A stretch of 64,000 nucleotides of DNA, taken from Lama guanicoe (Eukaryota). The DNA is taken from contig MU053876.1 in NCBI GenBank assembly GCA_013239625.1, positions 175,394 to 239,393 on the forward strand. Direction: 5' to 3'. The notes below the pieces were generated by a model that had not been told where the DNA came from, made no database searches, and worked only from the letters and a program-made list of their open reading frames with translations. Positions 1 to 64,000 of this stretch are shown piece by piece (position 1 is the first letter of the stretch; every line of letters begins with the position of its first letter). Position numbers and translations under genes: made by a program.

Positions 1-195
1 GGTAGTTCCTTTAGAAAAATAAAAGCTGGAAGGGGAAAAAATATTTGAATTTTAAAAAATGAAAAGATGAATACAGTTGAAGAAAAAGTAGTACCAAAGA
101 TAACCAAAGAAGATCCACCATAAGTAATACAGGAGTCCCAAAATAAAATCAAAGCAATGAACAGAATAAACTGCTTACAATTAAAAAAAAAACTT

Positions 196-417
196 GGGAG
201 TTTGAGATTTACAAATGTTAGCCACTATATATAAAAATAGATTTTAAAAAAGTTTATTCTCTATAGCACAGGGAACTATGTCCAATATCTTGTAATAACC
301 TTTAATGAAAAAGAATATGAAAATGAATATATGTATATATATGCATGACTGGGACATTGTGCTGTACACCAGAAACTGACATATTGTAACTGACTGTACT
401 TCAATTAAAAAAAACTT
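196..417 (+). mobile_element. 5'-truncated young L1 3' end, nested in older L1 fragments (1-1010)
   Basis: ...agcacagggaactatg...gctgtacaccagaaactgacatattgtaactgactgtacttcaatt plus an A tail; flanked by aattaaaaaaa(a)ctt on both sides (TSD-like). Confidence 0.8.
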
Positions 418-1065
418 AATTGAAATAAAAAGACTTGAAAGCTCATGCTGAAAATATACACTGCATATTTGGGAAAATCAACTGAGCAGGAGACATTGAG
501 CTATACAATAGTATACATACAAAAATCTAAAGAAAAAAAACAAATCTTTTAGATACCTAGGGAACAATTACAGAATACACTTTTTTTTTTCAAGATAGGC
601 CATGCTGAGCCATAAAATAAGATTCAATGAAATTGACTACAATACATTTAAATAAGAAATCAATAACCATAAGGTATTTTAAAACTCCAGATATTTAGTG
701 ATTTAAAAACACACTTCTAATAACTCATTCCAAAGAAGAAATCACAAGCTGAATAGTAATAAAATACAACATACGAAAATTTGTGGGACTTAGCTAAAGT
801 AGTACTTAAAAATTTATAGCTTTAATTGCCTGTATCAGGAGGAAAAAATATTTGAATCAGTTATCTAAGTTTCCAATGTAAGAAACCAGAAAAAGAAGAA
901 TTAAACCCAAAGAAATCAGGGAAAGAACAGTGAGATCAGAAAACAATAAATAAGAAACCACACAAACAATAGAGAAAAAGTTACCTTTGAGAAGTTTTGA
1001 AAATTAATAAACTTAGCAAGACTATCCCTCAACAGTTTACTATAAAACAACAACAAAAACCTTAC

Positions 1066-1412
1066 CTTGGCCAATTCTGTAATTTGACCAAAACCAGGCT
1101 TCCAAGTGGGAGCTGTGAATAGACGATCTTAAATCCACTCTCATGAAGCTGGGACTCTTCGGGAAAGTCTTCTTCAGAAACAGAGCACTTATTATACCTT
1201 GAGTCGGTGTTCATGAAGCAGTACCATGGTTCACTGTGGTCAACTCTGGCTGCATCCTCACTTGACAACAATCTCCATTTCAAACAACTTTCATTCTCAC
1301 ACTGAACCCACATTTTGTTTACATACTTCTTGTTTTCCACAGAGGACTCCATTGCAGTATTACACTCTTCTACTATTACCTTACTATCTAATTTTTCTTT
1401 TTCTTTTTCCAT
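1066..1412 (-). CDS. ZCWPW2: Zinc finger CW-type and PWWP domain protein 2, first coding exon (CW zinc finger and first residues of PWWP). Exon spans 1066-1425 with 13 nt of 5'UTR; gene continues leftwards out of the window
   Basis: Translation MEKEKEKLDSKVIVEECNTAMESSVENKKYVNKMWVQCENESCLKWRLL...EPWYCFMNTDSRYNKCSVSEE...SLVLVKLQNWP has the CW-domain signature (WVQC-x4-C-x-KWR...WYC...C) followed by the PWWP start, and I recognise it as ZCWPW2. Acceptor ...ttattttccag at 1427-1426, ATG at 1412-1410, donor AG/gtaag at 1065-1064 (phase 2). Confidence 0.96.
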
Positions 1413-1467
1413 AAATGCATTCAATCTGGAAAATAAATCAGAGGAAAATAAAAGAATAAACATTTGA

Positions 1468-1580
1468 AAAATATGAAAATGAATATATGTACGTATATGC
1501 ATGACTGGGACACTGTGCTGTATACCAGAAATTGACACATTGTAACTGACTATACTTCAGTTAAAACAAAGCAAAACAAA
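1468..1580 (+). mobile_element. 5'-truncated L1 3' end with about 18-bp TSD
   Basis: Same L1 terminus as 310-410 (gcatgactgggacactgtgctgtataccagaaattgacacattgtaactgactatacttca); flanks aaaagaataaNNatttga at 1450-1467 and 1581-1598. Confidence 0.85.
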
Positions 1581-1634
1581 AAAAGAATAAGGATTTGAGA
1601 GTGTAAGGAGAAAAAATTCCAGCCAAATTCTGAG

Positions 1635-1799
1635 AAATAGCTCTTTGATACCTTCTTTTTTTTTAATTTTTAAAAATTTGTTTAAAGGGGAGATAATTAG
1701 GTTTATTTGTTTATCTTTTTAATGGAGGGACTGGGGATTGAATTCAGGACCTCATGCATGCTAAGTGTGCACTCTACCACTAGCCATACCCTAACCCGC
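1635..1799 (-). mobile_element. tRNA-derived SINE (camelid Vic-1-like)
   Basis: Reverse complement gggtatggctagtggtagagtgcacacttagcatgcatgaggtcctgaattcaatccccagtccctcc with Pol III A/B-box remnants and an A-rich tail; homologous to the copies at 26774, 29244 and 30005. Confidence 0.85.
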
Positions 1800-3667
1800 A
1801 ATATCTTTTTTTTCCGATTCTACTGTTTTATTTTTATTATGTACTACATAATACACTGTATGCTACACAATACACTACATAACCTTCTAGCAAGAGTAGG
1901 ACAAGCATAACTGAGTTATTTTTCATCAGGAAAAGTGCCTTGTTAATCAATGTTCTCCAAACCCTTTGACACATAGTAATGATTAACTCCAGAGATACAT
2001 CTATCTCTTTCCATCAAACTCCTCTGATATGGATAACGGGCAATCCTTTTTTCCTTGCCCCGTTACTGAACCTGTGGACGTGTGCAGTGGCCATTCCCAG
2101 GATGGACAAGCACGCGGCCATGACGGCAAGCCCTGGGAGAATCTCGAACCGCATCGCGCTGGGAAACCAAGAACAAACACTTCTTTCCAGGCCCCTGAAA
2201 GGTGCCCCGGCTTCGGTCCCTTCCCGATAAGCTCCCCAATACCTTGACTACCCCCTCTCTATCCTATAAAGACTACACTCGTTGAACATGTTACGTTTCC
2301 ACCTATCCAGAAACAAAAGAACAAAATAGAAGCCTCAATCACTCTGGTCACAAATGCTCCAAAATTAAAAAGAAGAAAAGTCTGATATAGTAGAAGAATA
2401 GTAGAAGTTAACTGTAATACCTATTGTACTATTATTAGTACAAAGCTGGTAGATATCCAATGCTTCTGCCGTAATAAAAATGAAATCTCATTCAGTGCTA
2501 TGAGGCAGACATTATTCTAAGTGCCTTATGCACATGGCTTACATAGTCTTCACAACCTTAATATGACCACTTTTAGGGGGAAAAGGAAAGCTAAGAAAAG
2601 TAATTTGTTTAAGGTTCCAGGTCTAGTATATGGTAGAGTTGGGCTTTAAATGCAGACAGGTTTCCCTCCCCTGCAAATTCTGTGATCTTACCCAGGAGAC
2701 TGTACTGCCTGCTGGCTATATGATGTATATAAAATGTAGCAATTATTTAACCATATGAAAATTTGGAATTTATTGTTAAAAATTAAAGGAATCTTTTGTT
2801 TATATAGTTTGGGGTCTTTTATCCATTAATTCAAGGGATATGAGTAAAAACTTTCCAGAGCTTTTTTATTATGAAAATTTTAAACACATAAAAAAGTTAG
2901 AATTATACGATTAAGTCCCAAACTACTAGCTTCAAGAATAATAATGTGCATACTAAAAATAATTAATATAACTGAAATACAAGTAAAACTAATTATTAGC
3001 AGTCTTAATTTGCAATACAAAAACTATTTTTCAAAAAAGACTTAGAGATACCATATTAATAAATTAGTAGAACACTACTATTCAAGTAGAAGTGCCATTT
3101 GAAGCAGTTCTTAATTCTGAGTTAATTATATATTTAGAAACTCACTTATCACATACCTTCGCATGGTCACTACAAAGTGCTTTAGAAAAAAATTTGCCAA
3201 TGTATTCCAATAGGCATAGTTCACAATTTTTGACCTATTAATCCCACTCATGTGAATGTATCCAGAGAAAATAAACGTAAAAGAGACTAACCTATACATT
3301 GCAAAACCAACAATATTCACTGTGCACGATTTATTGTATTGAAAGAGTGGAAAAATTTAAAAACAGGAAGAACAAAATCTAAAGGAAGACAAATATAAAA
3401 TTTTGCTAATGATATATATATATTTAAAATTTGGTTAATTCTTTAATTGGTGAGGATATTCATGAGGAATAACTCTGCATTTTAGACTGCAGTTGAAGTG
3501 AAGTCTTTTTCTCTACTCTATGGGTCACTAGACAGTAGAGCAGAAATTTCTTGAGTCCAGACTTTGGAGCCAAATTACATGTGAATTCCTGGCTCTGCTA
3601 ATCACCAGCTGTACATCCTTGGGCAAGGCACTGTTTTTCACTTCACTTCACATTTGGTGTAACTTCA

Positions 3668-3669
<2 letters not shown>

Positions 3670-3701
<32 letters not shown>
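3670..3701. repeat. (GT)16 microsatellite
   Basis: Perfect dinucleotide run. Confidence 0.99.
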
Positions 3702-3703
<2 letters not shown>

Positions 3704-6700
3704 CCTTTTTTTTCCTTTTATTTCCAATCCTTCTGTCTTCTCTACTACGCTGGCTAGGACACGTATAATATGGAAGCCATGACAGTGGACTTATTTTTCC
3801 CTAATTTTAAAGACAATGATTCTATTATTTGATGATAAAGTCAAATATATATGCATGTTTTTTGTAGAAACCATTAAAAGATAATAAAAAGTAGTTTTCC
3901 TTCAATTACCAGTTTACTAAGAGTATTTTGAGGGGGGTTAAACATGAAGTGGTGTTGAATTTTATCAAATGCTTTTCTGAATACTGAGGTGAATATAAGA
4001 TTTTTCTTTTTAATCTGTGAATCAGGTAAGTTGTGTTAATGAATTTATTAATGATAAACCCACTTGCACTCTGGGTAAATGCTATATGGTCATGTCATAA
4101 GATTTTTTTCTTTAACATATATTATTGCGTTCAGTTTATTAATAATTATATAAGATTTGTTCATATACGTGTTTATAGGTGAGACTCGTCTATTACTTTC
4201 ATTTTTCCCCTTTTGTCTTTCTGGTTTTGATATCAAGATTAAAATGGTCTCATAAAATGAGATATAGAATATCCTCCTTTATTGGTAAGTTTGCTTAAGG
4301 GAGGAATTTCTAATTTTGTCAAACATTTAAGAATTCTAAAGAGGCACAAACTACTATGTATAAAATAAATAACCGACAAGGATAGATTGTACACGTACAG
4401 CACAGGGAATATGGCTAGTATTTTATAGTAACTTTAAATGGAGTATAATCTATAAAAATATTGAATCACTATGTTGTACACTTGAAGCTAATATAATAAG
4501 TCAATTATATTTCAACCAAAAAATACAAGCAACCAGAAGCAAACAGAACAAAATGTTACTATCTGCTAAGTCCATGCAGTGAGTACATAGGTATTTCATG
4601 TTTTCTCTATACTGGAAATCTCTCATAACTAAAAAATGAAAAATTAAAAATATTGTTTAAAAAACCATAAATTAGTAAAACTGATAGAACACTATGAATC
4701 ATGTAGAAGCATTCTCTAGAAGATTTGCACAAATACGAATATTTGCTTATTTTCTCCAATCTGTCATGAAACAAACTGAGAATTTTTCTTGTAATGAATT
4801 TTAAATTTGCAAACAATAAAAGTTTCTTTGAGAATACACACACAAAAAAGAATTCCAGGGTAACTACTGTACCTCTCAGTATGTTCTTTCACTCTGAATT
4901 TGTTTATACCATTTTTTTCAATTCATTTATCTTGTCAGAGTTTTGTAAACAACCAGAGTTTCAGTCTTCTTATTTATTCATTTTTACTTATTTTTTATTT
5001 TTTTAAATTTAAAATTTTATTTTTAAATTTAAACAATTTTTATTTTATTTTTATTTTTAAATTTTTATTTCTTTATTATTGAGTTCAGTCTTCTTATTTA
5101 TTTTTTTCAATTCTATCTATATTAATAGCTGCATTTTATTTTTTCCTTCCTTCTACTTTCTTTGGGAATTCTTTGTTGGTCTTTCTCTTCTTGAGTTGAT
5201 GCTTAGTTAATTCATACTCAATCTTTTTTTTAAACTTTATTAATTTTATTACATTGTGGTAAGAATACTTAACATGACATCTACCCTCTTAATCTTTTAA
5301 GAATGTAATAGAGCATTTAATTTCAATTTCATTAAAGAACTCTTTCTAGTATTTCTTGTTGGGCAGGTTTAGTGAAGATGAACCCCTTTAGTCTTTGTTT
5401 GTTTCAGAGTATCTTTATCCCTCCTTCAATTCTGAAGGACAACTTGGCCAGAAAGAGTATTCTTGGTTGGTAGTTTTCTTTCTTTCATGAGTTCTTTCAG
5501 AATTTTGAATGTATCATCTCCCTCCCTATCTTCACTCTTTTTTGTTCTTTGTGCTCCTCTGATTGTTTGAGTCCAGTGAGCTATCTTCAAATTCATTTAT
5601 CTTTTCTTCTGTTTGATCTAGTCTGTTGTTGAACACTTCTTTTGAATTTTTAGTAACATATGATTTCTTTTTAGAATTTTTATATTTCCTCCTCCTGTTG
5701 AAATTCTCACAGTGCTCCTGCATTGCTCTCCTGACCTCAGTGAGCAGCTTTATAATGATTTTGAATTATCTGGCACGTAAATCACTTATCTCCCCTGGTT
5801 TTTTCACTGGGGTAAGCCAGGGGGAGAAGACATGGAACATTTATTTCCACATGGTCATTCAGGGTCCCATGGGACTACTAATTGTGTGCCCTATTAGTTC
5901 TCAGATGCAGGCTAATTAGAACCATTAGGCAGCCGCTGAAAAAGTATGCAGTCAAATTCCTTCTAGGGGAAACAGGGGAGTCTTGTGTTTTTGCCTGCTC
6001 CCTCTGTGCTGGTCACCCATATGTTAGACATCACCTGTTTGTATTCTGTGGTGAATGGGGACTTGAGAGTTTCGAGCCCTTTAGGTTCTCTAAGACTTGG
6101 GAGCCAGTCCCTCAAGTGGTAGCCATAAAAGTTGGGGGGTGCTAGATATACGGAGCAGCTCTTTCCAGAAAGAAGATGAACACTTGCTTTTATCACTGGA
6201 GTGAGTGAGGGGAGCGAAGGGGATGGAAGTGCCCACAAGCCCTTTCAGGCTCCCCGAGGAACACAATCAGCTTCCAGATGCAGGCTGGTGAGAAGCGCAA
6301 CCCTTGGGCAGCAATGAGGAAAGTATGCAGGTGAACCCCTTCCAGGGAGAAACTGGTAACCTTGTGTTTTAGCCTGCTTCCTCTGTGTTGAGCCCAGGGG
6401 GATGGCCATGGTAAGTGCCTGCACTTCTGTGCAAAACTGCCTCACAAATGCTGATTCCCACTGGCTCTCAGAGCGAGTGATTTGGAAGCTGGTCCCCTGG
6501 GTAGCAGCCATGAAAGTTGAGGAGATCTGTGGTCCCACCCCTTTGCTCTTCAGGGAGAGGCTGGCAGCTGGGGGCTCCTTCCTGAATGTAAGGAGCTACT
6601 ATGGAGGTTATGGCATCGATGCTTTTCCTACTCATTTCAACGTGGGTATTTTCTCAGTCATCCTACATGTAGAATTCACTCAACTTGTTTCTGTATTTTC

Positions 6701-6790
6701 TCTCCAAGGGAACTGATCTGCATGTAGCTGTTTATTCCGTGCACCTGTAGGAAGAAGAAAAGTCTGAAGCCTCATATTCAGCTGTTTTGC
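3700..6790 (-). mobile_element. Composite of old L1 fragments (ORF2, ORF1 and 5' remnants) with nested insertions
   Basis: Typical antisense L1 text (gttgaattttatcaaatgctttttctg; ctttagtatttcttgttgggcagg); minus ORF 5532-5723 resembles the ORF1 coiled coil (NRLDQTEEKINEFEDS). Confidence 0.7.
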
Positions 6791-8516
6791 TAATGTCCTT
6801 TGTATTTTGTTTTTTTTTTTTACTTTTAATTACTTGCAGGAAAATACAAAACAGTAGTAGTAATATCAGACATCTTTGTCTTGTTGTGACTTTGACAAGA
6901 CTGAAGCGTAAATCTGGTCATCAGAAATGGAAGAAATTAAGGTTATCTTTGTCAAGGCTTTCCTCTGGTTGTATGTTCCAGGACACCATCACACCATCAC
7001 CCATCCTCCACAAGCCCCCACGTGAGATGCAAACAGTGTATTAGGAAGGGGAGATAATGCTGGCCACTGGGTGAAGGGCTACCAACTCAAAAACCAAACG
7101 TAAAGAGGGATGAGGGAGATTCTAAATCTAAGGCAGGTATTGGGAGGCTATGTGGACAACAAAGCTGAGGATAAGGAGTTGGGGTACAGTCCTCGAAATG
7201 GTGAGGTTCTCCATTACAAGTTGGTTCAAGCATCTTCTACTTCTATTTATTATTTAATAAGAGAAATAGGTCTTACTGATATTTGAGAGCAAACTGACAC
7301 TAGAAATCTCACTCAGTCTCTATGTGAGCAGGTCATACATCCTGAATGGGACATGAAGCCTCCTGCTGGAAAGGTGGGAGGTACCACAACTCAGTGTTTC
7401 ACGAGGGGCCCTTCAGTTCTCCATTTAATGTCACTATATTACAGACATTTAACGAAATGGGTTTATAGATTATATTATCTAGATTATTCCTCACAAAATG
7501 AAGTCACTTAAAATATTTCTAAAGAGAAATGACATCTTGAAGAGAATACTAATAACACATATTATTAAAGTATAAGAGACATAAAAGAAAGCAGAACGTG
7601 ACGACTCTCTGCCAGTTAACTGCCTGGGATTCTGTCCATCTTGCAATCACTGGTCTGCTCTAAAGCAGAAAGCACTCTAAGTTTACTGGCACCACATCAG
7701 TGGAAAGCTTAGCAAAATCCATTATGATAGCCTATTATAAAATGTTAAGGGGATTAAAAGATTACTTTGAAATGGTAGATAAAGTTTTCAGATTTTCTTA
7801 GGAAGTTGGGTCTCACAGTGGATAACACTGAGAAGATAAATTAACACTAAGAAAATGTCATTATTACTTAAATACTGATACTCATTTTCAATTGTGTCTA
7901 ACTTAAACCTCTTGGTATTTTAGATTGGACACAGTTTATCTAGGCTAATAGAATTTATACTACAGATTATAAAATACTTACTCTTTTCAAACCAGATTCT
8001 CATTTTATTTCTATTACCTTTTCTCCAACACACTGGTTTTCAAAATTGTTGTCACATACAGAAGGTGCAAATGAAGAGGAGAAAGAGAGAAGAGAGGAGT
8101 AAGGAAAGCGGTGGAGTATTTGAAGGGGTCCCTATAAAATCATGCCTAAGTTGTCAACACTTTAGTGTGTAAAGATATTGACAAATACAAAGCTGTGCTA
8201 AGTACACTTGCTTTGCTCAACTTCTGTTTCTAATTTTTTTATTTCATAACTTAGCTAACATATTAAACTAGAGAAGTCAGAAGAAAAGGTAAAAGTTACA
8301 TTTTGGAAAATAGAAAACACTGAACATCTATTCAAAATTACACGGCCGTTAAGTTCAGGCTGTACATTAGTTTATTTACTCATTCACTTAAGGCCATAGG
8401 TATGAATGGTTATAGACAATTTCCAGTCAGACAGCTCTACCACTTTTTACTAGGCAAAAAAGTTAACCACTCTGGATATTATTATTATCTGGGGATAATA
8501 AGAGTACCACCACTCT

Positions 8517-10641
8517 GGAACCTCTTTTATAAGGATGCTGATCCCGTTCATAAAGGCTGTCTTTATGAATTAATCACCACCCAAAGGCTCCACCTCCTAA
8601 TACCATCACATTGGGGGTTAGGTTTCGATATGAATTTGACCCGACACAAATATCCATTCTACAGCATTCCATCTGGGCCCCAAAATTCACATTCCTTTCA
8701 CATGAAAAATACATTCATCCCATTCACAACAACTCCCAAAAGTCTTAACTCCTTTCAGCGTCAACTCAAAAATCCAAAGTTATGTCTAAGTATCACCTAA
8801 ATTAGATATGAGTGAGACTGAAGGGAGGATTCATCCTGAGGCCAACTCTCTTCCCACTGTGAACCTGTGAAATCAAAAGTTGCTATGTGTTTCCAAAATA
8901 CAATGGTGGGACAGGCACAGGCCTGACACTCCCCCTCCACAGGGAGAAGAAAGAAAGGAGCGTCAGGTCCAGAGCGAGTCTAAACACTAAAGCTGGATAA
9001 TAGTCTTGTTTGGCTCTGCGCTCTGCCCCCCAGGCCTACGGGGGTTGCAGACCCCTTCTAGGCCCACTGGGGTGGGTCCCAGCCCCACAGTTTTGCCAGG
9101 TAGGGGCTGGGCCCCTAGGCTATAGGTGGCCTTGCCTCTGTGGCTTTGGGCAGCCCATACAGGTAAGAGTCAGGTGCCTGTGGCTCACCTGGGTTTTACT
9201 GGTCTGGGGTCAGCCCTGGCCCACAGCCCCAGTGGGCCATGCCTCAGCAGGCATCCTCTGTGGTGACTCTGCCCCTGCAGGGATTCTCTGCCTGTGTCCC
9301 AAGCCAGGAAACCTAGGTGGCAGTAGCTATGCTGTTGTGGCTGTGCCTGGTCAGAGACAGCACCCAGGCATGGCAGCAAAGTCTGCTGATGGGTAGATGC
9401 CGCAGAGGAACCCGCTGGAACATACCTGAGGCAGTCAAGGATCTTGGCACGAATGTGGGGAGCAGAAGCCTTGAGGCAAGGCTGGGCAGCATGTGTTAAG
9501 GACCCACAAGTGACTGTGGCCCCTCCTTTGAAATCATTCTGTCCTCCATGCCTTTCTTTGCATTGCGTGATGGGGGTGGCAGCCCTGATGGTCTCTGAAT
9601 TTCCCTCGCTCTTCCAGGCTCTTAAACAATACCACCTAGCTTCAGCTGAAATGGCCGATCAGCTCCTTAATATGCTTATTTGGCCACACCTTTCATGGTC
9701 TTTCCCAAACAGCAGCTCATTCTACCCAATATGGATAGGCTGAGAATTTCCCAAGTATTTTAAGTTCTGCTTCCTTTCTGATGAAACAGTTCTGCCTTTG
9801 AGTCTTTTCTCTCTTCTCACATTTTACTGTAAGCCAAGAGAACTTACTTCACTTAGTCAAGAGATGCTAAGCTGGACCTTCAACATCTTGCTTAGACATT
9901 TTCTCTGCCAAATATCCACTTTGTTTACTCATCAGTTCTCCCTTCCACAGAACACTAGGCATGAGCACAATTCAGCCAAGTTCTTTGCAGCTTCATAACA
10001 AGGATTGCTTTTTCTCCATTGTTCGATACCGTGTTTCTCATTTCCACCTGATACCTCATCAGACTGCCTTCACACTGTCCACAATTCTACCAAGATTCTG
10101 CTCAAGATTACGTAGGTATTCTCCAAGAAGACTGAAGCTTTGTCTACAGTTCTGCTCTTTTCTTTCTGGGTTCTCATCAGAATTGCCCTTAATGGGCTGT
10201 TCGTTCATGACAATGTGGCCTTTTTCTAGCATGAACCTCAAGACTCTTCCAGCCTCTACCCCTTACCCAGTTCCAAAGCCACTTCCACATTTTCAGTTAT
10301 TTACTACAGCAGAACCCCTGCTTCTCAGTACCAATTTCTGTCTCTGTCTGGGCTGCTATAACAAAAAATTCCAGACTGGGTGACTTATAAACAACATTTA
10401 GTTCTCATAAATCTGGTGGCTGGGATGTCCAAGATCAAGGTACTGACATATTGAGTGTCTCGTAAGAACCCGCGGCCTGGTTCACAGGTGGCCATCACTT
10501 GGCAGGAGGGGCCAAGGTACTTTCTGGCCTCTCATTTAAATGCATTAATTCCATCTGCTCTCATGACATAATCACCTCCCAAAGGCTCCACCTCCTAATA
10601 CCATCATATTTTAGGGAGACACAAATATTCAGTCTACAGTG
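8517..10641 (-). mobile_element. MaLR element (MLT1A-like): partial LTR, internal region, LTR
   Basis: Two copies of aatcacc(a/t)cccaaaggctccacctcctaataccatca...gacacaaatat(c/t)ca (about 8570-8666 and 10570-10641) bracket MaLR-internal-type sequence. Confidence 0.85.
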
Positions 10642-11149
10642 ACAAACCTACATTGGTTTTGAAAGAGAGGGGTAGATTCTTAGTGGTAAGGGAGGATAGT
10701 GGCAGATGAAGCTTAGATATCTGTTTGGGGCAAATGGATGAACAGTGGAGTTAATAACCAAACAGGGCATATAAATATGGAGCAAGCTTGATATTTAGGG
10801 ATCAGAAATAATACATTCCTTTTGGTCTTAGGTTTAAAATGCCTGTGAGTCTGCTAGGTAGGCAGTATGAAGTATGGGTCTCATCCTCTAGAAGAAAATT
10901 CTAGAGTCACACAATAGAAAGTCAGAGTTTTCTGCTCAGTTCTGCTGTAAACCTGAAACTGCTCTAAAGAAATAAAACGTATTATTAAAACAAAAAGTCA
11001 GAGTATAAACTGGGGACCAGCAATCCTAGGCAGTTACTCAACTCTTAAATGACTGACCATCTGGTTTTTAAATTTTTTTTTTTAAAGAGACCAAAGATTT
11101 TCTAATCCTTTAATCCTAATTATTTAATTAATTAATTAGGGTGTTTATT

Positions 11150-11395
11150 TATTTATTATTTAAGTATAGTTGATTTACAATGTTGCATTAGTTTCAGGTG
11201 TACAGCAAAATTATTCAGTTTATATATATATATATTATATACACACACATATCATATATATATATATATATTTTCTCAGATCCTTTTCATTATAGGTTAT
11301 TACAAGATACTGACTATAGTTCCCTGTGCTCTACCGTAGGTCCTTGCTGTTCATCTATTTTATATGCAGTAGTAGTGTATCTGTTAATCCTAAAC
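11150..11395 (-). mobile_element. L1 3' end fragment with (TA)n/(CA) tract
   Basis: aagtatagttgatttacaatgttg...gtttcaggtgtacagcaa...atagttccctgtgctctaccgtagg. Confidence 0.8.
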
Positions 11396-12089
11396 TTACC
11401 CTTAAACCTCTACCCTTTACTGATTCCTTTACTAGTTCTTCTGTCTCTCTCTAGGCCCTAAATGTAGGCCTTTCCAAGGTTCTGTCTTCAAACTTCTCTT
11501 TCTACATTCTTTTCCTTGGGGATTTCATTCAAATAGCTTTGACTCTCTCTCCCATGCAAACAGCTGCCAAATCTCCGTCTTAATCCCTGAACTTCATCTC
11601 AAATCTCATCTTCACATCTACATTCCGAATAATTTTGACACTTGGATTTACTCAAGCACCCTCAATTTGGGCCAAATCAAGTTTTCTTTTCCTTCAAAAC
11701 AGTTTGTCTCTCATTACTGTTACCTAGACTCAAATTTCATCCAGGGTCAACTTTGAAACTGCCTACTTCCTCATCCCCTCTATGTAAATTTAAAGCTGTC
11801 ATTTTGTTACAACTTACAAAATTGAAAAGGTTTCTGCCTGTGTTCCCACCTTTCCAATCCTACTGCTACAAACCTAGCTCAGTTTCTCATTAGTTCATTT
11901 AGACTGCTATAAACAGCCAACTGACCAATCTGTCTACTTTCTCTCTCCTCACGTTGATTTTCAAGTCACTGATAATAGGTTAATCTTATAAACTCTCAAT
12001 AATGGATCCTCTTGCTAAAAAAACGTATTATTTGCCATTGCTAACATAATTGGAAATAAGGTCCCCACTCTGTATTTGAATTGTCCACA

Positions 12090-12340
12090 GTGCAACTCTA
12101 CAGTGAAGTAGTTAAGAGTATGGGTTTTATTACCAGTCAGACCTTGATTAAGATCTAAGAACACGAACTTAACAGCTATATGACTGTGGGCAAAATCATT
12201 TAATATCTTTTCATCTGGAAAGCAGTAATAATGCTAACACCACCTCACAGAATGTTGTAAAAGTTCAGTAAAATAATGCACATAGGGTACGTGGCAAGAA
12301 GCAGAACATGCAATGGGTGCTCATTAAATGGTTGCTAGCA
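12090..12340 (+). mobile_element. MIR SINE remnant (others at about 2470-2700, 3530-3660, 14400-14550, 31530-31770, 44570-44730, 51250-51430, 51735-51895)
   Basis: MIR core: agctatatgactgtgggcaaaatcatttaa...acctcacagaatgttgtaaaagttcagtaaaataatgca. Confidence 0.7.
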
Positions 12341-15214
12341 TTACATTCTTTATTAGTCTTCCAGACAGCATCAACTTACATTATTTGATATTTCCCAAAC
12401 ATACCCAGTGTGTTCTGTCTCTATACCATTGCTCATGCTCTTCTTCTTACTCCATCATTACCTGTAAACTGCCTACTTTGAAGACCCACCCCTTAAACAC
12501 CGTGTCTTTCCAGAAGTCTTTCTGGATATCCCCAACTGGCTGCAATTTCTCCCTGCTTGACCTTCCTGTCCTCTTAACTTCAGGTACTGACAACATTCTG
12601 CTACATATTATAATGACGTTACTGTCTAATTCCCACCACTGCACTGTAAGCTCGCCCAGGGAAGAGGCATTATTTTTGTACCTCCAGCAATAAATGAGTT
12701 GATGATGAAGACATTGTTGTCTCTGTGTTGATCTCAAAATGCCTCTAAATAATGCTTTAACATGAAGGAGTCGTTCATATCACTTCCCTAATTTTGCTCA
12801 ATTTCTTCTATATTTCTGTGGGGCATAGGGAACTGGCTAAATATACTAACAGATGGGAAAGGGATTAGTGAGTAATTTTTTATTTATAACAATACATTAC
12901 AATGCATTACTACTTAAATTGAATTTATTAAAGAGACCACCAAAGTCGGCAGAACCCCACCAAACAGTTCTAAATAATTTAATATAGCACAATTACTATA
13001 GATATTTGTAGCATTAAAGTGAAATTCATGAGCTAAAGAAAGTAAGAAAAGTCCATATGGGCTTTATGTAAGTTCTCCAAAGATTTCTGTATTCCATGAA
13101 CGTTATTGAAGAATGTTAGAGCAGAGTCTGAAAAAAATCAGAAAATGAGATCAAGTCTTCTTGAATTGAATTATTACATCATCCCATTGTTCAACAGAAC
13201 AAAGGTCTCAAAGATAGAGCACAGCCAATATGAATTCTTATGAAGCATCACTTTTTATTACAATGTTTACGTACTTTATTTGTGACTGATGTATCCCAGA
13301 TGGGAAAATTACAACATAACCAAGGAGTTCTGAATAATCTCAGAATATAATGAGACAGTGTGAATAAATACGTACAGGATAGGAGTAAAGATAAATGGAT
13401 GCTTATAATAGAAACTGTTTTTATTGTCTGTATGTGAATGAGAAAAATAATGACTGTTCTTCCAAATGAAAAAGTTGCCCTTATTCTTTTGATCTCCAAC
13501 ACTGCTGTTACAGGAAGTGCATACACTTTTAGCTACCGACTAACCCAGATGATGCAAGTCTTCTGGGTTTGAGAAAAATAATAGTTACTATATGAGTGTC
13601 CTCAGAGTCAGTGCATTTCAGTATTAGAATTTCAATTTTCATCATTCCCATTTCTAGGTAACATGTCATGTGTAACCAACAGCTGTACAACTGCAATACC
13701 AAACCCGCCTACTTCCAAAGATAATCTGAAGTGATTAAAAAGGTAATTTTAATATTCTGGATTAAAATTTCATAATATTCAAGAGAGAGGAGAAAAAGAT
13801 CAGGACTTAGTGTCAAAAACGTAGTTTCTCATCTTGGCTATGCAACTTCCTAGCTCTATAATCCGTGAGGTAAAGAAAGTGGGGCTAGACGGTTTCTAAA
13901 ACATTGTCCCCCTTTCCTACTTCTTGATTTATGCTTTCAGACTGTTCTTCCTCAAAAATCCTCTACTCCGCCTGCTGGACCATTAGCTCCTCGGCTATGT
14001 TCCTTTGAAGCATGTCTCAGAGCCCACATTTCACTAGCCACCCTTTCATCACATCTGTGTTAAGTCTTGTCAGCTCTCAAGACTTACTATATCTTACTTG
14101 CTTTGCAGCATGTGCTGGTTTTCAGTGTTTCTTCTGTCTTCAGTTCACATATAATTTCTTTTAACTTGGCAATCATGTTAGAAAAAAGGTGTATTTCTTG
14201 TCAATCATTAACATTCAACACTCTTCATCACCTTCAGTCCCCATCTGGGGCCTTCAATCTGGTATCTGCCATCGTCTTTCATGAAATATGCTTTTATCAC
14301 TATCTTCAAGACAATTAAATAGAGCAGGTATGAATTCCCTTCGGCAAATGTTCATTGAGTGTTTCACTGTCCTTCTCACTAACCAGCCCAATGTAATGTT
14401 ATCAGCTCTGAAGTCAGGAAGTGCACGAGGAGTCCAGAATCTACTAATTACCAGTTGTATAGCTTTGGGAAAGTCGTTTAACTTCATAATTTTATCTGCA
14501 AAATTACTATTTTATAGAGAAGTTGTAAAGATAAATTGAGAAAAATAAGCATATGTAGTAGAGAATACTGATTGTAATAAAAATTAAAGAACAGCGTTTA
14601 TACTAGGGACAATCAAGTTTGGAAGTTCTCCCAATACTTCCAGAGTTGGATTTTTTTCTTTTTCATTCTTAGGAAGAGTCCATGAAGAAAAACCAAAATA
14701 CAGAGAAGGAAGGTAGAGTATATAATAGCTAAAAGAGATAGGGGTTCTACTGGGATGAATCTGAAGATACTGTATACCAATTTAGCAAAGTTTAAAACTA
14801 CATTAGTCTACGATTTTAAAATGGTAAAGGATTATTTGAAATTCTCACATATTAATGACAAAAATGGAAATTGGTGGACACTTGGGGAGAGAAATTTTGA
14901 AGTATGTGACAAAAGCCTTTAAAATGTATCCAGATAGCAGAGGTATTTCATCACAGTTAAATTGCTGATTTGGAGAACTACATTATAGTCATGTAATAAT
15001 AAAAATAATTTCTTGTTTTTGGAAATAACGTACTGAAGTATCAAGTGGTAAAGACAAATCATATCTGCAAGCTACTCTTTGTAAAGATTGCATTCCTTGC
15101 CAAGTGTGGTCAGCCTCTCTGGCACCAGCAAGTTACACCAGGAATGCTAACTGTCATTCCCGTGGCCACCTGTGAGCTGGGCACAGGGACAGTAAGTGGC
15201 TATTAAAACTAACC

Positions 15215-15720
15215 ATCGTTAGTTAGTTCCGTGTGTCAACTTGGCTGGGTCAGGGTACCCAGATATTCGGTCAAATATTATTCTGGATGTTTCTGTGAAG
15301 GTGTTTTTTAAGATGAGATTAACATGTAAATTACTGGGCTTTGAGTAAGGCAGATTATCCTTCACAATGTGGCTGGGCCTCAGCCAATCAGTCGAAGGCC
15401 TTAACAGATCAAAAACCAATCCTCCCGAAGCAAGAAGGAATTTTGTCAGCAGACTGCCTTTGGACTTGAAATGCAACGCCCCACTGAGTCTCTAGCTTGC
15501 TGGTCTACCCCAGCAGATTTTTTTTGGGGGTGGGGGGGGTGGGGGGGCTTACCAAGTCACCACAATCGTATGAGCCAGTTCCTTAAAATAAATTGCTCTC
15601 TCCCTCTCTCTATATGTATATACAGATACACACATACACATATATATAATGTGTATATACACACAGACACACACACACATCCCGTTTGTTGGTTCTGTTC
15701 CTCTGGAACGCCCTAACACA
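15215..15720 (+). mobile_element. MLT2-type ERVL solo LTR
   Basis: gtgtcaacttggctggg...cccagatattcggtcaaatattattctggatgtttctgtgaaggtgttttt...ggttctgttcctctggaac. Confidence 0.85.
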
Positions 15721-17139
15721 GTGGGTAAGTAAAAGCGTCACATGGCTCACTTACTGAAATGAGCAGCTGCTTTCTTTAGTAAGCACTCTTCTGGGTATTG
15801 TCATGTTTTTATTAGATTCCAAAATTAGATTCCAGAAGTCCAAAAAAGTTAAGTCTAACAGTTTCTGCCAGCTTAATCATTGCTTTAGTGAAGGGATTGA
15901 TTTTAAATTCCCTAATCTGCTATTTTCAGTAATACCACTACAACTTACTCTTAAATGATTCAATATACATACCCAATTATATACTGAATATACATTCCTA
16001 CATCATTATTTTTAAATATTACCATTGAGAATATTGGGGAAATCTGAGTATAAAGCAACTGGAAATTCTTCCTTCTATTCTTCAAACTTTTCTTTACATG
16101 ACATTATATCAAAATAAAACAACTTTTTAAACTTAGCTGTCTCAGAGACTGGTTCAAGATGGGAGACTGAATACACGCCAGAGCTTCTCATGCCACCCCA
16201 AGTGCCAGGAAATCACAGAAGAGTATACCTATCTCCATATCTTCTAAAAAATATATATTTTTTAAAAAAGCAGGCAGTACCTTCAGGTCTCCAGAAACTA
16301 GGAGGACTCCTCCCATGAAAGAAGATAGATGGGAATGAAGAGAAGGAAGCCACAGCCCAAAACATAAACAGATGAAAACGCCTACAAAGATGGAAGCTGG
16401 TCCGAGGGTATGCTAAGCCTACAGTGTCAGATAATGAATACAGGACAGGTCTGGGATAGCCAAGAGAGTGAGGGTCACCTCTCTTTGGGCCAGACAGTGA
16501 GCAAAGAGATGTCTATCGTCAGGTAGAGCAGAGCCAACCAACCCTGGGGTGAAGGGGTAGAACAGGGGCTTCAGGAGGCTAGCAACACCCAGGAAGAATA
16601 GAGTTCTCACGACCCAGAAGAAGCCACTGGCTCACCCCATCTAGGAATTTGGTCCTACCACTCCTCCTTCCGTATTTGGAGAAAAGCTAAAGTAACGAGA
16701 GAGTTTATAAACAATCCCAAGTACAGAGCTGAATACTCAATCACAAAAATTAAAGAAAAAAACCCAATAATGGAAGAGAGGAAACAAACCCAACCAAAGA
16801 AAACATTCATTACCTAGGAAACACAAGTTTTATAAACTAAACAAGATGGCATTTTAGAATGTCTACTAACTCCAGAAAGATATGAAAGGATATTCATTTC
16901 TTTAAAAGAATCAACAGACTGTTATGGAAATTTAAATTCTGACCACTGAAATTAAAAAAAAAACAATCGATACACTGTCAAAATAAAAATAAATAAACTG
17001 CAAGACTGAGCCAAGGGTTTTTCACAGAATGCAACCCACATTTAAAAAAATGACGTATAAGAGAAATGAATACACTAGGAAACCAGCAAGAGAAAAACAC
17101 ATAAATAACCAACAGAGTTGATCAATGTGGACTGTCATT

Positions 17140-17572
17140 AAAACAGACAGTCAAACAAACAACTCAGAAACTGGGTGGCTTCAACAACCATCTTCAACAA
17201 CATAAAACAAATTTATTTTCTCACCGTTTTGGAGGATGGAAGTCCAGGATCAAGGTCCTGGCTGATGTGGCTTCTGGTGAGAGCCCTCTTCCTGGTTTGT
17301 GGATGGCTACCTTTCACTATGGTCCCTCTCATGCAGCCTCTCCTTGGTGCATGAGCAGAGAGAGAGAGTGTGCGTGCACAGAAGCATGCAAGAGAGCTTT
17401 CCGGTGCCTCTAATTTTAAAGTCACTTATTCTGTCATATTGGGCCCTTACTTTTATGATCTCATTTATCCTTAATTACTTCCTTAGAGGCTCCTTCTCCA
17501 AAGACAGCCACACTGGAGATTAGGGATTCAACATATGAATTTGGGAGGCTCACAAACATTCATTCCATAACG
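17140..17572 (-). mobile_element. MLT1-type MaLR solo LTR
   Basis: actgggtggcttcaacaac...ggttctggtgagagccctcttcctggtttg-like core...ggattcaacatatgaatttggg...cacaaacattcattccataac. Confidence 0.8.
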
Positions 17573-18724
17573 ATCAATAAATCCAAAGTTGGTTCTTCAA
17601 AAGGAGAAAAGTCAGAAATAAATCATATTAGAAATATAGCTGTAGAACTATAGCAAAATGTAAAAGTTCCTAGAGGATAGCCTGTATATATTTAACCCAA
17701 AGGAGATCTTAAAAGCCAGATAAGCAGAGCATAAGAAAAGTTTATGTTAATCTCATTTAGGAAGGAAGATTTAAAAAAATCCTAGCTAAAGCAGATCAGA
17801 TCTGTAAAGTAAATCAGATCTATCAGAATATTAAGGAAAAAATTGATCATGGCCAAATAGGCAATCAGAAATAAGAGTTAATTAGTCCAACACTGGTCCC
17901 CTCCAAGCTGGTTTCTCTGAAATGTAGCATCTTTCAAAGTTACATGGAATCTGGTTATGGCCCAAAGCCTGAAGCAATCAATACTGGTCAACCACAAAAT
18001 GTGGACCCCAGTACTACCTCCTCACGCCAGGGAAGGGGATGGTACTAACCCAATCATGTATACTGGTGTGCCCTACTGCAAGTTAGGCATGTGCTAACTT
18101 ATAGCTTCTTACAACTGTAATCAAAAGTCTTAGCTTTCCCATCCACCTTGAATGCCATACTGTCAGGAAAGTACTTGAACCAAAGTTCTGCCACATTTTA
18201 TTACTACTGCATTCTGTCTCTGATCATGCCAGGGGAGAAGGTGGTATTTCTCTAATTACTCAGGAAAAGCGCCATAGTTCAATGATCAAGGGCCTCTACT
18301 GGTATGTGTCCTATGGCCCTAACAGATTGTGATGTTCTGCGTCAGAGTGGAATGAGGTGATGGAGGCTCACCAACCAGCTATGTGCACATTCTCTAGCAA
18401 GTACTACAACAGCAAGTCTGATACACGGGCTGCTTGGCCACTTGCACTGTTCGCATGACATGCCACATTACAGACTAGAGAAGGAAAACCATATATGATC
18501 ATCTGAATAGTCACTCTCCCAAAAGCGTGTGAGGAATTCAACATTCATTCATCCTTTTTTACAACAAAAAATAGAGTTCAATCTCAACCCGGCACCATTT
18601 ATGAAAATAAATTCTAGACTGACTAAACAGTAATGTAAAATATCATACATAGCATTGAAGTAAAAAATGCATTTGTATGTAAGACACAAAAAAGTCATAA
18701 AGGAAAGACTGATAAACTTGTACA

Positions 18725-19277
18725 TGTAATAGAAAAGAACAAACCTGACTCCATGTTAGATCTGTTCCTTTGGCTTTAACCCTGTGCCCTGTCTTCTAGG
18801 CTGAGTCTTACTGGCTCTGTACCTCTTGTAACAGAATGTTGCCTAGAGCCTGAAATAGACAGGAGAGCCTGTTCTCAAGGCTCTGCCCTTTAAGGATATT
18901 AACACTTTGGGATATTAACACTTTTTCATTCATATAAAGACAACAAGTTGCAGAACAGAAAATAATGTTTGTTTTGTTGGAGGTTTTACAGGGGCACCAT
19001 GACCTGACCTACATGGACAGTTACAAGAACAAAGGATTCCAAGAACAAAGAATTCCTACACCAAGAAGTTTGAAACAACCAACCACATCCCTCCCCTTTT
19101 TTGTATAAAAGGAGCCTGAATACTGACTTGCAGAAGATGGTTCTCCAGGACATTAGTCTGCCATCTTCTTTGGCTGCAGGCTTTATGAATAAAGTCTGTA
19201 TTCCTTGCCCCAGCACCTTGTCTCCCGATTTATTCGCCTGTCATGTGGCGAGCAGAACGAGCTTGGATTCTGTAACA
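18725..19277 (+). mobile_element. Intact-length ERV1-type solo LTR (553 bp) nested in an old L1
   Basis: TG...CA termini (tgtaat.../...gtaaca), near-perfect 4-bp TSD taca/aaca, TATAAAA at about 19104, AATAAA at 19188. Confidence 0.85.
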
Positions 19278-19304
19278 AACATGGTGAGATTAAATCTCTG
19301 TGTA

Positions 19305-19341
19305 ATCAATCAACCAACCAATCAATCAATCAATCAATCAA
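19305..19341. repeat. (AATC/AACC)n tetranucleotide repeat
   Basis: atcaatcaaccaaccaatcaatcaatcaatcaatcaa. Confidence 0.9.
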
Positions 19342-21312
19342 TGTATAAGGTAAACTGAAAGGCACGAAAAAGACAAGGATGAAATATTTTCATATGGATT
19401 AATATTCAGAATACAGAGAGTATGAAGTGAACATACTCAGAAGGCATCATGAAAGCAGAGAAGCCTCAAGGTTGCTTTTCTATTTATATTATTTTTAAAA
19501 TGCTGTAGTGAGACTAAAATAAAGGTATTTAATTTCCTACAAAAAGACTGAGTATTAGTATCTAACAACATAAAAAACACCAAACAGATCTGTAATTTCT
19601 AATACATTACAAATTTATGTGACCAGATATAGTACATTCCACGAGTAAGAGGGGTGGAAGGGGGGAAACAAGACTGTGGTTGGGTCTAGTAACAAAAAAA
19701 TACAGAAGGGGAGATGGTTCATATTAGAGTATATTCTACCAAGACCAGTTAAAAAGTACAAAATTAAATTCAAATATAACTCAGGAGAGGGAAGGTAATG
19801 GGCAAGATTCTTATACCTCAAAGGGCATGGGAGAGCCAGCCAACTCACTATGTAGTTTGTGTATACTGTGATATGCAGTATGTAGGTTTTTCCAAAAGGA
19901 AGAAGTATAGAATTGCAATTTTAGATTAATAATTATAAAATTATAGGATACCCATAAAAATGACTCACTGCCTATCATTATTTATACTATCCAATATTTT
20001 AAATCCGGTTTTAAAATTAAGCACTGAGTCACATTTTTATAAGGTAGGCAAGATGTTCTTGCCTCATTATAAAAAGTCTGAACTGGTGAAGTTTTTTTTT
20101 TCTTTAACTTTCAGAAAAGCAGCAGTGAGAGTACTTTGGTTTGGGCTCAGATGAGTGGCTTTTAATGAAGCTATGAGAATTGAAGAGCTCCACTTTCAGG
20201 ATTCATTAATCCCCTAACATCTCAATGTTTAGAAAGCCTGACTAGAAGAAGCCATCCATCCCCAAATCAGCCCGCTTAGCATTACTACACACCTCCTTTC
20301 TTCCAGTAGAATTTTCTTGAATATAAAATGAAAAAAAAAATCCTAACAGGTTAAAACAAACCAAATGCCTGGTAAATACTTAACAAATTCAACTGAAGAA
20401 CTAAATGTGACTTGTGCAGGTTTCCAGCGAAAACATCAGTCACATAATACAAACAAAAGTCAACCATTCACATACATGGTAAACTCTAAGAAATGTACCC
20501 CAAGAAGCATTAACCTTTGTACTGTGTCATCTTGAACACCTATATACATTTTATTTTTTTCATATAGTGTAACATTTTAATAGAATATATTAGCTACTAT
20601 GTGATATTGCTTTGGTGCTAGTTACACAGGATCTTTTATCTTAAAAGATGCAAGTTTTCCCAATGAAGAGCTTTGGTTCTGCTTTAGAAGTGTCATTTAA
20701 ATTAAACACCTTATCAAATATTAACACAGGGAGAGGTGACACCGGCTGCAACATAAACAGTCAAGTTACCTCTCTATGTCTTTAGGAATTACTTTCTCCT
20801 TCAAGGTATTTACACTAGAAAGCTTAGTGTGTCCTGATTAATATTTCAGTAGTAAAGGTTTGAGCGATCAGAACCTTGGCAAATTTTAATTCAAAATTGT
20901 GAACAAATACTTGTAGTGACAAGACTATGAAATTGAGTTATTACAAATTTAGTATTAGGAGGGAAAACAATCGTCTTTGAAAAATGCCTTAACCACTGAC
21001 TGCTTCTCAAGACAGAAGGATCAAAGTACAGATGGTTTATCATACGATTAATCCTATTCTGTCCTCTGACATTTCCGTAATCTCATTCATTAGAAGGGGA
21101 TTTAGAGACTTAAGAGCACTTTATTGCCGCATTCAGCTTTCCTATGAAATAATCAGGATCATAAACATTATGTATACTTTTTTCTCTTTTAGTAAACTAG
21201 ATACTGGCTTTAGAACCTGTGGAGATGGAGACAAGAAGAACCAACTGGAAACCATTCTAGAAATTGTCTTTCGGCAGAAGAGCAAGCATCCAAATGAGAA
21301 ACAGGATAGCCA

Positions 21313-21698
21313 CTGTTAAGGGCTGAACTGTCTTCCTTTACTCCCAATTTATATGTTGAAGTCCTAAACTCCAGTACCTCAAAATGAAGTATTTGGAGGC
21401 AGGATCTTTAAAGAGGTAGTTAAATGGAAATGAAGTCATGAGGCTGGGTCTTAATCCAATCTGACTGGTGTCCTCACCGGAACAGAAGTTGGGACACAGA
21501 CAAGTACCAAGGGAAGACAATGTAAAAGATACAGGGAGAAGACCCCCGTCCACAAGCCAAGGAGAGAGGCTGAAACACATCCCACCTCAAGGATCTCAGA
21601 AGGAACCAAGCCTGTCGACACCTTAATTTCAGACTATCTGTTGTTTAAGCCACTTAGTCTGCAGAACTTTGTTATGGCTGCCCTAGGAAATGCATACA
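21313..21698 (+). mobile_element. MLT1B-like MaLR solo LTR
   Basis: tgttaagggctgaactgt...atatgttgaagtcctaa...aatccaatctgactggtgtcct...ctgttgtttaagccacttagtctg...ctaggaaatgcataca. Confidence 0.85.
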
Positions 21699-23639
21699 GC
21701 CACTTCTGCCTTTCCAAAATGTAAACGGGTTTTGTTCCCCTTCAGTCTCAACCCCAGTCGCCACTCCTCAATGGGAGTGAGTGGGAGGAGGCTCTGGCCC
21801 CTGCTCCTCCAGCTTCTCGGAAGGTGCTTTCCTACTGGTACAGTAAGGCTTAAATAGATGTGTTAAGGAGGACCTCCCCAAAACGCCTTTATAGATAAAC
21901 CCGCAACATACTTTTTACGTTTTCCAGCACCTGAGGTTAAAAAGGGGAAGACAGGTGTTTCGTTAGAACCACAAACCATCTCCGCATCAGAGCCCTCATC
22001 TGACTGGTAACTGCAACAAGGGACTGGCTGGAGAAGAACTGAGAGGGGGCTGTGGGCATCAGAATCATGATGTTCAAATTCTTCCTGCAGTTTCCTGATC
22101 TGGTTGCCTCTTCATCCCGTTCGAGGCAGTTTCCACTTCCTTTGGATTCCATGTGGAGTTCAGACTGGGTCCTGCCCTGGTATCTACCACGTGACTCTGG
22201 TTTTTGGCTTGTTTTTTATCCTGCTGGCTGCTTCTCCTGTCTTTTCACAAGCAGTACTCAGCCACGCAAACATGTTCCCAAAGAGGTCTCATGTAACCGC
22301 GAAGAGTTCTGAAAGTGCTTTCAGCATTTACCGTCACCACGTTGAGAATCGGAGATCGGCAGTCCATTTTTGGCTTGTAAAACTAAACATCTTTTCTTTT
22401 AGAAAGAGTCTTCCAAAAGCAGCCATTCCACACTCAGTAACAATACCCTCCACCCATGTCCAGTACCCCCAACCCCTCAACTGCCGTATCTAGGAAGACT
22501 GTGTCCTGAAGTTTTCCCTGGGATTTTTTTGGTTTTGTTTTTAACAAAGAAGTAGCAGAGAGCAAAGCTTCAAAAGCCTAAGGAGCAGTATCCATGGCGG
22601 CGGGCGAGGTAAAGTGGCATTACAAGAAAATGTTTAGGATCTAAATGCATACCGTACCACTTGGTGGGACACAGAGGATAAGAACATAAAGATTAAAAAT
22701 ACAGCTTCATCTTCCGCTCCTCAGTTCTTATTTCTAAGAAAGAGTTTTTATTTGCTCCCGGGGACTTCGTCGGCTGATGGGTAAAAATGCAGATGTGGAG
22801 GAGCTGAGAATGCTCCTTACAGAAGAAAGAACAGGAAGGTGTTCTAACACTAGATTTGAGAGGTCATAGGAGACAAGAGGGAGTGAAGTAAGGATGTGAT
22901 CAAACAAAAAAATTAATGAAATTTGAGGGAATAGAGGCAAATAATTCCTGCAAGGTTTGGAACTCTAAGGACAGATGGATAAAGTGAATTCTTAGAAGTC
23001 TACTTCGTATTAAATGAAGGGCTTCCTCCTCTGCCGCCCCTTCAAGAGACTTTATAAAGGCTGAAATTAACACTCAATGCTTTTGGTTTTTTTTATGCTT
23101 AGGAAAAATTCTACTTTATTAGAAGGCAGTTGAGGCTCATGAACTTAGTTCATATCATACTAAGGGCCTAATAGTTACCTGCGTCAGAGTATCATTTACT
23201 AAATATTTACTAAATGTCCTGATTTAGTGAAGACACGGTCAGTGAAAGATGAGCAAAGACTGGCCTGGCTGCTCACTCATCCCACTCAGCACCCCTAGGG
23301 CTCTGCCACCACCCTCCAGGACTGCCTACCAACCAGCCATTCCCCATAGAGAGGATTGTAGAATGTTCTCTCTAGAGTTCCATAGTAGTACACTTGAACT
23401 CTTTTTCTTGAACTCATTAAGGTCTTTTATTTTGTCTTAAAGTATACTTAATAGTATACATTTTGAATAGAAAATATGGACAATTATCATGAAAAAACTT
23501 TAAAAAAGATGATTCAACCATACTGAGTTATTTAGCATATAAAAATTCTTGTATTTGAATCTCTAAGTTGTTCATATATTCAATTAGCATCATACTGTCA
23601 GTCTTTCTAATTTTTCTTTTACTTTTTACATTTGATTTT

Positions 23640-24900
23640 CTGAATTATATTTTTATTGAAATATTGTTAAATTACATTTTTATAGAAGTATAGTTAATTT
23701 ATAATTTATAATATCATATTAGTTCCAGGTGTACAACATAGTCATTCAGTAATTTTACAGATTATATTCCACTTACAGTTTTTACAAAATAATGTCTCTG
23801 CTTCCCTGTGCTGTACAATATATCTTTGTTGCTTATTTGTTTTATACCTAGCAGTTTGTGCCTCTTAATCCCAATACTCCTACCTTGTCCATTCCCCCTC
23901 CCTCTTCCCACTGGTAACCACTATTTGTTCTCTGTATCTGTGAGTCTGTTTCTATTCTGTTGTATTCATTCATTTTGTTTTAGATTCCACATATAAGTAA
24001 TAATATAAAGTTTTTGTCCTTCTGTGATTTACTTCAAGCATAATACCCTCTAGGTCCATGTTCATTGTTGCAAATGGCAGAATTTCATTCTTTTTATTGC
24101 TGTATAATATTCCATTGTATATATATACCACATCTTCTTTACCCATTCATGATGTCATGATGGATACTTAGAAACTTCCACATCTTGGCTATTGTGAATG
24201 GTGCTGCTATGCACACTGGGGTGCATGTATCTGTCTGAATTAGTGTTTTTACTTTTTTTGAATATACACCCAGGAGTGGAATTGCTGGATTACATGGTAG
24301 TTTTCTTTTTAGTTTTTTGAGAATCCTCCATATTCTTTTCTGTAGTGACTGCAACAATTTTCATTCCCGCCAACTAGGGTTCCCTTTTCTCCACACCCTC
24401 ACCAACATTTGTTATTTGTGGTGTTTCTGATGATAGCCTCTCTGAAAGATGTGAGGTGATATCTCATTGTGGTTTTGATTTGTATTTCTCTGATTATTAG
24501 TGGTGTTGAGCATCTTCTCATGTGCCTGTTGGCCATCTGTATGTCTTCTGTGGAAAAATGTCTATTCGAGTCTTTCCCTATTTTTTAATCAGGTTGTTCA
24601 GTTTTGCAGATATTGAGTTGCATGAGTTGTTTATATATTTTGGTTATTAACCTCTTATCAGTCATAGCATTTGCAAATATTTTCTCCCATTCAGTAGGTT
24701 TTCTTTTTGTTTTGTTGATGGTTTCCTTTGCCATACAAAAGCTTTTACGTTTAATTAGGTCCCATTGTTTTTGCTTTTATTTCTTTTGCCTTAGGAGACA
24801 GAGCCAAAAAAAAAATATTGCTATGATTTACATGAAAGACTGTTTTGCCTATGTTCTCTTCTAGGAGTTTTATGGTTTCCAGTCTTACATTTAGGTCTTA
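23640..24900 (-). mobile_element. L1 3' portion (ORF2 C-terminus remnants and 3'UTR)
   Basis: Minus ORF 24139-24357 LPCNPAIPLLGVYSK...TCTPVCIAAPFTIAKMW matches the L1 ORF2 C-terminal motif. Confidence 0.92.
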
Positions 24901-26773
24901 ATATTCAATGTGTTTAAAAACAGAATTTGTATTTTTTTAAATGTGACACTGAGCTGGCCTTATCAGGATGGGAACAAGAAAGCCTCAGAGCTGAGGAATA
25001 TGTGAAGGACTACCAGATGAGATTTGGGACCAATGGTAACTCTACCTCAGATTAAATCATCACCCGAAGACAAAGCCACAAATTACCTTCACCATAACCA
25101 TCCAGGGGACTAGGTTTCTCCAAGAATTACTGTAAGACATTAAAAAACGTGGATTTTAATTGGGAATTCAGGCCTTAAGATTAGATATTTACAGATGGAA
25201 ACCAGATTTAGGCAGCATCACATGATTTCACAAAATGAAAGTACTCTCTTGGGGAGTTACAACTGAAAAATCATTCTAATCTAGGCTTCAAAGACATGTA
25301 ATTGTTCAAGATGGTGTCTTTCCTGGTCTGAAAGGGGAGGTCTGAGGAGGAAACAATTAGACTGGTTGAGGGTTCCTCCCTCTTTTGACTGGCTGTGACT
25401 GAAACCATGGAGATTGGCATACCATGCTGTAGGCATCCAGCAGGCTTTGGAACCACAGTAGGGGTGTTCATTGTCATCAACTGCCAGCATTAATGAGGAA
25501 CACTGCTAGCACGGGGGAAAAGGCATTTGAATTATGGCTAGAATAAACTAAGTGCTCTAACAGTGTCAGGCCCCAGAGGTTGAAAAATGCTGGAGATTAA
25601 GTGAGGATCTGTAAGAGTCTAGAATTTGGAATTCACAGTGAGCTCAAAGCCACAAAGAACTACTTCTGTAGCAGTATTTTAGGCTCTCTCTTCCCCCCTA
25701 CTCCACACTGCACCCCCCGCAAAGAACTATACACTTAAACGTGAAGATTTCTTGGGATTCTTAGGTCAAGTTAACATCCATGTAGCAAAATAAAGGGAAA
25801 ACAATCTGCCTACATATTCATATTTCGAGAGTTTTGAAATGGGCCCTCCAGCAAGGAGTGGAGGAATAAAAATGAAGAATTAGAAATGACAAGATCAGGT
25901 TAGTGCAGGAAATGTTCACCTTGAGAAGAATTACTAAATAAATTACTCTTTCCTACTAACAAGGAGCAAGTCTTAGAGAAGGCAGTGAGGACTGTCAGGG
26001 AGAACTTGGGGCACAGAGACGACTCAGTGTCCTGATTTCGTCCCAAATCTCCCAGCCTGATTTAGTTGTAAATTTGTGACTACAAACCTCAAAAGGCTAC
26101 TCAACACTTCTCCATAATCCTACCACAGCTCCCTTTCAGTTTCCTTTCTCATTCACCTACACAATTTCTCCTCTTGAAAACATACCCTTCTGCCTCCCCA
26201 CCTTAGCTAACGACCTCAGATTGGAAATATTTCTACGAATTCCATTATTATTTTCATCCAGGATCGATCATAAGCACATTCACACATGCATACACACACA
26301 TACACAGATTTGACCTTAGCTCACAGGCTAGGTTAATGCTAAGATATATCAGAATAAACCTGTTGTTTGCAAATTTAAGCCTCGTGTGGTAAAAATGGAA
26401 CCGTTCATCTTCCTTTTATTATATTTCCCATGTTAATTTTCCAATATTCCAAGTAATGCCTTCACAATGCCAAGCTATCAGGGAGTCTTCTGCTCTTATA
26501 TGCAGAATATATTTGAAATATACTTACCAAGTATATTATACAATTATCTGAACTTGGCATTAAGAATACAAATTTTAAAATAGCTCCAATTAATTTAAAA
26601 ATTATAGTAAACTAAACTTTACTAGTATTGTGGCTATTTAATGTTTGTGAATCTTAACTTTAAATACTTAACATCACAGCATGTTGTTAGAATATGTATC
26701 CTGTTTATAATATATGATGAGTGATACAAGTTAACAGAAACAGGAAGATTAACTTAAAATAAGAACACACAAT

Positions 26774-26920
26774 GGCGGGAGGGTACAGCTCAGTGTAGAG
26801 CGCGCGCTTAGCATGCACAAGGTCCTGGGATCAATCCCCAGTACCTCTGCTAAATAAATAAATAAATAAATAACCCCCCGCCTCAATACTACATTGGCTT
26901 TTTTTTTTTTAATTTTAAAA
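26774..26920 (+). mobile_element. tRNA-derived SINE (Vic-1-like) with degenerate TSD
   Basis: gggagggtacagctcagtgtagagcgcgcgcttagcatgcacaaggtcctgggatcaatccccagtacctc plus (taaa)n tail; flanks taaaataagaa.. on both sides. Confidence 0.9.
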
Positions 26921-27819
26921 ATAAAATAAGAATATGCATTTTTATTTAAATACCTCTTTACAATTTTAGATATGATTTAACTGGCATTCTTATAATTACT
27001 AATGTCCGTAATTAGTGCTATGTAAATTAAAAATTAATCTAAATATCATTTTATGAGAACTGAATAATCTCTATGTTCAAAACTAGAACTGTTTTTAAAA
27101 TAAAATGAGATAGGAATAAAGTATTTCAAAGTCTATCAGCAATAGCCTACTATTGCATAGTGAGTTGCAATAACTGAGAACTAATCTTTTGAATATAAAT
27201 TGTTTCTGGTAAGCCAAAAGAAAATGTGAAATACAAAAAAAGGGTCACAGCTTCTACCCTGACATGGCTAAAGTAAAAGTTGCTGAATTCCAGAAAAGAA
27301 AAAGCAGCACAGAAAATGTCAACAAAAGCACTTTCTTGTAGTTTGACCAGATACGTTATTGAAGAAAAAAATTTGAGAGACAGTTTTCTTACATTTTCAA
27401 ACACTGAAACATTCTGACAGGCAAAGGAACTCTCAAAAATGAAATGGAAAAGTTGTAAAAATGTTATATTGCAGGAAGAATCTAAAGGATCTAGAAACTT
27501 ACAGTAATAAGAATATATTTGAAGTTGATACATTTACATTTTTAAAAAATGCAAATTATTAACAAATGTGTTAGCTAAAATGTATTAATTTTATATTTAT
27601 GTATCCAGGTAAAATACTATGAGGGCAAAAGCAAGATTATAAATGTATACGATGTTATGACTGAAACTATATTTTATCAGCTAGGATTCATTTTGATGCA
27701 AGTGCTAGCTTAAGCCAAAATATTAGAAAATTAAAATAAAAAGGAAAGAAATCAGAAAAAAACCCTATTGGTTCATATATCAAAAGTGAGCAGCATGGGT
27801 AACATGAGGCACAGATAAA

Positions 27820-29230
27820 TTCAGGACTACATCAACATACAAAAATCAGTAGCATTTCTTTACACTAACAACAAACTATCCCAAAATGAAATCAAGAAAA
27901 CAATCTCATTTACAAGAGCATCAAAAAAAATAAAATACTTAGGAATAAATTTAACCAAGTAGGTGAAAGATCTGTAAACTGAAGTCTATATAACACTGAT
28001 GAAAGAAATTGAAGATGACACAAATAAATGGAAAGATATCCAGTGTCCGTGGAATGGAAGAATATTGTTAAAATGTCCATGCTACCCAAAGGGAGCTACA
28101 GATTCGATGCAATCGCTATCAAATCCCTGTAGCATTTTTCATAAACACAGAAAATACAACTCTAAAATTCATGTAGAACCACAAAGACCCAAGAAGAGCC
28201 TTGAAAAGAGGACATTTTTGGCCTATCTGAAGGACAAAAACGAGGCTAGCATGACAGGTAACAGGTGCATGGAAGATTTCCTGTACAGATCTACTATCAA
28301 CTAGAAAAAAAAAAATCAGAGAACCAAATAGAAAAAAAAAGCCAAGAGACCTGAACAGATACCTCGCAAAAGAGGCAATCTAAATGACTAACAAATAGGA
28401 AAAGGTCCTCAAACTTAAAAGAGTTGTAAAGGAAATGCAAATCAAAGCTACAATGTGACACCACAGCACACTTACAAGCAAGGCCAATGTTAGAAAGACT
28501 GCCGATGCCAAGAGTTGACAGGGAAATAAACAAACTGGAAGTCTCAGACACAACTGGCTGAACTGCCGATTAGTAATCCCATTGGCAAATTTGCTTTCCG
28601 TTATCTACTAAATTTAATACACCCACTTCTAAGTATATACATAATGTAAATATACCTAATGTTTATATCCATCTCAATAGATATGTACAAGAACATTCAG
28701 AGCCAAAAACTGTAAATGGCTCAAATATTTATAACATGTAGAACAGAAAAATGAAATGGGACATATTTACATAGCAGAATACTTAATAGCAAGTTTAGTA
28801 ATCTTATATAGCAAAATGAACACACTCCTGCAACACAGAACTTGAGTGAATCTCAGAAACATACTGAATGAAAGAAGCCAGATACAAAAGAATACGTATT
28901 ATATGATTCCATATATATTCAGCTTTAAAACAAGTGGAACTAATTTGTGATGTTAAAAGTTAGAATAGTTGTTAGCTTTGGGTCAACGGGGTACAGTGAT
29001 TGCGAGGGGCCATGAGGTGGCTTCTGTGGGGCTGGCAGTGTTCTTCTAGGGTCCTGAAAACCATGACAGGTAAGGAGTGAGGGGAAGAAATTCATCTTGA
29101 CTCTGAATGTAGTTATACAAGCATATTTACTTAGTGCTAATTTGTGAGCTGTTCATCTATAATTTTTGTACTTTTCTGTACATATGGTACTGTTCTACAA
29201 AGTATTTATTTTAAAAATATATTACAGTAT
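27820..29230 (+). mobile_element. L1 ORF2 fragment (27820-28200) followed by an older L1 3' end
   Basis: MKEIEDDTNKWKDIQCPWNGR in ORF 27999; tgaatctcagaaacatactgaatgaaagaagccagatacaaaagaatac is typical of old L1 3' ends. Confidence 0.85.
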
Positions 29231-29243
29231 AAAGAATATATTT

Positions 29244-29346
29244 GGGGGGAGGGTATAGCTCAGTGGTAAAGTGTGTGCTTAGTATGCACGAGGTCCTGGT
29301 GTCAATCCCCAGTACTTCCAATTTAAAAAATTAAAAAGAAAAAAAT
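29244..29346 (+). mobile_element. tRNA-derived SINE (Vic-1-like)
   Basis: ggggggagggtatagctcagtggtaaagtgtgtgcttagtatgcacgaggtcctggtgtcaatccccagtacttcca plus A tail. Confidence 0.9.
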
Positions 29347-29349
29347 ACA

Positions 29350-29880
29350 GTTTAGGTAAGGAGATGATGTTTCGGCCCTGGGTAGAAATAGGGCTCTGAA
29401 GAAAAGTGGACCTACTCCATGTGTGTTTTAGAGGTAGGAGAGGTGGGACTCAGTGATGTACTGCGTGGAGGGAATAAGGGAAAGGTAGAGATCAAGATTT
29501 ACTACTAAACTTTCAGCTTAAGTAACTGGATCAAAGTTGGTAACATTTGTTTGTAGAAACACAGAATGGTTGATTGCATTAGGCGTTTGGAATTTGATTA
29601 TGAGGACAGAGAAGCTGCCACTGGATTTAAACGTGGAAGTCAATGATGATCTGAGCACAGTGCTGGGTTCATGGTGGGGATGAAATCCTGACTGGAGCAC
29701 ATTAAAGTGTAACTATGAAGTAAGGAAGTGAAGAAACAAGTTTTGAGTAGTCGTTTTTGTATTTATTTTCCTATGAATGGGGTGGAGAGAAATGCAGAAA
29801 GCGAAAGCTTGAAAGCACTGTGGGATCAGAGCAAGTTATGATGTGTATATGCAGGTAGCTGAGGAGAGGGAGTCTGGTAT
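29350..29880 (-). mobile_element. L2 remnant (others at about 10700-10900, 11430-12060, 12400-12720, 31060-31450)
   Basis: gacagagaagctgccactggatttaaacgtggaagtcaatgatgatctgagcacagtg...ggtggggatgaaatcctgactggag is typical L2 text. Confidence 0.6.
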
Positions 29881-30004
29881 AAAAAATTAAACTTGATTTA
29901 CCTAATAATTTTGGCAGGAAATTAGAATCCAATACAATTTACCTTCCCCTCTACGTACAAAACCAAAAGCCAATTTCTTCAATTTTGAGTTTTTTCTAAT
30001 CATT

Positions 30005-30149
30005 CTTTTTTTTTTTCCTTCCTTCCAGTTTTATGTATACTTTTGCGGGTGGTAATTAGATTTTTTTTTTTTTAAAGGCGTACTGGGGACTGAACCCAGG
30101 ACCTCATGCTTGCTAGGCAAGCGCTCTACCACTGAGCTATACCCACCCC
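30005..30149 (-). mobile_element. tRNA-derived SINE (Vic-1-like)
   Basis: gtactggggactgaacccaggacctcatgcttgctaggcaagcgctctaccactgagctataccc. Confidence 0.9.
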
Positions 30150-32555
30150 TCTAGAGAAGGCACTTTCTAAGAATCTTCTTTACTGCAAATGGTCAAATTT
30201 TTCTATTCTTTATGTTTTGCTAGGTTTAGGGATGGGGGAAAATTCTTATTTTTCTCTTTATTTCTTTTGCTTTAACAGTTTTATTGAGACATAATTCACA
30301 TACCACAAAATTCACCCATTTAAAGTGTACAATCATTTCTTTTTATGTTCTGGGTTCCTTCATCATGTTGAGGGGTTATCTGGTGTTAGTAACATTCAGT
30401 GTAAAACAACAACAGCAAAAAGTTTTAGAAACAGAACAGAGATATTTTCCTTCTAAACTTTTATTTCAACAGTTTAAATATAAAAAATATTTACTGTACA
30501 AAACAAGATTTCAGGAAAAAAAATTATCTATAAACTATTTCCAATTGTTTATAGTCAGGAAAGAACTCATAGTAACACTCTGAAAACTGGTTTTTTATTG
30601 TTGTTTTTTTCACTTTAGGGAGCTGACCCTCATTCTACATATCTGGTCTCCTGCGTATGTGAGAAAATTAACGTCTATTTGTTTAAACTACTATTTGCTC
30701 TCTTTCCAATTAGTTGTGGTCAAGAACATTCTTAAGGTATATGGCTTGGTCTTTGACCTCTTGTGTCTTGAGCTGTTGGTTCCTGGAGGAAATTATGTAG
30801 TCATGTCTATTGGTACCACTTCAAATTCATGGACTCCAAACTCAGATGAGCCCTCAACACGTCTTAAAGGCTATCCTTTTTCTGTAGTCCCTTTCCTCCT
30901 GCAATCCTTTAGTGATTATTCCAAACCTTCATAAATCTCAGACCATCCTCCTCATTCTCAAAAGACAAACCTATCTCCATCATTTCTCACCTCAATACCC
31001 AAGAACTTATCTAAAACTGCTCTCACTCTTACGTGCTGCCGTTTCAGACCTTGATTCTCTTTTCTTTGTTCTAAAACACTTCTTGAGGGTTTACTATGAG
31101 CCAGACATACTGCTAAAGCAAAGACAAGATTCCTCTTCTCAAGTAATATTATGAGACAAATGCGTATGGGGCACACCTAAGTGCGACTTTCAGGTGGCGA
31201 GTGGCAGGCTACTTAGGAGAGGTGATAGCCAAGCCAACCTGAAAAATGATTAAGTAGGAGTCACCGACCCTACTGTGTGCCCCAGCAGTCCCCGCCCCCT
31301 CTCCATGCCACTTGACACACTGTCTATTTAACGAAGTCCTCCACAAGGAAAGGAAAAGCCACTGGCAAGTCAATCTGCCTTGTTAACTGCTGTATCCCTA
31401 GCATTTAACAGAATACTTGCCAAAGAGAAGCACTGAATGAATGTTTATATTATGAAATAAGGAAAATAATATGAACGCCTAAGTTAAGACTGTCCTAGGA
31501 ATTACTAACATTCAAATTATTTAAAAACCAGGATGGCTGTGTGTGTCAGTTGAATACCATTTGTAGCTCTGGATTAAATTCTGGCTCCACTTCATTTGAG
31601 TTTTTTAAATGAAGGCAAGTCAGTTAAATGATCTGAATATCCTTCTATCATACGTACACTGATGGTAATAATACTCAATTCACAGGATGGTTTTAATGAT
31701 GAAACAGCATACGAAAAAATCCATTTCAGCGCTGGTACACTCAATACATATCATAAATGTTTGACTTCTCTTCTAGATTGTTTTTGAGTTAGATGTATAG
31801 TTAGGTAAGAAAATTAAAATATGCAGAAATCAGTACAGAATGAGAGCACTCTTTTGTGGAGGAAACTTCATGATTTTTCTCAAGTGCTCAACTCAGAAAG
31901 TGAATGCTTAGTTTGCTCCTAAACTTTAAAATGCATTTGTCCTTAATCTTCTCTATACTGTAAATTTAAAAATTTGCTATTTATTCATTTACCTAATTAA
32001 CAAATTTTTGCCTATATATCAACCTTAGATTATACCTAACGATTCAAGAGAACTTTATTAAGAGCATACTATTCATGCAATACTGTAATTTATCATCCCG
32101 GGACGAGTTTATGCAGTTATTGCTGGATAGCTTCCACCTGAATAAATGCTCCAAGATGCTTAATATTTTCCTTTGTTTGTTTGTTTTAATAATGAGGACA
32201 ACCGATAGATTTCAACAAAAGTAAGAAATCAAAGTGGAGTGGGAAGACACAGCTTAATAGCAGTATTTAAAGGCTGGTATCTTTTGCAGCAACTATATTC
32301 TTGAGCTTTAAATTTTTCCAAGGGAAAAGTTAAATAATGAGAAATGTGATAAATTGTGCTAACTGCCAACTTCAAACCTTAGTAATCAATTTATATGCTA
32401 TTTATGTCTACATTAGATGGCTTACAAGTATCCCAGTATTTTGTATTATTCAGAATATTGAGACTTGTGATAATAAAACAACAGGTCCAACAAGAATAAT
32501 TAAAATTAAGTTCTTCAGACTGTCTACCAAATCCAAGTGTTAAAAAAAAAGAATC

Positions 32556-32782
32556 GAAATTTGTAGATACTGTCAGGTATGTAGAATAGATTAACAAAAT
32601 TGCACTGTATAGCACAGGGAAATATACACAAGATTTTGTGGTAGCTCATAGCGAAAAAAAAATTTGACAATGAATATATTGTGTTTATGTAAACTGAAAA
32701 ATTGTGCTCTACACTGGAAATTGACACAACATTGTAAACTGACTATAACTCAATAAAATAAAATAAAATAATTTAAAAAAAA
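32556..32782 (+). mobile_element. 5'-truncated L1 3' end with TSD
   Basis: ...atagcacagggaaatatacacaag...gactataactcaataaaataaaat; flanked by ttaaaaaaaa(a)gaatc at 32540-32555 and 32773-32787. Confidence 0.88.
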
Positions 32783-34084
32783 GAATCAGAATTATGTCAG
32801 TAGCCTGAACAAGGAGAATATTCATTTCAGACCTCCTTAGTTATTTCTCCCTACATGTGACCTTTAGCTAAGCTATACTATCAAGGAAGTCACACAGTTG
32901 ATTTCTTCAAGGTAAAATTCTGTTCCACCAATGTTGCTGAAGAACAATCTTCAATTAAGTTGATCGCTTCCTTTAAATCACAAGATGGGGAAGGAGAATT
33001 TCAAGTTCATTTAATTAGAGAATTTCAATTTGTCATTCAAAAATGTAAATTTATACGTTGTCATTTATTTTCCTCATTTCAGAAATGTGTCATAATTCTA
33101 AGAAAAAAGTGGTAACTTTTTTTACTCTGGGTGCTAGTAACTATATAATTATGCTTCAAAAGTCACTATGCAGATATTGAGCAAAGGCATCTATCACTAA
33201 AGAGTTTTCAAATGAGGACATGCCAGTGGAATTAATTTTAAATTGCATAATGCAAAACTAAGAATGTGCTTCTTCCTCATGTCACATCTAAATTTGCAAA
33301 GAAATCATGACACACTGAGAATAGGAATATTGGAATTCTTGGAATGTTGGAAAGTTGGAATTCTTATCTTGGAAAGAAACAAACTAAAGATTTTCCCCTA
33401 GTCTGTCTAGTTTTCTTTTCAATTCCTTTGGAGAGGGTCCTCTCCTCTTCTGTCCTGAGAGGCAAGCCTGGACTGCCTGTCTTTCTGCATGATGAGACGG
33501 GGGAAGACAAGGAAGCAAATTAGTTTGATGAAAGACTTCGAAAAATGTCATATTCATCTTCCATCTTTCATCTGGGGCCTTAACAGCCCTGTGATGATCC
33601 TTCTGGCAGGATGATCCGCTGATTCCTGTCTCCACTGTGGATGCTTCTCCAGTGTATTCTCTGCCGAAGCCTCTTGGGCTCCCCTTTCACTCCACAGTGG
33701 GTTCATAGCTAGTTTCTCTCAGAATGTCTTTTGAAATCCTTTGTCCACTGTTGACACTCCAATCCTTTTTCTGTTCTGTGTATACTTTTTGGCACTTTAA
33801 CTCCAATTTTAATGTAAGGGAAAGAAATAAAATTGTCTATAATCTCAAATAAAACTTAACAATTTATTCTCCTTACAATATATTATGAATATTTTCCCAT
33901 ATCATTAGGTGTCTCTACTATTTAAGGCATTTTAGTTTTGAAGCTGAAATTATATTCTTTATTTACTCTTCAATTACGTACTTGAGACAATTCTAATAAA
34001 GTCCAAAGTAAAGCTCACAATATTTCTCCAATATTGGAGTCACTAGATAACGATTTTTAATATTTTATCAGTGATTTAGTGACT

Positions 34085-35060
34085 TTTAGTTATGTATTTT
34101 TGTTGTTGCTGCCTGTGCTTTTGGTGTCACATCCAAGAAATTGCCAAATCTGCTGTCAAGAAGCTTGCCCCTCATTTTTCTTCTAAGGGTGTTACAGTTC
34201 TAGCTTTTATATTTAGGTCTCTGATTCATTTTGACTTAATTTTTATGGTGAGGTTAGGGTCGAACTTCATTGTTCTGCATATGGATATTTAGTGTTCCCA
34301 ACACCATTTGTTGAAAAGACTGTCCTGTCTCCACTGAATGGTCTTGGCGCATTTGTTGAAAATCATTTGACCACTTATGTGGGGATTTGTTTTGAGCTCT
34401 GTATTCTATTCCATTGCTAACGTCTTTATGCCAGCACCATAATGTTTTGATTCTGCAGCTTTGTAATATGTTTTAAGGTCAGCAAATGGGAAGCCTCCAG
34501 CTCTGTTCTTTCTCAAAACTGTTTGGCTATTTAAGGTCCCTTGAGATTTCATATTCATTTTAAGATGGAAATTTTCCATTTCATTTTTATTTCTGATAAT
34601 AGCCGTCCTAATGAACGTGATGTTAATAATTTTATTCCAATCATCTATTTCCTTACTGTATTTTTTTATACTATCAGTTAGTGAGGGAGGCATGTTAAAA
34701 TCTTTTAATATTGTGGGGTTTTGCCCCAGTTCTGTCTAGTTTTGCTTCATATAATCTGAAGCTGTTTTATTAGACACATACAAACTTAGAATTTTTAAAT
34801 CTTATTGGAAGTAATACTTTTGTTTTCCTGAAAGTTTGCTTTGTCTCATGTTAACATACTATAAACAGGCTAATTTACTACAGTTTATTTGTGATCAATA
34901 TTTTTTCATCCTTTGCTATTATCTACAGATTTCTTATAATCTGAAAAGTTATTTTTTCTTAACCCAATATGATAATCTTTGTTTTCAGTAGTCTGTGTGC
35001 ATTCAATATAATACTGATATATTTGGTTTTAAATAAATCATCCTATAATGTGCAAAACAA
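34085..35060 (-). mobile_element. L1 ORF2 fragment plus adjacent older L1 remnant
   Basis: Minus ORF 34406-34693 ...KNRAGGFPFADLKTYYKA; caccatttgttgaaaagactgtcc. Confidence 0.8.
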
Positions 35061-37092
35061 TAAAACGAATGTCAATTAAGTCTATTTTTCCTAAAACTTT
35101 TAAAACATCATGAGGAGAACTAATCAAAATTATGAATGAGTACATATTATAATCAATATTGAAAACTTTTACCACTTTTTCAGCATAAAGGAGACTTGAG
35201 ACTGATATAATTTAGGTTGTGTAGGGGAAAAGTACACTTTCTCAAAATAACTCTTAACTAAAGGAACATTTTATAAACACATTATATAAAAATGTCTAAT
35301 GCTACAGTTTATAGTTGACAATATCCTTATTACTGTATAGTATTTCTCTTCTGACAATAAATAAACCTGTCTCAGTTTTTGTAAAGATCAAAGTCATTTA
35401 CATATAATTTTTCAAAGAATTTTCCTATTGTTGATTTAGTTTCAGAAAACATGGATTATGGAGTATTTACTTAATATCAAGATGCACAGAATTTTTCCTT
35501 AGACCTTTTCTTTTCTTCAACCCAAGCCATTATTTTTCAATTGGAGACATTCATATGCATATATTCTAAGTAAGTTTGCTCTATTGGGAAGATCATAGTT
35601 GTCCTCTGCCTAGTTGCATAGACATAACACTTTTTATTCTTTTAGACTCTATATACTATGTTTCATGCCTTTATAAAAATTATTGACCAAAACAGTAAAT
35701 GTGCAAACATAATGAATGAAATACTTAATGTCAAAAATTACATTTTTCATGAATGTAAATGTTATTGATAATTTTAATCATATTTCTGTTACTAAAAAGT
35801 TCTCAAGTTAAAATATAAGAAAATGTGTAGATATGGTTATTTCATTTCCATTTCAATCTAAACAAAGATGAAAAATTGTAAAAGTAAGAATAATCTGGCT
35901 TCTAAAACTCTTTCAGTTTTGAGCAATCACCTCAGGTACTACACTCAACATATCAGTGATTTTCTCAGTGTAGTTAAGTATTTCCAGGTAGTTATAGTTC
36001 AGCCTTATCTCTGATCTTTAAACTTCTTATCTAACAGGTATTTGTAACATATTAACTCATTTGCAATAATAAATATATCAAACGATCTGGTCAGGGTAAC
36101 AAAAGAAATATTTCAAATTGAAAATTTGGATTATTCCAGAAAAATGATTTGAAGGATGGGATAAGAACTTCTCTTATGACTTTTGTGCATAATATACAGG
36201 TAGTAACACAATTCATTATGAAGATTTAGCAGAACAATTGAGAATTGTGATGCTAGTTTAGTACGATCTCTGGAGAAAAACCTTTGTATTTCAGGCACAA
36301 AGGGAACGTACAACTTTGGTTTCTACCAGGGAGACTTGGTGTCAAAACCGTGATGATATCTTTCTGGCACATGTTCCAAAAAACACTAATGATTCAAGAA
36401 TACTTAAATCTATTCTGATGATATCTATTATCTGAAGATATAGGATCCTCCTCCATATGTGATGCCAAGTAAGAAGCAGAGACGTAATTATCAAACTAAT
36501 GCTGAAGAATGTTTTTGGAGTTCCCATTCTGAGAATTTTTAAATTTATAAAAAAGTCAATGATCATCTAAGAAATTAAATATTCTATAATCATAATCAGG
36601 GTCAACTGAATGAAAACTTTATAAAGGACTAAAGACACTCAGACACTGAAATTGGATCTCTTTAGTCCTTTATAGAAGCTGGTGGTAAAACAGGCTGGGT
36701 TAGATTAAGAACGGACCTCTAAAACATGCCAAGAAATCATTTCAGGGGTTTAAGAGTAGAAATGTAATGGTAAGATTTACATTTTTAAAAACTCATTTAG
36801 CTACATATAAAGGGTGAGTTGGAAACTAAGAAAAAAGGAAAAACTAATTAGAGGAAATTATAATACATAAGAAACTGTGGCACAGTAGAGACTACGAAAG
36901 ACATCCAAAAGATGCTGAGGGGTAAAATCCACAAAACCAGGTGAACAGAATGGTTATGGGATGAGAGGGTAGGGGGTTATTAAGGCCAAAAGGGAAGGAT
37001 ATAAAGTGACTGTCAAGAGAAAATAATTAGTAAAATTTCAATGAATTTAAAAAAACACGTCTTTTTGTTTTTGGACTTTTAAGAATCAATTG

Positions 37093-37149
37093 TTATGCTG
37101 ACAACAGAAATTGACACATTGTAACTGACTATACTTCAATTTTTTAAAA
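37093..37149 (+). mobile_element. Ultra-short (about 57 bp) L1 3' end with perfect 12-bp TSD
   Basis: aagaatcaattg at 37081-37092 and 37150-37161 flanks cagaaattgacacattgtaactgactatacttcaat. Confidence 0.85.
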
Positions 37150-40100
37150 AAGAATCAATTGACTGTTCATAGACAATTGAAAACTCTACACTAGGAAATT
37201 ATGTCTTTAAGTTTTTAACTATTACAAAATCAATGATTTCACTTTTATATCATGTGAATTGTACAACAGAGTTGGAAATTTTCCCCCTCTTTTGCTATAT
37301 AATCTATTTCAAAAATCTAGTTTAATTTCCTTCTATAGATCTTACTGACGTTTAATGTCATCCTTTCATTGCTGTTTATTTGGTGGCTTTATAAAATGTC
37401 TTTCCTCTGAAAAGCTGACTTTATCTTCTTGGCTTTTATAGTATAGATGTGAAAGTCTCAAAATAGAATTATTTCTCCCTCTCTTTCCATTTTAAATAGG
37501 GGGAAAAGTTTATTTTCTTCATAGGCACATATAGAAACTGTCGTGAAAAATTACTGGGAGTTTCTTGTCATGTTAAATTTCACATAGGTCTTATCTATGT
37601 GATTGATTTCTCTGTGATAGATTTTAATTTTTTGTGAGTCTTTTTAATTTTGGGGGGGAGGGGAGGTAGATTTTAATTCCTTACACATTAAAAAGCTATT
37701 TTGCCTGTTTCATCTCTGTGCCTAAAACAATGACACAATGGTAGGTACTGAGGGAATATTTGTTAAGTATTGAATAAATTAATGAACTCATATCTCAAAT
37801 AGTAAATGTGTAACTATCAAGCTTCAGAGAAGGGTTGCTCTTACTTCATTTAATAAGAAGTCCAGTTGAGACTTCTTATTGGACATATGTTTCCAAAAGA
37901 AAGTCACTGCATTTGCTAACTATGCATACAATTGTGACACTCATGTTTATTTTTTAAAAAATGAAAGCTGTCAGAAGCTAAGTCCTCCTGACTGCAAAGC
38001 ATTTCAAGTCAAAAAGTTATTATGAAGCAGACTGTATGCCCAGGACAAGGCTGGCAGCAAGAGACAGTAGCATACATCTCTTGTGTAAATGGAACGTAAA
38101 ATGCCATAGTGGTTTGATATCTACTAATCTGTCCATCTCAAAAGCAAAGGAACGAGATCTCCTTTCACAGTTAGGAACTTGATAATGTCTCTTTTCTCCC
38201 TGAATTCATATTTTTATCTCACTTCCCTCACCTAAGCTTATCCATAAGCTTAAACATATTTTAGTGCTTGAAAATATTTCGAATTGGTCATCATATCACA
38301 TTTCCCTACATAAAGAACTGTATTTAAAAATTCCAAGAACATAAACTTTAAAAATTGTCAGCAATATTGTATTATCATTAAACACAACTGATCAAATGAG
38401 AAACTTATTACGTGTTATGATCATTATAAAATATCACAAGTCAGCTTTTACTGGAAATGCATCTCTTAAAGAAATGCATACCCCCTCCCCATTTAGGTCA
38501 TGTATCCAGGATGAATATTGTTTGTTGCTACAAAGAAATAGGCTGCATGCTAATTCTATTCTTATATTTCGTATTCTTCCATTCCAATTATTGGGAGCAG
38601 GAGTATTTCTGGTTATACCAATAATTATTCTTTTGAACTACTAAGCTGTGTACCAAAAATCACATAGGGGTATGTCATAAAATTATTTTTAATGATCAGC
38701 TGACAACTCAATTGAGTGCTTCTGCAATATTCTCAAAAGCCACTGGAAATTACCATTCTTGCAAAACAATCAGCTACCCAGTCATTACAATCGTTTACTT
38801 TCTAAACAAGACTTAGATATGAAAGGTATTGCCTTGTTTGCAGAGTGAGAGGAGGACAATTACCAAAGAGGAAAGGGGCAAGGTGCCTGGATCAGGCACA
38901 CCCCGAGGCACATCAATTTTAGGGCAGAAACATGCAAGTTGGCAACCTGAAAATTAATACCCATAAACTATCATTCACATAACTGCCTAAAAAGTCTTCA
39001 TGTACTGTCTAAGATTAAGGGTTAGGGATATGTGATGATGCCTAGTTTGAAGACTGCTGCTTCAGGCACACATAGATTCAGATAGACACAGTGTAATAGA
39101 AGTCATGAACTTTGATAACGCAGTTCACAACCTTCTGTGTGTGTATGTGTACTTTGCAGGTATGTGTGTGTGCGAGATGAGGTGTGGGACAAAAGAAAGA
39201 AAAAAGACTATGTATGCCCAGATAATAGATTTTTTCATTTTTGGTAGTATTTTTGAATCTGCTTTTTATCTCTGCCACTGAAACCATCTCCTTACCCTAA
39301 AGCTCTTAACTTGGACACATGCTAGGTAGGGGAGAAGAGGAAGAGTGCTTTTAAGACAATACTGATGAAATTGAAGCTGATATTAACATGAAATGAAACA
39401 CTGCCATTTCAACTTAAAGGTTCTGCCATCTTAATTCTGTTCTGCTGATACTGAAAAGCCACATCTACAGAGACACAGAAAAAAAGATCCCTTCGGTGGT
39501 GTGAGCTAAATAAAATTAAATTAATACAAAATTTAAATCACTAATCAAATGTTTGCTTTAAAAATTTTCCTCTAAAGGTGATTTCTCTCTCCTCTAACAG
39601 TATATATTCGCCACAGCTTAAAAATGCTTAGCTCTCATTTGAAAAAAAAACAAAGAACACTTTTTTCATTGTTTTAATGCACTGCTTAATTAAACAAAAA
39701 TAAGATTTGAAGCAGCTGTAAAAATGCGTGATTGCCTAAAAACAAGAGAAACAGGCTGAGCCACAGGAATTGTGCCAGGGCCCATATTCTTTGTTCAGAC
39801 GCGGCTTTGAAATCCAACCTAAGCCAGTGAAAAAGGGAACTTTGCTGAAGCCAGTTCCATACCCTTCAGGAGCAGCTCTTGACAGAAAACATTAGGGCCC
39901 TGGTGCAAGGATGGGAGGAGATGGAAAAAGGTCCCGGGGGGAGAAACTCTTGTGATGTGTATTTTTTTTGTTCACAACGTGTAAACAGGACACTTTACAC
40001 TTAAAAAAATGCCTTATGCCCAGTGTTGAACTCATTCCAAAAATGGCCATTTTATAACAAGTATATATTTCAAAGCCTTGAATTGTTTTGAACATGTCAG

Positions 40101-41956
40101 ACAACATTTACAGTTACAGAAAATGTAATAATGGTTAAAAAATATTGTCCCAAACCTGCTGGTACAGATTTTTTCTGGATGACTGTAATTCACAACTCTC
40201 TCCTGGGATGAAATGAACATTCCTGAAAAAAATGCCTAAGCAACCTTCCAGTAAACTTCAATGGAATTAAGACTTGCTCTGGGAAACCATTCACTCACCT
40301 AAGCAGTTGACTATTAGTGAAGAATCTAATGACCCTCAATTCTTTTTTCTGTTATCTAAGTTTAATGATGATTATCTGACCATTTTTTTTTCCCCTACCA
40401 AACGTCCCTACCAAGGCTGTATCTTGACTTATGGGAGGTCTTTTTCTTTGCAGCAAAACCTGTAATAAAACTTCAATATATGCTTATAACTAAAGTGTGG
40501 CATTTTTAATAATTCATTAAAATTAACTAAAGCGGATGCACAAGTGAGATAGAAAGTGACCATTTCCAGCTTAATTTAAAGAATATCTGGATTATATTTG
40601 GTCATAACCTAGCAGGGGCACTACTTACAAAAGAATCAAGGTGTTTCACTTGACTAAATTGATACGTTTATGCATTCTGAACAAGCAAATAGTATTCTTA
40701 ATAAAACCCACTTTTTTCATAATCATAATAGGGAGGTATGCATTTTAATACAAAAATAAGACGCTTCAAATAAGCTAAAATACTGAGCTAAGTCATCTTC
40801 TCCTTACTCAAAGATAAACATGAATTTCCTTTCTTTTTCAACAAGTCTCAAATTATTCTGAATTGTGAATAAAGTTTCAACAGAAAACATTTCTATTAGA
40901 AATGTTAGAAAACAGATGACCATTTTATTTTTGATGGTTTTGGGTGCCTCAACCGATTTTGGTTAACATTCTTCAAAAACTCTACCAGCAAAAACATACC
41001 TTTTGGTAGTTTGCTTTTATTTTGTAAAGCGCATTAGTCAGGCAATCAAAAAAAGGGCTGATTCTTGTCCAAAATACTAAGAACACTGAACTGATGTCCC
41101 AGCCTGATAAACTGAAGTGAATGGATCTTTCTAAAAGATTAATACAGACTTTTAAATATTTTTAAAATGTCATGTTTAGGTTACGTTGTCACCTTGGTTC
41201 ATAATAGCTGCGACTTTTCACTTAAATCTGAAGCAAAAAGAGAGGCTTAACAACAATAAAAACATATTTTAAAGTAAACCCTGGAGCTGAATCCATCCTT
41301 TGATGAACTGACTGATGAATTAAAACGCGATTCAAAAACATCTTCCAACAGAACACCGACTCAAACGATACGTAAACCCTCAGTTGACAAAATACTACGT
41401 AAGGGAGGCGAGGGGCGTTGCTGTTGCTCATCGGCAGTTACCAAGGATAAAATTCGCTATGAGGACCGTTTTCTCTTTTATTCGTGTAACCAGAAACAGG
41501 CTACAGCTTGAGGGGCTTCATCTGGCTGCGATCCCCGAAGACGGCGAGGAATTCAACTACTCGCGACCCCACAGCCCAGGACCTGTCCCTTTTCCAGAAA
41601 TAACCGAGGAGGCGCGGCCGGGTACAACCCCTAATTCCGAAGCTCCGCCCTGGAGTCGACAGAGTCCACATTTTTTAAGGAGCAGAGCTCTGGATAACCA
41701 GGAGACCTGGAGCAGCGCCCCCAAAAGAGCGGCGGCGGTTAACGGCTCCCCCGCAGGCACGCATCGTCACAGGTTCCCGCGTTTGTGGCCACCGCGAGGC
41801 GAGCGCCGGAAACCCGCAAGAGCGCTACCAAGCGGAGCCAACTCGCGCCGCACCGCTCCACACCGCTCGGGAACCCCCAGCGGAGACTGAGAGGAAAGAG
41901 GACAGCGATGAAGGAGACCGTCGGCCCAACGGCCGCCACGGGGGCTAACGTCTTAC

Positions 41957-42450
41957 CCAAGTCGGCTCCGCCTCCACCTCCGCCTCCCGCGTCACTGAGG
42001 CCCCGCCGGCCCGCCGCGGAGGCTCACGGGACGCGTAGTACGAAACGGCCCCGGCCTCCTGCCGCGGAGGCTCACGGGACACGTAGTACGCAGCAGCCCC
42101 GGCCTCCTGCCGCGGAGGCTGACGGGAGGCGTAGTACGCCGCGTCCCCTTTCTCCCTCCACCCCCAGCACGGGCTTCGCGAACGCTCTCCCGGCTCCCTT
42201 GGGCCTGACTTCCGGTTTGCTGGCGCAGCGCAGGCGTCCAGCCGCGGACAACGGGAGTCCTTTTTCCAGCCGTGCGCCGATCGCCCTCCCGCCCAGCCCC
42301 CTCGCCGGCGCGCCCCCTGACGGGGCCGGTCCCCCCTGACCGGGCGGGCGCCGGCGGGCCGGGGTCCCGCGCGCCTGTTGCCGGGTGACGGGCCTTCTCC
42401 GGCGGCGGCTCGGCCCTCGGCCCGCGCCTCCTTCCAGAACCTCCGAGGCC
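41957..42450 (-). other. ZCWPW2: Probable non-coding exon 1 of ZCWPW2 (3' boundary 41957; 5' end approximate)
   Basis: Strong minus-strand donor TGG/GTAAGA at 41956-41951 inside the CpG island, facing the ZCWPW2 coding exon. The TSS cannot be determined from sequence. Confidence 0.6.
42013..42138. repeat. 48-bp GC-rich tandem repeat, about 2.6 copies
   Basis: gccgcggaggct(c/g)acggga..cgtagtacg recurs at 42013, 42061 and 42109. Confidence 0.95.
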
Positions 42451-42662
42451 CCAGTCGACCGCCGCCGAAGCGAGAGAAATGGGAGTCCCTCCGCGGCGCC
42501 CCCGGAGCGGCTGTCTTCGCTGGGGAAGCGGCAGTGTCTTCGAGGAAACCGGAAACCCATGGTGACCCCTTGGCGACCCGGTTTGTTTTCCGTCCGTTTC
42601 CACACATTGGAGAATCGAAACTCGGCGGCCCTGGGGGCGGCCTCACGGAGCCCGTCGTCGGG
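42440..42662 (+). other. AZI2: AZI2 non-coding exon 1 (3' boundary 42662; 5' end approximate)
   Basis: Consensus donor GGG/GTGAGT at 42663-42668 within the CpG island, upstream of the ATG-bearing exon at 54303. TSS is inferred only. Confidence 0.75.
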
Positions 42663-44736
42663 GTGAGTGACTGGCTTTGGCCGGGTGGGGCGCGGGCAGT
42701 GGCGGGACCACCCTCCGCTGCGGTGGCTGGTGCGGAGAGACGCGTCACTGGACCGGCGGCGTCCCGCCCCGGCATTCCTTACCCCGTCCCCTCGGGCTCG
42801 AGCCGCTCCAGGCCCCGCTCGGTCCTCACTTCCCCCGAGTGCTCTGCTTCCCTGGGCACCTTCAGGTCTGTTTCATTTAGTGTGACTGCGTTTCGGTCGG
42901 AGACGAAAGAGGAGCGCGTGGCTAGGACACTAGTGCCGGGGCAATGTACAGCAGCCCTCTGTGCGTAATCGAGGGCTGACAGTACGAATTCGTCCGTTTT
43001 CCAGTTTAACCTTGGGTTCAGTATGGTTTTCGATCATGCCGGGTAGGCTGAGACCCTCGTCCCTGCAAACTAGAAACTCAGACACCCGGAAATGAGAGGA
43101 AACACTCAAAAAGCTGTAATACAGATGAAAGCAAAAGTGCTCCAGGCTGTGCTGGAGATACACTGAGACGATCAGAGGCAGCGACTTACTAGTAGTGACA
43201 TTGACCCATGCCTCCTCAACATAGAAGACGCTTGCTTTTTTACTTCTGGAATTTTAAATTGAATTGAACAAGATCTCAAGGAGTAATTTAAATTCCAGTT
43301 CCCAAAACTTGTCACGTGTAATTTATCTACCTGTTGTGATCACTCCTGACATCGTCTGTAAGTTAGAAATGGTCGTCCCTCACAAGGTGGTTAAATTTTA
43401 ATTCGAGAACGGTTGTAAACAAACGTAAGGGTTTAATATTAAGGAAACATTGTAGCGAAACGGGAAATGCAGTGGATTAAGTCAACATTAACCCAGAATC
43501 AGAGGGCTGAATTTTCCACTTACTCACTTGGCTCTGAGGAAGAGATCAAATTTCTTCCTCATCTTTCTTTTCTCTAAAATGGGAATAATACTTCCTCTCC
43601 AAGGCACCAAAGCATAGTTTCCAAGAGTTTGGTTGGTCTAGAGCCAACTAGCCATTTTTTTCATTACTGGCTTCATCTGTGATAGATGGAAATTCTTGCC
43701 CACCTGGTAGGTCTTACGTAGATTTAATGAATTGTTATGAAAAACAAATGAGATAATTCCCTTAAAAGACAAAGCGCACTGCCTGCCACACCAACACAGC
43801 ACATTGTCATCGTTATTAAATAAACTATGATAAAGTACTTCATAATCAGTGTAACTTTTTTCTCTTTCTTTTGGCACATATATTCTGGTTTAAAGTACAG
43901 TTGTCTTCTCACTATCAGAGAAGAATTAATAATAGGACTAGTAACATTTAGTGTGTAAAGATGCCCAGTTGCATTGAGATGTATCACTTCTTGAAAGGAA
44001 TGAAAAGAGTGAGACTACTCTTCATACCTGTGCTAACCCAGAAAGAGTCCTGATTCCTTGGCTGTACAAACTGACTTCTGGAATAAGGCAGTTAGGTAAC
44101 TCAGTGAGGGTTATAAAAATGAAAAGGGGTTTTCCGTACTGTGTATCTGATGCTAAGTCCATTTGGGGGCATTCACTGAGTTATAGGCCATTCGAATGCT
44201 GAGGTGCACAGATACACTGTGTCTTGAAGAAAGGCTCTTGATCCCTTCCATGTAAACTGTATGTGTACTGTATCTTTTACTCAGTTTCTGGCAAATCTGT
44301 GAATTCCTTTCTGTTTAAGGTGCCATTGCATGTTCACATTAAAACTTTGCTTTCACAATATAGGAAGGTGGCATCTCACAGATGTATTTCAACTCTGGCA
44401 TCTTACTGGTGGGAAAATTTGGATTTGGAGTGGTAAACTAATCAATGGTCAAGGTGGCAGATCTTAACTAGAGTCTGGGTTTCTGAATCTCAGGCCAGTG
44501 TTCTTTCTGCCACTGAGTTCTGCCTTATCCAGATTCTTATTGAGAAAATGAGAATCCATTTTGTGTTGCCTCTCAGAATGTAGTATTAAGGGCACAAATT
44601 TGGAAGAAGGCATACCTGGGTTCACATCCCACCTTTGCTGCTGATTGTGTAGTGCTAGGCAAGGTATTGAATTTTTCTAGGGCTTTGTTTATCAATTAGG
44701 ATAATGGTACCTACCCAAGAAGTAGGAAAATGCATG

Positions 44737-47700
44737 CTGTCCAGAAGAAATATTCCTCTACCCTAACTTTATTCCAGCCAACCTGAGGAGGATTACAATC
44801 TGGAGATGGTCTTTCAGAAAGTTCTGAGGGCTCTTCTGCCCCTTAGAGATCAAAGCATGGTTATATAAATTCTTGAGACAAAGAATTATACATCAGATGA
44901 CATATTACTGACAGCTTACACAATCCAGATCTAAGTGTACAAAGTGAATAGTGGGTCATGGGTCAGTGTGGCCCCTTACAAGATCAAGAAGGAAAGTTGT
45001 CTCCTAAGGATCAAATACTTGGTCCCCCGTTTCCATGGTGGCTGCTTACCTGCCCTGGGTCCATCAGGTCCCTTGGTATCAGGTTTTAATAGCCTGATTC
45101 CTTCCTTTTAGGGAGTTATGAGAGTAGATGTCTGGCAAGCACTAATGGTCAATTCCAAGTTGTCTGGAATTGATTATCTTTTGCATGTGCATTGTGCATG
45201 CTCATTAATTTATGGAGAACTATGTATGCAGTCAGAATTGGCAATAGGAGTAATAATGTCATTGGTAAAGGTTTAAGCCAGGATCCTCCTAAACCAAACC
45301 ATTTTCCTAGTATTTTTCCTAAACTGGGAAGAGGATCATTCAAAGTGGAAATTTGACTCTTCATTTGTGTTATGAAGTAACAGATATCTCAGCCAAACGG
45401 TCATACCGTTGGAAAACTGATAGAAACCCAGGATACTAGCATTAAAGGCAGATGGGCAGGGGCTATTTCGAAGGCTACCCAGAGGTGACCTTGAGCCGAA
45501 GGGAAACCAATTGCACTATTTCTAAACAACCTGGGGAGAGCCAAGGCCATAAACTTGTTCCATAAGTCCATTGGGTCCCCTTAGGAGATACATAATATTT
45601 AACATCTAGTGAAAAGGAGTATTTATAGCCAGGTTCAGAACAGGTGTCATTAATTGTCCAGGTGAGAACCTCACTTAGTGATACGGGTGGTAGCTTGCAC
45701 AGTGCTAGAGTTTCTTCAAAAAATAAGGACCATCCAGTTAGCACTCTGGAGAGGAGAAATCCAGCAAGGAAACCTAGGAGTACTGGACATAGGTAATTGC
45801 CACAAACCCAGCAACTGGATTGAATTTTTGAAACTTGCAAATGATTGAGCCCAGGGAAGATAGACATTTGGTTCATAAGCAAAAGTGTGAGCAGTTGTCA
45901 AAGTAATATTATACAGGCCTGGACCAGCATCTTGGGTCAGCTATCTACTTCAGATGTTGTTGTCTTCTCGTCCTAGTCTGGTAGTGCTAGTTAGTCAAGG
46001 TCAGGTGTCAGCAACAGGGGTTATAGTTCGTCCAGGAGAGGGCCTGATAGGGTCCTGTCCCGCATGGCTGTAGAGTCTTTTATCTCATGTCTTTTCCAGT
46101 ACACATAATCTCCTGGTTGCCAGTCATGGCAAATCTGATCTTCATCCAAAGAGAGGTTGCTGTGATAAGCTTCAGAAACAAACTTAAGAGGGTCATTTTA
46201 ATAATCCAATTAAACATTACAATAATATAACATAACAAGGAGACATCTGAGAAGTGAGTCTTAGGCAGTAAATACAAAAACCTTAATTAAAACTAGAATT
46301 TAATGTCCACCGAAACATAAACTTTTAATCTCTATAATTACCCTCATTTCTACGAAATATAGCCAAATTAAAACTAATCTGTTTGCAAAATAAGTCTGCC
46401 TAATTGACCACTTAGACTCTTAAACTGGCTCTGTTGGAACTTGTCATAAGTAATCTTGGATTGAACCTCTCAAGGCCAGGAAAATACACCAGGGGCTTGC
46501 CACATGTTCTGCCTGCAGTATCTGTAGATTGGAGTGAATTCCTCTCTTTTTGAGGTCTCCAAAACACCTTGAGATTCCTGCACCTGGTAGGGGTCCTTCC
46601 TTGTTTACTGGATAAAGCTGCTGGAACCTAAGAGTTACCAATTTCTGCAGCGATCAGGTAGAGAGAAAAGGTAGATGAGTGTTTCGATTCTCCTTACAAA
46701 GGTATAATTTACCAAATTGCTGTAAGTCATAGTTAGCTGGAGGGGAAAGTTTTTTGGGTTTTTTTTTTTTTTGTATCTGGAAAACACATTAAAAACCAGT
46801 AATATTTTAACCAAAAACTAAAAATAGTATGACCATATTCATCAGTTCACTCAGTCCTGTGTGATTAATCCTTGATTTTAATCTTCTGTTAAGTTTTGTG
46901 AGACCATCAGGTTTTTCATTAGAATTCCTACATTTCTTACCAGCAGTATGATTTGAAAGTTGTCAGAAACCTATACTTGTCAAAAAGTCCTTCCTGTGAC
47001 TCTTTTGGAAGACAGAGCATTTTTGCAAAAGTGTCAGAATAAAAAGATAACTTTGTAAGAACTTACACAGTCTGTTATCAAAAATAGTATTCTGAGAAAA
47101 CCTTGTTCTCTGAACAGAGAAGCAGACCACACTCCAGTCCTGCATCAGCTTATTTTTAATAACAAAATTCATTCACTTATTTAAATTCAGTCTAACCTTA
47201 CCAAATCCTAACCATACACAAAACTCTTCTCGATTTCCTTTTCAGCAAACCTTCTATGACATCGTTTTTGCCTTCAGATCTGTTCTGTGCTTTCTCTTTC
47301 ATGTCGTTAGGACAAAATGACTTTCCTCACTTCCCTTAACTAAATGCGTTTCCACTCCTCATACCTTTTTCCTTGCACACAAAATGTTTTTCTTATCAAT
47401 GTTTAGCAGTTTTAATTGCATATTTTACTTAGAATTCTCAACTCTTGAAAACCTTAGAAGTAAGCAATTTTGGACTGTCTTTTCCGTTAGCATTCCTTAG
47501 ATCAGCAGACTTATAAATACTACTTTTAATTCTAAAAACAGGTGCTTCCTTATAGAAAATGTCTCAGTGTGGTGCCAGACATATTTATTAATGGTCCTAA
47601 ATATCTTTAGTTTCTCTGTAAAAGGAAGCCTGTATTCAGTAATTAATATTCCAGTATCTTATTTAGAAATGATCTGAATAGTCCGTGAATTCCCATCATT

Positions 47701-50169
47701 TAACTTAACAGTTTCAAGTTCCCAAAATCCTGAAGAACTATTTTTATGTAGACATTCCTAAAAACATAATTTATTCCTAAAGAGTTTATCCCAAAACTCA
47801 TTTACATTTAATTTCATCATATCAAGTTATTTTTCTTGCTGACAAATTATTAACAGGAATAATGTAAGATCTTACTTTATTTGTAGTAAATCTAGATACA
47901 ACGAAGGTATTATACTTAATGACGATGACTCTAAACAGCTGCCTGTTAACTAAACCAACAAACTTAAACTTGTTTTCATTCATTAAAATTATGATTTCAG
48001 ATCACGTGATTCTGAAATTCATTTGAGTTTTCTGAGTATGAGTGCTTCATTTGCGTTAAGCCAATTAAATAGAGCTGTTTTACAAATTAATTTTGGCAAA
48101 TCACACATTTACAACACACACAGACACAAAGACACCCCATAGTTTTCATTCCAAACTTTCAACCATGAACAGGCACAGTAAATGTAAAGTTCTGAAAGAA
48201 ATTGGATTCAAATTGGGTGTGGGGCAGATGGTTGAGTCAGACCAGTGGCCTCCCATCTTGGTAACCCATTTACAGAAACTCTTGAGGATCCTCCCTGGGG
48301 AAGATCCTGACTATAATTCCTTGCCTGTAGCTCTCAGTTGGCCTTTGACCTGAAGAGGCTCACCTGCAGCGTCAGGTAGTTCCATAGCTCAAGGTAGTGT
48401 TTATTTAACAGTGTCTTCAGAGTGGGAAGGCAGTTCAGGTAGAGGGTTACTTAAAGGCGGGTCGAAGGTAGGAATAGTAATGTCAGCCTTAAAGGGGTTT
48501 TTTGTCGGTTAATTTCACAAACCTTTTATAGCATTAATCTTTCAGTAGCCTTCTACAGATCTTTCAGTCAGGCTGTTTTGGAACTCTGAAGTCTTTGGGG
48601 GCTTCTGCATACCAATCAAAATAGGTAAAATAGTTTAAGATGAGAGCTCTCTAAAATTTTAACAATTTACAAGTCTTCCCAAGTCAAAGGAGCCAAGGAG
48701 CTAGCCCTACAAATATTTTCTCCTGCTAATCTAATTTTAAAAAAGAGGAAAAATTCTTACCACTCTTGTTTCCAGTAGATCCTGCAGGCAGGGACCCAGG
48801 AGACTGACTGACGTGGTAAGAACTTTCCTTCTGCCAGCTTTCCCTAACTGTGCATGCAGAAATCAGCTTTGGAATGCTAAAAAGAGGGCCCCATCTTGGC
48901 TGTTTTGGGGCAGGATTTCCTTTAATTCCCAATTAAATAAGCACTTGGAAGCGTACGTAAACCCAGCTGGTATCCCCATAGGTGGCTGGCTGTCCAGGAG
49001 CGGTTTGGCCTTTCAGATGCAGTTTCCCATCATCAGTCTGGTAGTCTAATTCAGATGTGAGATATTCACTGAACAGCTTCCTGAGGACAGTGTGGTAGAT
49101 GGGAACATGTGCTCTTCTGAGTCTGGCTCTCCAAAGAGTTACCCTTGGGCCTGTCCCACTTGTTTACGTGTCTCGGTTTCTCCCTCCCACAGCAAAACCA
49201 CTGAATGTTCAGAATACAAGGTGATCAGTCTATATATTGAGCGTCCTTGGAAGAGCAGCATTTACTTAATGGTTGTAGTGGGATTCCCTGTTGGAGCGCC
49301 GCATGTCCTACATGTTCCATGTGGCTGTCACGAGGATGGATCCTCAGATATTCCACTAGGTTCTCAGTCAGCTGAGAACACCTTGTGGCTGGAAGGAACA
49401 GATATCCCTGGCTTTTCAGAGCTGAATTAATTCAGCCTCTCATTTTACTAGCACAAGTTTTGTTCAGACCATATATCAATTTGGTTTTTTAATTTAAATC
49501 TTAGCAGAAACCCAGCCACCTATGTTTGCCTGGGCCTCCTGCCCAGATCCCCTTAGGCCCTCTGCCTAGGAAATGCCCCGGTAATTCTTAAGACTCCAAG
49601 TCTTAAGTAAAAATAGCTTGTGTACAATTTTTAGGATTATTCTTAAAAGTAATGAGATGCAGATAGCAGGAGAATTCACCAGAACACCTGAGCCATGCTG
49701 GTACCGAGTGCTGGTCCAGGGTAGACCCCGGGTGTCCTCTGGTGGGTGTCTCTGTTAGCCTGCCAGCCAGGACATGTCAACAAAAAGGTTAATCAATAGT
49801 CTGTCTGAGAAAGAAATGGAAAATTTTTATTTTAGCCAACGTGAAGATTGTATCAAGAGACAGTCTGTCAAAAAGCTCTGAGGACTACCCATCAGAGGTC
49901 AAAGCACAGTTACTTAAGTTTTTGAGAGAAAGGATCATACTTTAAATGACATATTAGTGATGGTGTACACAATCCAGAATTATAAGAGACATTTTTTTGG
50001 AGTGGTAAATCTGCCTCCCTGCTGTGAGGACATGCTAGTACCTGGCATTTGGTTAGTGAACAATAAATAGTAAATGTTAAGATGATTAAATATGACAGGA
50101 CAATCATATTTTTTCCTAGAAGAAAGACTAATCTGGTGTAGAAGATGATTCTGTGTTTTCTAGTATCTC
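44737..50169 (-). mobile_element. Degraded class I (ERV1, MER4-group-like) provirus in AZI2 intron 1: two diverged LTRs, gag and env remnants
   Basis: Diverged direct repeats at about 44770-44930 and 49827-49981 (agccaac..tga...tctgagg...agag.tcaaagca..gtta...ttgaga.aaag...atgacatatta.tga...tacacaatccaga). Env-like CWVC motif (45475-45882 ORF) and TM-end WFGLGGSW (45149-45364 ORF). Gag-like remnant near 48500-48780. Confidence 0.8.
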
Positions 50170-50376
50170 ACCCCCCAGTGTATATAGAATATCTCAACAA
50201 GGGTCCCCTCATTGTTGATTGCAGTAAAGACTGAAATTTAAGATCTTGAGAAATAATTCTGATGAGTAATGTTTGACTGTTTTTTCTTCTCCTTATGTCT
50301 CTCCCACAGCCTCAGGAAATACCATACACTTTTCTGCCTCATCTGGCTCATTGTGCCCATCTTTCTCCATTGATAT

Positions 50377-51050
50377 TGCAATACTGTGATTCATAAGAAA
50401 TAAATATGTGGTCATTCAGATGACTAAAATATATTTCTCATATATATTTTGTCTTAATCCATGGTTCCTTGGCTCACAGCTCCCCAAACCCTTGGAATTT
50501 CCTGAGACCATGGGAGCATCTTTTGTCATAATATTTGGCCTCTTGTTCTCAGTTCCTAAAATCTTTTCAGAGCCATAAAGGTGAAAAGGTTGTTACTTAT
50601 AACAAGAGTCTTTCCACCTTGACTGGGTTTATGTTGGTGAGGTGACTTTTGGAAAGCACCTGTGGATGGGGCCAGTTGCCAGGGAAGCAAGCAGGTGATG
50701 AGAGGATTGGAACTTTCAGTCCCACTGACCTGGGCAGCGCAGGGCCACGACAGGGACAGGGCCGGGAGGCTGAATCAATTCCAAGTGATTTAATCAATCA
50801 TGCCTATGTAATGAGGCCTCCATAGAAACCCAAAGAGGAGAGGGTTCAGAGAGTTTCCAGGTTGGTGAGCCAAGACTTTTCCATATGCCACTGCGCTGGC
50901 TTCAAACTCCGGGAGGGCAGAGGCTCTTCTGTTCAGCACCTAGCCCTGTGTATCTCTGTATCTGACTATTGATTCATACCTTTTAATGTTCTTTGTAATC
51001 AACAGTAGTCAAGTGAGTAAGAAGTGGGTTTCCTTAGTTCTCTGAGCTGC
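50377..51050 (+). mobile_element. MER21-like LTR
   Basis: acagctccccaaacccttggaatttcctgag...gattggaactttcagtccca...gatttaatcaatcatgcctatgtaatgaggcctccatagaaacccaaa...gggttcagagagtttccaggttggtga. Confidence 0.8.
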
Positions 51051-51909
51051 TCCATTCTGTACATAGTAGTTTGTATCTGCCAATCCCAAACTCTCAAACT
51101 ATCATTCCCTCCCCCTTTCTCCCCTAGTAACCATAAGTTTTTTTTCTGTCTGAGTCTCTTTCTGAATAACCAGTATTTTTGAGCACCTTCCACAGTGATG
51201 AGTTGGGGACACAGTGGTGAGCAAAGCAGATGTAACCTCTCGTGTCACAGAGCTCACATTCTATCAACTTCAGCCTGGGCAGATTACTGCACTTTTCCAG
51301 TCCCTTCCTATAAAACGTGGATGATAATCTACCTCATAGAATTGTTAGGATGAATTTAAATGAGATAATGTTTAAAGAATATAGTACATGGTACTGGGAC
51401 ATAGTGGGCACTCATATGTTAATTCCTTTGTCTTCTGTTGTGAACATAATCAATTTCTAGTGTAGAAAGAACATAGTGGAGTATGCAAAAAAATTCTGTA
51501 ATATGTTGTAAAGAATTATACTCAGAAAATTTATAATTTGGTGAGCTGTAAAACTTGTTACTTACATCTAAGAGTGGAAACATTGAGGAAGAAATATATG
51601 GGTATAAAATATTGAAAATTTTTTACCCTCTTAGTGAAAATGGTGTTTTACAATTTTTTGTAAAGCTTACTAATAATAGCTTAGATGACGGTTTTAAATG
51701 CTTTATAGATATCCACTTATTTAATATTCTTAAGAATTCTATGAAGTAGCTGTTGTTTCTTATACATTATAAAAAGGAACCTGAAGCAGAGAGGTCAGGC
51801 AACTTGCCCAAAGTCACATAGACACTAGAGCTCGGATTCAAATCCTGGCAGCCTGGTCCTGGAGTCCATGTTCTTAACCACTATGCAATACTGCCTATAA
51901 AAAAGATTT

Positions 51910-53697
51910 CTCCAGAAAGTGGGCACAGAGGGAACATACCTCATCATAATAAAGGCCATAGATGACAAGCCCATGGCTAACAGCATACGCTGTGATGAAA
52001 ATCACAAGGCATTTCCTCTAATATCAAGACAAGGATGCCCATTCTTACCACTTTCATTCAACATAGTATTGGAAGTCCTAGCCACAGCAATCAGACAAGA
52101 AGGAGAAATAAAAAGAATCCAAATCAGAAAGGAAGAAGTAAAGCTGTCTTTGTCTGCAGATGGCATGATACGATACATAGACAATTCTAAAGATGACACC
52201 AAAAAAAAACTACTAAAACTCATCCATGAGTTAGGATACAAAATTAATATACAGAAATAAATCTCTTGCATTTCTATTCACTAACAACAAACTGTCAGAG
52301 AAGTTAAGGAAACACAATGTTATTTACAGTCGCAGCAAAAGGAATAAAATACCTAGGAATTAACCTACCTAAGGAGGTAAAGACCTGTGCTTGGAAAACT
52401 ATAAAACACTGATGAAATAGATTGAAGAAAACACAAACAGATGGAAAGATATACCATGTTCATGAATTGGAAGAATGAATACTGTTACAATGACCACACT
52501 ACGCAAGGCACTCTGTAAAGTCAGTGCAGTCCCTATCAAGATACCAAGGGCGTGCTTCATAGAACTACCACAGACAATTTTAAAAATTTGTATTGAAACC
52601 CAGAAGACCCCAAATAGCCAAAACAATCTTGAAAAAGAACAGAGTTGGAGGAATCATGCTCCCTGACTTCAGACTATACTACAAAGCTACAGTCATCAAA
52701 ACAGTATGGTACTGGAACAAAAACGACACGTAGATCAGTGTGGCAGAATACAGAGCCCAGAAATAAAGCCATACACTTATGGTCAGTTAACCTATGACAA
52801 AGGAGGCAAGAATATACAATGGAGAAAAGACAGTCTCTTAAATGGTGCTGGGAAAACTGGACAGTTCATGTGAAAGAATGAAATTAGAACATTCTCTAAC
52901 ATCACATACAAAAATAAACCCAAAATGGATTAAAGACCTAAATATAAGTCTTAAAACCATAAAACTTATGTAAGAAAACAGGTAGAACACTCTGACATAA
53001 ATCACAGTATTTTTTTGCATCTGTCTCCTAAGGCAAAGAAAACAAAAGCAAAAATAAACAAATAGGACCTAATTAAACTTAAAAGCATTTGCACAGCAAA
53101 GGAAACCATCCACAAAACAAAAAGACCTACTGAATGGGAGAAAAAAGTTGCAAATGATATGACCGATAAGAGGTTAACATTCAAAATATATGAACAACTC
53201 ATACAATTTAACATCAGAAAAAAACCTGATTAAAAAATGAGCAGAAGACCCAAATAAACATTTTTCCAAGGAAGACATACAGATGGCCAACAAACACATG
53301 AAAAGATGCTCAACATCATTAATCATCAGAGAAATGCAAATTCAGACTGCAGTGAGACATCACCCAACACCTGTCAGAATGGCTGTCATCAAAAAGGACA
53401 CAAATAACAAGTGCTGGTGAGGATGTGGAGAAAAGGGAACCCTTGTACACTCTTGATGGGGATGTACATTGGTGCAGCCAGTATGGAAAACAGTATGGAG
53501 GCTTCTCAAAAAACTAAAAATATATCTTAAAATAGGATAGCATATGACCTACCAGTTCCACTCCTGGACATACATCTGAAAAAAATGAAAACACTGATTT
53601 AAAAAGATATGGGCACCCCAGTGTTTATAGCACTATTTACAATAACCAAGACATAGAAGCAATCTAAATGTCCATCAATAGACAAAGAAGTTGTGGT

Positions 53698-53752
<55 letters not shown>

Positions 53753-54190
53753 CACTCTGCAACACTACTCAGCCATTAAAAAGAATGAAAATTTGCCATT
53801 TAGCATGGATGGACTTGGAGGGTATTATGTTAAAATGAAATGTCAGACAGAGAAAGACAACTACCGTATGGTATCACTTACATGTGGAATCTAAAAAAGA
53901 AAACAAACTAGTAGATATAAGAGAACAGAAATAGACTCACATGTATGGAGAACACACTGGTGGTTCCCAGAGGGGAGAGAATATAGGGGAAGGGAAGACG
54001 GTGAGGGATTAAGAGGTACAGACACTATGTATAAAATAAGTAAGTTACAGGGATATAGTGAGCCACACAGGGAATATAGCTAATATTTTATAATAACTGT
54101 AAGTGGAATGTAACCTTTAAAAGTCACTATGTTGTACCTGAAACTGATGCAATATTATACACCAACTATACCTCGAAAAAACACAAAGAA
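51910..54190 (+). mobile_element. L1 3' portion (about 2.3 kb; frameshifted ORF2 RT/C-terminus and 3'UTR), sense to AZI2
   Basis: [25 protein letters not shown]...[10 protein letters not shown] (RT motifs, ORF 51919); multiple stops and frameshifts; L1 3'UTR through aactatacctc. Confidence 0.95.
53700..53749. repeat. (AC)25 microsatellite inside L1
   Basis: Perfect dinucleotide run. Confidence 0.99.
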
Positions 54191-54307
54191 ATAGGAGTTT
54201 TTAAACATTGCCCCAGTATTCACATTATTCTAAATATGTGTTCTCTTTTCTGCTCCTTTATTCACTGATACATTTGTATTTTATGTTTTTATTTTTAAGT
54301 AGCTGTC

Positions 54308-54523
54308 ATGGATGCGCTGGTGGAAGATGATATCTGCATTCTGAATCATGAAAAAGCCCAGAGGAGAGATACTGTGACTCCGGTCTCAATATATTCCGGA
54401 GATGAATCTGTCGCTTCCCATTTTGCCCTGGTCACTGCATATGAAGACATCAAGAAACGACTTAAGGATTCAGAAAAAGAGAACTCTTTCTTAAAAAAAC
54501 GAATAAGAATTTTGGAAGAAAAG
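54308..54523 (+). CDS. AZI2: AZI2 (NAP1, TBK1/IKK-epsilon adaptor) coding exon 1 (exon 2, begins 54303)
   Basis: MDALVEDDICILNHEKAQRRDTVTPVSIYSGDESVASHFALVTAYEDIKKRLKDSEKENSFLKKRIRILEEK, recognised as the AZI2 N-terminus. Acceptor tttttaagtag ends at 54302; gtcATGG Kozak; donor AAG/gtaatt at 54524; 216 nt, phase 0. Confidence 0.97.
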
Positions 54524-56040
54524 GTAATTTATCTGTTACCTTCATCTATGTTGTATGACTTAAAGAACAATTCAAATCCAGAGTATTTGGAGAATTAAAT
54601 ATTTTTCCGTCCTGTCTGCCGTGGGTGTACCAGATTTCCAAGGATAGCACACTGCCAATCTCAAAATCCTGGGCATTTTACGCAGCCTTCTGTGCTTCAT
54701 GTATCATAACACTTGGTGAATATTTGCAGAGTAGGATTTAACAACATGAAGGGATTAAATTTCAATTTTTGTGTGTGTATGTGTATACATATAGATATAG
54801 ATATAGAAGTATAGCCAGTTTACAATGTTGTATTAATCAAATATTTTTCTTACCTCTTTTTGTCAGATGGCCTTACCTTCATAGTAGTATGTATTTTACA
54901 CAGCATTTTTAAATCTGTGCAAAAAATTATATACCAACAAAGTAAATTAAGTGTCCAAGGAAGAAGCTCCTGGAACATTGTTCTGATACGTTTAATAATG
55001 TTTTCATCTGGACTGAAGTTTCACATCTTCTTTACCTCAACATTCTCTTTTGTTCTTGAACACACATAATGAGAATGCTTTTAACTGATTAACTAATGTT
55101 TCTTCTGTTTACCTTTTTCATTTAGAAACTGGACACTTCTAAAGGTGACAGAATATATAAACATCTGATTCAGTTATAAATCATCAGATCTACTTGGCTT
55201 GTATGTTGAGAAATCTTCCTCACTCTTTTTTTTTTTTAAGTTTTGAAGTGTAGCTTAGTTCATGTTTCTTCAGATCATGGTTTATGATCTTCAGATGTTC
55301 AGTGTATTCATGTTTTACAAACAGCAGCTTCCACAAAGGAGGAAGGAAATAATCTAGGAATAAAAACTTGAGGATGGGGCTTGGTAGAATTGAGTCCTTT
55401 GAAGGAAATACGAAAAAATCAGCTTCTTCGTATTCATACGAATTTTCTTTAATGATAATTAAATGGTGACAGACTGGGATAGAGTGACAAAACATAGCAC
55501 TTTGGAGCTCGTAGTTAGGTTTTTAAAAGGTCAGTAGAAAAATGTGACTTAGTGTAATGAACATTGGAAAATATTTCTGTGCTTTGTGACATACAATCCT
55601 ATTAATTTCTGTTCTGGAGTAATACAGATTTAATGAACTAACACATCTGTTCCTTAAAATGTCAGGTGCACATTAACTTGATACTTTTGCTACACAGTAA
55701 CTTGGTACTGTATACCTCCTTGGAAAGCTCAAGCAGTATACAAGAATGATGTACTGTGTTTTGATGTGATGAATTAATATAAAAATAGATACCACAAAGT
55801 ATAAGATACTGATGAAGGAAGAGCATAAAAAGAAGACTTTTAAAAAATATTCTGTACTTTTGTGTTTTCTTCATCAGTAAAGCTTAATTGTGTGGCAGTG
55901 AAATGTTCACTTACCCGTAGTCCAGACTTTATCCCTGCATTACAGTGATTAAGATGTGGAGCCATCAGAAAACTGGTTTGTTTGTTTTTTTTAACATGGA
56001 GTATGCTCTTAAGCTTTCTCTTCTGATTTTCTGCCACTAG

Positions 56041-56166
56041 CTTATCGGGGCTCGAAAGGATGAAGAAGCCAGTTCTGTGGGACGAGAACAAGTCAATAAG
56101 GCCTACCATGCGTATCGAGAGGTTTGCATTGACAGGGACAATTTGAAGAGCAAGTTGGATAAAATG
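56041..56166 (+). CDS. AZI2: AZI2 exon 3 (coiled coil)
   Basis: ccactag/CTT...ATG/gtaggt; 126 nt; LIGARKDEEASSVGREQVNKAYHAYREVCIDRDNLKSKLDKM, in frame with the previous exon. Confidence 0.96.
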
Positions 56167-56637
56167 GTAGGTTGGTTTGAAGAGAATGATATCTATATAT
56201 TGCAAATATTTTCTCCTTGAAGAGGTTTAAAATTAGAAATAAGAGAGACTTGCATTTATTAAGTAAAAAATTGAAAATATGCATGCTCAAGGCAAATATA
56301 GAAAATTTTAATGGTAACATTTGAAAGTTATCCTTATACAAAATAAATATGCAGTATGTAATGATGTTTCACTCTTAAGTACGTCTAACACCACTAACTT
56401 ATTTTGAAAAATCATGAGTTGGTAGAATTTGTCAATGTGTTAAAAAAAAAAAAAAACCTGTGAATAATAAGTCCTGAGTTAGAGAAAGAGATTAGTGAAG
56501 AAAAAACTGGGTTCATGTTCCCACCTTGCTTTTAAAAAGACTAGAATTAGTTTTTCAGTATCTACCTGAAAATTAATATATAATACCGATCTATAGATTT
56601 TATTGAATGTAATTTGGCATTTTCCCTACTTAACTAG

Positions 56638-56737
56638 AATAAAGACAACTCTGAATCTTTGAAAGTATTGAATGAACAGCTACAATCTAAAGAAGTAGAG
56701 CTCCTCCAGCTAAGGACAGAGGTGGAAACTCAGCAGG
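56638..56737 (+). CDS. AZI2: AZI2 exon 4 (coiled coil)
   Basis: taactag/AAT...CAG G/gtaggc; 100 nt; NKDNSESLKVLNEQLQSKEVELLQLRTEVETQQ plus 1 nt. Confidence 0.96.
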
Positions 56738-57808
56738 GTAGGCCACTTACTTGTTACAAATATTCTAACGGAATTAATACATTTTTCCATTGATGTTTAT
56801 GTCCATGATCAGTTTTCTATATCTGTATGCTGATAAGGCCTTAACTTATTTTTAAATTTTTAGGCATGTATCAGTGTCTCTGTTCTGCTTTTACAAAACA
56901 GCAACTCCTTTTAGCTTTTCCCTAGATGGAGATTGCATTTTTCTTGGAGAGAATTTGCCAGGTTTTATTCAGGGCTGGCTTGTGATGAAGTGGATGAAGA
57001 AGGGAGTGGACCTCATCCTCTTCAGAGCCTTTTGCCCACTGCTGAACACTGGCGTGGAGTGGTTACACTTGCATTTTTGTTTTGTTTTGGTTTGTTTGTT
57101 TTAATTTCTGAAGGTTGTTAAAATGTGCAGGTGAGATGCTGTGTTGAAAAGTCAGGGCTGAGGGTCTGAGTATTAACTCGCCTATTCCATGAACATTCAC
57201 TCTGATGAGACAGGCTGGAGATGAGGCTCTGAGAGACTTTTGGCAGGAGGCTGAGAGGAGATCTCTCACAGTAGCTCGTTGGGGCTTTTTCTGCAGAGAG
57301 AGACTGAGAAGCTAAGTCAAGCGTTAGTCAGTATCTGGTTGTACTGAGTTTGTACAGTGGCGCGTTTATGAGTGAAACTGTTCTGAAGTGAAACTTTATA
57401 CTTTCTAAAGGGACTAGATGGAGTGATTAGCTGAGTGAGCCTCAGTTTACTCACTTCGCTTAATTCTTATCACTGTCTTCATCTTGACGTAGGTTACTGA
57501 TCTATCTGTAATTTTAACATATGCTTGATTAGTGTTGTATATTTTAAAATTTCAAACTGACAAATTTGCTCTTAAACCTAAGCAGAAAATCAGGGATGGG
57601 GTGATTAATACGTTCTAAGACAAGATCACTAGATTTCTTATTCTCATTAGCATAGATATTTGAAAGCGATTACTGTTTTTCAAAACCTTAATTGTGTCTG
57701 TATTACATTGGCTTTTCTTTTACCCACCTCTCAATAGTGTAAGCTCTTTTGAGTTGCAACCAGTGCAGAAAGCAGAAATAACAGCTTTAATGTCCCTCCT
57801 TTTTGTAG

Positions 57809-57957
57809 TGATAAGGAATTTAAATCCACCTTCGTCAGACTGGGAGGTGGAGAAGTTGAGCCGTGACCTGAAGATCCATGGTTTGGAGCAAGAGCTGGAG
57901 CTGATGAGGAGAGAGTGTAGAGACCTCAGACTAGAGCTGCAGAAAGCCAGACAAACG
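57809..57957 (+). CDS. AZI2: AZI2 exon 5
   Basis: ttttgtag/TG...ACG/gtacca; 149 nt, completing the phase-1 codon; (V)IRNLNPPSSDWEVEKLSRDLKIHGLEQELELMRRECRDLRLELQKARQT. Confidence 0.96.
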
Positions 57958-58592
57958 GTACCATAGACTGGCCCCACCGGGAGGTTCAAATGCTGGGCGC
58001 GCCACTCGCAGGCCTTGTCATAAGTGTCACACCACAGGCTCAGCGTAAACTAGCTGCTTAGAGAGCTAGTCTCTGAACGTTCATTCACCTTTATCTTCCC
58101 TTTAATCATTTTTGCTAAAATTTGATATACTGTATACTTTTAGCATAATCCTAGAATTACATAATTTTGTTGTTAAAAAGCTAATTTTTAAAAAAACCTT
58201 ATTAGTTTATTAATTTATTAAAACTATTCTTTCAAACTTCCTTTTCCTTCAGTTTCCTTAAGTCATTTTTTTCTGTGTAAAGTGCAAGAGAACTCAGGTT
58301 TTATGTTTCCCATTTTATTTAACTTACAATTTGATTAACTTAGACACCACAAGAGACTACTTGATTCTTAGAATTCTTAAAAAAAAAAGAGAAAAAACTT
58401 TACCGCATCCACTAATTTTCAGAAGTCTAATACTTTCGGAACAACTTTAATTTTCAGCAAATAGCTGAGAATTCAAGAATTGAGGGGCAAAAGGCAAAAC
58501 CGAAAACCCTGCTGAGCTGCTGAAGTGTGGTTAGTCATCCACTGAAACACAGGATGCCTCTCAGGTCCTCACCAACGGTCTATGTACTGACA

Positions 58593-58839
58593 CAGCGACC
58601 TTTGAGCAGTGTGTGTGTGTCTTGCAGAGGTCCTGTATACAAGGATTTTTTTCAGTAAAGATACAGTCGGTCCTGGGCATCTGCCAACCACAATCGTAGA
58701 CTACGCTGTCCGTCACTGCTTGATCCACGGATGCCAGCCTGAGGGTACAGAGGGCTGACTCTGCGACTTGAGCATCCACAGGTTTTGGTCCCTACTGTGG
58801 ATCTTGACACCAGTCCCCTTGGATACCAAGGGACAGCTG
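58593..58839 (-). mobile_element. Tigger2/MER8-like non-autonomous DNA transposon
   Basis: Minus strand begins cagctgtcccttggtatcc...ggatgctcaagtc and ends gaaaaaaatccttgtata...gctcaaaggtcgctg, i.e. degenerate Tigger-type TIRs. Confidence 0.75.
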
Positions 58840-59903
58840 AGCTTTGTGTTGGGTTCTAGAAAGCTTGGATACGTTTGTTCAGATGTCATGACGGAGAGCG
58901 CTGAGGATAGAAGGTGCACCAAAGGCAGGGTTTAAAACAGTTATTACGGGAAATGGAAAAGCTTAGTAGTCTGGAGTTCAGGAGCCATTATATACACCCA
59001 TGGATTTCAGACTAAGGGAGCCAGGTAGATCCTTATTTCTCAGCTCAACCATTTTGCCCATCAGAGCATCCAGCACTACCCCCAGGTTCTTCCAGGCTGC
59101 CACTGACTGAAAGAGGGGCTGTGCCCTCCCCTCCTGACCACCGACCAGGACTCTGCCCTGAGCCCCAGGTGTCCTTGGATGCGCTGACTGTGCTTTTCTG
59201 TAATGTCGCCTTTACCGAAGGTGACCGCTGGTTAAGAACGGCATTAAGAGTGATGGGGCATCCTGCATTGGCCTTTACCAGATGAACTGGACAGTGAGAA
59301 CTTGATTCGGAGCCCCCAGCCCTGATAAAAGGGAAACATCTACGACAAAAATTACTGTCAGCTCCTGCTGGAGCCAATTTTTTTTTTCTTATTTGACATC
59401 TGAAGTTAGTTTTCCTGGCTTTGAACCTGTGACCCATGGCACAATTCCCTCAGAGGTCTTGAGTGTCCTGCCTCACAAGCCCCAGTGGCCACAGCCTTCG
59501 AGAGGCTCCTTTTACAAAGCTGTGCTTGCCAGAAAAGGCTCACCACGAAGCTCTGAACTGTAATTGTCAGTATATACATTCTACTTTAAGTGATGAGATA
59601 GTTTTTATAAACAATGGATATTTACTTACATAGTAGGAAGCAGTACCCTGGAATTACAAAAATTTGGTTCATAATTGTTGTGTTCCTATTAACATTAGCA
59701 AGGTCATTTAACTGTCTTGAACTTTTTTCCTATAAAGCTGACGTTAAATATCTATTTTTTTATGAAAGTTAAAATAGGTAATATGTAAAGCAGTTAGCGT
59801 AGTGCCTGGTACAGAGGGTTTTCAGAAAGTGAACTACACATTAGGGTAATCCAGAAAAGCAGTGTATGTGTGATACAGTTCAGTTCTCAGCATTTAATAT
59901 TTT

Positions 59904-59917
59904 CCACTAGATGGTGC
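59904..59917 (+). promoter_or_regulatory. Candidate CTCF site in AZI2 intron 5
   Basis: CCACTAGATGGTGC closely matches the CTCF core CCACYAGRKGGCRS (one mismatch). Confidence 0.55.
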
Positions 59918-62079
59918 TGGGGGATAAATTTGCTTTTAGTTTAATTCATCTTTCATAAATCACAGAAACAGAGTTGAAGGTAGAAGAAACTTTAGAAATC
60001 AGTTCTTTTACTGCTGATGAAATTCAGTCAGAGACTAAGAAACTTTAAGAATTGAAGTGAGATAAGGGAGGTTTTGTTTTTTTTTTTAAGAATTTAAGAC
60101 ATGGTCCTTCCTTCATAGGAATTTATTTGGCTGGGGGAGGGGAGATTTAAAGGTTAAAAAAAATGCTCACAACTAATATAAAGATATCAACCAGGAAAAT
60201 AAATAGTGGAAATTTATCAATTTATCAAGAGTTCCAAGTTTCAATCTTGATACTGTGGCATGTGTACATTTAAGTCTTACGTCAAAGGTGTTGCTGAGCA
60301 GACCAAGAGCGAGCCAAGGAGAGAGACGTATGTTCACACTAATCATCTTCCTTATATTTACTGTAGCCATATTTACAAATATTTATAAGATGCTACTTTG
60401 TGAAACATTTTGTAACACCTTCTGAGTGTGAAAGAGCATCGCTACATGGATGTAAGAGTGGCCTTTTTTGGGCTTTTTTTTTTTTTTTTTTTTTAGTGAA
60501 CTCAGTTGATTGTTCGGTATTATTGAGTTCGAAGTTCCACTGTGGACCTTTTGGACTCTGTATCCTCCAGTATTCTAGCCATTTATATTCAGAACAGTTG
60601 GTCCTTTGAGAAAAACAGACACTGGGGCAGACGTGTAGGAAACGCCGGCTCGGGTGTAGGAAAGGCACCCGGTGACGGCGGGTTGGAGGCGGACACCGCG
60701 CTGTGCTGTGCCGGCGCTGCTGAGCGGCCCCGCAGTACGGGGACCCGCTTCGCTCAGCAGCGCTCCCCGGGGTTCCGCGGGACTCCAGCGCCAGGTGTTT
60801 GCGTATTACAGATAATTTCCGTTGTGCCTTTTGCTGATTTACAATAGATTTTCTGAATTGTTAGGTGGCAACTGGGAAAATACTTGAACAACCCAAACTG
60901 TTACTTTTTTTAATATCACTGGCTTTAAAAATGAGAAAGGTTTCCATTACACATGTACACATGTATACGTTAATTAAAATGTATATTTTATGTATATTTT
61001 TTATTAATGATTATTAACTAATGATACTGAGAAACTCAAAGTGACTTGATCTTATTCCTTTATATCTTGTGAGGAACAGGAAAGGAACATGTCCAAGGTC
61101 ATGTGCCTTGTTAGGGGTCAGGCCTCCCATGTTTGTGGGCCAGTTTCCTGTCTCTACAGGGCTCCCCTAAGACGCAGCTCAACTGTTACAGTCCTTAGTT
61201 GGTATTTTCTGAACAGTCAGGTCCAAATACCCTTGAATCCTATAATATGGTTGATGTTTTACACCCCCAAGTGCAGAGGACTCATGAGGTCCTTTTGTGG
61301 CATTTTAGTGTTTCACTTTAAAACATACCATTTAGATGATATAAATACACGGTAAAATTGAATTTTGTCCTCTCAGTTTATAGTGGCCATTCCTGCTAAT
61401 AAAATTAGTGCCTGTGGTATTGTTTTTATTTGTTGTGGACCCTGAAAGTAAATGCATTGCAAACAAGTGTGTTACAGAATTGCCTTAAACATATTAAGTT
61501 TACTTTTAAATATCTTTCATAGGTTCTTTTTGTCATCTATAACCTAAACTACTAAAACTTAAAGGCATATAAGGACTTTATGAAGTCCTCGCCCTGCCAC
61601 TGTCTTGTGGGAAGAGGAAATTTATGCTGATCTTTTTAAACAGTAACCTGTTAAATTTTGGTACTATTTTTTTGTAGTGATACCAAAAGTGAGATACTAA
61701 CAAACTTCCATTTTCTGATGGAATGAATTCACTCAGCTGTACTTTGAATAAAGAGTAATTTGATAAAATTTGTTACCCTTTTTAAAATACAGACTCTAGA
61801 TGGATGTTTTCAGAAATACATTTTGTAAGACTCCAAGTTCTTTTATGTGAGACCAATTGCAGTTTTTAAAGAAAAAGCATTCATGACTTTAATTGGAAAT
61901 TTAGAAATTACCTGGTATAGGTTTAGAGTTATTTCATTAACATTGAATGTAAGATCTAGTTTTATGCTGCAGTTAACATATTCTTTAAAAGCTGAAACAT
62001 GGCTAGGCTAATCAAGTACTGACAATAAATAGAACGCAGTATAATGACAACTTGTAAACTTTTTTTTAAACAATGACAG

Positions 62080-62138
62080 GACCCATCTGAGGAAGACAGT
62101 CCGAAGAGTGGAGATGTCCAGAGACTGAGCGTCTCCAG
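62080..62138 (+). CDS. AZI2: AZI2 exon 6; downstream exons (TBK1-binding region) lie outside the window
   Basis: caatgacag/GAC...TCC AG/gtatga; 59 nt; DPSEEDSPKSGDVQRLSVS plus 2 nt, in frame and resembling the AZI2 segment that precedes the TBK1-binding domain. Confidence 0.9.
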
Positions 62139-64000
62139 GTATGACCGTTCTCCAGCGCTCAGGACAGTGCAGTCTTGTCCTGTAGCCTCTTTGTGCAGGT
62201 TCCTAGACTTGTTATGATTTAACCTCAGATGGACACCATTTGGGTACTGTGTTTAACCTCTGATCACAAGAGACGCAGAGAAAATACTGAACTAATGCTT
62301 AACAATAGGCTTGAACTTGAGAAGCAGAAAGGTGTATAATGTGATTCCTTAGACAGAATTTTTGCAGTTATACTTTAGACAGGGTAAATTTTAGGGAGCT
62401 AGCAGTATAGATGTATTCTGTCATAAATTCTGATTTTTACATGAAGAATTATGTACTTCCCTATACAGCAATATCACTTTGCCTTTTTGGGGTGTGTGTA
62501 GTTAATTATGTTTATTTATTAGTACCACTCTGTCTTGGGGGCAAACTTAGACACCCTTAGTCTTTGATATGACATGAATTTTAAGAGAACTATTCTCTTG
62601 GGGTAAGAGTAAAAGTAGCAGAGTTTATGTATGGAATATTCAGCCTCTTTTTTTTCTCGAATATATATATATCATTTTTACTTAAGTAACACAAGTACGT
62701 TTTGTCTGATAATTTCTGTTCTACTGTGTTAGTATCCCCTCTCTATAAAGATAGGTCTAGCCAATGAAAAAAATTTAAATTTGACTTGATTGTCTGATTG
62801 TTTGGTTTCCAAAGTTTATTGGCCTAAAGTAAGTAATGTGAATTACCTCTGACCTATTCCTGTGGAAAACCTGACTGAGAGAAACGATCAATTAGGGGAA
62901 GACGGTCGAGGAAGCACCAGGCGGCCCTGCTCCCGGCCCAGGGCGGCCCCCACCCCGTGTGAAGGGCCAGCAGTGAGGATGGCAGGCCTCGTGGGCCAGT
63001 CTCTTGCCCTTCAAACAGTAGCCCATATATGCCATCAGCTTGTATCCACATTTACAGCAAAGAGGCTTTTCCTTGTATTTAAACACGTGTCTAGTACAGT
63101 GTCCATGTAAATTATTTTTCAAAGTTGTCTGTCAGTTACTTTCTTTTTTCCTATCAGCCTAGGTTTCCCTTTATTAATTTTGTTGCATTTATCATTTTCA
63201 TAAGCCTCTTCAAACCATTTTTGGGAAGAAGCAGGGAACAAATGTGTTTACAGTCACAGTAGGTCAAAGAAAAGGGCTTGTATAGTGTGTTAGAACGGGA
63301 CTTCTGCTTCCATTCTCGGGCGACAGTACGTAGTTTGGATCACTTCTGTGAGAATAACTCGGAAAGCTGACACCACATAACTAACAAGATAGTGAGGAAT
63401 CTCTAGGCCAGGATTTGGAGGAGGAGGAGGAAGGCCCAAGGAGGTGAGCCTGGTTTCTGAGGCTGCAGGACTCTGTGCAGTGTTCGTTCTCTAAAGCTTT
63501 GTATTAATTCAGGCTCAGAGAAACAGATGTTAGAATTGCCTTGAGTTCAGTCTGAACGTCGCTGTATGCAAAAGAGCTGTACTAATTAAAGCACGCCCTC
63601 CTGGCTCCCTGGTGCTCGGGACACTGTGCTTTTGCAAACTGCTTTGCATTTATCTTCTGTAAGCAGAAGGCTTCCATCTCCCGGTTAGCAGCTAGAAAAC
63701 CAATAACCAACTTTGGGGCTTACCCTTGCTAAACTTTGCATCGTGCATTTTTATGTTAGCGTCACTCCTAACTGCATTCTGTCTTGCTTTCCCTTTGCCT
63801 TGTCATTTATACCTGCTTCCAGTTTAGAGTCCGCCGCTTTATTAATCTTTGTAAATTGCCTCATCCACTTTTAAGTGGAACAATTCCATTGATAAATTAA
63901 GTTTACTATATTAGGAGAAAAGCACATAGGAATGTTTCCATAAAACCATTAACTAAAAGTTTAGAAATTTTTAAGGATGATTTTCCAGTTATTTGGAAAA

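Follow-up and report, generated by a model that had tools for sequence, protein, structure and literature searches.

A 48-bp tandem repeat carrying three ZNF143-type sites in the shared ZCWPW2/AZI2 promoter of camelids, and its possible origin

Homotypic clusters of factor sites are usually ascribed either to dosage selection or to mutational bias at sites bound in the germline. A camelid promoter in which a site of the ZNF143 type stands three times in tandem, between ZCWPW2 and AZI2, raises the question of where such copies came from and whether their number matters to either gene. AZI2 (NAP1) serves TBK1 as an adaptor, both in autophagy and in interferon signalling. Meiotic recombination depends on ZCWPW2 in mouse and man, and expression of this gene is enriched in testis and fetal ovary (PMC12828234). 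AZI2 is also mentioned in papers on MERS-CoV infection of alpacas (PMC8195365, PMC8812806). The locus was analysed in a stretch of 64 kb, here called the window, whose features are collected in Table 1.

The promoter shared by ZCWPW2 and AZI2

A Pfam scan covered the 251 of 521 open frames of the window that are at least 60 aa long. Its strongest match among these 251 frames was the zf-CW domain in the frame at 1065-1556 (-), whose best named relatives are Camelus ZCWPW2 proteins (95-96%). They mark the DNA as that of a camelid, probably one other than the Bactrian camel. Together with the match of an exon on the opposite strand to AZI2 (PDB 5z7g), these results bore out the gene identities and the orientation given in a preliminary description, which had been made from the letters of this DNA: ZCWPW2 (-) and AZI2 (+) lie head to head, and the array is in the CpG island between them. 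A coding role of the array was rejected, as no long GC-rich frame over the island matches Pfam.

Table 1. Features of the window discussed in the text
Feature	Position	Strand	Basis or remark
ZCWPW2 coding exon with zf-CW domain	1068..1436	-	Pfam PF07496, E 5e-16; tblastn
CpG island with shared promoter	41400..42999		GC 0.53-0.78, CpG observed/expected 0.85-1.10 in 200-bp bins
5' splice donor GTAAGA of a minus-strand exon	41951..41956	-	sequence
Probable ZCWPW2 non-coding exon 1	41957..42286	-	3' end at 41957, 5' end not fixed; contains the array
48-bp tandem array	42013..42139		three whole ZNF143 sites and two 21-bp spacers; direct-repeat family D1
SBS2/M4 site, unit 1 (closest to the ZCWPW2 donor)	42015..42039	-	M4 match
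SBS2/M4 site, unit 2	42063..42087	-	M4 match
SBS2/M4 site, unit 3 (closest to AZI2)	42111..42135	-	M4 match; two differences from unit 1
29-bp segment with the whole third site, apparently tandem-duplicated	42109..42137		one chromosome of run X6
CCGGAAGT, which we take to be an ETS-type motif	42208..42215	-	73 bp from unit 3
5' splice donor GTGAGT, probable AZI2 non-coding exon 1	42663..42668	+	sequence; a low-depth contig of run X15 begins at 42663
AZI2 first coding exon	54308..54523	+	PDB 5z7g chain C, 5-azacytidine-induced protein 2, E 6e-18

The two donors of the island point outward and are 706 bp apart (after 41957 on the minus strand and after 42662 on the plus strand). A bidirectional promoter is defined by genes that lie head to head with starts less than 1 kb apart; ZCWPW2 and AZI2 are divergent, with outward donors in one island, and may be such a pair. 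The human and mouse rows of the ChIP-seq tables used below were not flagged as bidirectional in 2013.

Run X15 contains a gap-free contig (41957-42286) with a depth of 843, compared with 30.7 in the flank, that ends exactly at the minus-strand donor. Since a contig of exon depth ends at this donor, the array probably lies inside exon 1 of ZCWPW2; X15 is only guessed to be RNA, and its contigs are unstranded, so that this one may merge two 5' ends. The preliminary description had thought it probable that the array lies within the ZCWPW2 5'UTR, and a position in ZCWPW2 exon 1 is made probable by the X15 contig, more than which unstranded contigs cannot prove. The flank contigs of X15 and X19 both end at 41986, overlapping by 30 nt with a branch at 41957, which is the pattern expected of a splice branch and a weak hint. 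No joint from the candidate exon 1 to the coding exons was seen in the runs compared, the RNA-type runs have no cover over 42528-42662, and no ATG lies on the minus strand in 41957-42500.

Several further observations were made along the two genes. Two ATGs (42479 and 42559, +) in the probable non-coding exon 1 of AZI2 are possible upstream starts. Seven codons at 19133-19153 (-) match the N-terminus of Camelus ZCWPW2 isoform X1, which suggests a further short coding exon, downstream of exon 1 and upstream of the zf-CW exon. A Pfam match to MWFE (the NDUFA1 subunit; E 3.3e-7, profile positions 2-33 of 55) at 2017-2247 (-), in a ZCWPW2 intron, looks like a fragment of a processed pseudogene. 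Intron 1 of AZI2 holds broken frames (about 51900-53420, +) with no Pfam match, which we presume to resemble LINE-1 ORF2.

The 48-bp array and its three sites

The preliminary description had reported three units at an exact 48-bp period, each with a perfect M4 motif on the minus strand, and this was confirmed. Tandem Repeats Finder returned the array with a period of 48, 2.6 copies, 91% matches and no indels, and its score of 212 was the highest among the 13 tandem arrays of the window (the runner-up, scoring 100, is a dinucleotide run). The units, at least 7 bp long, follow each other head to tail, with one predicted factor site in each. The 13-mer M4, ACTAYRNNNCCCR, has exactly three matches in the 64 kb, all on the minus strand (42027-42039, 42075-42087 and 42123-42135). 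Shuffled sequence contained 0.54 on average, and 2 of 100 shuffles reached three; the three matches are copies of one duplicated site and thus are not three independent draws. No additional M4 was found in 41400-43000 when one mismatch was allowed.

The array is genuine sequence and no assembly artefact, since a single contig of run X8, from another organism, runs through the whole stretch with the array gap-free, and runs X6 and X15 likewise carry all three units. The 13-mers differ from each other only at N positions, as the preliminary description had noted, namely 7 and 8; with two differences only, this is a weak sign of selection. Unit 3 differs once more outside the 13-mer, within the 3' half of its 25-bp site. 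Over a 27-bp site, units 1 and 2 show one difference and unit 3 two more, and the spacers of the window differ at 3 of 21 positions. Because the spacer fits the right flank, the left flank or a mix of them about equally (11-15 of 21 positions), the breakpoint of the 48-bp duplication is not fixed, and splitting the spacer into left-flank and right-flank parts was dropped as breakpoint evidence on account of this flat profile.

M4 is the SBS2 site of ZNF143/Staf, which is also bound by THAP11/Ronin (PMC3627581; PMC5006282; PMC3082894), and THAP11 and ZNF143 bind the same SBS2 sites in mutual exclusion (PMC3627581). In its 25-bp form, SBS2 joins an ACTACAN-type 5' part to the 18-bp SBS1 part. 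The core of every unit reads CGGGA, compared with the TGGGA core named for the 29-bp ZNF143 motif; CGGGA is permitted by the CCCR of M4 and is also present in the human site under a ZNF143 peak.

Elsewhere in the island, a second small duplication was found at 42303-42356, where a direct repeat of 19 bp (79%) doubles as an inverted repeat of 23 bp. Two tracts, at 42134-42172 and 42270-42322, are strongly rich in C, and in G on the minus strand (G4Hunter to -2.0); the former abuts unit 3 at the place of the apparent 29-bp duplication described below.

Copy number in camelids, human and mouse

Fourteen of 24 sequencing runs, from four organisms and six studies and with a possible source row excluded, hold at least 0.96 of the sampled words. 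Four runs were compared (X6, X8, X15 and X19), and X16-X18 and X20 (word share 0.24-0.28) as well as X21-X24 (0.00) were left unused. X19 has no cover over 41988-42671 and is no evidence on the array either way. In the three covering runs (X6, X8 and X15), three units were found, gap-free, among the contig pieces listed, and the array was seen in three camelid-like organisms besides the window. The 48-bp unit therefore looks stable, and not like a hypervariable VNTR, in a sample of three covering runs that is small and whose contigs drop rare variants. Variation in the number of 48-bp units, which the preliminary description had implied, was not found in any of the three, the sole length variant having a unit of 29 bp. 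A word share of 0.96, seen in 12 of the 14 best rows, was considered as a possible trace of a lost unit and rejected: X6 and X8 owe it to a deletion of 2 bp, compared with the window, at 41888 and thus outside the array, which X15 and X19 do not show. The same deletion is assumed for the other 10 rows, and word share is blind to gains and to heterozygous losses.

The organism sequenced in run X15, here called organism E, is about 3% diverged from the window (10 differences in 330 nt) and carries the array, indicating that the triplication predates the split between the two. Inside the array the differences are at 42045, 42081, 42095 and 42101; only 42081 lies within a site, at an N position, and the G found there in X15 makes the unit 2 site identical to that of unit 1. 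M4 is perfect in all three sites of both the window and organism E. Of 81 positions in the sites 1 differs between the two, and of 42 in the spacers 3, a contrast that is not significant (Fisher p 0.11). Units 1 and 2, spacers included, show 4 differences over 48 positions in the window and 2 over 48 in organism E. Unless the copies were homogenised, this near-identity places at least one of the duplications long after mouse and camelids had split.

Run X6 apparently contains a fourth site. The 29-bp segment with the whole third site is bracketed by a 6-nt microhomology (42109-42114 and 42138-42143). Record 12 of this run covers 42109-42143 (35 nt) at a depth of 18.2, and record 13 (54 nt, depth 6.1) was placed at 42114-42137 and again at 42109-42138; the depths of the flanks around the loop are 11 and 10.8. 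Modelled in 31-letter words, a duplication of 42109-42137 gives a shared node of 35 nt at 42109-42143 and a loop of 54 nt, and one extra copy on one chromosome predicts depths of 16.4 and 5.5. The loop fits exactly a heterozygous 29-bp duplication, which apparently adds a fourth whole site. This four-site allele, seen in one of the two DNA-type runs compared, is likely real; against a standard of 31, its junction is flanked by 30 letters on one side and 24 on the other, no joint is listed, and contig depth measures copy number poorly. The 29-bp duplication appears to be later than the 48-bp triplication.

For the orthologues, ZNF143 ChIP-seq peak tables S4 and S5 of PMC3627581 were used, with 400 bp of sequence each, and their rows were compared with the units by eye, so that no matrix score stands behind the identities given here. 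In human, 4 of 4 lines show a ZNF143 peak at the AZI2 promoter, which has a single SBS2. In mouse (table S5, row 3325), 3 of 3 lines show one at the Azi2 promoter; the three SBS2 there share one orientation, with periods of 38 and 40, and the row is marked as conserved in human, with Ronin/THAP11 peak 1 and HCF1 peak 0 (PMC3627581). The preliminary description had named the motif a ZNF143/THAP11-HCF1 element and had proposed ChIP at the orthologue and a count of units in other mammals as checks. Binding of ZNF143 at both orthologues, with a Ronin/THAP11 peak in mouse, supports the factor identity, which is better founded than the letters alone allowed. The HCF1 part was not supported, the mouse row having no HCF1 peak, although absence from one peak list is weak. 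As for the count, the number of sites does differ (one in human, three in mouse), and the mouse period is 38/40 and not 48.

By the same comparison by eye, the human FIMO-called SBS2 is identical to units 1, 2 and 3 at 23, 24 and 21 of 25 positions, and the middle mouse SBS2 to unit 1 at 24 of 25. The human flanks correspond to the outer flanks of the array, donor and ETS-type motif included, with no extra site between them, and the human AZI2 row lists no remnant SBS2 besides the one site. The position corresponding to this motif reads CCGGAAGT itself in human and CCGGAAG in mouse. Relative to the middle mouse site, the two outer ones show about 4 and about 7 changes in 25 positions, compared with one to three differences among the camelid sites; although the mouse spacers have diverged, all three mouse sites were called by the SBS2 scan of the authors. 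In human the annotated start of AZI2 is at the ACTAC edge of the site, and in mouse it falls about 34 nt past the third site. The donor matching 41951-41957 of the window is present in the human row and apparently missing from the mouse row, so that a different first exon may serve mouse Zcwpw2. When metagenome contigs were scanned for the 26-letter site, in search of host DNA from other mammals, 0 stretches were returned. The observed periods of 29, 38, 40 and 48 bp all leave 0.57-0.81 of a 10.5-bp helical turn, so that adjacent sites would never be on the same helical face; with four values, this is a weak regularity.

Compared with known systems, the units resemble the ZNF143 SBS2/M4 element in having a perfect M4 each, in their identity to the human AZI2 SBS2 (21-24 of 25) and in their CpG-island, head-to-head promoter setting; multi-site peaks are common for this element. 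They differ from usual SBS2 peaks in being near-identical tandem copies, spacer included, with a number and period that vary by lineage, and from the 29-bp ZNF143 motif in the CGGGA core; the mouse orthologue has no HCF1 peak. Judged by sequence and by the occupancy of the orthologues, each unit is a bona fide SBS2/M4 site, and occupancy in camelids is predicted. The mouse Azi2 cluster is similar in its three same-orientation SBS2 at the orthologous position, which are bound by ZNF143 in mouse, and differs in its periods of 38 and 40, its more diverged copies and its other spacers; it is known from the table row, 'AZI2' being absent from the other searched supplement files.

Two repeats or insertions of other kinds are also comparable. 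TSER, the TYMS enhancer region, is a 28-bp repeat (2R/3R) in the TYMS 5'UTR (PMC2528158), a VNTR with USF1 sites for which 13 alleles in 629 patients and trait associations have been reported (PMC7712088). Like TSER, the array is a short GC-rich promoter/5'UTR repeat with one factor site per unit, so that unit number is site number; unlike TSER, which is highly polymorphic, it showed no variation in 48-bp unit number in 3 of 3 covering runs, and for this reason it is not called a VNTR. The germline insertions of 5-20 bp described in PMC8559717 are human singletons, and NRF1, PRDM9, CTCF, SP/KLF and HINFP are named there. As in those insertions, a whole motif was copied in tandem in the promoter of a testis-expressed gene, and the X6 allele, whose loop holds the whole 25-bp site, resembles an event of that type still segregating. 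Unlike them, the units here measure 29-48 bp and recur at one orthologous site across mammals; as 29/48-bp units exceed the 5-20 bp range, the array works like this class and is not filed in it. The array is a promoter repeat of a known kind, and the repeat itself was not found described in the literature searched, which covers few subscription papers.

Origin and possible effect of the copies

The ZNF143 ChIP score rises with the number of SBS2 motifs, and among human ZNF143 peaks 42% have an SBS2 and 14% only a single SBS2 (PMC3627581). SBS elements suffice for bidirectional reporter activity, which drops about 14-fold when two are mutated, and at two gene pairs two SBS raised activity in one direction and lowered it in the other (PMC3082894). 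Acute degradation showed that ZNF143 upstream of a start activates initiation, and that over or just downstream of a start it can repress as a roadblock (28 up genes); on acute loss 365 genes went down and 182 up (547 genes), compared with 4682 peaks (10.1101/2024.05.13.594008). Not every ZNF143-bound gene goes down on loss, and in mouse ES cells the upregulated genes are mostly unbound, indicating an indirect effect (10.1101/2024.03.08.583864, PMC11687419). The searchable supplement text of PMC11754675 and PMC11687419 makes no mention of a response of AZI2 or ZCWPW2 to depletion.

With moderate confidence, we propose that one ancestral ZNF143 SBS2 (M4) site in the AZI2/ZCWPW2 promoter was multiplied by separate local tandem duplications, and that the extra copies raise occupancy and modestly favour AZI2 initiation. 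In camelids, three sites at a 48-bp period would have been made before the split between the window and organism E, and a later 29-bp duplication bounded by microhomology would have added a fourth on one chromosome; rodents would have gained three sites separately, at 38- and 40-bp periods. The length of the copied unit appears to differ between lineages (38/40, 48 and 29), and camelid units 1 and 2, spacers included, are too alike for a copy shared with mouse. ZNF143 would occupy the sites, with THAP11 as an alternative occupant, and more sites would lead to higher occupancy and thereby to modestly stronger initiation, mainly of AZI2. The AZI2 start would lie just beyond the array, which itself is probably part of ZCWPW2 exon 1. 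Against this reading, the units have CGGGA where the 29-bp motif is anchored on TGGGA, human manages with one site, most ZNF143-bound genes are insensitive to acute loss, and the constraint on the extra copies is not significant (Fisher p 0.11); moreover, since two SBS can lower one direction (PMC3082894), more sites need not mean stronger initiation. The effect on expression is one that we infer only.

The main rival, which we consider somewhat unlikely, is neutral accumulation: a GC-rich, factor-bound and germline-active site would duplicate recurrently, the germline duplications would drift to fixation, and the extra sites would be bound without effect, one site already saturating the promoter. 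Insertions at spermatogonial binding sites do often duplicate the motif and build clusters (PMC8559717), ZCWPW2 is expressed in testis (PMC12828234), and site 3 is both bracketed by a ready 6-nt microhomology and abutted by a strong minus-strand G-rich tract (G4Hunter to -2.0 at 42141-42146). The lack of significant constraint on the copies also suits neutrality, as does the finding that ZNF143 loss leaves most bound genes unchanged (10.1101/2024.05.13.594008). What it accommodates less easily is that M4 was kept perfect in all three sites of the window and of organism E, about 3% diverged, that the three mouse sites still pass the SBS2 scan although their spacers diverged, and that occupancy scales with SBS2 number (PMC3627581); in addition, ZNF143 is unnamed in the main text of PMC8559717, where insertions measure 5-20 bp. 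Concerning origin alone, and independently of function, the sites could descend from an ancestral multi-site array whose human copies were lost and whose camelid units were re-homogenised by unequal exchange. Mouse and camelids indeed both have three same-orientation sites at the same place, and conversion could have made units 1 and 2 more alike in organism E than in the window. However, the periods differ (38/40 versus 48/48, and 29 in X6), the human row lists no remnant SBS2, and the outer mouse sites stand farther from the middle one (about 4 and 7 of 25 differences by eye) than the camelid sites from each other (1-3). We regard this descent as unlikely, and it keeps such probability as it has because only three lineages were compared.

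The exon-depth contig that covers the array and ends at the minus-strand donor would also suit a directional action, in which ZNF143 on the array activates AZI2 and blocks ZCWPW2 elongation in somatic cells, extra copies tightening an early-elongation block that is lifted in spermatocytes. Precedents are the roadblock just downstream of a start, with its 28 up genes (10.1101/2024.05.13.594008), and the two gene pairs at which two SBS act up one way and down the other (PMC3082894), and ZCWPW2 is enriched in testis and fetal ovary (PMC12828234). This action is quite unlikely: the ZCWPW2 start is unmapped, and the unstranded contig may merge two 5' ends, with a gap that flank-level depth could bridge; human ZCWPW2 stays testis-biased with one site; the matching donor is apparently absent from the mouse row (by eye); and the genes upregulated in ES cells are mostly unbound (10.1101/2024.03.08.583864, PMC11687419). 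Very improbable is an action at the RNA level, with the repeat as a structured 5'UTR of the ZCWPW2 message. The repeat adds 96 GC-rich nt to the probable exon 1, and its plus-strand DNA has a slight folding advantage over shuffled sequence (z -2.0). The minus-strand RNA of 41957-42200 has no such advantage (z -0.57, with 54 of 200 shuffles folding equally well), which argues against such a role; no upstream ATG is introduced, and what human and mouse conserve is the DNA motif.

A bolder extension of recurrent duplication, to which we would give only a slender chance, is that the ZNF143 site is a recurrent self-duplicating, footprint-sized element, and that the 1/3/3/4 series was kept for an AZI2-on/ZCWPW2-off split outside the germline. 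The unit would then track the ZNF143 footprint, as the newest event copies 29 bp, the reported width of the ZNF143 motif. If this were true, site number would set how the promoter is split between the interferon-pathway adaptor AZI2 and the meiotic recombination reader ZCWPW2. If copy number is neutral, the array is an ordinary promoter minisatellite. The locus offers a natural series at one orthologous site, ChIP-validated in human and mouse: human has one copy, mouse and camelids have three each, and a four-copy allele is possibly segregating, so that a 3/4 heterozygote would permit an allele-specific comparison inside one animal.
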